A DNA stretch of 32,000 nucleotides from Thermofilum pendens Hrk 5. Lineage in GTDB: Archaea > Thermoproteota > Thermoprotei > Thermofilales > Thermofilaceae. The notes under the pieces are model-generated. The model saw only the letters and a list, made by a program, of their open reading frames with translations. It had not been told where the DNA came from and made no database searches. The position numbers were made by a program, and so were the translations under genes. Shown here piece after piece: positions 1 to 32,000 of the stretch. How positions within the stretch are numbered: the first letter of the stretch is position 1; each line of letters begins with the position of its first letter. The stretch is taken from NCBI RefSeq assembly GCF_000015225.1, contig NC_008698.1, positions 840,001 through 872,000 of the forward strand, given 5' to 3'.

Positions 1-11
1 AGCGCGAGATT

Positions 12-215
12 TTACGCTAGCCCTAGCCCCCTGAGCTCTTTGATGTCCTTCTCCAGCTCTCTCCAGTTTTTCGTCCTCTTCGACCTGCGGGGCGCTTCCC
101 ACGGAGGCGAGGAACCCTTGATCGCGTCTAACGCTTCGACGAGGCGCGCCTCGTACAGCTCGTCGCCCTTAAGAGTGCTCGCCAGGATACGCGAGGGGGC
201 GCTTATCGCCCGCAC
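12..215 (-). CDS. possible small ORF (67 aa), unknown function
   Basis: Complete ATG-to-stop ORF, divergent from the 277 start. The charged C-terminal half (KRTKNWRELEKDIKELRGLG) looks protein-like. No motif recognised, and it lies at the window edge. Confidence 0.25.
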   Translation of the reverse strand: MRAISAPSRILASTLKGDELYEARLVEALDAIKGSSPPWEAPRRSKRTKNWRELEKDIKELRGLGLA

Positions 216-276
216 GGTAACCCTCGAGCGCGCCCTCGCAGGGGCGCCCCCTCCACCATTTAAGGAAAGGTTAAGT

Positions 277-1713
277 ATGGTTGGAGAGAAGATGATGAGG
301 AATGAAGAGGTCGAGAAGGTTGTTAGGGAGGAGGTTTGGAGGCGTGCGGCTTTAAGCCTCTACGCCACCAGAACAGAGGATAAGAGGAAAGCCAGGGGCG
401 GGAAGAAGGGCGAGATACACTACCGCGGCCTGTATGACACTGTGAGCGAGGTTGACTGGGACTTCACTAGGTTCCTCATAAACGGGTACAGCGTCGTGCC
501 GGACGAAGTCTACCCGAGGTTTCACCGCTTCATAGACATCGACGCGAGGAAGTACCTTCTACTGAACGACGACAGCAAGCCGAGAGAGGGAAGCGCTGTC
601 GTAGAGCTACGCGATAGGCTACAAGCAATCGTCGACGCTACCGAAGACGGCCTCAAAGTTGAGAGACACGGCAGAGTCTGGCACGTTTACGTGCCCGGCG
701 AAAACTGGTACGTAACTGTCTCGAGGCCCAACGCGAAGAGCTGGAGGGTGCGCGTACCACTGGAAGGCTTCTGGGTTGAATCGGAGTTTCCCAAGGTTCT
801 AGTGAATACTCCGAGCGATGTTCTCAGAAGCCTGCAGAAAGGGTGGCTTCTCACAGATGTCACTCCGCCGCACGGGCGCATCAGCGACGTACATTTCAGC
901 ACAACGCAGAGCTGGCAGTTGCCAGCGACGCTCGCCAGCTTCCCGGGAGAAGTCAGGCTCGGCGTCACGGCGGGCATTCTCGGCAGTACTAGGCTGAGCA
1001 TCCAGTGGCAGGCGCGCGTTGACGGTTACGAGGAGGAGCTGGGCTGGGCCTCCGAGCTCATCGGCGAGGTTAAACGTGCAGAGTTTCGTCAGCTCGTCGA
1101 GAGGTGTAAGGAGCTTAACGGTGACTCGGTGGCGCTGACGACCGCCTTCCTGGGGGACGGCGAGCTCGAATTCTTCCTAAAGCTTCGGGTGCTCTTCTTC
1201 AAGGTTGGACATGAAGACATCTACTTGCCGGCGGAAAGCGCTATAGCTAATGCCCGCTTAGCCGTGGAGAGAGCTAGCGAGTACGTGCGCTTTGTCTCGC
1301 TGGTAACTAAGTGTCCAAAGATTAAACACTTCCTCTTCGTCGGCTACGGATTGCCGCAGAAGAGAGGTAAGAAGGACGGCCAAAGAAATAACCCGTTCTA
1401 CGCCGAGGTGGCAGGGGCGCAGCTACACCTTGTCTACATCTCTACGAGGAACCACGTCTACGCTAGAATCGCAGTCGAAGCTGTGCCTTCGGGCTGGGTG
1501 GAGGAGGCACGCGCTCAAGGCTGGGACGTCCGAGTGGTTCGAATGGGTGGCAGGGAGTACTACCAGGTCACTCATGCTTCTTTGATGGAGCATGCCTGTC
1601 ACGACGAAGCACTGCGTATAACACTCCTCGCCTTCACGAAGTACAAGGCCGAGCGATACCCCAAGGCGCAAAGCCTCGTAGAACGCCTCGAAAAACTGGG
1701 GACAGAAGACTAA
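277..1713 (+). CDS. hypothetical protein (478 aa), no recognisable catalytic motif
   Basis: Long ORF. I prefer ATG 277 (MVGEKMMRNEE...) over the tracked start at 40. The first 79 codons are low-complexity and overlap the antisense small ORF. An ATTTAAGG TATA-like element lies about 20 nt upstream of 277. The gene ends about 100 nt before tRNA-Thr. Confidence 0.6.
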   Translation: MVGEKMMRNEEVEKVVREEVWRRAALSLYATRTEDKRKARGGKKGEIHYRGLYDTVSEVDWDFTRFLINGYSVVPDEVYPRFHRFIDIDARKYLLLNDDSKPREGSAVVELRDRLQAIVDATEDGLKVERHGRVWHVYVPGENWYVTVSRPNAKSWRVRVPLEGFWVESEFPKVLVNTPSDVLRSLQKGWLLTDVTPPHGRISDVHFSTTQSWQLPATLASFPGEVRLGVTAGILGSTRLSIQWQARVDGYEEELGWASELIGEVKRAEFRQLVERCKELNGDSVALTTAFLGDGELEFFLKLRVLFFKVGHEDIYLPAESAIANARLAVERASEYVRFVSLVTKCPKIKHFLFVGYGLPQKRGKKDGQRNNPFYAEVAGAQLHLVYISTRNHVYARIAVEAVPSGWVEEARAQGWDVRVVRMGGREYYQVTHASLMEHACHDEALRITLLAFTKYKAERYPKAQSLVERLEKLGTED

Positions 1714-1811
1714 AGAGTAAGACCGGCAGGGAACAGGCGCCCAGCCCCCTCCTCGCGTTAGGCAAGCGCGCGAAGCAAAGTTTATAATTCTCAACCTGTG
1801 AATAGAGGGTA

Positions 1812-1904
1812 GCCCCGGTAGCTCAGTTGGAAGAGCGCCGCTCTGGTAACTAGCCCTGGCTGGAAAGGCGGAGGTCCCGGGTTCAATCCCCGGCCGGGGC
1901 TCCA
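1812..1904 (+). tRNA. tRNA-Thr (anticodon GGU), intron-containing, CCA encoded
   Basis: Hand-folded cloverleaf:
- acceptor GCCCCGG/CCGGGGC
- U8 A9
- D arm GCTC-AGTTGGAA-GAGC
- anticodon stem CCGCT/GGCGG
- loop CT-GGT-A, then the intron, then A38
- variable loop AGGTC
- T arm CCGGG-TTCAATC-CCCGG
- discriminator U73
- CCA at 1902-1904
The mature length is 76 nt. Confidence 0.9.
1849..1865 (+). other. tRNA intron (17 nt) at the canonical 37/38 position
   Basis: The sequence actagccctggctggaa interrupts the anticodon loop between A37 (1848) and A38 (1866). Removing it restores a 7-nt loop and a 5-bp stem. Confidence 0.8.
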
Positions 1905-2011
1905 TGCGTCATGTTCTCTTTGAACGTACCCTCCGGGGTACTCTCATTTGTCATTATCTATCACGAGTCATGGATTTAGCCTGTTGTCTAGCGGGGTTTT
2001 GGCGATAGGCT

Positions 2012-3928
<1,917 letters not shown>

Positions 3929-3945
3929 CTACCCGGGAAAACCAT

Positions 3946-5562
3946 TCACGAGTTTGTTTCCTCTAGCTTGAAGAGCAGGTGGACCAGTTTCTCTATGTCC
4001 CAGGGCGGCGGGGTGGGGGTAGCCTCTCCCAGCGAGGATATCTCCGCGAAGAAAGCCTCGGAAGCTGAGACCAGCCTCTCGTAGAGCGAGTAGTACGAAT
4101 CGTAGATCGCGCTCTCTCTGGGATCCGGCTTTATCCTAGCCTTCTCCCTGAAGAACTTTTTCGCGGCCTCGTCGTGCGAGGAGCTCAGCCCGAGCTTCAG
4201 GCTGGCGAGCATCGCGTCGCCAGCGAGGGCGGCGTCGAGGAGCTCCGGGAGGACTACCTCCATCTTCGTCACGTTAGCCTTTATCCTGGCCCACAGAGGG
4301 GACTTCGCCCCACCACCCATCAGTATGAGCTCTCCGGGCTTCACGCCGACTTCCGCGAACACCTCTAGGATCTTCCTGATCTCGTAGGCTATTCCCTCCA
4401 TCATAGCCCTAAATATGTGCGCCCTTGTATGGTAGACTGTCAAGCCGAATATCACTCCGCGCGCGTAGGGGTTCCACCTGGGGGAACGGGCGCCGGAGAA
4501 GAAGGGTAGCACTATCAGCCCGTTCGAGCCTGGAGGGACGTAGGCAGCCTCCATGTCCAGATACTCGTAAGCCCTTCTGCGCGTCGAGCTAGCTAACAGC
4601 TGGACACCGTCTGCCACTTGGTCCCTGAACCACCTCAGGATGGCGCCCGCAGTGCTCATACCAGCCTCGACGACCCACCTGCCCCTGATCGGGGCGGCGC
4701 CCACCGAGAACCTCATCTTCTCGTCGAGGAGCGGCGAGTCCACCATGGTCGCGGTGGTAGACCCAGTACCCGTCGACTCCTCCACCCTCCTGGAGTCGAA
4801 TATCCCGGCCCCGAGAACTTCGGCCTGCCTATCCCCCATACCGGCGAGCACCTGGACGCTCCTCGGCAACCCTAAAAGCCTGGAAGCCTCCTCCGAGAGC
4901 GTCCCGACAACCTCGTCGCTGTAGCGCGACTCGGGGAAGAGCCCCGCGTACTCCGAGAGCCCTAGCTCTTCGAAGAGCTCACGGTCCCACTCGAGCTTAA
5001 CGATGTTGAACAGCATCGTACGCGACGCCACCGTGTGGTCCGTCACAGCTACACCGGTAAGCCTGTACACAACGTAGTCCTTCGGCTGGAGGCCGAGCCT
5101 AGCTCTTCTAAGCACCTCCGGCTCGTTCTCCTTGTACCAGAGAAGCTTCGTCGCTGTAAACGTAGCGTCCACGACGAGCCCGGTCTTCCTGTAGATCTCG
5201 GCGGGGTCGACCCTGCTCTTTATCCTCTCCGCCTGCGGGGAGCTACGCCTATCCATCCAGATAGGCACGCGCCCGAGGCTCCTACCCTCGCTGTCCACCA
5301 AGGCGAGAGTCTCCCTCTGGCTACTGACGCATATGCCGGCAACCCTGCTGGGGTCGACGCCTGCCTTCTTTAATACGTTCCTAGCAACCTCCACGGAAGT
5401 CCTCCACCAGTCGTCTGGATCCTGCTCCGCCCAGCCGGGCCTCGGGTAGTAGGTCGGGTACTCTTTCCCGTCTAGTGCGAGGAGCGAGCCGTTCGAATGG
5501 AAGAGCCCAGCCTTCACAGTAGTGGTGCCGATATCTATCGAGAGTAAAAGATCCCCGCTCAT
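3946..5562 (-). CDS. FGGY-family carbohydrate kinase (xylulokinase/glycerol-kinase-like)
   Basis: 538 aa. It has the N-terminal sugar-kinase phosphate-1 motif LLSIDIGTTTVKAG, then WMDRRS, and the C-terminal GGGAKSPLW motif. A TATA-like TATTTATTT sits about 24 nt upstream of the ATG. Confidence 0.85.
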   Translation of the reverse strand: MSGDLLLSIDIGTTTVKAGLFHSNGSLLALDGKEYPTYYPRPGWAEQDPDDWWRTSVEVARNVLKKAGVDPSRVAGICVSSQRETLALVDSEGRSLGRVPIWMDRRSSPQAERIKSRVDPAEIYRKTGLVVDATFTATKLLWYKENEPEVLRRARLGLQPKDYVVYRLTGVAVTDHTVASRTMLFNIVKLEWDRELFEELGLSEYAGLFPESRYSDEVVGTLSEEASRLLGLPRSVQVLAGMGDRQAEVLGAGIFDSRRVEESTGTGSTTATMVDSPLLDEKMRFSVGAAPIRGRWVVEAGMSTAGAILRWFRDQVADGVQLLASSTRRRAYEYLDMEAAYVPPGSNGLIVLPFFSGARSPRWNPYARGVIFGLTVYHTRAHIFRAMMEGIAYEIRKILEVFAEVGVKPGELILMGGGAKSPLWARIKANVTKMEVVLPELLDAALAGDAMLASLKLGLSSSHDEAAKKFFREKARIKPDPRESAIYDSYYSLYERLVSASEAFFAEISSLGEATPTPPPWDIEKLVHLLFKLEETNS

Positions 5563-5621
5563 CGATGAATAAACCTTCGCCGATGAAATAAATACGACTT
5601 ATTACTATGAAGTACAGATAA

Positions 5622-5635
5622 CCCGGTTAACCGGG
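5622..5635. promoter_or_regulatory. perfect 14-bp palindrome CCCGGTTAACCGGG
   Basis: It reads identically on both strands. It lies 11 nt past the acyltransferase stop and about 60-73 nt upstream of the FGGY kinase ATG. Confidence 0.5.
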
Positions 5636-5645
5636 CCTGCCGTAC

Positions 5646-6254
5646 CTACTTCTTTTCCTCAAGCGCCTTCTCGTATATGCTCTTCGGGATCGAGACTTCC
5701 CTTCCGCAGTGGTCGCACTGAAGAACCACGTTGCCATCCCTCTCCCCCACGAGCCTCTTCAAGGGTCTCCCACAGTAGCAGACGAAGCCAACTATCCTCG
5801 CGGGGTTGCCAGCTACCAGCGCGTGGTCCGGTACGTCGCGCGTCACCACGCTCCCCGCGGCTACCATCGCGTACCTACCTATAGTCACGCCGCAGACTAT
5901 GGTAGCATTAGCCCCTATGGACGCTCCCTCCTTGACGACCGTGGGCACGACTTCCCAGTCAGTCGAGAAAGCCCTCGGATACTTGTCGTTGGTAAACACC
6001 GCGTAGGGTCCAACGAAGACGTTATCCTCTATAACCACCCCCCTGTAGACGCTTACACCGTTCTGAATCTTCACGTTGTTCCCGATAACGGCGCCCTGAT
6101 CGACGTAAACGTCCTTGCCGATGTTACAGTTCCTCCCTATACGCGCACCGCTCCTAACGTGGGCGAAGTGCCATATACGGGTTCCCTCCCCTATCTCGGC
6201 TCCCTCCTCCACTACGGCTGTAGGGTGTGCGAAGTACTTGCGCGAGCTAGACAT
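5646..6254 (-). CDS. hexapeptide-repeat (left-handed beta-helix) acyl/acetyltransferase with a C-terminal Cys4 zinc-ribbon-like tail
   Basis: 202 aa. Repeated [LIV]-G-x4 hexapeptides run throughout (IGEGTRI, IGRNCNI, IGNNVKI, IGANATI). The C-terminus is CYCGRPL...CDHCGREV. Confidence 0.8.
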
Positions 6255-6391
6255 ACCACCGTTACCAAGCGTTCAGGGATTATTTAAAGCCGCGTTTAAA
6301 AGTGGAGGCAATGGAGCCCTCGAGCTCGCCCCTCTATGAGTACTTCGCAAGGTTTTTAACAGGGCTTTGCGAATAGGGTTAAGGCGGGAGA

Positions 6392-6727
6392 ATGATACCG
6401 GTAAACGCTCCTCCAACCGTATCTCTCCAGTTCCAAATAGGTCCCACCGAGCTAATACTCCTAATCATACTTGCACTGATACTCTTCGGGCCCAAGAAGC
6501 TACCGGAGCTGGCGAAAGCTGCCGGTGAAGCTGTACGCGTTTTCCGCGAGGAGACACAGAAGGTTACGTCCTCCGTGGAGGAAAGCAGGACGACGACCTC
6601 CGAGTCGATATCCGACGAGGATCTCAGGAAGCTCGCCGAAAAGCTCGGCGTGGAGACTAGCGGCAAGAGCAGGGACGAGCTCGTAAAGGAGATAATACAG
6701 AAGGCTAAGGAGAAAGGGCTAATATAA
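6392..6727 (+). CDS. tatA: twin-arginine translocase subunit TatA/E
   Basis: 111 aa. It has a single N-terminal TM helix followed by the hinge and amphipathic motif LILFGPKKLPELAKAAGEAVRVFRE, then an acidic C-terminal tail. Confidence 0.85.
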   Translation: MIPVNAPPTVSLQFQIGPTELILLIILALILFGPKKLPELAKAAGEAVRVFREETQKVTSSVEESRTTTSESISDEDLRKLAEKLGVETSGKSRDELVKEIIQKAKEKGLI

Positions 6728-6778
6728 GCGTTTATTTTAAACACTAGCAATTTGAGCTATGCCTGTTTTTCAACACAT

Positions 6779-7753
6779 ATGAGCTTAGAGGCTGTAGTAG
6801 AGACGCCCAAGAAGAAGAGAGACATCCTCTTCTACCTCTCGAAGGCGAGCACCACCACAGCCCAGAACATGGAGAAAGTGGAGGAGCTCTACCGCGCAGT
6901 CCAGTCCAGGGGTTCATCCAACCCTCTACTCGGGAGGCTCGTCGAGAAGACACTCAAGCTCCTAAAGGTTCCCGAGCCGCCGGGGATTTCCGAAGCTGAA
7001 CGCCTAGCGGAGAGCCTAGAGAGCTACGGCGCAAGCCTTCAAAGGGTAGCCGCGGCGCTGGAGGACCTTTTAAGGGTTGTTGACAGCGCCGAGTCCCTTC
7101 TCCGGAGGCTAGAGGACGTGAAGCAAGCGCTGGAGTCTTGGGCCGAGGTATTCCAGGGGCTGAACGCGTCGCTCTACGGGGAGATAGCGAGGGAGATATC
7201 CAGGATAGAGAGGTTACCGCAGGAGGACTACCAGGACGTTAAGGAGTTCCACGACAAGCTCGAGGACCTGTTGGACGAGGCGGAACGCCTATCCGCGAGA
7301 GCCCGCTCCGAGTACAACAAGCTAGTCGAGCTAGCCCTGCGGGAGCTGGAGGCGACCAGGGAGGTCCTGCAGAGAGCGGAGTCCGTGGCGGCGCTCCACG
7401 AGAAGGCAAGGCTCGAGGCGCTGGGCTCAGCCCTGCAACGCGTAGAGCAGGAGCTTCGAAGCTTGCGCCAGTCGCCGAGGAGCTTTGACGTCAACGGTGT
7501 CTACAGGGAGTTGGGACGTGTGAAAAGCGAGGCCCAGCAGGTGCTTAGAACGGCTCTCAGCGAGCAGGAGGTAAAAGTATTCGACGAGACGGCGAGGTTC
7601 TTCTACATCGTGGGCCAGAAGCCGGTACACCTCACGGAGCTCGTCGAGTACGTTTCTAGGAGGACCTCGTACCCCCACGCCGACGTCCTGAAGACTCTCT
7701 ACGACTTGTCCTCCAGGGGGGTTATCAGGATTAAGGTGAGCATTGCCCGCTAA
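6779..7753 (+). CDS. hypothetical coiled-coil protein with a C-terminal winged-helix-like module
   Basis: I prefer ATG 6779 over TTG 6752. The TATA box TTTATTTTA at 6731-6739 places the transcription start near 6762, downstream of the TTG. The central region is long, Leu/Glu/Arg-rich and heptad-like. The C-terminus reads LTELVEYVSRRTSYPHADVLKTLYDLSSRGVIRIKV. Confidence 0.6.
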   Translation: MSLEAVVETPKKKRDILFYLSKASTTTAQNMEKVEELYRAVQSRGSSNPLLGRLVEKTLKLLKVPEPPGISEAERLAESLESYGASLQRVAAALEDLLRVVDSAESLLRRLEDVKQALESWAEVFQGLNASLYGEIAREISRIERLPQEDYQDVKEFHDKLEDLLDEAERLSARARSEYNKLVELALRELEATREVLQRAESVAALHEKARLEALGSALQRVEQELRSLRQSPRSFDVNGVYRELGRVKSEAQQVLRTALSEQEVKVFDETARFFYIVGQKPVHLTELVEYVSRRTSYPHADVLKTLYDLSSRGVIRIKVSIAR

Positions 7754-7761
7754 TCGCGTCG

Positions 7762-8289
7762 CTAGTACTCGGGGGTCTTCACCCTCTCGGAGAGGTAGAT
7801 CTTTCTCACCCTCTCGGGCGCGCCTATCCTCTCGAGGTACTCGGCTACCCCCGGGGGTACCAGCTCCCTCCACTCGCCGCCGCTGGCCATAAGCTCCCTG
7901 ACAACCCTGCCCTGCAACCTGTCTCTCTCCCACAGCGGTAGCTCTAGCACCTCGTACCCCCTCTCCCTGGCGAGCAACTTCACAAACTCGTTCCCGGTAG
8001 CCACGAACTCGAAGGAGGGAACCCTGCTCGCCACGTAGCTGAGCCACAGGCTGTTGTCCGGCACGTTGTCGAGGGGGACAACGAAGAGCCTACCCCACTC
8101 CTCCCTGAACGCCGCCCTGAGCATCTCGATCCTCTCCCCAGCCGTGAAGGGGTTCTCCGGGGTATAGCTGTACTGTGCTGCTGTCACCCCGACTATGACC
8201 TCGTCAACCCTCTCGAGGAGCCATCTAACAGCCTTCACGTGTCCAAGGTGCACAGGCTGAAACCTACCAGGGTAGAAGGCCCGTCGCAT
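7762..8289 (-). CDS. nicotinamide-nucleotide adenylyltransferase (archaeal NMNAT)
   Basis: 175 aa. It has the nucleotidyltransferase motif GRFQPVHLGH (HxGH type). The size and the following ...NPFTAGERIEML... segment are typical of archaeal NMNAT. Confidence 0.9.
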   Translation of the reverse strand: MRRAFYPGRFQPVHLGHVKAVRWLLERVDEVIVGVTAAQYSYTPENPFTAGERIEMLRAAFREEWGRLFVVPLDNVPDNSLWLSYVASRVPSFEFVATGNEFVKLLARERGYEVLELPLWERDRLQGRVVRELMASGGEWRELVPPGVAEYLERIGAPERVRKIYLSERVKTPEY

Positions 8290-8321
8290 ACACTTATTAC
8301 CGCGCCCCCTTTTAAAAACAT

Positions 8322-8963
8322 GTGGGAAGAGTAGCAGGTATCGACGAGGCCGGTAGAGGGCCCATGCTGGGCCCCATGGTGGTGGCGATCGTCGTGTGCC
8401 CGGAGGAGAAGGTACCGTTGCTCAGGAACATGGGGGTCAGGGATTCAAAGGCGCTAAGCCCCAGGAGGAGGCTCCTCTTAAGCAGGGCTATACCCAGCGT
8501 TGGGTGTAGCGTTAAGGTCAGGGTGGTCGAGCCCCAAGAGATAGACTGCGCTGTTCGCGGAGAGTGCTACGAGAACCTTAACCACCTGGAAGCCGCCGTG
8601 TTCGCGCAGCTAATAAACGAGGTCCTCTCGGAGGGGGAGCTGGAGGTGGTGTACATGGATAGCCCCGACCCCGTCCCCTCCAGGTTTGAGGAGAGGGTTC
8701 GAGCGTTACTCAAGGGGCAAGTGAGGATTGTGGCGGAGAACGGGGCGGACGAAAAGTACACCATAGTGGGTGCCGCTTCGATAGTAGCCAAGGAGACCCG
8801 CGACGAGATAATAAACGCTCTCAAAAAGACTTACGGAGACTTCGGATCCGGGTACCCCAGCGACCCCAGGACTCTGAGGTTTGCGGAGGAGTGGGTGAGG
8901 AAACACGGGGAGCCCCCGCCTATAGCCAGGAAGGAGTGGGCGACCTGGAAGAGGTTGCGGTAA
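8322..8963 (+). CDS. rnhB: ribonuclease HII
   Basis: 213 aa with a GTG start. It has the motifs GIDEAGRGPMLGPMVVA, DSK and GAASIVAK, and the GSGYPSDP signature. Confidence 0.92.
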   Translation: MGRVAGIDEAGRGPMLGPMVVAIVVCPEEKVPLLRNMGVRDSKALSPRRRLLLSRAIPSVGCSVKVRVVEPQEIDCAVRGECYENLNHLEAAVFAQLINEVLSEGELEVVYMDSPDPVPSRFEERVRALLKGQVRIVAENGADEKYTIVGAASIVAKETRDEIINALKKTYGDFGSGYPSDPRTLRFAEEWVRKHGEPPPIARKEWATWKRLR

Positions 8964-8996
8964 AGCATATACGCTTATCGGGGGAGTACTACCCTA

Positions 8997-9350
8997 ATGT
9001 CGCAAGACGTTATAGAGTTCGAGCTTGAAGAGGAAGCGCTTTGCGAGGCGCTGGCCAGGCTAGGCGCCGAGGAGGTCGTGGTGACGATGGGCGAAGACAT
9101 CCTGTTTAGGTACCCTCGGGACGCCGACGTCTCGCAAATCCTCTCCCAGGTAAGATCCACCTTATCCATTCTGAGCGACGCGGACCCCTTCCTCGAGCTA
9201 CGCTTCCAGGATAGGGCTATCTTCGTGCTCAGAGTAGACGACTACGTCGCCGTGGCGAGTGGGCGCTTCCAGGAGGGGTCGGCGGAGGACGCTAGGCTCC
9301 TGCTGGAGCTACTCGTGAACAGAGCTCGCGGAGAGCTGGAACACTACTAG
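8997..9350 (+). CDS. hypothetical small protein, possibly Roadblock/LC7 (MglB)-like
   Basis: 117 aa and acidic. Alternating hydrophobic strands and helices (AIFVLRVDDYVAVASGRF...ARLLLELLVNRAR) resemble the Roadblock fold. This is an assignment by eye only. Confidence 0.45.
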   Translation: MSQDVIEFELEEEALCEALARLGAEEVVVTMGEDILFRYPRDADVSQILSQVRSTLSILSDADPFLELRFQDRAIFVLRVDDYVAVASGRFQEGSAEDARLLLELLVNRARGELEHY

Positions 9351-9509
9351 CCGCACGGGCGGTCAGAAGCGACGGTGTACGGTCACCTAAGCCCCTCTTT
9401 TAACCCTCATCATCCCTAGAGGAAAATACGCTTGCATCGTTGAATGCTTTTCGCCGTAGGAAAGCTTGCGCGCGTTAAGGTAAAATAGCCGAAAGGTGGG
9501 AGTAAAGCC

Positions 9510-10469
9510 GTGAAGTACGCCGTAGCAGTGGATATAGGCGCTACGCAGACCCGCGTAGCCCTCGGGAACGACGAGGGGGAGATTCTAGAGCTCCACGTCT
9601 TCAAGACGTCTTCCTTCCCCGGGCCCGACGAGTACCTGCGCCACATAGCCGGCTTGGCTTTAAGCCTAGAGAAAAAGCACGGCGTGGAAGTAGAGGGTAT
9701 AGGGGTGGGATCTCCGGGCCCCCTCGACATGAAGAAGGGGGAGGTACTCAAATCCGTGAACATGCCTTTCGATAGGCTACCCGTAGTCTCCGCCCTGAAG
9801 TCCCTGACGGGGAAGAAAGTGGCTTTTGCGAACGACGCGGTGACGGCGGCGGTTGGGGAGAAGTACTGGGGCGCGGGGAGGGGGTTGGAGAACCTGGTCT
9901 ACGTCACTATAAGCACGGGGATAGGCGCTGGGATCTACGTCGACGGGGAGCTCCTCCTCGGCAAGCACGGGAACGCCCACGAAGTAGGCCACGTCGTCGT
10001 CGACTCGGGGGAAGAGATGACGTGTGGTTGCGGCAAGAAGGGACACTGGGAGGCCTACTGCTCCGGGTCCGGCATACCCAGGTACGCGAAGTTCCTGGCG
10101 GCCAGAAACCCCGAGCTCTGGGAGAAGAGCCCCCTCAAGTCCAGGGAGCCCCTCACGGCTAAAGACGTATTCGACGCGTTCCGGGAGGGCGACGCGCTGG
10201 CAAGGCTTGTTATGGAGAGAGTTAGGAAGTTCAACGCGTACGGGTTCGCGGTGCTCGTCAACGTGTACGACCCCGAGATAATCACAGTGGGTGGATCGGT
10301 CGCCCTGAACAACCCGGACGTCCTGCTCGCCGGGCTGAAGGAGGAGGTCGAGAAGTACGCTTTAAACGTGGTTCCTGAGATCAGGCTGACCCCGCTCGGA
10401 GACAAGATAGGGGTTCTGGGAGCGCTGGCGCTGGGCCTCGGCCTCGAAAAGAAGGTCCCCCTCGTTTAA
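9510..10469 (+). CDS. ROK-family glucokinase/hexokinase
   Basis: 319 aa with a GTG start preceded by AGGTGGGAG. It has the ATP-binding VAVDIGATQTRVAL motif, the ROK signature region, and the Cys motif CGCGKKGHWEAYCSG. Confidence 0.85.
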   Translation: MKYAVAVDIGATQTRVALGNDEGEILELHVFKTSSFPGPDEYLRHIAGLALSLEKKHGVEVEGIGVGSPGPLDMKKGEVLKSVNMPFDRLPVVSALKSLTGKKVAFANDAVTAAVGEKYWGAGRGLENLVYVTISTGIGAGIYVDGELLLGKHGNAHEVGHVVVDSGEEMTCGCGKKGHWEAYCSGSGIPRYAKFLAARNPELWEKSPLKSREPLTAKDVFDAFREGDALARLVMERVRKFNAYGFAVLVNVYDPEIITVGGSVALNNPDVLLAGLKEEVEKYALNVVPEIRLTPLGDKIGVLGALALGLGLEKKVPLV

Positions 10470-10475
10470 CACGCG

Positions 10476-11918
10476 CTATGCCCGCGTGAGGATCCACCTG
10501 GTTTTCTCTCCTTGGTCCATCAACTGCACTCCAAGCGAGCTGAGCTTACTCCTTATGTAGTCGGCCAGCTCGTAGTTCTTTTGCTCTCGGAGCTTAGCCC
10601 TCACCTCAACTATTAAGTCTAGGAGCTCGTCCACTGGGAGCACCTCGGCGGCGCCGAGGGCCAAGTCCTCGTCGAGGACTCCCAGGACTCTGTTGAACTC
10701 CTCGAAGAGCCTTAGAGCCCTGAGCACGAGGAGGTACGTGGGCTTCGCCGAGACCTGGGAGTAGACTAGGCCCGTAAGCTTCATGACAGCGGCGAAGGCA
10801 CCGCTAGCGTTGAAGTCGTCGTCCATGCTTGCGTAGAACTCTCTCCGGGCGTCGAGCATTTCCCTGAATACGCCGAGCTCCCAGTCGCTTAGACGGCCCT
10901 CGGGCTCCACCTCTTTGGCGAGGTTCTTGAGCAGTTGTACCGCCCCCCTTAGCCTCTGGAGGTTGCTCTTAGCCTGCTCGAGGACCTCGTCCGAGAACTG
11001 TAGCACCGTCCTGTAGTGCGCGGTGGCGAGCCAAAGCCTAACGACCAGAGGGTCGTAGGACCTGAAGAGGTCCCTCAGGGGGACGATGTTCTTCAGGCTC
11101 TTGCTCATTTTCTCGCCGCGCACTTGTAGCATACCCGTGTGCATCCAGTACTTAACCCAAGGCTTCTCCCCGAAGAGCGCCTCGCTCTGCGCCCTCTCGT
11201 TCTCGTGGTGCGGGAATATGAGGTCTGTGCCTCCCCCGTGGATATCGAACCTCCTCCCCAGGTACTTCGAGGACATCACCGAACACTCAATATGCCAACC
11301 CGGCCTGCCGGGACCCCAAGGCGAGTCCCAGTAGGGTTCCCCGGGTTTACGGGCCTTCCAGAGGGCGAAGTCGTAGGGGTTCTTCTTCTCCGAGGCGAAC
11401 TCCTCCTGGGACCACATCTTCTTGTCGAGTCTCCCGCTGAGCCTCCCGTAGTCCGGGTACGTGTCGACGTCGAAGTACACGCTACCGGAGGGAGCTACGT
11501 AGGCGTGCCCCGAGTCTATCAGTTTCTGGACGAAGTCTATGATCTCGGATATGTGCTCCGTGACCCTCGGGTGGACGTCCACAAGGACCCTGAGTTTCTG
11601 CAAGGCTTCGAGGTAGTCCTTCGTGTACTCGTCGACTATCTCCCTCCAGTCCCTCCCCTCGTCCCTAGCCCTGTTAATTATCTTGTCGTCTATGTCCGTG
11701 ATGTTCTGAACGTGGACAACGTCGTAGCCCCTCAGCCTGAGATACCTCTTGATAACGTCGAAAGCCACGTAAGTGCGCGCGTGCCCCACGTGGGAGTAAT
11801 CGTAGACAGTAGGGCCGCACACGTAGATAGAGACCCTTCCCTCCTCGACCGGCTCGAAAACTTCCAAGGAACGGCTAAGCGTGTTATACACGCGAAGCAC
11901 GGGAACCCCCGAGAGCAT
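10476..11918 (-). CDS. cysS: cysteine--tRNA ligase
   Basis: 480 aa. The class I motifs HVGHARTY (HIGH) and KMSKS are both present. The start could instead be GTG 11900 (MLRVYNTL...), which aligns better with typical CysRS N-termini and with the shared TATATA box at 11932-11937. Confidence 0.95.
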
Positions 11919-11959
11919 AAAGCGCTACAGGTATATATCTCTCGCGTCGAGTCGAAGCT

Positions 11960-12850
11960 GTGCGCCTCAAGGTAGTCGAGAGTCTAAGGTCTGCTTTACG
12001 CTCAGCAGGCTGCCCCGTCGTGGTCGACGATGTGGGCGCGCGTGTCGCGGAGGAGCTCGGCTTGGAGAACGTTCTGCGCGTAGACAGCGCGGATCTGGTG
12101 GGCTTAGAGAAGGTTCACGCGGCCATACACGAGTCCGGCGCACGGAGGATTGTGGGGCTCGGGGGTTTACCGGCCGTTAACGCCGCGAAGGTGCTCGCCT
12201 CTCCCAGGCTGAGGGGCAAGTCCTTGCGCGAGGTGTACTACGACGAGAGAAAGCCCGCGGTGGAGGTTCTCCTGGTGCCGCTCGAACCCGCCTACTGCAC
12301 CGACCTCAGCGACCTCGTGCTCGTCTACGACTCGAAGATCCCGGCGTGGCTCGTGAGGAGAGCCTACGGAAACACCTACGTGGCTACGTTCGCATACCTC
12401 GAGGAGGCTGGAAGAAGCCCCAGAACAAGGGTAGTCGTAAGGGACATGTCTCTCGCCGGTTACAGCGACGTAGACCCGGGGGAATCCTACGTGTCGCTGT
12501 GTAGCATCTACGAGGGGCGTGCCCCGGGACCGCTACTGATAGCAGCGATGACGCTCTCGTCGATCCTTGGATGGAGCTTGGACGGCGCGGTGGAAGCTGT
12601 CGCGGGCGCCAAGTTCGAGGAAGCCCTCAAGGAAGCATTCGAACAAGAGAACCCGGAGTCGTGGTTAGAGAAGGAGATGAGGCTTAGGAGGGCGCAGCCG
12701 AGGCTCTGGAAAAGGGTCGACCTACTCGTGGAGCACGCGTGGACATTTTACAGCCTAAGGCTCAGGTCGCTCGGCTTCCGGGGAAAGGTAGAAGTCTACA
12801 AGCTCTTCAGGTCGCTTCTGTCCTCCTTACCAGCCGTAGGAACTCCTTGA
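11960..12850 (+). CDS. hypothetical protein, possibly a degenerate dehydroquinate-synthase/Fe-ADH-like fold
   Basis: 296 aa with a GTG start 25 nt downstream of the TATATA centre. The segment RIVGLGGLPAVNAAKVLA resembles the GGGSxxDxAK nucleotide-binding loop of that superfamily, but I could not find the metal-binding His cluster. Confidence 0.5.
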   Translation: MRLKVVESLRSALRSAGCPVVVDDVGARVAEELGLENVLRVDSADLVGLEKVHAAIHESGARRIVGLGGLPAVNAAKVLASPRLRGKSLREVYYDERKPAVEVLLVPLEPAYCTDLSDLVLVYDSKIPAWLVRRAYGNTYVATFAYLEEAGRSPRTRVVVRDMSLAGYSDVDPGESYVSLCSIYEGRAPGPLLIAAMTLSSILGWSLDGAVEAVAGAKFEEALKEAFEQENPESWLEKEMRLRRAQPRLWKRVDLLVEHAWTFYSLRLRSLGFRGKVEVYKLFRSLLSSLPAVGTP

Positions 12851-13565
12851 CCCTTGGAGTGGAGGGGGAGTCGAGAATCTGTTGAGCGGGCCCCTCCTCT
12901 ATTATCCTACCGTGCTCCATGATGACTATCCTGTCCGCCGCCTCCCGGGCAAAGTCCAGCTCATGCGTCACGGCGAGCATAGCGATACCCTGCTTCGCTA
13001 CTTCGAGGAGCACGTCGAGAACCTCGCCCTTCAACTCCGGGTCTAGAGCGGACGTCGGCTCGTCTAGGAAGAGGATCACCGGGTCCATCGCGAGCGCCCT
13101 CGCTATAGCCACCCTTTGTTGCTGCCCGCCGCTGAGCTGTAAGGGGTACTTCTCCTCGAAGCCCGCCAGCCCTACTTGCCTGAGTAGCGAGGCGGCCTTT
13201 TCCCGAGCCCTAGCCTTATCGTAGCCCTTAACGATCCTGAGCGGTAATGCCACGTTGTCTATCACCTTCATGTGGGGGAACAGGTTGTAGCTTTGGAACA
13301 CGAACCCCGTCTTAGCCCTTGCCTTCCTGAGGTCCACGCGCCCAGACGTAAGCTCCTCCCCGTCCAGCCACACTCTACCCTTCCAGGGCTTTACAAGCAG
13401 CACTGCGACCTTCAGTAGCGTGCTCTTACCGCTCCCGGAGGGGCCCATCACGACTACTTTCTCGCCGCGCCTCACGGAGAGCGACACACCCCTGATGACG
13501 GGCGTACCCTCGTATCCCGCCTCTATATCCTCGAGCACCAGGATCTCGTCGCGCATTTCAGGCAC
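12807..13565 (-). CDS. polar amino-acid ABC transporter, ATP-binding protein
   Basis: 252 aa. It has Walker A GPSGSGKST, signature LSGGQQQRVAIARAL and Walker B ILFLDEPTSALD, and is GlnQ/HisP-like overall. Confidence 0.93.
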   Translation of the reverse strand: MPEMRDEILVLEDIEAGYEGTPVIRGVSLSVRRGEKVVVMGPSGSGKSTLLKVAVLLVKPWKGRVWLDGEELTSGRVDLRKARAKTGFVFQSYNLFPHMKVIDNVALPLRIVKGYDKARAREKAASLLRQVGLAGFEEKYPLQLSGGQQQRVAIARALAMDPVILFLDEPTSALDPELKGEVLDVLLEVAKQGIAMLAVTHELDFAREAADRIVIMEHGRIIEEGPAQQILDSPSTPRVKEFLRLVRRTEAT

Positions 13566-14214
13566 CCGTGTAGCCGGGTATTCTTATCTTCTCCTCTATC
13601 CTCCTCGAGAGGTAGGATATCAGGTAGCACACGGCGAAGTAGATAGCCGCTACGACCAGGTAGGATTCAAGCGCCCTGTAGGTATACGCGGCGACGTACT
13701 CGCCCCTCCTCGTAAGCTCGACTATGCCTATAACCGAGGCGAGCGAGCTCTCCTTTACTACCGTCACGAACTCGTTGACCAAGGAGGGTATCGAGATCCG
13801 AAGGGCCTGGGGAAGTATGACGTACCTGTAAACCTGGGACCCGGAGAACCCCAGCGACTCTGCCGATAGTATCTGCACATCGGGGATGCTCTTCAGCGCA
13901 GACCTAAAGATCTCGGCCTGATACGCGGCGCTGTTCAGCCCAAGCGCGAGAAAGCTGGAAGTGAACGCGTCCAGCTTTATCCCGATCGAGGGTAGCCCGA
14001 AGTAGATCAGGAGTAGCTGTACTAGTAGGGGTGTCCCCCTCACAGGCTCGATGTACATCCTGGCCAGCGGCCGGAGGCTCGTGAGGCTCAGTCCTAGAAG
14101 CGCTATGCCGAGCGCTAGCCCCAGCAGGAACGATATCACCGATATCTGCAGGGTGACGACAACGCCTTCCGCTATGAAAGGCGTATACTCGTACACGAAG
14201 TCCAGTAAACCCAA
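13558..14214 (-). CDS. polar amino-acid ABC transporter, permease
   Basis: 218 aa, multi-TM, HisM/GlnP-like. It has an EAA-type loop (AESLGFSGSQVYRYVILPQALRISIPSLVNEF). Its stop overlaps the ATPase start by 8 nt. Confidence 0.9.
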   Translation of the reverse strand: MGLLDFVYEYTPFIAEGVVVTLQISVISFLLGLALGIALLGLSLTSLRPLARMYIEPVRGTPLLVQLLLIYFGLPSIGIKLDAFTSSFLALGLNSAAYQAEIFRSALKSIPDVQILSAESLGFSGSQVYRYVILPQALRISIPSLVNEFVTVVKESSLASVIGIVELTRRGEYVAAYTYRALESYLVVAAIYFAVCYLISYLSRRIEEKIRIPGYTGA

Positions 14215-14265
14215 CTCTGCTCACCGCGAGAGAAAAATGAGGGAGTTTTTAAGGGTAGCGCGCGC

Positions 14266-15105
14266 CTAGCTCGAAGACAGCCACTTAAGGATCTCTTGCT
14301 GGAATATCTTGTTCATCTCTCCGGACTCGAGGAGCTTCTCTATGACGCTGTTAACGACGTACTTCAGGTCTTCGGCTCCCTGAGGCACCGCGACGGCTCC
14401 GCCTATAGTCGGTATGCTGACGTACGTTGCTATCTTCAGCGAGGGCTCCTTCGTTATCAGAGCTTCCGCTATCTTATCTCCCACTATCATCGCGTCTATG
14501 TCTCCTCTCTGCAGAGCCCAAACCATCTCCGGGTACACCCTATCGTAAGACTTTATCTCCGCCTTACCCTTCAAGTTGTTGTTAGCCCAATCCTCCTGGA
14601 TCGTGCCGAGCTGAACGCCTATCTTTTTGCCGTAGAGATCCTGCTCGGACTTTATATCCGACTTCGCAGTCGTTATCACCGCGTAACCCTTGCTGGTGTA
14701 GTACGGGATAGAGAAGTCTACGACTTTCTCCCTCTCCGCGGTGGGAGTCATGTCTGCGATCACTATGTCGACATCACCGTTCTTCAAAGCCTCGATAAGC
14801 GCGGCGAACTTCATGTCCTTAATCTCTAGCTGTACTCCGAGCTCCTGCGCTATTCTCTTGGCTATCTCTATGTCTATTCCAGCGTAGTTACCATTCTTGT
14901 CCACGTACTCAAATGGAGGCCAGTCCGCGGAAGTCCCGACAATCAGTTTACCGCGAGCTTTAATCTTATCGACATAGCTTACTGTCTGTGTCGTCGAGGC
15001 TGAATGCCATAGGAAGTACCCTAGGCTCGTTCCAAGCAGTAGTCCTACGGCGAACACTGCGAGGAACTTTGCTATACTCCCTAAAGTCTTTTTATCTATG
15101 CTCAT
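14266..15105 (-). CDS. polar amino-acid ABC transporter, substrate-binding protein (family 3), N-terminally membrane-anchored
   Basis: 279 aa. An N-terminal TM segment (FLAVFAVGLLLGTSLGYFLW) is followed by a PBPb-like domain (GTSADWPPFEY...DIVIADMTPTAEREKVVDFSIPYY). Confidence 0.9.
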   Translation of the reverse strand: MSIDKKTLGSIAKFLAVFAVGLLLGTSLGYFLWHSASTTQTVSYVDKIKARGKLIVGTSADWPPFEYVDKNGNYAGIDIEIAKRIAQELGVQLEIKDMKFAALIEALKNGDVDIVIADMTPTAEREKVVDFSIPYYTSKGYAVITTAKSDIKSEQDLYGKKIGVQLGTIQEDWANNNLKGKAEIKSYDRVYPEMVWALQRGDIDAMIVGDKIAEALITKEPSLKIATYVSIPTIGGAVAVPQGAEDLKYVVNSVIEKLLESGEMNKIFQQEILKWLSSS

Positions 15106-15240
15106 GGTTATCGGAAAGCTTTTTAGAAACTACCCGTTATAAGCTTTTCTGTTTATTAAAGAAAATTTAATGATGAAAAATAATTGATATTTTAGATTTT
15201 CTTAAAAACGCTTATAAAGCTAGACGGAGACGCGACCACA
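15106..15240. promoter_or_regulatory. AT-rich divergent promoter region with two GCTTATAA boxes
   Basis: On the minus strand, GCTTATAACG at 15135-15144 serves the ABC binding-protein gene. On the plus strand, GCTTATAAAG at 15210-15219 serves the ACT-like gene. About 64 nt of very AT-rich sequence lies between them and includes the inverted TTTTCT/AGAAAA pair. Confidence 0.55.
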
Positions 15241-15927
15241 ATGTCTAGACAGGCGGGAGTATCCTACTATGTGAAGAACGCCCTGCTCGCCAGGCCGTAC
15301 ATCCTGGTGGCCATCCAGCAGGGGATAGTCAACTACTCTGCCCTCGCAAAGTTGCTCCACGCCGACATAGAGAAGATGGCTGGTAGAAAGTTCACCGAGA
15401 TATCGGTGAAGATGGCGGTACTCAGGGTTTCGAAGTCCCTCTTAGAGGCTGTACCCCCTACCCACAGGCTTTCAAGAGTGCTCGCAAACAGCTCCCTCAA
15501 GGTCGTCCAAGACGTTGGAGTGCTCTCGGTAACGCGCGAGGGATTCGAAAAGCTGACCAGTTTTCTCCCGATCGGTAGCCGGGGGAAGACTCCCCAGCTC
15601 TTCCACGTGGTCCAGGGGGCTTCGGCTGTCACGGTGATAGCAGACGAACCCGTGGTGGCATCTCTGTACTCTAAGGCTAGCCCGGAGACCGTGCTACAGT
15701 ACCTTCGCAACCAAGCCGCCGTCATCCTGACAGGTCCTCCCGAGATACTCACAACGCCGGGAGTAGTCTCGCTGATATCCCTCAGCGTCGCCGTAAGGGG
15801 GGTGAACCTCACGGAGATAGTGTCATGCCACCGCGACATCGTGCTCATAGTCAACGGGAGCGACGTAGCGCTCGCCTTCGAGACCCTGAGATCCCTGGTA
15901 GAATTCGCTAAGACAGAGCAAGCCTGA
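15241..15927 (+). CDS. hypothetical protein with a C-terminal ACT-like domain (putative small-molecule-binding regulator)
   Basis: 228 aa. It appears leaderless, with CTTATAAAG centred about 26 nt upstream. The C-terminal pattern TPGVVSLISLSVAVRGVNLTEIVSCHRDIVLIVNGSDVALAFETLRSLVE matches the ACT beta-alpha-beta-beta-alpha-beta consensus by eye. Confidence 0.55.
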   Translation: MSRQAGVSYYVKNALLARPYILVAIQQGIVNYSALAKLLHADIEKMAGRKFTEISVKMAVLRVSKSLLEAVPPTHRLSRVLANSSLKVVQDVGVLSVTREGFEKLTSFLPIGSRGKTPQLFHVVQGASAVTVIADEPVVASLYSKASPETVLQYLRNQAAVILTGPPEILTTPGVVSLISLSVAVRGVNLTEIVSCHRDIVLIVNGSDVALAFETLRSLVEFAKTEQA

Positions 15928-15931
15928 ACAA

Positions 15932-16807
15932 CTACTGACCGGCGCCCCCGCTGCTGCTGGAAGCCTTAAGCGCGGCTAGAACCTCGTCCGCTAGCTTGTA
16001 GAAGCTCTTTGCGGCCTCTGAGTCGGGGTATGCTAGGACGAAGGGTACCCCGTTATCCGCCGACTCGTTGATCCGGGGGTCTAGGGGTATCTCAGCTAGT
16101 ACCCTCACGTTCATCTCCTCCGAGAGCCTCTCGGCGCCGCTCTTGCCGAAGATGTAGTGCTTCGTGCCGCAGACAGGGCAGACGAAGTAAGCCATGTTCT
16201 TTACGACCCCCAGCAGGGGCATCTTGACCTGCTTGCAGAAGGTGATAGCCTTCTTCACCACGATCCTGGTGAGGTCGCTCGGAGTCGTGACGACTATAGC
16301 CCCGCTAAGATCCCTAATCAGCTGGGCTATGGTCAGCGGCTCGTCGCCCGTCCCCGGGGGCAGGTCGACCAACAGGAAGTCCAGGGGTCCCCACGCCACC
16401 ATCGATAGGAGCTCCCTGAGAAAAGACGTCTTCAGGGGCCCCCTCCATATGAGCGGGGTGTCCTCTTCCGGGACCATCAAGTCGGCACTCACTATCTTCA
16501 CGTTACCTACGCCGACGACGGGCATTATGCCGCCCGGCCCGGCGTACAGCACCTGGCCGTGAACACCGAACATCTTCGGGATAGACGGTCCGTGTACATC
16601 GGCGTCCAGCACTCCCACCTCGAACCCTTTCTTGGCGAGAGCGGCTGCAAGGTTCGCCGTTACAAGGCTCTTGCCGACACCCCCCTTACCGCTTAGAACC
16701 GCGACCTTGAACTTCACCTGGCTAAGCCTCTGCCTGGCAACCTCCTCCTGCTCTCTAGCCTTCTTCAAAGCCTCAAGCTTTAGTTGCCTTTCCTTCTCGG
16801 CACTCAC
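15932..16807 (-). CDS. Mrp/NBP35/ApbC-family Fe-S cluster carrier ATPase
   Basis: 291 aa with a GTG start. It has the deviant Walker A SGKGGVGKS, the Mrp signature region and a CPVCG motif. Confidence 0.92.
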   Translation of the reverse strand: MSAEKERQLKLEALKKAREQEEVARQRLSQVKFKVAVLSGKGGVGKSLVTANLAAALAKKGFEVGVLDADVHGPSIPKMFGVHGQVLYAGPGGIMPVVGVGNVKIVSADLMVPEEDTPLIWRGPLKTSFLRELLSMVAWGPLDFLLVDLPPGTGDEPLTIAQLIRDLSGAIVVTTPSDLTRIVVKKAITFCKQVKMPLLGVVKNMAYFVCPVCGTKHYIFGKSGAERLSEEMNVRVLAEIPLDPRINESADNGVPFVLAYPDSEAAKSFYKLADEVLAALKASSSSGGAGQ

Positions 16808-16864
16808 AGAGCGAGGAGGTAGAGAAGATCTATATATTTGTTATGACAACGGAAAAGGTCTCTT

Positions 16865-17419
16865 CTACGCGAAGAAAGTTAGCCACAGAGCGGGGGCGAG
16901 CAGAGCGAGCCATACGGCGAGGTTCCACTCCGCTATTTTCTTCCCGTCGAGGGGCCCGAAGGGTACGAGGTTAAACAGCGCGATCCAGCCGCTCAGGCTT
17001 GCCACCGAGGAGGCGAGGCTACCCCCGCTCCACAGCGCTACTAGCCCGAGCACGATGTTCGTCGCAGGACCCGCCGCGGAGATGATCCCGTTCCTGCGCT
17101 TGTCTATTAGCGGCGCGTATATGTAGACAGTTCCGGGGGCGATGAGCTTGAGTGGAATACCGGGTATCGCGGTGACCAGGGTTAGGAGGAAGAGCTCCTT
17201 GACTATCGAGTACTTAGCCGGGTACCCGTAGTACTGCGCTATGAACTTGTGCGCAAGCTCGTGCGGCACGTAGGCGAGAAACGCGAGCGCGAACAGCACG
17301 AGGGCCCCCGCCAGGGTTAACCTCGGGAGATACGGCGCGGCGAATACCAGGAAGACGGCTATCGTGGAGAGAAGTAGCTCTAGCAGCTCGCCCCTGTAGA
17401 AGAGCGGGTAGCTCCGCAT
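16865..17419 (-). CDS. membrane metalloprotease, M50/site-2-protease-like
   Basis: Polytopic membrane protein with HELAHK (HExxH) and NLVPFGPLDG (the S2P NxxPxxxxDG motif). I prefer ATG 17419 over GTG 17443 because the TATA-like GGTTTAAG abuts the GTG. Confidence 0.75.
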   Translation of the reverse strand: MRSYPLFYRGELLELLLSTIAVFLVFAAPYLPRLTLAGALVLFALAFLAYVPHELAHKFIAQYYGYPAKYSIVKELFLLTLVTAIPGIPLKLIAPGTVYIYAPLIDKRRNGIISAAGPATNIVLGLVALWSGGSLASSVASLSGWIALFNLVPFGPLDGKKIAEWNLAVWLALLAPALWLTFFA

Positions 17420-17528
17420 GGGGCTAAACACCTGCGTGCACACTTAAACCTAGCGCCGTTATCTGTGCGTGATTACCGGCGCTCAAAAAAGCGGTAGCTT
17501 TAAAACGCTTAGAGGAGGAACTCTACGC

Positions 17529-18611
17529 GTGAAGCTGACGAGAAGGCAGTTCCTGGCATCGCTGGGCGCGGCCGCCGCGCTTGCCAGCATAGGGGCGTAC
17601 TACTGGATCTTCCCGAAGCGCGAGGAAAGGGTGCTAAGGGTCTACAACTACAGCGCGTACATAAACCCGGACATTATAAAGGATTTTGAGTCCAAGTACG
17701 GCGTGAAGGTAATCTACGACGAGTACGAGTCCGCCGAAGAGGCCTACGCGAAGCTCCAGCTAGGGGGAGGCGGCTACGACGTCATAGTGCTCACCGACCA
17801 GTACGTCCCCCAAGCGGTGAAGAAGGGTTTAGTGGCCCAGCTGGACAAAACGCGTATACCCAACCTAGGCAACGTGGACAGAGTTTTCTTCGAGAACAAC
17901 TTCGACCCCGGCCTCAGGTACGCTGTTCCCTACGCGTGGGGTACGACAGGCATAGGCGTTAACAGGGACTACGTGGCGGAGGGCGAGATCGAAGGGTACG
18001 AGCAACTCTTCGACACGAAAGTCTTCCTGCCGAGGCACAAGGGAAAGGTCTCCATGCTGGAAGAGTTCCTCGAAGTCGTCAACGCGGCGAAGCTCTACCT
18101 GGGCATACCGCTGAACGACTGGTCCGAGGAGAGCAAGCAACGCATCATAGAGCTACTTAGGGAGCAACGCGACTTCCTCGCCGGCTACTACGGCGCTAGC
18201 GTCTACATACCGGCGCTCGCGAAGGGCGACCTCCACGCCGCTCACGCGTGGAGCGGGGACGTCGTGCAGGCTCAAAGCGAGAACAAGTCCGTAGAGTACG
18301 TTCTGCCGAAAGAAGGCGCGTTCGTGTGGATCGACTTCATGGTGATACCGGTCAACGCGAGGTCGCCGGACCTGGCGTACGAGTGGATAAACTTCCTCCT
18401 GGACCCGGCGGTTGCCGCGAAGAACTCCTCCTACACCTACTACCCGAGCCCCGTGAAGAGAGAGTTACTCGAAGGGCTTATAGGCAAGGACGTGCTGGAG
18501 AACCCCGCCGTCTACCCGCCGAGCGGGACAAAGCTCGTGCAGACTTACCCGTTGGACGAAAGCGCCCTCAAAGTAGTCGAGGAGATAAGCACGGCTGTAA
18601 AGAGGGTGTAG
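17529..18611 (+). CDS. potD: spermidine/putrescine-type ABC substrate-binding protein with a twin-arginine signal
   Basis: It is PotD/PotF-like throughout (RVYNYSAYINPDIIKDFESKYGVKVIYDEYES...). I prefer GTG 17529 because TTTAAAA at 17499-17505 sits about 26 nt upstream. The N-terminus then reads MKLTRRQFLASLGAAAALA, a consensus Tat motif. Confidence 0.85.
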   Translation: MKLTRRQFLASLGAAAALASIGAYYWIFPKREERVLRVYNYSAYINPDIIKDFESKYGVKVIYDEYESAEEAYAKLQLGGGGYDVIVLTDQYVPQAVKKGLVAQLDKTRIPNLGNVDRVFFENNFDPGLRYAVPYAWGTTGIGVNRDYVAEGEIEGYEQLFDTKVFLPRHKGKVSMLEEFLEVVNAAKLYLGIPLNDWSEESKQRIIELLREQRDFLAGYYGASVYIPALAKGDLHAAHAWSGDVVQAQSENKSVEYVLPKEGAFVWIDFMVIPVNARSPDLAYEWINFLLDPAVAAKNSSYTYYPSPVKRELLEGLIGKDVLENPAVYPPSGTKLVQTYPLDESALKVVEEISTAVKRV

Positions 18612-18618
18612 CAGGCTA

Positions 18619-19419
18619 TTACGAGCCCCCGGTAAATCTCTCCTTTTTAGCGAGGAGGACCTGCCTCGAATAGACGTAGCTGGCCGCGAGCGATACGAGT
18701 ATCATGAGTGAGGCCAGAGCGTTTAGCTCTGTCGTAGCCCTTCCCCGGGCCGCCCTCGCCCATATCACGAGTGGTAGTGTTTTGAAGCCGGGCCCCGTTG
18801 TAAAGGCTGTTTTAACGAAGTCGTCGAAGCTCATCGCGAAGGTTATCAGTAGCGAGGCAACGATGCCCGGGAGTGCCATTGGGAAGTATACTCGGACGAA
18901 GACGTCGAACGGCCTGGCCCCCAAGGTGTACGCGGCGTCCTCGACGCTCCTCGAGGTAACCTTGAACTGCGGCTTTAAGGCCACGTAAGCGTAGGAGACG
19001 TTGTAGGCCGTGTGCCCTACCAGCACAGTCCAAAAACCTAGCTCTACTCCCGCAGAATAGTAGAGCATGAGTAGCGAGACGCTTTCCACGATCTCCGGGA
19101 TCACTATCGGAGCGTAGAAGAAGCTGTCCGCCGCGCCCGAGGAGCCTCTCTTCGAGAAGTAGTACGCGGCGACGCCCCCTAGGACTGTCGAGAGGGTAGC
19201 CGAGAGGACAGCGACCGCTAGGCCGTTAGCCGCTGCCTGCAGGATCTCCGAGTCGCGGGCTAGCTCGAAGTACCACTCCAAGGTGAACCCGCGCCAAGCG
19301 CCGGGGTACTTTGCCGCGTTAAAGGACTGGACTACTATGAAGGCTAGCGGCGCGTACAGGAAGGCCAGCAGAAGCGCCGTGTAGAGCTGGAGGACTCTTT
19401 TAAGCTTCAAGTTCCGCAC
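18619..19419 (-). CDS. potC: polyamine ABC transporter permease (PotC-like)
   Basis: 266 aa and multi-TM, with the EAA loop VEDAAYTLGARPFDVFVRVYFPMALPGI. It overlaps the upstream permease by 20 nt. Confidence 0.88.
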   Translation of the reverse strand: MRNLKLKRVLQLYTALLLAFLYAPLAFIVVQSFNAAKYPGAWRGFTLEWYFELARDSEILQAAANGLAVAVLSATLSTVLGGVAAYYFSKRGSSGAADSFFYAPIVIPEIVESVSLLMLYYSAGVELGFWTVLVGHTAYNVSYAYVALKPQFKVTSRSVEDAAYTLGARPFDVFVRVYFPMALPGIVASLLITFAMSFDDFVKTAFTTGPGFKTLPLVIWARAARGRATTELNALASLMILVSLAASYVYSRQVLLAKKERFTGGS

Positions 19420-20170
19420 CCCACCTCATGTACGCGTATACCGCCAGCAAGGACGCCGCGGTTATGATCAGGGCTAGCGCGCTGCCCGCGGCCCAGTTCC
19501 TGTACTTCAGGAACAAGTCCCACACAAGGTACCCGACTGTGTAGCCGTAGACTCCTCCAAGCATCGCTGGCACCACGAACTCGGTGAACGCCATGAGGAA
19601 CACGAGCGTAACTCCAGAGAGTATCCCGGGCGCCGAGACCGGTACGAGCACCCTGAGCACAGCCTGGTGGGGCTTCGCGCCCAGAGTCTCCGCGGCTTCG
19701 AGGAGCCTCCTCTCGACCCTCTCGAACGTCGAGTACACCGGTAGCAGCATAAGGGGGAAGTACTCGTAGACCATGCCTATAACCACCGCCTGGAAGCTGT
19801 TCGCCAACCCTAAAAGCGAGAAAATGTTCATCAAGGCGTAGGCGCGTAGCAGGAAATTGACCAGCATGGGAAGAGTGAACGCGACGAGCAACTTACTCTT
19901 GCCCTCCTCGCTTTCAACGTAGAAGGCGAGGTAGTACGCTACCGGGAGGGATGCGAGCAGAGTGACCGCGGTAACGATGACTGCTATCAGCCCCGAGTAG
20001 GCGATTATGGCCAGGTAGTCCTCGTTCGTGACGACCTGGTAGTAGACGGAGACGCCCCCGCCCCTAAGGCTCTCGAAGAGCATGAGCACTATGGGGAAGT
20101 AGAACGTGGAAGCCACGTAAAGGACGGGAACAAGGGCCGCTAGACGCACGCCTAGGCTTTCGCCCCGCAT
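19400..20170 (-). CDS. potB: polyamine ABC transporter permease (PotB-like)
   Basis: 256 aa and multi-TM, with the EAA loop LEAAETLGAKPHQAVLRVLVPVSAPGI. Confidence 0.88.
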   Translation of the reverse strand: MRGESLGVRLAALVPVLYVASTFYFPIVLMLFESLRGGGVSVYYQVVTNEDYLAIIAYSGLIAVIVTAVTLLASLPVAYYLAFYVESEEGKSKLLVAFTLPMLVNFLLRAYALMNIFSLLGLANSFQAVVIGMVYEYFPLMLLPVYSTFERVERRLLEAAETLGAKPHQAVLRVLVPVSAPGILSGVTLVFLMAFTEFVVPAMLGGVYGYTVGYLVWDLFLKYRNWAAGSALALIITAASLLAVYAYMRWGAELEA

Positions 20171-20172
20171 CG

Positions 20173-21258
20173 TTACTCCTCGGAGAACACCCTCGTCTCT
20201 GACAGGTCTATGTACACCTTGACTGGCGCCCTTTCCTCGAGACCCGAGGCGTCCCTGCTGGGGAATAAAGCTTCGAACGCCGCGTCCCCGAGACCGTCGA
20301 GGACAACCTTCGTCAAGGGGCCCAAGAAGACCCTATCGACGACAACGGCTTCTACCTCGATGTACCTGCCGTGGGGAGGCGGGTGTAGGCTCACGTGCTC
20401 CGGCCTTACGAAAAGCGTTACCTCGCCCGTGTAGCCCTTGTACTCCTCCGAGAGTAGCGACAAATCGAGCCTAGCGCCCCTGAACTCGGCCACGCCGCCG
20501 ACCGCTCTCAGCCTTACAAGGTTCGACTCGCCGAGAAAAGACGCTACGAAGGCGTTCGCCGGTTTCCTGTAGACCTCGTCGGGGCGCCCAACCTGTAGGA
20601 CGACCCCGTCCTTCATGAGCGCCAGGCGGTCCGACAGCATCATAGCCTCGTTCTGATCGTGGGTCACATACACGGTGGTCACCCCGGTCTCGCGCTGAAG
20701 TCTCTTCAGCTCCTTTATGAGCTCCAGCCTAACCTTGTAGTCGAGGTGGCTGAATGGCTCGTCGAGGAGCAGTAGGCGCGGGTCGCGGGCAAGCGCCCTC
20801 GCGATAGCGACCCTCTGTTGCTGCCCTCCGCTGAGTTGCTGGATCTTCCTGTGCGCGAACACCTCGAAGGGCAGGTGAACTAGCTCCAGGACTTCGCGCA
20901 CGCGGCGCTCCGCAACCTCCCGCGGCACGCCGGCGAGCTCCAGGCTGAACGCAACGTTCTTGTAAACTGTCAGGTGCGGAAAGAGCGCCAAGTCCTGGAA
21001 CACCATGCCGATATCCCTCTCGTAGGCGGGGAGCCCAGTCACGTCTACTCCGTCGAAGAACACCTTCCCGCGGTCCGGCGCAGAGAGCCCCGCGATAATC
21101 CTCAGAAGGGTTGTCTTCCCGCAACCGGAGGGGCCGAGAATGCTGAAGAGTTCCCCCCTCTCTACCTCGAGGGTCACCCCTCTAAGAGCCTCTGTGCGCC
21201 CTCGATCCCTGTACGTCTTCCATACGTCCACTACTTGGAGGCTAACGCCCTTCGCCAT
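20173..21258 (-). CDS. potA: polyamine/sugar-type ABC transporter ATP-binding protein (PotA-like)
   Basis: 361 aa. It has Walker A GPSGCGKTT, LSGGQQQRVAIARAL and LLLLDEPFSHLD, plus a C-terminal TOBE-like regulatory domain. Confidence 0.93.
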   Translation of the reverse strand: MAKGVSLQVVDVWKTYRDRGRTEALRGVTLEVERGELFSILGPSGCGKTTLLRIIAGLSAPDRGKVFFDGVDVTGLPAYERDIGMVFQDLALFPHLTVYKNVAFSLELAGVPREVAERRVREVLELVHLPFEVFAHRKIQQLSGGQQQRVAIARALARDPRLLLLDEPFSHLDYKVRLELIKELKRLQRETGVTTVYVTHDQNEAMMLSDRLALMKDGVVLQVGRPDEVYRKPANAFVASFLGESNLVRLRAVGGVAEFRGARLDLSLLSEEYKGYTGEVTLFVRPEHVSLHPPPHGRYIEVEAVVVDRVFLGPLTKVVLDGLGDAAFEALFPSRDASGLEERAPVKVYIDLSETRVFSEE

Positions 21259-21310
21259 CTCTCTGCCAATGGCTAAAGTCTCTGCTTAAAAAGCTATTCA
21301 TTAGCATAAC

Positions 21311-21402
21311 GGAGCGGGCGTAGTGCCGCCGGGAGGAAGCCCCGGAGCCCCCAGCGCACAGGTAGCCAAGGCTCGGTATCCCACCGTGCATGGGTACGCT
21401 CC
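21311..21402. other. GC-rich intergenic segment with multi-hairpin potential (candidate structured RNA, strand unknown)
   Basis: Outer pairing is GGAGCG (21311-16) with CGCTCC (21397-402). Inner hairpins are CCGGG-7nt-CCCGG (21329-45), GAGCC...GGCTC (21345-49 with 21370-74) and GTA(T)CCCA-7nt-TGGGTAC (21376-97). These were folded by hand only. Confidence 0.2.
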
Positions 21403-21429
21403 ATAGGCGTCGGGACTAGCTGTCTAGCT

Positions 21430-21876
21430 TTACGTGATCGGCACCTTGTAGGGCTTCAGGCGCTTGATCTCCGACAAGACCCTCTCGATGAATGCGTCTA
21501 CGTACGCCCAGCTGAACCCCTTCTCCTCGAGCAGGCTCCTGACGTAGGCTTCGGTCTCCCGGTAGCTCTTGAACCTCTCGTTTATCTCCCTCCACGGGAT
21601 ACCCTTTAACCCCTCGGCGAGCTTCGCGTCGAAGGGCAGAATCCCCTTCAGCATAAGGACGGCGATCGAGGGGTACCCCAGGTAGCCCCTGTACACAGAC
21701 CCATTGTCGTTCGAAGCTATCCCCAGCTTTCCATCCCAGACAACCCTGTAAACCCTGCTACCATCGGAGCCAGTGACCCTCGCCTCCCCCTCCCCGACAA
21801 AGACAACCCTCCCATCCCCTATAGCCCCGAGAGCCTCGAGCACCTTCACCCTCGGGGGAACGCGCCAGTACTCCAC
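21430..21876 (-). CDS. hypothetical protein (148 aa)
   Basis: Clean ORF with protein-like composition and no motif recognised. The segment YRGYLGYPSIAVLMLKGILP vaguely resembles a Cys-less SWIM-like element. That resemblance is speculative. Confidence 0.55.
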   Translation of the reverse strand: MEYWRVPPRVKVLEALGAIGDGRVVFVGEGEARVTGSDGSRVYRVVWDGKLGIASNDNGSVYRGYLGYPSIAVLMLKGILPFDAKLAEGLKGIPWREINERFKSYRETEAYVRSLLEEKGFSWAYVDAFIERVLSEIKRLKPYKVPIT

Positions 21877-21918
21877 GAGTCAAAGGACGCTTAACACTGC
21901 TATAAGCTTTCCGGAGGT

Positions 21919-22983
21919 TTAAGCCGGCTTGCCAACGGGCATCAGGTAGAGCGGGTCCTCGACTTCGAGTATACTGCTAACCTCCTCGTCCTCGAACGCC
22001 CCTATAGCCACGGTGCCAAGCCCCTCGTGGACCGCGTTTAGGTAAATGTTCTGCCCAACCGCGCCGACCTCTACCTCGGCGAGCGGCCCCCTACCCGTCA
22101 GCACCACGACGGCCGGCGCCTTCCTCACGGAGCCCTGCATGAGCGCCGCCCTCCACAGCTTCTCCGCGAACTCGCCGACCCGGACTAGCTCTAGCTCGAG
22201 CTCGGAGGAGTTGAAGCGGTACAACCCCTTCTCAACCCCCTTCACGCTCGTAGCAACCACGTAGCCCTCGACCGCGTAGCCGCCCCCCAGCTTGGGGTAA
22301 GGACGCGCTCCCTCGACGACCTCCCCCATGGACCACTTCATTATGGAGTCCAGCGCCTCGAGGCCCAGCGACGCCCTCGCGTAGTTCCTCACGCTACGCC
22401 TCGCAGCTACGACGTCGTCAAGGGGGAGCCCCTTCTCCAAGGCGAAGCCGGCGCAGTAGCCCGCAGGCCTGGAAACAGCTACCCTAGCGAGCACGTACTC
22501 GGCGGACCCAGCCCTGAACTCGTAGTCCACGAGCTCCACCGAGCCAGCCAAGCCGTGGCTGTAGATAGAGAGGAAGAGGTTCTGAAGGGCGTGCCCGAGC
22601 TCCATGCGGACGTACCTGTACCCCCTCTCGCCGTAGTACGTCGTCGTGCGGCCCGGGAAAGCCGTCAAGACGAAGCCCTCGAAGCCGGCGTCACCCCCAA
22701 CCCTCGACAAACCGCCCCCGCAGGGAACATACCTGTAGAGCCCTCTCTCCAGCCGGAAGACCTCCCCCCTAGACGACACGTAGACCTCCAAGGGGTAAGT
22801 GGCGCCAGCCGAGGGGACAGTCCTAAACCTGCCCTCGCGGCACCCCTGAACGTGGAAAAGCATCCTCCTCAAAGCATCCCCGTCGCCCTCCCCGGGCCTT
22901 AAAGGTTGCCCGTTCGCTAGGCACCACAAAGCCTCCCTGAGTAGAGGGCGAGGTCTAAACGAGGGTTTCTCCTTGACCCACAT
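21919..22983 (-). CDS. SagB-type dehydrogenase / nitroreductase-family protein
   Basis: Two nitroreductase-like lobes, with a RRSVRNY motif in the second lobe. I prefer ATG 22983 (MWVKEKPSF...) over GTG 23043 because the TATA-like TTTATCT at 23011-23017 lies inside the longer ORF. Confidence 0.75.
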   Translation of the reverse strand: MWVKEKPSFRPRPLLREALWCLANGQPLRPGEGDGDALRRMLFHVQGCREGRFRTVPSAGATYPLEVYVSSRGEVFRLERGLYRYVPCGGGLSRVGGDAGFEGFVLTAFPGRTTTYYGERGYRYVRMELGHALQNLFLSIYSHGLAGSVELVDYEFRAGSAEYVLARVAVSRPAGYCAGFALEKGLPLDDVVAARRSVRNYARASLGLEALDSIMKWSMGEVVEGARPYPKLGGGYAVEGYVVATSVKGVEKGLYRFNSSELELELVRVGEFAEKLWRAALMQGSVRKAPAVVVLTGRGPLAEVEVGAVGQNIYLNAVHEGLGTVAIGAFEDEEVSSILEVEDPLYLMPVGKPA

Positions 22984-23149
22984 AACTCCTCTACATGTAG
23001 AGAAGACAATAGATAAAGGTTTCGCGTACACCCAAGCATTCACGGCTCAACGTTTTCCAAGCACTGGGAGCGCAACCCGTCTTCAACAGCTTCACCCTGC
23101 ACGACCCACGCGCGAAAGCTTTAACCCTCTCGAGATTCTCTCTTCCGGT

Positions 23150-23713
23150 ATGCGTGTATACGTGGTAACCGGGAATGTGCACAAGGTAGCGGAGCTCTCC
23201 CTAGCGCTTAAGCCCTTCGGCGTCGAGCTGGAGCCCCTCCGCGCAGAGAAGCTCGAAGTACAGTCCGAGAGCCTCGAGAAGATAGCCCTCGTAGCGGCGG
23301 AGCACCTGCCGCCCCTCGACAAGCCGGCCATAGTCGAGGACGCGGGGCTCTTCGTGAAGGCTCTCAACGGCTTCCCCGGCCCCTATAGTAGCTACGCCTA
23401 CAAGACGATAGGCTGCAGGGGGTTGCTGAAGCTCATGGAGGGCGTCTCCGACAGGGAGGCAGTCTTCAGGTCCGTCATAGCCCTCAGAATGCCGGACGGC
23501 TCGATACACCTCTTTAAAGGCGAGGCGGCGGGCGTGATAACAGAGGAGGAGAGGGGCACTGGGGGCTTCGGCTTCGACCCCGTGTTCCGGCCGCGCGGCT
23601 CCGAGAAGACATTCGCCGAGATGACGACCGAGGAGAAAAACCTGTACTCGCACAGGGCTAAAGCCGCGAGAAACCTGGCCGAGTGGCTAGTGAGGCGCGC
23701 TAAGGGTATTTGA
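23150..23713 (+). CDS. rdgB: non-canonical purine NTP pyrophosphatase (HAM1/RdgB ITPase)
   Basis: I prefer ATG 23150 (MRVYVVTGNVHKVAE...), with CTTTAA about 27 nt upstream. It has the motifs TGNxxKxxE, GFGFDPVF and SHRAKA. Confidence 0.9.
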   Translation: MRVYVVTGNVHKVAELSLALKPFGVELEPLRAEKLEVQSESLEKIALVAAEHLPPLDKPAIVEDAGLFVKALNGFPGPYSSYAYKTIGCRGLLKLMEGVSDREAVFRSVIALRMPDGSIHLFKGEAAGVITEEERGTGGFGFDPVFRPRGSEKTFAEMTTEEKNLYSHRAKAARNLAEWLVRRAKGI

Positions 23714-26078
23714 CGACAGTGGGCGAGTACTTCTCCAGGAACATCGGCGCGTAGATGTACGCGTTCTTCCACATGTCGCCGGAGCTTACGCTGAGAAAGC
23801 CGCTTCCCTGAGCCCTGTAGTCCAGGATCACTGTCCAGAAGGAAAGCGTGGCGCCGCTACCCACCGATCTGTATACGCTGTAGGGCCAGAAGTTGTACTC
23901 TATGGAGCCTTGCCGAGTACCCTCAGGAGCATAGGCTGTTGTGCAGAACCTTGCGTCGTTGCCGCCGATACTTCTGAGTAGCTGTACACCCGACTGGCTG
24001 AGCACGAGTGCCCTACCGAAGCTGTACACAGCGCTCCAGTGGGTGATGAGAAAGCCAGGGTCTGGTCTGCATAGCACTCCGCGGGGCGAACTTTTGACGT
24101 AGTCAAAGGAGAATTTATATGTTTGATTAGGTAGTCCTCCTTCGAAGCCCGCCGTTAGGTAGAGGAAGTAGTCGGCTATACCCTTCCCCATCTCGGTGGA
24201 CATCCAGTACCCGTAGCCGCTCTTCGAGTATTTCCAGTAGATGTAGGTGATGACGGGTATGTAGCGCGTACCGTTGACTACCTGCACTATGGATAACGTG
24301 TCGTAGTAGTCGCTCCGAACGTCGTTGCACGAGTAGTCGTAGACGTTGCCTACCAGCGTGGTGTTAAGCACGGCGAAAATCCTTATCGGCGCCCTGATCC
24401 ACGAGTACCTCAGGTAGTTGTAGTAGACGCTCCAAGTGCCGTAAGGCCTGTAGCGGCCGAGGTAGCTCCCGTAGACGTCGAAGGAGTGAAGGTTGTAGGG
24501 GCCCAGGGCGCTGTCCTTGTCGGGATCCCAGAGCACGAACGCGGCCACGCCGCAGTAGCTGACGTGGTCGTATCCGCGCGAGGACTGGTGCTCCAAGTCG
24601 ACGAACTCGACGTCGTATAGCGGGTGCCAAACGTCCTTGTGAGTACTGCTGTAGGTGTAATTTATGCTGGAGGGGTACGCCGCGGGCTCGGCGTCCAGGT
24701 CGTCTATCCACCAAAGCGCTACGACCTGCTTTCTTACGCTGGTGGTCGGGAACTTTACCTGGAAGACGAGCCTCGTGTTGTACTTAGCTCCCTTGACGAA
24801 GTCCATCTGGGGGTCGGAGAGCCCCACGGGGACGTTCACCCATATCCCGTGCCACTGCACGGTGGTCCAGTTCTCGTACTGGATAGGCCTCTCGACAAGC
24901 GTACGTAGCGTCCCGTCGAGCGTGGCGTTCACCCTGATCTGCTTGATCGGTACGTAGGGGAACGGGGGTAGCTTGAGCTGGGGGTCTACGGCGAGTTTCT
25001 GTCCGAGCCAGAACAGCGATAGGTTGGAGCTCATCTCCAGCGTGTACACCTCGTTGCTGATATCGCTGGGCCTCTTCAGGCTCTGAATTTTACCGTCCTT
25101 GTCGTAGTAGTAGAGCGTGTCCGGGGTGTTCCTTTGTATCGCGAAGACGAGGTAGCTGTACGCAGAGCCCTCCACGACTATCCCCCTCTCGTCGGATACT
25201 ACCACCATGACTGGAGCATATTGCTCCCCTGTCAAGGGGTCCTGGAAAACCTCTACTGCCGGCTCGAAGGTCACCGAGTAGTTCCCGTAGCCCTGGTACG
25301 TCACGTCCGTTATCTTTGCGAGCCTCCACTCACCCGTGTACCTGCCTTGGGAGTCCCTCTCGGGGTAGTAAACCCTCACCCACCCCTTCGAGAGGAGCCT
25401 GCCGTAGGGGTTCCCGGTTACCCTAGGGGGATCCGTAGAGTAGTCTATGTCCCCGTCGTACCTAACGTTTATGATTATCGTCGTGTTCCGCGGGGTCACC
25501 TGCACCGGCTTCCTGTAAACCGTCAGCGTTAAGCCGACGAAGACGTCGCTCTCCCAGTTGTAAAACCCAAGGTTCGTAACGTTAAGCTTCAGCCTCGCAT
25601 AAGCGTAGCTCCCCGAGGTCGGCAGGTACCAGTAGCCATTCATCAAGTTGTAGACGCTCCTGGAGCGGCCGAGCTCCTTCGAGAGGTCTAGGCGTAGCAC
25701 CTCGTAGCCCACCTGTACCCCGTACTCCGCGTAGGCCTTCGTCACCGACTGCCTCCAGTACTCCAGGTAGGTCTTCGCCGCCATCCTAGCGACCGTGAAG
25801 TTATGCCTGTTGTACATCGAGACGCCGTACTGGCTAAACCTCTCCGTTAGGTCGGAGAACTCGGAGTAGTTGAAGTAAGCCCTCGTCGCCACGGCTAGCA
25901 TCGCGGCGAGCGCCCTCTTGAAGTCGGCGGTTATGGCGGCTACAAGCTCTCTGACTACGGGGCTCCTCGTCCTCAGGAACAGCGAGTGCGCTTGGTACAC
26001 CGTTACGAGTATCGACATGAGCACGAGCCCTATAACCAGCACGGCGGCTACCACTATCTGGGCGCTCCTCCTGCGCAA
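23700..26078 (-). CDS. large (792 aa) exported protein with a pilin-like N-terminal anchor; putative pilus-associated adhesin or tip protein
   Basis: TTG start 6 nt after the preceding stop. The N-terminus is RRRSA|QIVVAAVLVIGLVLMSILVTV, followed by a helical segment and then a long Tyr/Trp-rich region. I counted 12 N-x-S/T sequons by hand. No enzymatic motif was recognised. Confidence 0.7.
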   Translation of the reverse strand: MRRRSAQIVVAAVLVIGLVLMSILVTVYQAHSLFLRTRSPVVRELVAAITADFKRALAAMLAVATRAYFNYSEFSDLTERFSQYGVSMYNRHNFTVARMAAKTYLEYWRQSVTKAYAEYGVQVGYEVLRLDLSKELGRSRSVYNLMNGYWYLPTSGSYAYARLKLNVTNLGFYNWESDVFVGLTLTVYRKPVQVTPRNTTIIINVRYDGDIDYSTDPPRVTGNPYGRLLSKGWVRVYYPERDSQGRYTGEWRLAKITDVTYQGYGNYSVTFEPAVEVFQDPLTGEQYAPVMVVVSDERGIVVEGSAYSYLVFAIQRNTPDTLYYYDKDGKIQSLKRPSDISNEVYTLEMSSNLSLFWLGQKLAVDPQLKLPPFPYVPIKQIRVNATLDGTLRTLVERPIQYENWTTVQWHGIWVNVPVGLSDPQMDFVKGAKYNTRLVFQVKFPTTSVRKQVVALWWIDDLDAEPAAYPSSINYTYSSTHKDVWHPLYDVEFVDLEHQSSRGYDHVSYCGVAAFVLWDPDKDSALGPYNLHSFDVYGSYLGRYRPYGTWSVYYNYLRYSWIRAPIRIFAVLNTTLVGNVYDYSCNDVRSDYYDTLSIVQVVNGTRYIPVITYIYWKYSKSGYGYWMSTEMGKGIADYFLYLTAGFEGGLPNQTYKFSFDYVKSSPRGVLCRPDPGFLITHWSAVYSFGRALVLSQSGVQLLRSIGGNDARFCTTAYAPEGTRQGSIEYNFWPYSVYRSVGSGATLSFWTVILDYRAQGSGFLSVSSGDMWKNAYIYAPMFLEKYSPTVVKYP

Positions 26079-26084
26079 GCCCGG

Positions 26085-26585
26085 TCACCCCGAGTACCCT
26101 ATCGTGAGGAGGATGTAGAGCGCAGTCCCCCTAACGCTGTCCGGGTCCCCCGTGCAGACGTACGTGTAGCTCACGGGCTCGGACTCCACGAGCCTAGTGG
26201 TGTTCGTGTCGTAGTTAGACGCACACCCAAGCCAAACAAGGCTAGTGTTGCCCGCCGAGACGTCGAAGTCCACCCTGTACACGTCCATCCTGAAGAGTAT
26301 GCCCGGCGGGAGGCTCGCAGTCGCCATCATCGCGAGGTCGTACAGAGTGCACCCCCCGCCCTGCGCCGCGGAGGGGTTCAGGTTGGCAAGGGTTTTCTCG
26401 AAGACACCGTTATCAGCCATGTTGTTTAAAAGGTTGTACGCAAGCCTCCTCAGATCGCTTGTCTCCCGCACATAAACGCTTCGCAGAGGCCTCGCGAAGG
26501 ACATCACGAGGAGTATAATCGCTACGACCATGAACGTAGCTAGGACAGCCTCAATTATCCTCACCTGACCCCTTCTACGCGCCAC
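26085..26585 (-). CDS. type IV pilin-like protein (166 aa)
   Basis: I prefer GTG 26585, which lies 10 nt after the upstream stop, over ATG 26678, which would overlap the upstream gene by 83 nt. The N-terminus is ARRRG|QVRIIEAVLATFMVVAIILLVMSF. It has 2 sequons and 3 Cys. Confidence 0.65.
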   Translation of the reverse strand: MARRRGQVRIIEAVLATFMVVAIILLVMSFARPLRSVYVRETSDLRRLAYNLLNNMADNGVFEKTLANLNPSAAQGGGCTLYDLAMMATASLPPGILFRMDVYRVDFDVSAGNTSLVWLGCASNYDTNTTRLVESEPVSYTYVCTGDPDSVRGTALYILLTIGYSG

Positions 26586-26595
26586 ACCGCGCCAC

Positions 26596-27831
26596 CTACG
26601 GGAACCCCTCGACCCTCCTCCATATCGTGAGCTCGACGACGTAGGGGTAGCTGTATATCGTGCATATCCTTGGACCAAGCGTCACGGAGTTCGCTGGCTG
26701 AGCTTTCGAGCCACCGTAAGAGATGTCTATGCTCGGGATCCTGTTCACCACGATTACGACGGGGCTCCCCCTGAACTGGGCGAAGACGAAGATGTGGCTC
26801 GAGAGGGGCTCGACATACTTAACGTAGCCCACGAGGTACCACTGCTTCGCTGACGGGAGAACCTTTCCAGCGTTGTTGCAGAGAGGGTCGTCGTTGCGGA
26901 AGTTACCTGTCGAGTCCCTGCACCACACCACGGTCGTAAAGTTCAGGAGGTTCTGGTACTCTGGTACTGCTTGGAGAAGTTCGTCCTTCACGTGAACTGC
27001 TCCAGAAGTCTTTCCAACCTCTATTGTTCTATCTACGAATATGTACTTCCCGATGATATAGCCCTCGACGGGCACCCCCCTCTGAGCTGTCGGCGCATAG
27101 CCAGCGACGCTGACGAAGCCCTGCCACTCCGCCCTCAGTATCAGGAAGGCGAAGAACCACCTGTCTGTCCTCTGTTTGTTAAAGTAGTTGCTCAATTCGG
27201 ATCTATAGTCAAGCGTACAGGTTCCCAGAGGTCCTGTGAGATTGCTCTTAGCGAATACTTGCTTTTTTTCGACTTCTCCATTGCCAGGATTCACCCTAAC
27301 TATCACGTACATACCCGTCACGTTTGCGTTCGGAATCCCCAGCCCGTAGTAGTTGGTCACGTTGACCTGAAAGATGGACGAGAAGTTCCAGTTACCGAAC
27401 TGCCTGTAAGCCACGGGCTTAACGCTTACTACTAGCATGGGCCTCATCCGGAGCCTGAAGCCGTAGTTCTCGCTTAGCCCAAGTAGCTGCGCGAGCCTGG
27501 AGGCGTTGAGGAGGAGGGGGTTCGGGAGCGTGCTCAGGTTCGCGAGCCGCATCACCTTGTCAGGGTCCACGACGTACGGCGTCCTCGTGCCAGCGAGCGC
27601 TAGCCCGAAGTCCGTCAGCGTGTCCGGGGTTACCGAGATATTCGTCCCCCAGTCCGCCGGGTAGCCCGGGGTAAGCACGATCTTATCCATAACCCTCTCC
27701 GCCACTGTGAATAGCTGTTCCTCGTACACCGTGCCCAGGGTGTTCATAGAGGTTGACGCCATGCCGTACGCTACCGCTATGAGCAGTACGATGAGCACCC
27801 CCAGGGCGAGGTACTCGAGCGTGGCCTCCAT
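26596..27831 (-). CDS. pilin-like exported protein (411 aa)
   Basis: The N-terminus is MEA|TLEYLALGVLIVLLIAVAYGMA, with a very short leader, a Glu early in the mature part and a roughly 20-residue hydrophobic helix. I counted 8 sequons by hand. It has its own TATA-like TTTATTAA at 27864-27871. Confidence 0.65.
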   Translation of the reverse strand: MEATLEYLALGVLIVLLIAVAYGMASTSMNTLGTVYEEQLFTVAERVMDKIVLTPGYPADWGTNISVTPDTLTDFGLALAGTRTPYVVDPDKVMRLANLSTLPNPLLLNASRLAQLLGLSENYGFRLRMRPMLVVSVKPVAYRQFGNWNFSSIFQVNVTNYYGLGIPNANVTGMYVIVRVNPGNGEVEKKQVFAKSNLTGPLGTCTLDYRSELSNYFNKQRTDRWFFAFLILRAEWQGFVSVAGYAPTAQRGVPVEGYIIGKYIFVDRTIEVGKTSGAVHVKDELLQAVPEYQNLLNFTTVVWCRDSTGNFRNDDPLCNNAGKVLPSAKQWYLVGYVKYVEPLSSHIFVFAQFRGSPVVIVVNRIPSIDISYGGSKAQPANSVTLGPRICTIYSYPYVVELTIWRRVEGFP

Positions 27832-27895
27832 GAATACCCCTGAAAACTATCCTCAGATACGCCTTAATAAACCTGAGCGCGCGAGTCGCAGGGCT

Positions 27896-28381
27896 TTAAG
27901 GCGTCTGGATCTTCGCAAACCCGACGTAGATGCTGTTTCCATCCCTGAAGGCCACTATAGCGGGCTTGTAGCCGGGTGGTAGCGGTAATAGTATTGTGTC
28001 TGAAACGGTTAAGCCGCCCACCTCCCTGGATCCCTTCACGGCGTGTACGGGGCTCTGCCCGAAGTTGGGCGTTACGACGACTCTTACCTGCTGGTATATC
28101 TGTAGCCTAGCCGTGACGTTGAGCACGTTCTCGCTCGTCTCCCCTATGCTCAGCGAGTAGGGCTGCCCTGCGAGCGTATCGGGCACGGTGAGGTACATGT
28201 AGCTCAGGTTGCTCCCACCCAGCGTGTACACCGAGATCAGCTCGACGACCTCCCTGGCGGCGCTCTCCGCCACCTCGGATAGCATGACGTTCTGAGACTG
28301 CATCTGGTTCAGGAAGAGGAGGAAGCTGAACGCCGCGAGGATAATTATAGCCACTTGTAGCAACGTAACCGTGCCTATCAC
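27896..28381 (-). CDS. pilin-like small exported protein (161 aa)
   Basis: GTG start. The N-terminus is MIG|TVTLLQVAIIILAAFSFLLFL, followed by a beta-rich domain with 2 sequons. Confidence 0.6.
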   Translation of the reverse strand: MIGTVTLLQVAIIILAAFSFLLFLNQMQSQNVMLSEVAESAAREVVELISVYTLGGSNLSYMYLTVPDTLAGQPYSLSIGETSENVLNVTARLQIYQQVRVVVTPNFGQSPVHAVKGSREVGGLTVSDTILLPLPPGYKPAIVAFRDGNSIYVGFAKIQTP

Positions 28382-28411
28382 GTGGGAGATAACGGCGCTA
28401 GGCGTAGCATA

Positions 28412-29251
28412 TCACCTCGTGCTAACCTCCACCGTAGCAACCTTGACTACTACAACGAGGCCGTCTGCCGGCGCTCCCTCGGGCGCGCGAGGGAGCTTGA
28501 CTTGTTGTTGGAGGGTGCCCTGCTCCGCGAGTACGGCGAGGTCGCTGGACCCGTCGAACTTGTACTCTGTAACGTTTAGCCCCACGTTTCTGAAGACCAC
28601 GGGTATGGTTCCGGAGCCGCCCAGGTAGCCCGGCTTCAGCACGACTACGTGTATTGTGAAGAAGTTGTACCTTTTAACGCTACCCCCCACAGTCACGTTT
28701 ATCTGCCCGTTGTAGAAAACCCTCACGCGCGTGTACATGTACGCGCACGCCCTCTGCGAGAAGTTCTCGTAGACCACGACTATGGGTTCACCGCTCTCGA
28801 CGATAAGCTTTTTGAGCTCCCCTTGAAGGTCTCCCGACTCGGGGTACAGGAGGCGCGGAGAGGTCGTGACCAGGGGTCCCCCGCACACCTTCAGCCTGAG
28901 CGGGTAGCCGCTGAACACCTGCTGGATTCCTCCTCCCTGGACACCCCAAACCCACACGGAGAGCGGGGAGGATGCCTTCTCGAAGGATATCCCCGTGCTC
29001 GTAAGGCTGAACCTCACGTAGCGGGATCCCCCGGTGCCGAAGGCTACTTGTTCGAGCGCTGTTGCCGCGTAGGTTAACTGCTCCTTCGCGTACTCGTACT
29101 CCATTGTCTGCCTGTTCATGTCTATGAGGGACGTCGAGTAGTAAAGGGCTACGGAGACTATGGTCAGCATTATGCTCGTGAGTATAACCGCTGCTATGAC
29201 GGGCGATATAGCCTTCCTCATAGACCCCTGCATAGATAAAGGCTGAGGCAT
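28412..29251 (-). CDS. archaeal type IV pilin-like protein (class III signal peptide, PF07790-type N-terminus)
   Basis: The N-terminus ...MRKA|ISPVIAAVILTSIMLTIVSVAL matches the archaeal pilin N-terminal consensus ([KR]-[GA]-[IV]-SPVI-[AG]-x-[VI]-[LI]-L). Three in-frame ATGs (29251, 29233, 29221) precede the motif, so the true start is ambiguous. Confidence 0.75.
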   Translation of the reverse strand: MPQPLSMQGSMRKAISPVIAAVILTSIMLTIVSVALYYSTSLIDMNRQTMEYEYAKEQLTYAATALEQVAFGTGGSRYVRFSLTSTGISFEKASSPLSVWVWGVQGGGIQQVFSGYPLRLKVCGGPLVTTSPRLLYPESGDLQGELKKLIVESGEPIVVVYENFSQRACAYMYTRVRVFYNGQINVTVGGSVKRYNFFTIHVVVLKPGYLGGSGTIPVVFRNVGLNVTEYKFDGSSDLAVLAEQGTLQQQVKLPRAPEGAPADGLVVVVKVATVEVSTR

Positions 29252-29257
29252 AGATAA
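29230..29257. repeat. tandem 10-bp direct repeat GCATAGATAA (minus strand TTATCTATGC), 18-bp period
   Basis: Exact copies lie at 29230-29239 and 29248-29257, between the 512-aa gene and the pilin gene. Each carries a TATA-like TTATCTA and an in-frame ATG. Confidence 0.6.
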
Positions 29258-29269
29258 CGCTTTTCTATG

Positions 29270-30808
29270 CTATTCTCTTCTCCTGCGGATCACCACCACT
29301 ACTATCACTATGGCTACCACTGCTACTATCGCGACGAGGATTATGGGCTGGAAGAGGGCGCCGGGCGCCTCCTGCGCGCCAGCGGTAGCCCCGGGCACCG
29401 TGTAGGTGACCGTCTGGGTCTTCGAGCCCCAGGGGGAGTTGTAGGTGGCTACTACCTGGTAGCTACCGGGGTCGAGGCTTAAGGGCAGGGTCGCGGTACC
29501 CTCGACTGCGGACGCCCCGTCTATGCTCGTAGGGGTCTTGCTGAAGGACGCGTCCGGGAGGGAGGTCGCGAAGACCACCGCTCCACCGCTACCAACGACT
29601 TTCACATCCACGTTGGAGTTCTGGTAGAGGGGTGATACCCTCACGACTAGTGTGCCGGCGGTAACCTGGAGGGATACCTTGGGCTCAACTCTCACGGACT
29701 TCACGGTGAACCTGGAGGTCACCGGCGAGTACTTGTTCGAGTCAACCTTGACCGCTACCTGTGCCTCCCCCTCGGGGAACGCCGCGTATATCGTAGGGCT
29801 GAAGCTACCGGAGTAGACGGGTTGCCCTCCCCAGTAGACGGTCACCGTTGCCTGCTCGTCCTTCTCTACGGGCGGCGTTAACGCTATGCTTATCGGGACG
29901 TAGGCGCCCGCGACCACCGTGCTCGGCGCCGAGACCTTAGCCTCCCTTACGGGCTTAATGGATAGGCTCAGCGGGTATACGTAGGTGTACGTGTAGCCCC
30001 ACGGCGTCGTCGCGGCGACTTTTACCTGGACGCTGTACTGGCTCTTCACAAACGGCCCTAGCTTGCTGACGTTCATGAGGAACTCCAGCGTCCTCCTCTC
30101 GTTGACGTTCATGCGCCCCGTTGTGAGAAGGTAGCACTGGACGGGCGCCCCCTCTACCTGGGCTTGGGCGTTCTCGATGTACCCCTCGCCCTGCACCCAT
30201 ATGTCGACGAAGAACCTGACGACGTAGGGCTCGTAGTCTATCTTCAGGTAGGGCTCGACGTACACGTACGTCTTCGGCGCTATAACCCTCACGGGGATAC
30301 TCGTGAACGCCGAGTAGTAGCCGGACTCCTGTATCGGGGAGCCTCCCTTCGGGACCGCCTCGTAGTAGTACGAGAGGTCTATCCTGAGGCTAGTGTCCTT
30401 CACGTCCCCGGGCGCCATCTGCGACGCGAAGAACCTCGGGGTAAGCTTTACGGAGAGGTACGCTTGCCGGCCGAGCGAGAGCGGTATGGGGGTGTCGGGG
30501 ACGTACTCGTAGACGCTCGTATCCACCGTGAACCTAAGCGCCTTGAGGTAGAACACCTTGAGGTCTCCCTCCACCTCGGTTATCGTGACGGTCACCGGTA
30601 CCTCGTACTCGTTAGTAGCCACGAGCTCCGACGGAACCTTCACCGATACCTTTAACCATATGGGGCCTATCTTTACGAGGGACTCCTTCTGGGTCTGCTG
30701 CGAGAAGGCAGGCTGAGGAGCGGCGAAGACTACTAAAAGGAGGAGCACCACCAGGATGAAGCGCGCGGAGGATACTTGCAAGCTCTCTCTCCGTTTACTC
30801 CTAACCAT
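29270..30808 (-). CDS. secreted multi-beta-domain surface protein with a C-terminal TM anchor (512 aa from ATG 30808)
   Basis: It has a Sec-type signal (MVRSKRRESLQVSSARFILVVLLLLVVFAAPQPAFS|QQ). Repetitive beta-strand-like segments (KVSVKV, VTVTITEV, VQVKVAATT, VSLQVTAGTLVVRV) follow. The C-terminus is ILVAIVAVVAIVIVVVVIRRRRE. I prefer ATG 30808 because the TATA box TTTATAG at 30832-30838 is 24 nt upstream of it. Confidence 0.7.
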   Translation of the reverse strand: MVRSKRRESLQVSSARFILVVLLLLVVFAAPQPAFSQQTQKESLVKIGPIWLKVSVKVPSELVATNEYEVPVTVTITEVEGDLKVFYLKALRFTVDTSVYEYVPDTPIPLSLGRQAYLSVKLTPRFFASQMAPGDVKDTSLRIDLSYYYEAVPKGGSPIQESGYYSAFTSIPVRVIAPKTYVYVEPYLKIDYEPYVVRFFVDIWVQGEGYIENAQAQVEGAPVQCYLLTTGRMNVNERRTLEFLMNVSKLGPFVKSQYSVQVKVAATTPWGYTYTYVYPLSLSIKPVREAKVSAPSTVVAGAYVPISIALTPPVEKDEQATVTVYWGGQPVYSGSFSPTIYAAFPEGEAQVAVKVDSNKYSPVTSRFTVKSVRVEPKVSLQVTAGTLVVRVSPLYQNSNVDVKVVGSGGAVVFATSLPDASFSKTPTSIDGASAVEGTATLPLSLDPGSYQVVATYNSPWGSKTQTVTYTVPGATAGAQEAPGALFQPIILVAIVAVVAIVIVVVVIRRRRE

Positions 30809-30831
30809 ACACAACACTCCTCCCATCCGGC

Positions 30832-30838
30832 TATAAAT
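30832..30838 (-). promoter_or_regulatory. TATA box (TTTATAG) for the pilin-like gene block
   Basis: On the minus strand it reads GCTATAGATTTATAGCCGG. It lies 24 nt upstream of ATG 30808, consistent with a leaderless transcript. Confidence 0.55.
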
Positions 30839-30890
30839 CTATAGCGCACAACGTGTTATGCTTGGTCTTGCTTGACGTAAGTTTTCCTCA

Positions 30891-30935
30891 GTGTCTAATG
30901 ACTTCCCGTGAAACTGTGTCTATAAACGGTGTCTA
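30891..30935. repeat. three direct copies of GTGTCTA in the control region upstream of the pilin-like block
   Basis: Exact heptamers lie at 30891-30897, 30916-30922 and 30929-30935, with start-to-start spacing of 25 and 13 nt. The surrounding 171-nt spacer is comparatively AT-rich. Confidence 0.6.
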
Positions 30936-30997
30936 TCGAGAGCATTAGAAGTAATGTTAAGGTTCTTGCCCTTAACTTTGATCGGCACGCGTTCCAG

Positions 30998-31984
30998 CTA
31001 TTCGAGGCCGTACGTCGAGAAGCGTAGCTTCCCAACTTTCTCCTCAACCACTCTCCGGTATCTCTCGTCTAAGTAGGCCCTGTAGAGGCACGTCTTGCAG
31101 AGAGGCCTGGAGGAGGGTTCCCCGCAGACCGCGCACCTCGAGGGCTTTCGGGAGGGCTTCCTAGCCGTTTTCCTCGCGAGCTCCTTTACCGCTAGGACCC
31201 TGTACTTGAAGCCGGGAGAGGAGTCCTCGACTTCGTTTACCCAGTGCCTTATCGGGTGCCTGAGCGCGTAGACTATGTAGGGGCACTCCACGAACGGCGT
31301 GTAGATGTTCCTTATCAGCGTGTAGGCAAGCACCTCCTTCTCCGGTATGAAGTAGAGCGGCTTTATGCGGGGGACGAGGTCCCCCTCTTCCGCTCTCTCA
31401 GAGACGATACCCTCCCTCAGTATCCCCTCGACGTGGTTCTTTAAGGCGTTCATCACGAAGACCTGTACCTCGTCGTCCAGGTTATGCCCCGTTGCGAGCT
31501 TGTCCGCGCCTGCCTCCCGGGCGGCGTGGTTCATCACGTACCTCCTCAAAACGCCGCAGACACTGCACGGCTTTACCTTGAACCCCTTCTCCCTCAGAGC
31601 CTTCACCGCCTCGTCCAGCGTGAAGCCGAAGTACTCTTTGAACGACCCTACGATTATCTCGACGCCCAGCCTGCCGGCAAGGCTCCTCAACGCCTCGAGC
31701 TTGTACTCCCTGTAGCCCGCTATACCCTCGTCTACCGCCACCCCGAAGACCTCCACGCCGAGCTCCCCGGCGAACCTGGAGAAGAGGTAGAGAGTGGTCA
31801 GGCTATCCTTACCCCCGCTAACAGCAACGGCTACTCTCTCGCCCCTCTCGACGAGCTTGTAGAACCTGACGGCCTCCAGGAAGCGCCTCTCGAAGTACTC
31901 CGCGAAGTGCTCGCTACAGAGGTAGTCCCCCAGGTAGGAAACGTACACAGACGCCCTGCGCCCGCACACGTAGCACTTGGCCAA
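30998..31984 (-). CDS. PP-loop tRNA 2-thiolation protein (TtuA/NcsA/TtcA family)
   Basis: 328 aa. It has an N-terminal Zn finger (CYVCG...CSEHF), the PP-loop SGGKDS, a central CSVCG and a C-terminal Zn finger (CAVCGEPSSRPLCKTC). Confidence 0.88.
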   Translation of the reverse strand: MAKCYVCGRRASVYVSYLGDYLCSEHFAEYFERRFLEAVRFYKLVERGERVAVAVSGGKDSLTTLYLFSRFAGELGVEVFGVAVDEGIAGYREYKLEALRSLAGRLGVEIIVGSFKEYFGFTLDEAVKALREKGFKVKPCSVCGVLRRYVMNHAAREAGADKLATGHNLDDEVQVFVMNALKNHVEGILREGIVSERAEEGDLVPRIKPLYFIPEKEVLAYTLIRNIYTPFVECPYIVYALRHPIRHWVNEVEDSSPGFKYRVLAVKELARKTARKPSRKPSRCAVCGEPSSRPLCKTCLYRAYLDERYRRVVEEKVGKLRFSTYGLE

Positions 31985-32000
31985 CAGGTCCGCCCCGCTA

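Follow-up and report, generated by a model that had tools for sequence, protein, structure and literature searches.

The five co-linear genes g2 to g6 of Thermofilum pendens Hrk5 probably encode, at a likelihood that we put at roughly 70%, a module of accessory, minor-pilin-like proteins belonging to a type IV filament (T4P/TFF) system with a wide distribution in Thermoproteota. Their role as accessory parts of such a system is indicated by the genomic context in most uncultured relatives, where the cassette adjoins genes for an ATPase of FlaI/GspE type, a platform of TadC/FlaJ type and a small canonical pilin of PilA type. The cassette is real and conserved, but its kind is known, and very probably it is already listed in a 2016 census. 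Hyperthermophiles have abundant and diverse archaeal type IV filaments, whose priming and binding targets are largely unknown; the cassette, a compact and widely conserved set for which Pfam and NCBIfam have no model, would offer a concrete structural target.

Gene block and genomic setting

The window, i.e., the whole stretch of 32 kb that was analysed, contains six co-directional open reading frames on the minus strand, which match exactly the T. pendens Hrk5 proteins deposited as ABL78323 to ABL78318. The listed open reading frames agree with the earlier note in their coordinates and in the intergenic gaps of 18, 30, 64, 10, and 6 nt. The cassette g2–g6 corresponds to locus tags Tpen_0917–0921. 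The features are:

g1, 29270..30808, minus strand: 512 aa (ABL78323, A1RYP3), surface/envelope protein outside the cassette
g2, 28412..29251, minus strand: 279 aa, or 269 aa if the ATG at 29221 is used (Tpen_0921, ABL78322), PilA/FlaF/FlaG-type pilin-like protein
g3, 27896..28405, minus strand: annotated as 161 aa from the GTG at 28381 (ABL78321), leaderless pilin-like protein
g4, 26596..27831, minus strand: 411 aa (ABL78320), leaderless pilin-like protein
g5, 26085..26585, minus strand: 166 aa (ABL78319), small pilin-like protein
g6, 23700..26078, minus strand: 792 aa (ABL78318), large modular pilin-like protein, candidate adhesin or glycan-binding module
TTTATA box, 30832..30837, minus strand: candidate promoter, about 26 nt 5' of the g1 ATG at 30808, read from the sequence

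By the rule of promoter-to-start spacing in archaea, the TTTATA box is a candidate archaeal promoter that may give rise to a leaderless g1 mRNA. Each of the proteins g2–g6 has a single hydrophobic segment, located at the extreme N-terminus. Across the 32 kb neither a T2SSE nor a T2SSF gene was detected, in line with the previous statement that no assembly machinery was in view, and no canonical PilA-type major pilin was found within the window. The block is adjoined there by ABC-transporter genes. The cassette of T. pendens, T. adornatum and Infirmifilum lucidum is flanked by ttuA and ham1, with no machinery adjoining.

Conservation and linkage to filament machinery

Comparison of the gene neighbourhood, a check that the earlier note had asked for, revealed that the order g2–g6 is co-linear in more than 15 independent loci, ranging from Thermofilaceae to Bathyarchaeia and including Thermoprotei MAGs. 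Such recurrence indicates that the block is not a product of chance. In a Bathyarchaeia MAG and in a 2.4-Mb genome, profile searches matched the cassette gene for gene, with E values from 1e-17 to 1e-69. The unit first proposed had comprised six genes; the co-linear loci retain g2–g6 as the conserved unit and leave g1 outside it.

The orthologous cassettes are linked to filament machinery in two gene arrangements. Directly upstream of g2, both T2SSE and T2SSF occur in loci L017, L019, and L028, and T2SSF in L006, L011, and L027. In L003, L005, L015, and L026, T2SSF is directly downstream of g6, and it is followed by the ATPase gene in L005 and L026 (loci with gene calls or with open reading frames read). 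A conserved, canonical PilA-type pilin of 149-171 aa, starting with MARRKA|ISPVIATVIIVAV… (the bar marks the cleavage site), is encoded in about ten orthologous loci. Both the machinery and the major pilin expected of a type IV filament locus are therefore present near the cassette in relatives (machinery in ten orthologous loci, the pilin in about ten), and the machinery linkage is missing from the window. It had been suggested that the block is a heterogeneous minor-pilin or accessory set with its machinery elsewhere, and this is borne out by orthologous cassettes that adjoin T2SSE, T2SSF and a separate PilA-type pilin of about 150 aa. Together, the gene orders point firmly to an ancestral locus in which the five co-linear genes stood together with those for a major pilin of PilA type, an ATPase of FlaI/GspE2 type and a platform of TadC/FlaJ type.

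N-termini and class III signal peptides

The site pattern of class III signal peptides was scored across the orthologues in the relaxed form [KR]-x0-1-[GA]|hydrophobic. The site was kept in 13/15 orthologues of g2, 13/14 of g5, and 16/18 of g6, and these three are, as read from their sequences, class III signal peptide proteins. In contrast, g3 had it in 1/14 orthologues and g4 in 0/16, and neither of these families has a conserved leader with a cleavage site. Of the five class III-type N-termini originally proposed, those of g2, g5, and g6 thus stand on a conserved motif, whereas those of g3 and g4 do not; the cuts MIG|T (g3) and MEA|T (g4) were rejected because the sites are not conserved in orthologues. 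The conserved N-termini of g3 and g4 begin 2-3 residues ahead of the hydrophobic helix, lack K/R and a conserved G/A, and read M-x-x-P-V-[IF]-S-H-x-x-G-T and M-[HE]-x-x-L-[ED]-Y, respectively. The motifs [KR]G|Q and [KR]G|[ILV]SPV are conserved among the cassette orthologues.

Small pilin-like proteins

Scanned against Pfam and NCBIfam, none of the six proteins and none of the orthologue sets produced a match above the curated cut-offs. The Pilin_N/TIGR02537 models did not match g3-g6, and profile searches of g2, g3, g5, and g6 against PDB sequences found no solved relatives.

The class III signal peptide of g2 (RKA|ISPVIAAVIL) is canonical and the C-terminal domain is β-rich. Against TIGR02537 the protein scored 17 bits, below the cut-off of 20, and a match to Pilin_N (PF07790) was obtained with only 1/13 of its orthologues (E=0.16). 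Weak matches were also observed to the N-termini of UpsA, UpsB, and BasA and to FlaF_Ig-like (E=0.07, far below threshold), and DUF7289 was weakly matched by 5/13 orthologues.

The g3 family begins with M-P-S-P-V-I-S-H, and T. pendens encodes T-P-S-A-V-I-S-H upstream of the annotated start. An ACG (28405-28403) replaces the ATG start of the orthologues, so that the family start is lost, and an in-frame GTG is retained immediately 5' of the hydrophobic helix. At the second position the family has only small residues (P, A, S, or V). Six of 11 orthologues showed a weak match to DUF7266. One UniRef source names this protein 'Flagellin'.

In g5, the class III signal peptide reads RRRG|QVRIIE, with invariant G, Q, R, and E, the Glu being at mature position 6; a weak match to DUF7288 was found in 3/10 orthologues. 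Paralogy between the small families was not significant by hhalign, g2 against g3 giving E=0.013 and 3% probability over the N-terminal 70 residues.

Large, sequon-rich proteins

The g4 family comprises 259 representative clusters. Its N-terminus, M-x-x-x-L-E-Y, is nearly invariant, with L5, E6, and Y7 at least 90% conserved in 49 sequences. The AF2 model of g4 (pLDDT 81.9) predicts a helix at residues 2-35 followed by tandem Ig-like β-sandwiches, and a Foldseek search of the PDB returned no significant fold match.

The N-terminus of g6, RRRSA|QIVV, is of class III type, and its orthologues carry [KR]G|Q. The AF2 model (pLDDT 90.6, pTM 0.86) predicts a helix of 67 residues at the N-terminus and large β-sandwich domains, for which Foldseek matches in the PDB were GH38, PL26, LacZ, and GH36 chains (E down to 1e-7, TM about 0.3). 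A β-propeller of the PilY1 kind was not matched by the g6 model, and neither this fold nor a GspK/PilX-type minor-pilin fold was among the PDB matches of the g6 and g4 models, which were of glycosidase and Ig-like β-sandwich types only. The Tyr content of g6 is 9.5%. Orthologues of g6 carry lineage-specific insertions of 150-350 aa, and a Pfam scan of the long variants found no family for the inserted domains. The modelled architecture makes g6 a candidate adhesin or glycan-binding module.

The earlier note had described the two largest proteins as dense in sequons. This is true of g6 (12 observed against 4.1 expected, P=0.001) and does not extend to the second-largest protein, g1, which has one; g4 is the other enriched protein (8 against 3.0, P=0.004). 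The enrichment in g4 and g6 fits an extracellular location.

Predicted assembly and comparison with known systems

All five cassette proteins would insert N-in/C-out through the N-terminal helix. A peptidase of PibD/FlaK type would then cut g2, g5, and g6 after the conserved Gly/Ala, while g3 and g4 would start approximately at the position of the mature pilin N-terminus and thus need no cleavage. Subunits that do without the prepilin peptidase, as these two seem to, would be an oddity within the superfamily. By analogy with bacterial minor pilins, the helices may join the five proteins as a 1:1:1:1:1 complex, which could prime or cap a filament built from the small major pilin, whose T. pendens gene would lie elsewhere, and display the large g6 ectodomain, in glycosylated form, as an adhesin that binds carbohydrates.

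The cassette resembles the bacterial GspH-I-J-K and FimU-PilV-W-X-E plus PilY1 sets, in which four or five size-heterogeneous pilin-like proteins form a fixed set together with one large, non-canonical adhesin-like component. A bacterial minor-pilin operon can also lie apart from the major pilin and motor genes, as the cassette does. All members of the bacterial complexes have cleavable leaders, whereas two of the five cassette members have none; the likeness is one of analogy and not of membership. The motif processed in Flp, TadE, and TadF is G|xxxxEY. The Glu-Tyr of g4 falls in the same register if its initiator Met is set at the position of the -1 Gly; g4 differs in having no leader, no conserved -1 Gly/Ala, and 411 aa with Ig-like domains.

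As in PilB and PilC of Streptococcus sanguinis, g6 has a class III N-terminus and helix grafted on a large module, which in S. sanguinis is displayed on the filament and binds glycans or proteins (PMC9934059). That T4P belongs to a bacterial monoderm and its modules to other domain families, and glycan binding by g6 is suggested by fold resemblance alone. FlaF and FlaG of the archaellum share with the cassette a pilin-like helix and an Ig-like β-sandwich ectodomain, and are encoded with FlaI and FlaJ. According to the summary of a 2026 preprint, the Epd operon of Methanococcus maripaludis encodes several minor pilins without which piliation is not normal, and its locus includes a class III-signal protein that carries a galactose-binding domain. 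Its likeness to the cassette lies in the set of minor pilins within an archaeal T4P operon, but its ATPase belongs to another clade and it has its own dedicated peptidase.

A broader proposal, which we regard as rather unlikely, is that the cassette is the universal priming/tip complex of Thermoproteota type IV filaments, the counterpart of the bacterial minor-pilin complexes, with g3 and g4 'born mature'. Having the initiator Met at -1 of the pilin cleavage site, g3 and g4 would enter the filament without the prepilin peptidase, and the invariably small second residue of g3 means that methionine aminopeptidase could expose a pilin-like N-terminus. If this proposal holds, the weak matches, gene for gene, to haloarchaeal DUF7289, DUF7266, and DUF7288 would make the accessory set older than the split between the major archaeal lineages.

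It is likewise improbable that the cassette builds an envelope-embedded structure in place of a pilus tip, such as a short pseudopilus, a stator-like base or a bindosome-like assembly, in which g3 and g4 would be permanent anchors like FlaF/FlaG and g6 a surface-held module that binds or processes glycans for nutrient scavenging. Without a cleavable leader, g3 and g4 may indeed stay membrane-anchored, the g6 fold is like that of carbohydrate-active enzyme domains, and a 2026 preprint argues that archaeal TFF machineries widely display binding proteins. The weak FlaF_Ig-like match of g2 and its BasA/UpsA N-terminal matches also point this way, but the FlaF and Bas matches are far below threshold; similarly, ABC-transporter genes adjoin the block in the window, but the other loci show no linkage of the cassette to any Pfam-recognisable gene for a solute-binding protein or an ABC transporter. 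Moreover, the complete loci encode a canonical major pilin of their own, and this speaks for an extended filament.

Separation of the cassette from its machinery in T. pendens

The reading of g2–g6 as an accessory module places the T. pendens motor at another locus. A FlaI/PilB gene had been suggested as a target for a genome-wide check, and an orthologous ATPase (P0150) was found at a separate locus of T. pendens, 66% identical to the cassette-adjacent P0157; this divergence equals that of the cassette proteins. The best solved relatives of P0150 are GspE2 and FlaI of A. fulgidus. In I. lucidum, T2SSF flanks the orthologous ATPase gene, whereas an unrelated 291-aa gene occupies that position in T. 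pendens, and the platform gene is absent from the 7-kb ATPase contig of T. pendens. Judged by sequence and gene order, the T. pendens cassette is clearly separated from the rest of the ancestral locus, with the ATPase elsewhere. In T. pendens, pilin modules can thus sit apart from their motors, and 'orphan' pilin blocks should not be taken for new machines.

It is very unlikely that the T. pendens genes are a decaying remnant that outlives a dismantled, rearranged system and builds nothing. The machinery and the major pilin do not adjoin the cassette, but this isolated arrangement is common to three cultured genera and is thus old and stable. T2SSF is missing at the ATPase locus that retains it in I. 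lucidum; as given in Table S1 of the 2016 census, however, the genome has 3 FlaI-type ATPases, 3 TadC, and 1 A24 peptidase (arCOG02298) (PMC4858521). The g3 start has changed from ATG to ACG, yet the in-frame GTG before the hydrophobic helix is kept, and although g1 is frameshifted in T. adornatum, the five cassette open reading frames are intact. The cassette is also as well conserved as its flanking housekeeping genes, the identity between T. pendens and T. adornatum being 59–70% for the cassette proteins and 58–75% for the flanks.

Relation to the 2016 census

The census of archaeal T4P loci by Makarova, Koonin & Albers (2016; PMC4858521) covered about 170 genomes and, in the parts available, gives T. 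pendens as having no archaellum genes. Its 'subclade 4E / 4E-tentative' loci of Thermoproteales contain several predicted pilin-family and secreted proteins, and those of the 4E type in Vulcanisaeta, Caldivirga and 'two Thermofilum species' are described as having no ATPase and TadC; the Thermofilum loci are tentatively tied to an orphan, Thermofilum-specific ATPase clade (PMC4858521). Blocks homologous to this one are thus already on record, a point that the earlier note had left undecided. T. pendens proteins are placed in the pilin arCOGs 05475, 10502, and 14961, of which the predicted minor pilin arCOG05475 is the 4E signature, as also is arCOG10502, with one T. pendens member each in Table S1 (PMC4858521). 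As far as these parts describe them, the 4E loci and the cassette have in common several pilin-like or secreted proteins and, in Thermofilum, no adjoining ATPase or TadC, whereas the full operon with its pilin, ATPase, platform, and set of five genes, the reach into Bathyarchaeia and the leaderless N-termini of two members do not feature in them (PMC4858521).

g1 outside the cassette

The protein encoded by g1 has hydrophobic segments at 8-37 (N-terminal, signal-like) and 480-512 (C-terminal), and its architecture runs from a Sec-type signal peptide through a β-rich ectodomain to a TM helix at the C-terminus and a basic RRRRE tail. The protein occurs in close relatives only (L003-5, L026), is absent from I. 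lucidum, and in T. adornatum the frameshift splits it into 319+151 aa. No sequence similarity was found between g1 and the Ig-like neighbour of g6 in Bathyarchaeota. It is therefore a lineage-specific, C-terminally anchored surface/envelope protein that is merely co-located with the cassette. The architecture of g1 is that of C-terminally anchored S-layer-like proteins and no pilin family model was matched at threshold, but the notion that the whole block consists of signal-anchored, glycosylated envelope or S-layer-associated proteins whose N-termini mimic pilins, unrelated to type IV filaments, is strongly disfavoured to the point of being hardly credible, given that T2SSE, T2SSF, and a PilA-type pilin repeatedly adjoin the cassette in two classes and two gene arrangements and that conservation extends to the motifs [KR]G|Q and [KR]G|[ILV]SPV. 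An identification of g1 with the proposed T. pendens S-layer protein was rejected on the accessions (A1RYP3 against A1RY64). What g1 has in common with PySLP-like S-layer proteins is only the general architecture of an Ig-like ectodomain, a TM helix and a basic tail.

A conserved five-gene cassette

ORF analysis of the window bore out the positions, orientation and spacing (gaps of 18, 30, 64, 10, and 6 nt) that the earlier note gave for six co-directional minus-strand ORFs, g1 to g6, running from 30808 to 23700; its observation of this block was real and largely accurate. Each product matched a deposited Hrk5 protein exactly.

Proteins encoded by the minus-strand block (30808 to 23700)
g1: ABL78323; A1RYP3; 512 aa
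g2: ABL78322 (Tpen_0921); A1RYP2; 279 aa
g3: ABL78321; A1RYP1; 161 aa
g4: ABL78320; A1RYP0; 411 aa
g5: ABL78319; A1RYN9; 166 aa
g6: ABL78318; A1RYN8; 792 aa

A hydropathy scan revealed a single hydrophobic segment in each of g2 to g6, at the extreme N-terminus. The sequence comparisons support g2–g6 as an accessory module of a type IV filament system of a known kind, very probably one already catalogued computationally.

Running a g6 profile against one genome per species yielded 15 loci, and tblastn showed the order g2-g3-g4-g5-g6 to be constant in every locus with enough contig. The co-linear unit of the earlier note is thus conserved across relatives, but it comprises five genes rather than six, with g1 outside. 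A g4 profile searched against 1.84 billion representatives retrieved 259 clusters at E ≤ 1e-3, of which 172 reached E ≤ 1e-10; the clusters bearing names are from ‘Thermoprotei’ and Bathyarchaeia MAGs. The same architecture, with position-equivalent genes, was found in two distant loci: a Bathyarchaeia contig (L028; g2–g6 equivalents of 268, 170, 546, 169, and 584 aa) and a 2.4-Mb genome (L027; 278, 176, 387, 266, and 740 aa). With profile HMMs, each of these genes paired solely with its own T. pendens counterpart (E 1e-17 to 1e-69).

The g1 protein has a signal-peptide-like segment and a C-terminal anchor followed by RRRRE, an architecture like that of C-terminally anchored Ig-rich envelope proteins. 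It was found solely in the closest Thermofilaceae (L003–L005, L026). In the T. adornatum orthologue (L023, 5234-6774) the reading frame changes near residue 318, leaving two ORFs of 319 and 151 aa; either the gene is a pseudogene there or its sequence contains an error. Infirmifilum lucidum (L024) has no g1 at all, and its g2–g6 are flanked immediately by ttuA and ham1. A 2026 preprint names a T. pendens S-layer candidate, but this is another protein (A1RY64) and not g1 (A1RYP3). On a Bathyarchaeota contig (L021, 3746-7338), a g6 homologue of 720 aa (30% identity) occurs without g2–g5. The 476-aa product of the next gene is built like g1 but shows no similarity to it in sequence; it combines CarboxypepD_reg and Big_1 Ig-like domains with a signal peptide and a C-terminal TM anchor.

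Linkage to filament machinery

The earlier note saw no assembly machinery, and indeed the whole window contains no gene for a FlaI/GspE-type ATPase (T2SSE) or a TadC/FlaJ-type platform (T2SSF). In other genomes, both genes immediately precede g2 (L017, L019, L028), or T2SSF alone does (L006, L011, L027), or T2SSF immediately follows g6 on the opposite strand (L003, L005, L015, L026). For L005 and L026, gene calls or ORFs place the ATPase gene right after that T2SSF. Gene order around the cassette therefore varies between lineages. About 10 of the machinery-linked loci also carry a small textbook archaeal pilin of 149-171 aa, for example MARRKA↓ISPVIATVIIVAVTIAVAIAVAFWMTG (arrow, cleavage), with 31-72% identity between lineages. 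Across these loci, the full system combines the five-gene cassette with an ATPase, a platform and a major pilin of its own, which makes g2–g6 accessory and not the main filament subunit.

In T. pendens, T. adornatum, and I. lucidum the cassette stands alone between ttuA and ham1. A T. pendens ATPase, P0150, encoded at a separate locus (L025) away from the cassette, shares 65% identity with the L019 ATPase and 66% with the cassette-adjacent ATPase P0157, a divergence equal to that of the cassette proteins; the relatives of known structure closest to P0150 are A. fulgidus GspE2 (2OAP, E=2e-111) and S. acidocaldarius FlaI. In I. lucidum (L029) the orthologous ATPase and a T2SSF of 602 aa form a divergent pair. 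Downstream of the ATPase, both species share a gene for a ~370-aa protein and DUF711, whereas the T2SSF and AAA_18 genes beside it in I. lucidum are replaced at L025 by an unrelated 291-aa gene. No T. pendens T2SSF was found in the window or beside P0150, and the window also holds no major-pilin gene of the small type; Table S1 of the archaeal type IV pilus survey of Makarova, Koonin and Albers (2016; PMC4858521) gives Hrk5 three FlaI-type ATPases, three TadC proteins and one A24 peptidase. The locus linkage together with P0150 at L025 supports the main proposal of the earlier note, that a minor-pilin-like set is served by machinery encoded at a distance. The cassette proteins of T. pendens and T. 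adornatum share 59-70% identity, within the range of the flanking Ham1, nitroreductase, and TtuA (58-75%), which argues for continued purifying selection on the cassette.

The part of the same survey dealing with Thermoproteales ‘subclade 4E’ loci describes several predicted minor pilins there and tentatively ties the loci to an ATPase clade specific to Thermofilum. The composition described there fits g2, g4, and g6 well, by composition rather than gene by gene. Thermofilum is absent from a 2026 preprint on archaeal TFF systems. The present analysis adds the ancestral operon in full, its wide distribution in Thermoproteota, a distinction between a major-pilin role and an accessory one, two apparently leaderless members (g3 and g4) and a confident g6 model. 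In function, g2–g6 would come closest to the priming and tip complexes of bacterial minor pilins and to the modular, lectin-bearing pilins of S. sanguinis, in both cases by analogy rather than by demonstrated homology.

N-terminal sequences

Orthologue alignments revealed conserved class III sites in g2 ([KR]-x-G/A then [ILV]-S-[PQT]-V), g5 ([KR]-G/A then Q-x-R-[LI]-x-E), and g6 ([KR]-G/A then Q-[IMF]-[ILV]). A relaxed class III pattern of the FlaFind type matched 13/15, 13/14, and 16/18 of the respective orthologues and was nearly absent from those of g3 (1/14) and g4 (0/16). Of the five class III-type N-termini claimed earlier, those of g2, g5, and g6 are thus canonical, while g3 and g4 lack a conserved site, and neither alignments nor pattern counts support the proposed cuts MIG↓T (g3) and MEA↓T (g4).

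Instead, g3 and g4 look like leaderless pilin-like proteins, judging from their conserved starts. The g3 family begins M-[PASV]-x-P-[VI]-[IF]-S-H-x-x-G-T, which parallels the SPVI at the start of cleaved g2; the initiator Met takes position -1. For g4 the family start is M-[HEN]-x-x-L-[ED]-Y, in which L5, E6, and Y7 show at least 90% conservation and Glu occupies position 6, as in mature g5. The processing motif of bacterial Flp pilins is G↓xxxxEY, and the E-Y pair of g4 stands in the same register. In T. pendens g3 (28379-28414, minus), an ACG codon (28405-28403), six nt past the g2 stop, occupies the place where every orthologue has an ATG start, yet the frame still encodes the conserved P-S-A-V-I-S-H. 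Eight codons downstream comes the next start, the GTG at 28381 used in the annotation. T. pendens g3 has either a non-canonical start codon or an N-terminus shorter by 8 residues.

Family and structure predictions

No curated family model reached threshold for the cassette proteins or their orthologues. Below threshold, g2 scored 17 bits against TIGR02537 (cut-off 20) and weakly matched the N-termini of UpsA, UpsB, and BasA, as well as FlaF_Ig-like. Weak matches were also obtained to DUF7289 (5/13 g2 orthologues), DUF7266 (6/11 for g3), and DUF7288 (3/10 for g5), and one source names g3 ‘Flagellin’; these signals of g2, g3, and g5 consistently point in the same direction. The three DUFs are haloarchaeal families without known function, each weakly matched by a different cassette gene, and no mention of them was found in the literature searched. 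Their recurrence hints at an ancient gene-for-gene tie to a euryarchaeal pilin set.

The AlphaFold2 model of g6 (pLDDT 90.6, pTM 0.86) comprises an N-terminal helix of 67 residues, a small helical region and large β-domains. Foldseek against PDB matched it to GH38 α-mannosidase, PL26 lyase, LacZ, and GH36 chains (E down to 1e-7, TM ~0.3, ~8% identity), and in our reading it is their β-sandwich domains that align; this gives a fold-level hint of glycan binding but no evidence of catalysis. The g4 model (pLDDT 81.9) has an N-terminal helix followed by tandem Ig-like sandwiches, with no significant PDB match. N-x-S/T sequons exceed expectation in g6 (12 vs 4.1) and g4 (8 vs 3.0); g1 has one. Orthologues of g6 in L013 and L016/L017 reach 950-1180 aa, the family having lineage-specific insertions of 150-350 aa around residues 330-372 of T. 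pendens g6, and g5 is doubled in size (~390 aa) in L004 and L007; no Pfam domain was recognized in the inserts. Sequon enrichment and size variation fit exposed, variable adhesin-like parts.

Other features of the window

Elsewhere the window encodes housekeeping and transport genes: acetyl-CoA synthetase, FGGY kinase, RNase HII, a ROK protein, CysRS, two ABC systems, a ParA/NUBPL-type ATPase, TtuA, nitroreductase, and Ham1. ARAGORN assigned no anticodon to the tRNA gene, probably owing to an archaeal intron, and the element in the 64-nt g3–g4 spacer could be an internal promoter of the block.

1812-1904 (+): single tRNA gene, 93 nt (Rfam tRNA, 56 bits)
27832-27895 (-): g3–g4 spacer; contains TTTATTAA, ~35-40 nt upstream of the g4 ATG
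40-1713 (+): 557-aa ORF without Pfam match in our scan
11960-12850 (+): 296-aa ORF, likewise
15241-15927 (+): 228-aa ORF, likewise
21430-21876 (-): 148-aa ORF, likewise; its precomputed record carries PF27709 (UCP014422)

What the first reader, a model, noticed from the sequence alone, without database searches (positions are those of the whole stretch)
23700..26078. 792-aa pilin-anchored giant protein as a candidate adhesin or tip subunit
**Seen.** The gene has a TTG start 6 nt after the previous stop, which suggests translational coupling. The N-terminus is RRRSA|QIVVAAVLVIGLVLMSILVTV. A helix-like stretch follows (VRELVAAITADFKRALAAMLAVATRAY...), then about 650 residues very rich in Tyr and Trp. 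By hand count there are 12 N-x-S/T sequons: NYS, NFT, NVT, NTT, NYS, NLS, NAT, NWT, NYT, NTT, NGT and NQT. I recognised no catalytic or nucleotide-binding motif. Its 3' end overlaps the convergent ITPase gene by 14 nt.

**Established.** Type IV pilins share an N-terminal hydrophobic alpha-1 helix that buries in the filament core. Large C-terminal domains are tolerated mainly at filament tips.

**Inference.** A pilin helix fused to a roughly 750-aa glycosylated domain is best explained as a low-copy tip-located adhesin or cap, functionally analogous to PilY1, GspK or PilC-type adhesins.
Basis: partly seen in the sequence, partly recalled or inferred. Interest (0 to 1): 0.7.

Follow-up and report, generated by a model that had tools for sequence, protein, structure and literature searches.

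The report
Modular pilin-like protein of archaeal pilus
This Thermofilum pendens gene encodes the last of five conserved pilin-like proteins of an archaeal type IV pilus system: a pilin-style carrier module joined to a large sugar-coated beta-rich domain, most likely a surface-exposed binding subunit, though its position at the pilus tip and what it binds are untested.

Summary
The window is Thermofilum pendens.

The protein has no Pfam or NCBIfam family. About 55 close homologues occur in Thermofilaceae and other Thermoprotei, and a profile search finds 317 relatives.

It is the fifth gene of a conserved five-gene cassette (about 270, 165, 400, 165 aa, then a variable last gene). In at least 14 related loci the cassette adjoins a type IV pilus ATPase and/or a TadC/FlaJ platform gene. 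Four of these loci (L009, L011, L012, L033) also carry a UpsA-like 150-aa pilin. T. pendens keeps the ATPase and a TadC-family gene elsewhere on its chromosome.

The architecture is not a helix plus 750 aa. It is a class III signal ([KR][KR][GA]|Q), a conserved ~300-aa carrier module that also exists alone as ~260-aa proteins, and a ~490-aa all-beta extension. The extension resembles galactose-mutarotase-like supersandwich regions of glycosidases only at fold level.

In other lineages the same carrier bears CBM96+VWA, InlB repeats, Ig domains or DUF2341. This supports an archaeal modular minor pilin that displays a binding domain. Tip location, signal cleavage and ligand remain inferred. It is a new variant of a known kind, of moderate interest.

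The parts
23700..26078 (-). g5: 792-aa modular pilin-like protein (the finding); fifth and last gene of the cassette
   Evidence: ORF with TTG start. It is 100% identical to a T. pendens hypothetical protein, and 55 homologues were found. AlphaFold model has pLDDT 90 and pTM 0.85.
26061..26078 (-). Predicted class III signal leader MRRRSA (residues 1-6), with predicted cleavage A6|Q7
   Evidence: Family consensus is [KR][KR]-[GA]|Q in 157 of 197 relatives; the exceptions are fragments or mis-called starts. Q7 is conserved in at least 90%. Cleavage itself is not shown.
25995..26060 (-). Uncharged, largely hydrophobic alpha1-N segment (residues 7-28, QIVVAAVLVIGLVLMSILVTVY) with no acidic residue
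   Evidence: Read directly from the sequence. It lies within predicted helix 2-69.
25179..26078 (-). Conserved carrier module (residues 1-300): long helix 2-69/71-80, helix 94-115, then beta-sandwich strands. It holds three near-universal sequons (N70, N93, N166).
   Evidence: Many 230-290-aa proteins match only profile positions ~4-295; alignment A3. Separate model has pLDDT 91. Sequon conservation is 34/35.
23718..24965 (-). Conserved C-terminal all-beta domain (residues 372-787), with fold-level resemblance to galactose-mutarotase-like supersandwich regions
   Evidence: BLASTP block 372-787 aligns to 711-1128 of the 1133-aa L003 homologue. Foldseek PDB hits are GH38, PL26, LacZ, GH36 and mutarotase, E down to 1e-8, TM about 0.3, 6-9% identity.
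26085..26091 (-). SD-like GGGGTGA overlapping the stop codon of g4, ending 6 nt upstream of the g5 TTG start
   Evidence: Sequence read; upstream context.
26085..26585 (-). g4: ~166-aa pilin-like protein, N-terminus (V)ARRRGQ|VRIIEAV. The listed ORF extends to 26678 (197 aa), but the family N-termini and an AGGTGG motif favour the GTG at 26585.
   Evidence: Positional orthologues in L003, L005, L006 and L007 have E 1e-7 to 1e-16. Weak DUF7288 hit, E 0.047.
26596..27831 (-). g3: 411-aa cassette protein starting MEATLEY plus a hydrophobic helix with no charged leader; sequon-enriched (8 observed vs 3.1 expected)
   Evidence: Orthologues have E 1e-22 to 1e-30.
27896..28381 (-). g2: 161-aa cassette protein with a hydrophobic N-terminus (MIGTVTLLQVAIIIL)
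   Evidence: Weak DUF7266 hit. It is 50% identical to the core of the 759-aa L033 g2.
28412..29251 (-). g1: 279-aa pilin-like protein with an archaellin/pilin-type signal RKA|ISPVIAAVIL
   Evidence: TIGR02537 E 0.0034, below its cut-off. Orthologues have E 1e-5 to 1e-21.
29270..30826 (-). 518-aa secreted protein with an N-terminal signal and a C-terminal TM helix plus RRRRE tail, immediately upstream of g1 on the same strand (S-layer-like or anchored surface protein)
   Evidence: Homologues sit at the same position only in the closest Thermofilaceae loci L009-L011.

Best explanation
**What it is.** The gene encodes a modular, pilin-like accessory subunit of a type IV pilus-like (type-4-filament) machine of Thermofilaceae and related Thermoproteota. 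It has three parts:
- A class III signal: leader MRRRSA, predicted cut before Q7, then a 22-residue uncharged helix.
- A conserved ~300-aa carrier module made of a very long alpha1 helix, a helical hairpin and beta-sandwich. This module also exists alone as the ~260-aa fifth gene of the same cassette in other archaea.
- A ~490-aa heavily N-glycosylated all-beta extension that includes a galactose-mutarotase-like supersandwich region.

**Proposed mechanism.**
- The protein inserts N-in/C-out into the membrane.
- The prepilin peptidase removes the leader.
- Together with the four co-encoded pilin-like proteins (g1-g4), it forms a complex on the TadC platform that primes filament growth. That complex ends up at the distal end of a filament built of a small UpsA-like pilin.
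- Its bulk lets it sit only at the end, where the beta-domain is displayed to bind a ligand, most plausibly a carbohydrate.

**Shown.** Signal motif, domain architecture, cassette conservation, linkage to ATPase/TadC/pilin in relatives, conserved sequons, and variable adhesin-type payloads on the same carrier.

**Inferred.** Cleavage, complex formation, tip location, ligand.
For: - **Class III signal.** It is found across the family. Position -1 is G in 139 and A in 18 sequences; -2 is R or K in 123 of 157; Q occupies +1; about 20 uncharged residues follow.
- **Long N-terminal helix.** Helix 2-69 is predicted at high confidence.
- **Conserved cassette.** All five cassette proteins are positional orthologues across loci. 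The order g1-g5 is kept in every locus with enough flank.
- **Linkage to the machine.** ATPase and TadC are adjacent in L003, L005, L009, L011, L012, L016, L017, L019, L022, L025, L026, L029, L032 and L033.
- **Candidate major pilin.** A ~150-aa ORF beside the ATPase passes the archaeal pilin N-terminal model (27.6 bits against a cut-off of 20) and resembles UpsA (2e-12).
- **Machine retained in T. pendens.** It keeps the orthologous ATPase (66% identity) and a TadC-family (T2SSF) gene elsewhere on the chromosome.
- **Carrier also occurs alone.** It is found as ~260-aa proteins in the same fifth position.
- **Carrier bears binding domains elsewhere.** Examples are CBM96+VWA, DUF2341, InlB B-repeats (16 of 59), and Big_1, Big_3_5 and Invasin_D3.
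- **Extracellular location.** Sequons number 12 against 4.2 expected, and five are conserved in 31-34 of 35.
- **C-terminal fold.** Matches are confined to carbohydrate-binding-type supersandwich regions.
- **Precedents.** Bacterial modular pilins are modelled as fitting only at the tip (PMC8179133, PMC9934059).
Against: - The protein matches no curated pilin model.
- The carrier module has no significant structural neighbour among solved pilins or anything else in the PDB (best E 3e-3, TM below 0.2).
- T. pendens has Ser, not Lys/Arg, at -2 of the predicted cleavage site.
- The window itself has no ATPase, TadC or small pilin gene.
- g2 and g3 lack a recognisable cleavable leader, so part of the cassette may stay in the membrane.
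- Fold similarity of the C-terminal part is weak (TM about 0.3, 6-9% identity) and no binding site was identified.
- No experiment on any family member was found in the searched literature.
Confidence: 0.6

Rival explanations
1. Base or envelope-anchored accessory complex. The N-terminal helix is an uncleaved signal anchor. The five proteins form a membrane-proximal collar or stator that couples the pilus machine to the S-layer, as FlaF/FlaG do for the archaellum. The glycan-binding-like C-terminal domain of g5 holds on to S-layer glycans rather than to external targets.
For: - g2 and g3 have hydrophobic N-termini without a cleavable leader.
- g1 weakly resembles the FlaF Ig-like domain (E 0.075).
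- The helix is longer (about 70-80 residues) than a typical pilin alpha1.
- The carrier module has no structural match to filament-forming pilins.
- A co-oriented S-layer-like 518-aa protein lies directly upstream.
- The 2026 preprint suggests that some TFF accessory proteins prime the cell wall for filament passage.
Against: - Payloads on the same carriers vary greatly in size and kind: none, 500 aa, up to 1100 aa, VWA, CBM96, InlB repeats, invasin-like Ig domains.
- The payload also moves between g1, g2, g4 and g5. This is typical of outward-facing binding proteins and hard to reconcile with a conserved structural contact to the cell's own S-layer.
- The near-invariant [GA]|Q junction implies selection on a cleavage site.
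Confidence: 0.2
2. Substrate-capture or enzymatic surface module. The system is a short bindosome- or pseudopilus-like structure that holds carbohydrate-binding or carbohydrate-active proteins at the cell surface for nutrient scavenging. In this reading g5 is a glycan-capturing protein, or a lyase, hydrolase or epimerase, tethered by a class III signal.
For: - Best fold matches are to glycoside-hydrolase or lyase chains and to mutarotases (GH38, PL26, GH2, GH36, aldose epimerases).
- The best NCBIfam hit of the linked platform protein is bindosome BasF (5e-23). The ATPase hits BasE at 1.6e-75, second to FlaI. All are below their cut-offs.
- A GH2 beta-mannosidase-like gene adjoins the locus in L033.
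- The 2026 preprint proposes widespread class III-signal binding proteins that functionalise TFF machines for scavenging.
- T. pendens is known to scavenge nutrients from its environment (general knowledge).
Against: - The matched parts of those enzymes are, to my knowledge, their non-catalytic beta domains.
- No alpha/beta catalytic barrel is present in the model.
- No sequence-level match to any CAZyme or epimerase family was found.
- TM-scores are about 0.3.
- The protein does not have a periplasmic-binding-protein fold like known bindosome substrates.
- Short forms of g5 lack the domain altogether, yet the cassette is kept.
Confidence: 0.12
3. Unrelated membrane-anchored surface glycoprotein. 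The pilin-like look of the N-terminus is coincidental, and the cluster in T. pendens has nothing to do with a pilus.
For: - The window contains no ATPase, platform or peptidase gene.
- No curated pilin family matches the protein.
Against: - The same five genes are contiguous with ATPase and TadC in at least 14 related loci, including close Thermofilaceae relatives at 67% identity.
- The signal motif is conserved across 157 relatives.
Confidence: 0.03

Closest known systems
Bacterial modular type IV pilins: Streptococcus sanguinis PilB (vWA module) and PilC (Ig + ConA-like lectin module) (PMC8179133, PMC9934059)
   Same: Both have a class III signal and a pilin-type carrier with a bulky functional module grafted on C-terminally. 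Both are co-encoded with other minor pilins. The carrier is reused with many different effector modules. The bulk is predicted to allow only an end-of-filament position. PilC is a glycan-binding example.
   Different: There is no sequence or detectable structural homology. The carrier here is ~300 aa (long helix, helical hairpin and beta-sandwiches), not a small alpha/beta pilin domain. The system is archaeal, and the protein carries conserved N-glycosylation sequons. Function and location are untested.
GspK, and the GspH-I-J-K or FimU-PilV-W-X minor-pilin tip/priming complexes of bacterial T2SS and T4aP (as summarised in PMC9934059)
   Same: A fixed set of several co-encoded minor pilin-like proteins sits next to the machine genes. 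The largest is encoded last. That subunit has no acidic residue in its N-terminal hydrophobic segment, as with the missing Glu5 of GspK.
   Different: There is no homology to T2SSK or other minor-pilin families. The cassette has five members rather than four. Two members (g2, g3) lack a typical leader. Lack of Glu5 is not diagnostic in archaea.
PilY1/PilC tip adhesins of bacterial T4aP
   Same: The proposed role is the same: a large binding protein presented at the pilus end by minor pilins, with variable N- or C-terminal effector modules.
   Different: PilY1 is not a pilin and is defined by a C-terminal beta-propeller. No such domain is present here. DUF2341, which Makarova et al. link to PilY-type adhesins, occurs in a distant relative (P0093) but not in this protein.
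Predicted accessory 'adhesin or minor pilin' proteins of archaeal T4P loci (Makarova, Koonin & Albers 2016, PMC4858521; Sivabalasarma & Albers 2026 preprint, subsystem 4A)
   Same: The layout agrees: ATPase, platform, then accessory genes downstream; Thermoproteota and Bathyarchaeota; 'often an adhesin'. Makarova et al. note Thermofilum pilin loci without ATPase or TadC. [quoted passage not shown]
   Different: Those papers give one-line predictions only. I could not map their GI or arCOG identifiers to this gene. They describe neither the carrier-plus-payload architecture, nor the stand-alone form of the carrier, nor the payload swapping.
Galactose-mutarotase-like beta-supersandwich domains (GH38 C-terminal region, LacZ domain 5, GH36 N-domain, aldose 1-epimerases)
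   Same: These are the best Foldseek matches of the full model (E 1e-8 to 1e-4). All are large antiparallel beta structures associated with carbohydrate binding.
   Different: TM-scores are only about 0.2-0.3 and identity is 6-9%. No sequence-family match was found. The catalytic domains of those enzymes are absent.
Pfam DUF7261, and DUF7266 and DUF7288 for g2 and g4 (uncharacterised Pfam families; I recall them as haloarchaeal, not checked here)
   Same: Sub-threshold matches to the N-terminal ~80 residues occur in 13 of 59 divergent carriers (best E 4e-5). g2 and g4 match weakly. This hints that the cassette has distant relatives described under those DUF families.
   Different: All matches are below Pfam gathering scores. 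The window protein itself gives no hit. No publication on these DUFs was found.

Membership tests
Archaeal type IV pilin-like proteins (class III signal peptide proteins) | Short basic leader, Gly/Ala at -1, followed by ~20 hydrophobic residues | tested here: met
   The N-terminus is MRRRSA|Q plus 22 uncharged residues. The family consensus [KR][KR][GA]|Q is present in 157 of 197 relatives. Caveat: T. pendens has Ser at -2.
Archaeal type IV pilin-like proteins (class III signal peptide proteins) | Match to curated pilin N-terminal models (TIGR02537 arch_flag_Nterm, PF07790 Pilin_N) | tested here: not met
   The 792-aa protein gives no hit at E <= 1. By contrast, the ~150-aa ORFs beside the ATPase in relatives pass TIGR02537.
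Archaeal type IV pilin-like proteins (class III signal peptide proteins) | Pilin fold: protruding alpha1 helix packed on a beta-sheet, similar to solved pilins or archaellins | tested here: inconclusive
Archaeal type IV pilin-like proteins (class III signal peptide proteins) | Genomic linkage to a T4P ATPase and TadC/FlaJ platform | tested here: met
   Not met in the window itself. The cassette is contiguous with ATPase and/or TadC genes in at least 14 related loci. T. pendens has the orthologous ATPase and a TadC-family gene elsewhere.
Archaeal type IV pilin-like proteins (class III signal peptide proteins) | Leader cleaved by the prepilin peptidase, and subunit incorporated into a filament | not testable with these tools
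   This needs a biochemical cleavage assay, and mass spectrometry or microscopy of filaments.
Modular pilins (carrier pilin module + grafted effector module; Raynaud et al. 2021) | N-terminal carrier module that is a self-sufficient unit | tested here: met
   Proteins of 230-290 aa match only positions ~4-295 and occupy the same fifth cassette position.
Modular pilins (carrier pilin module + grafted effector module; Raynaud et al. 2021) | Extra module is a functional domain not specific to pilus biology | tested here: inconclusive
   In this protein there is only a fold-level resemblance to mutarotase-like supersandwich regions. In relatives the feature is clearly met: CBM96, VWA, InlB B-repeat, Big_1, Big_3_5, Invasin_D3 and DUF2341.
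GspK-type capping minor pilin / HIJK tip complex | Homology to GspK (T2SSK) or other HIJK minor pilins | tested here: not met
   There is no Pfam or NCBIfam hit and no structural hit.
GspK-type capping minor pilin / HIJK tip complex | Co-encoded set of several minor pilins, with the largest lacking the acidic residue at position 5 | tested here: met
   The five-gene cassette is conserved in order. Mature residues 1-21 of g5 contain no Asp or Glu. This is weak evidence, because archaeal pilins often lack Glu5.
PilY1/PilC adhesins | C-terminal beta-propeller (PilC/PilY1 domain); the protein is not a pilin | tested here: not met
   No such domain was found, and the protein has a pilin-type N-terminus.
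Galactose-mutarotase-like / GH38 C-terminal domain superfamily | Supersandwich fold similarity | tested here: inconclusive
   Foldseek gives E 1e-8 to 1e-4 with probability about 1.0, but TM is 0.16-0.32 and identity 6-9%.
Galactose-mutarotase-like / GH38 C-terminal domain superfamily | Sequence-family membership, or presence of the associated catalytic domain | tested here: not met
   There is no Pfam or NCBIfam hit and no PDB sequence-profile hit. The model has no alpha/beta barrel.
Archaeal TFF subsystem 4A (Makarova 2016; Sivabalasarma & Albers 2026) | Accessory genes directly downstream of the platform gene; Thermoproteota/Bathyarchaeota distribution | tested here: met
   The layout ATPase-TadC-g1..g5 is seen in L003, L012, L016, L017, L019, L025, L026 and L029.
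Archaeal TFF subsystem 4A (Makarova 2016; Sivabalasarma & Albers 2026) | ATPase falls in the 4A clade; proteins belong to the listed arCOGs | not testable with these tools
   No arCOG profiles or ATPase reference tree were available. The GI numbers in the supplements could not be mapped.
Pfam DUF7261 | Score above the gathering threshold (27 bits) | tested here: not met
   The window protein gives no hit. 13 of 59 divergent relatives hit below threshold, best E 4e-5.

The most novel reading that the evidence does not exclude
The five-gene cassette is the archaeal counterpart of the bacterial minor-pilin priming/tip complex, built from folds unrelated to known pilins. Any of its five subunits can serve as a carrier for swappable binding modules. 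In T. pendens, the g5 payload would be a tip lectin that recognises glycans on other cells or surfaces. One conceivable target is the S-layer glycans of the partner organisms on which this nutritionally dependent archaeon relies.
Probability: 0.2. Interest if true: 0.7.

Novelty: new variant of a known kind. Interest (0 to 1): 0.45.

Why it matters
- **The gap.** Archaeal type IV pili are abundant and diverse, especially in hyperthermophiles. How they recognise targets, and whether they have tip complexes like bacteria, is essentially unknown.
- **A defined starting point.** This locus offers a conserved five-protein accessory set and a ~300-aa carrier module absent from Pfam and the PDB. There is clear evidence that lineages swap binding domains on these carriers.
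- **If the tip-display model holds.** The bacterial 'carrier plus effector' principle of modular pilins would extend to Archaea. It would also give candidate receptor-binding proteins for attachment, cell-cell recognition or virus entry in Thermoproteota.
- **If the model fails.** The cassette is still an unannotated, conserved component of a widespread archaeal pilus subsystem and deserves a family definition.

Tried and rejected
- **Family scans.** Pfam and NCBIfam scans of the protein gave nothing above noise.
- **PDB sequence profile.** A profile of the family against all PDB sequences gave nothing.
- **Carrier fold search.** Foldseek of the carrier module alone against the PDB gave no significant match and no pilin.
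- **Viral fold search.** BFVD gave only weak phage tail-protein matches (TM about 0.2) and adds little.
- **C-terminal domain without the pilin N-terminus.** The candidates proved to be contig-edge truncations (P0141), a split gene inside a complete cassette (P0065), or visibly mis-called starts. This idea is rejected.
- **L033 g2 extension as the same payload.** The 759-aa g2 of L033 has no similarity beyond the N-terminal helix. Its core is a true g2 orthologue.
- **Mapping to arCOGs.** I could not link the gene to Makarova's arCOG14668 or arCOG10502 through the supplements. GI numbers could not be linked to sequences and the key table is truncated.
- **Literature dead ends.** No paper was found on DUF7261, DUF7266 or DUF7288. 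The PL26 structure paper was not in the library.
- **Cluster names.** Looking up source names for divergent relatives gave almost no taxonomy.

Full report
**Observation.** The ORF at 23700..26078 on the minus strand is real: 792 codons with a TTG start.
- The preceding gene ends with TGA at 26087-26085, and six bases separate it from the TTG.
- An SD-like GGGGTGA overlaps that stop codon, so translational coupling is plausible.
- The 3' end overlaps the convergent Ham1/ITPase ORF (Pfam Ham1, E 2e-49) by 14 nt.
Composition-preserving shuffles give 4.2 +/- 1.8 sequons, and none of 2000 reaches 12.
- Tyr (9.5%) and Trp (2.65%) are about 2-fold and 1.5-fold above 11 other genes of the window.
- No Pfam or NCBIfam family matches.

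**Origin and family.**
- The protein is 100% identical to a hypothetical protein of Thermofilum pendens.
- A word-indexed search finds 55 homologues, almost all from Thermofilaceae and other Thermoprotei, with one from Bathyarchaeota. None is annotated.
- An exhaustive profile search of 1.84 billion representatives finds 317 relatives at E <= 1e-3 and 55 at E <= 1e-30.
- Many of the weaker hits are proteins of 230-290 aa that match only positions ~4-295.
- The N-terminal third is therefore a self-standing module, and the remaining ~490 residues are a lineage-specific extension.
- Longer relatives (945-1180 aa) have a further ~400-aa insertion between the two conserved blocks, which are residues 1-329 and 372-787.

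**Signal.**
- Across the extended family, 157 of 197 proteins have [KR][KR]-[GA]|Q followed by about 20 uncharged residues.
- Position -1 is Gly in 139 and Ala in 18. Position -2 is Arg or Lys in 123.
- The exceptions are fragments or genes whose start was called inside the hydrophobic helix.
- Q7 is conserved in at least 90% of sequences in independently built alignments.
- This is the archaeal class III (prepilin) signal pattern.
- T. pendens deviates by having Ser at -2.
- The mature hydrophobic segment has no acidic residue.

**Structure.**
- AlphaFold2 with the 35-sequence family alignment gives a confident model, with mean pLDDT 90 and pTM 0.85. It has helices 2-69, 71-80 and 94-115, then almost exclusively beta-strands to the C-terminus.
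- Residues 1-300 modelled alone give the same result (pLDDT 91).
- Foldseek of the full model against the PDB returns these chains at E 1e-8 to 1e-4:
  - GH38 alpha-mannosidases
  - a PL26 lyase
  - LacZ
  - GH36 alpha-galactosidases
  - aldose 1-epimerases
- To my knowledge, what these share is the galactose-mutarotase-like beta-supersandwich, which is a non-catalytic carbohydrate-associated domain in the hydrolases.
- TM-scores are only 0.16-0.32 and identity 6-9%, so this is a fold-level lead and not a family assignment.
- The carrier module alone has no significant PDB neighbour (best E 3e-3, TM below 0.2), and no pilin or archaellin appears among the hits.
- The viral library gives only weak phage tail-protein matches.

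**Context, the decisive evidence.**
- In the window, the gene is the last of six co-oriented, tightly spaced genes:
  - a 518-aa secreted protein with a C-terminal anchor
  - g1, 279 aa, with the signal RKA|ISPVIAAVIL
  - g2, 161 aa
  - g3, 411 aa
  - g4, about 166 aa, with RRRGQ|VRIIEAV
  - g5, 792 aa
- The rest of the window is housekeeping, with no ATPase or platform gene.
- In relatives, the same five genes occur in the same order and are pairwise orthologous to the T. pendens genes (BLASTP E 1e-5 to 1e-30).
- They are contiguous with a T2SSE-family ATPase and a T2SSF/TadC-family platform gene. The layout is either ATPase-TadC-g1..g5 or g1..g5 followed by TadC and the ATPase. This holds in L003, L005, L009, L011, L012, L016, L017, L019, L022, L025, L026, L029, L032 and L033.
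- In L009, L011, L012 and L033, a ~150-aa ORF beside the ATPase or the cassette resembles UpsA. Three of the four (L009, L011, L012) pass the archaeal pilin N-terminal model. This ORF is the obvious candidate major pilin.
- T. pendens retains the orthologous ATPase (66% identity, the same divergence as g5) and a TadC-family (T2SSF) gene at about 1.41 Mb. Unrelated genes are interspersed there. In this genome the system is simply split.
- This fits the remark of Makarova et al. (2016) that Thermofilum has pilin loci without ATPase or TadC.

**Payload variability.**
- The ~260-aa short forms occupy the same fifth position (L006, L033).
- Other lineages attach other domains to the same carrier:
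  - CBM96 + VWA
  - DUF2341
  - InlB-type B-repeats, in 16 of 59 divergent members
  - Big_1, Big_3_5 and Invasin_D3
  - DUF7507 + Ig
- The extension is not tied to g5:
  - In L033, g2 is 759 aa while g5 is short. Its core is 50% identical to T. pendens g2, and its extension is unrelated to the g5 domain.
  - In L029, g1 is 604 aa.
  - In L010 and L013, g4 is 390 aa.
  - In L007, g4 carries VWA.
- The cassette thus behaves as a set of carriers for interchangeable, typically adhesive, modules.
- The T. pendens C-terminal domain was never found free of the carrier. Apparent exceptions are truncations or a split gene.

**Extracellular location.**
- Sequons at N70, N93, N166 and N384 are kept in 34 of 35 homologues, and N602 in 31 of 35.
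- g3 and g5 are the only proteins in the window significantly enriched in sequons.
- This fits N-glycosylated surface proteins.

**Interpretation.**
- The best-supported reading is an archaeal modular minor pilin. A class III signal and carrier module let the pilus machine handle the protein, and a large glycosylated beta-domain is displayed outside.
- By analogy with bacterial GspHIJK, with FimU-PilVWX-PilY1, and with S. sanguinis PilABC, the five proteins would form the priming complex that ends up at the filament tip. Bulky modular pilins in those systems fit only at the tip.
- The supersandwich-like fold and the CBM, VWA and InlB payloads of relatives point to ligand binding, probably of carbohydrate.
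- What is shown: motif, architecture, synteny, sequon conservation and payload swapping.
- What is inferred: cleavage, complex formation, tip position and ligand.

**Rivals.**
- **Base or S-layer-coupling complex (0.2).** This would be analogous to FlaF/FlaG. It is supported by leaderless g2 and g3, the weak FlaF-like hit of g1, and the lack of pilin-fold matches.
- **Bindosome-like capture or enzyme module (0.12).** It is supported by CAZyme-flavoured fold hits, sub-threshold BasE/BasF similarity of the machine and the hypothesis of the 2026 preprint.
- **Unrelated surface glycoprotein (0.03).** It is contradicted by the synteny.

**Comparison and novelty.**
- Large class III-signal 'adhesin or minor pilin' proteins in archaeal T4P loci were predicted before.
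- Modular pilins are established in bacteria.
- What is new here:
  - the definition of this carrier module, which is in no Pfam family and has no PDB neighbour
  - its stand-alone and fused forms
  - the conserved five-gene cassette and its payload swapping
  - the fold-level nature of the T. pendens payload
- I rate it a new variant of a known kind, of moderate interest.

Noticed in passing
window 26596-27831 (-), and orthologues in L003, L005, L006, L007: The g3 family starts directly with M-[HE]-x-x-L-[ED]-Y followed by a hydrophobic helix. It has no charged leader and no Gly/Ala cleavage site. This resembles the mature end of bacterial Flp/Tad pilins (G|xxxxEY), so it may be a leaderless pilin-like protein.
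   Followed up: partly
L003 1216-2606, L004 126-1516, L033 1118-4927: Genes for small GTPases (Arf/Ras/Roc-like or GPN-loop ATP_bind_1) and Roadblock/LC7 proteins lie directly upstream of the pilus ATPase or cassette in distant relatives. The pairing recalls the MglA/MglB polarity switch that controls bacterial type IV pili.
   Followed up: no
L033 5921-8200; L029 3550-5364; L010 8806-9978; L007 2066-3193: The large C-terminal extension is not tied to the fifth gene. In other lineages g2 (759 aa), g1 (604 aa) or g4 (390 aa, or 375 aa with VWA) carries it while g5 is short. The L033 g2 extension is unrelated to the T. pendens g5 domain.
   Followed up: partly
L005 15681-19202; L032 10150-13371; proteins P0207, P0229, P0237-P0240: The cassette-linked pilus ATPase carries an intein in several lineages (Pfam Intein_splicing; about 1140-1177 aa instead of about 670).
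   Followed up: no
L032 3938-7371: The fifth gene is split into two ORFs (631 + 456 aa) inside an otherwise intact cassette next to TadC and ATPase. This could be a pseudogene, a programmed split or an assembly error.
   Followed up: no
window 26085-26678 (-): The longest ORF for g4 (197 aa, TTG) overlaps g3 by 83 nt. Family N-termini and an AGGTGG motif favour a GTG start at 26585, giving (V)ARRRGQ|VRIIEAV and about 166 aa, 10 nt after the g3 stop.
   Followed up: partly
window 29270-30826 (-): A 518-aa protein has an N-terminal signal, a C-terminal TM helix and an RRRRE tail. It lies 18 nt upstream of g1 and is conserved at that position only in the closest Thermofilaceae (L009-L011). A TTTATA box ends 6 nt before the annotated ATG, so the real start may be the Met at codon 7.
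   Followed up: partly
L033 15361-17868: A GH2 beta-mannosidase-like gene directly follows the 152-aa pilin gene of the pilus locus in a Thermofilaceae MAG.
   Followed up: no
window 1812-1904 (+): ARAGORN calls a 93-nt tRNA with an undetermined anticodon. It is probably an intron-containing archaeal tRNA.
   Followed up: no
L027 (T. pendens chromosome ~1.408-1.426 Mb): In T. pendens, the cognate ATPase (8001-10016) and a T2SSF gene (2277-4091) are separated by about 4 kb of unrelated genes (an AAA_18 kinase-like gene, a 474-aa ORF, AdoMet decarboxylase and a 291-aa ORF). The pilus system is fragmented across the genome.
   Followed up: partly
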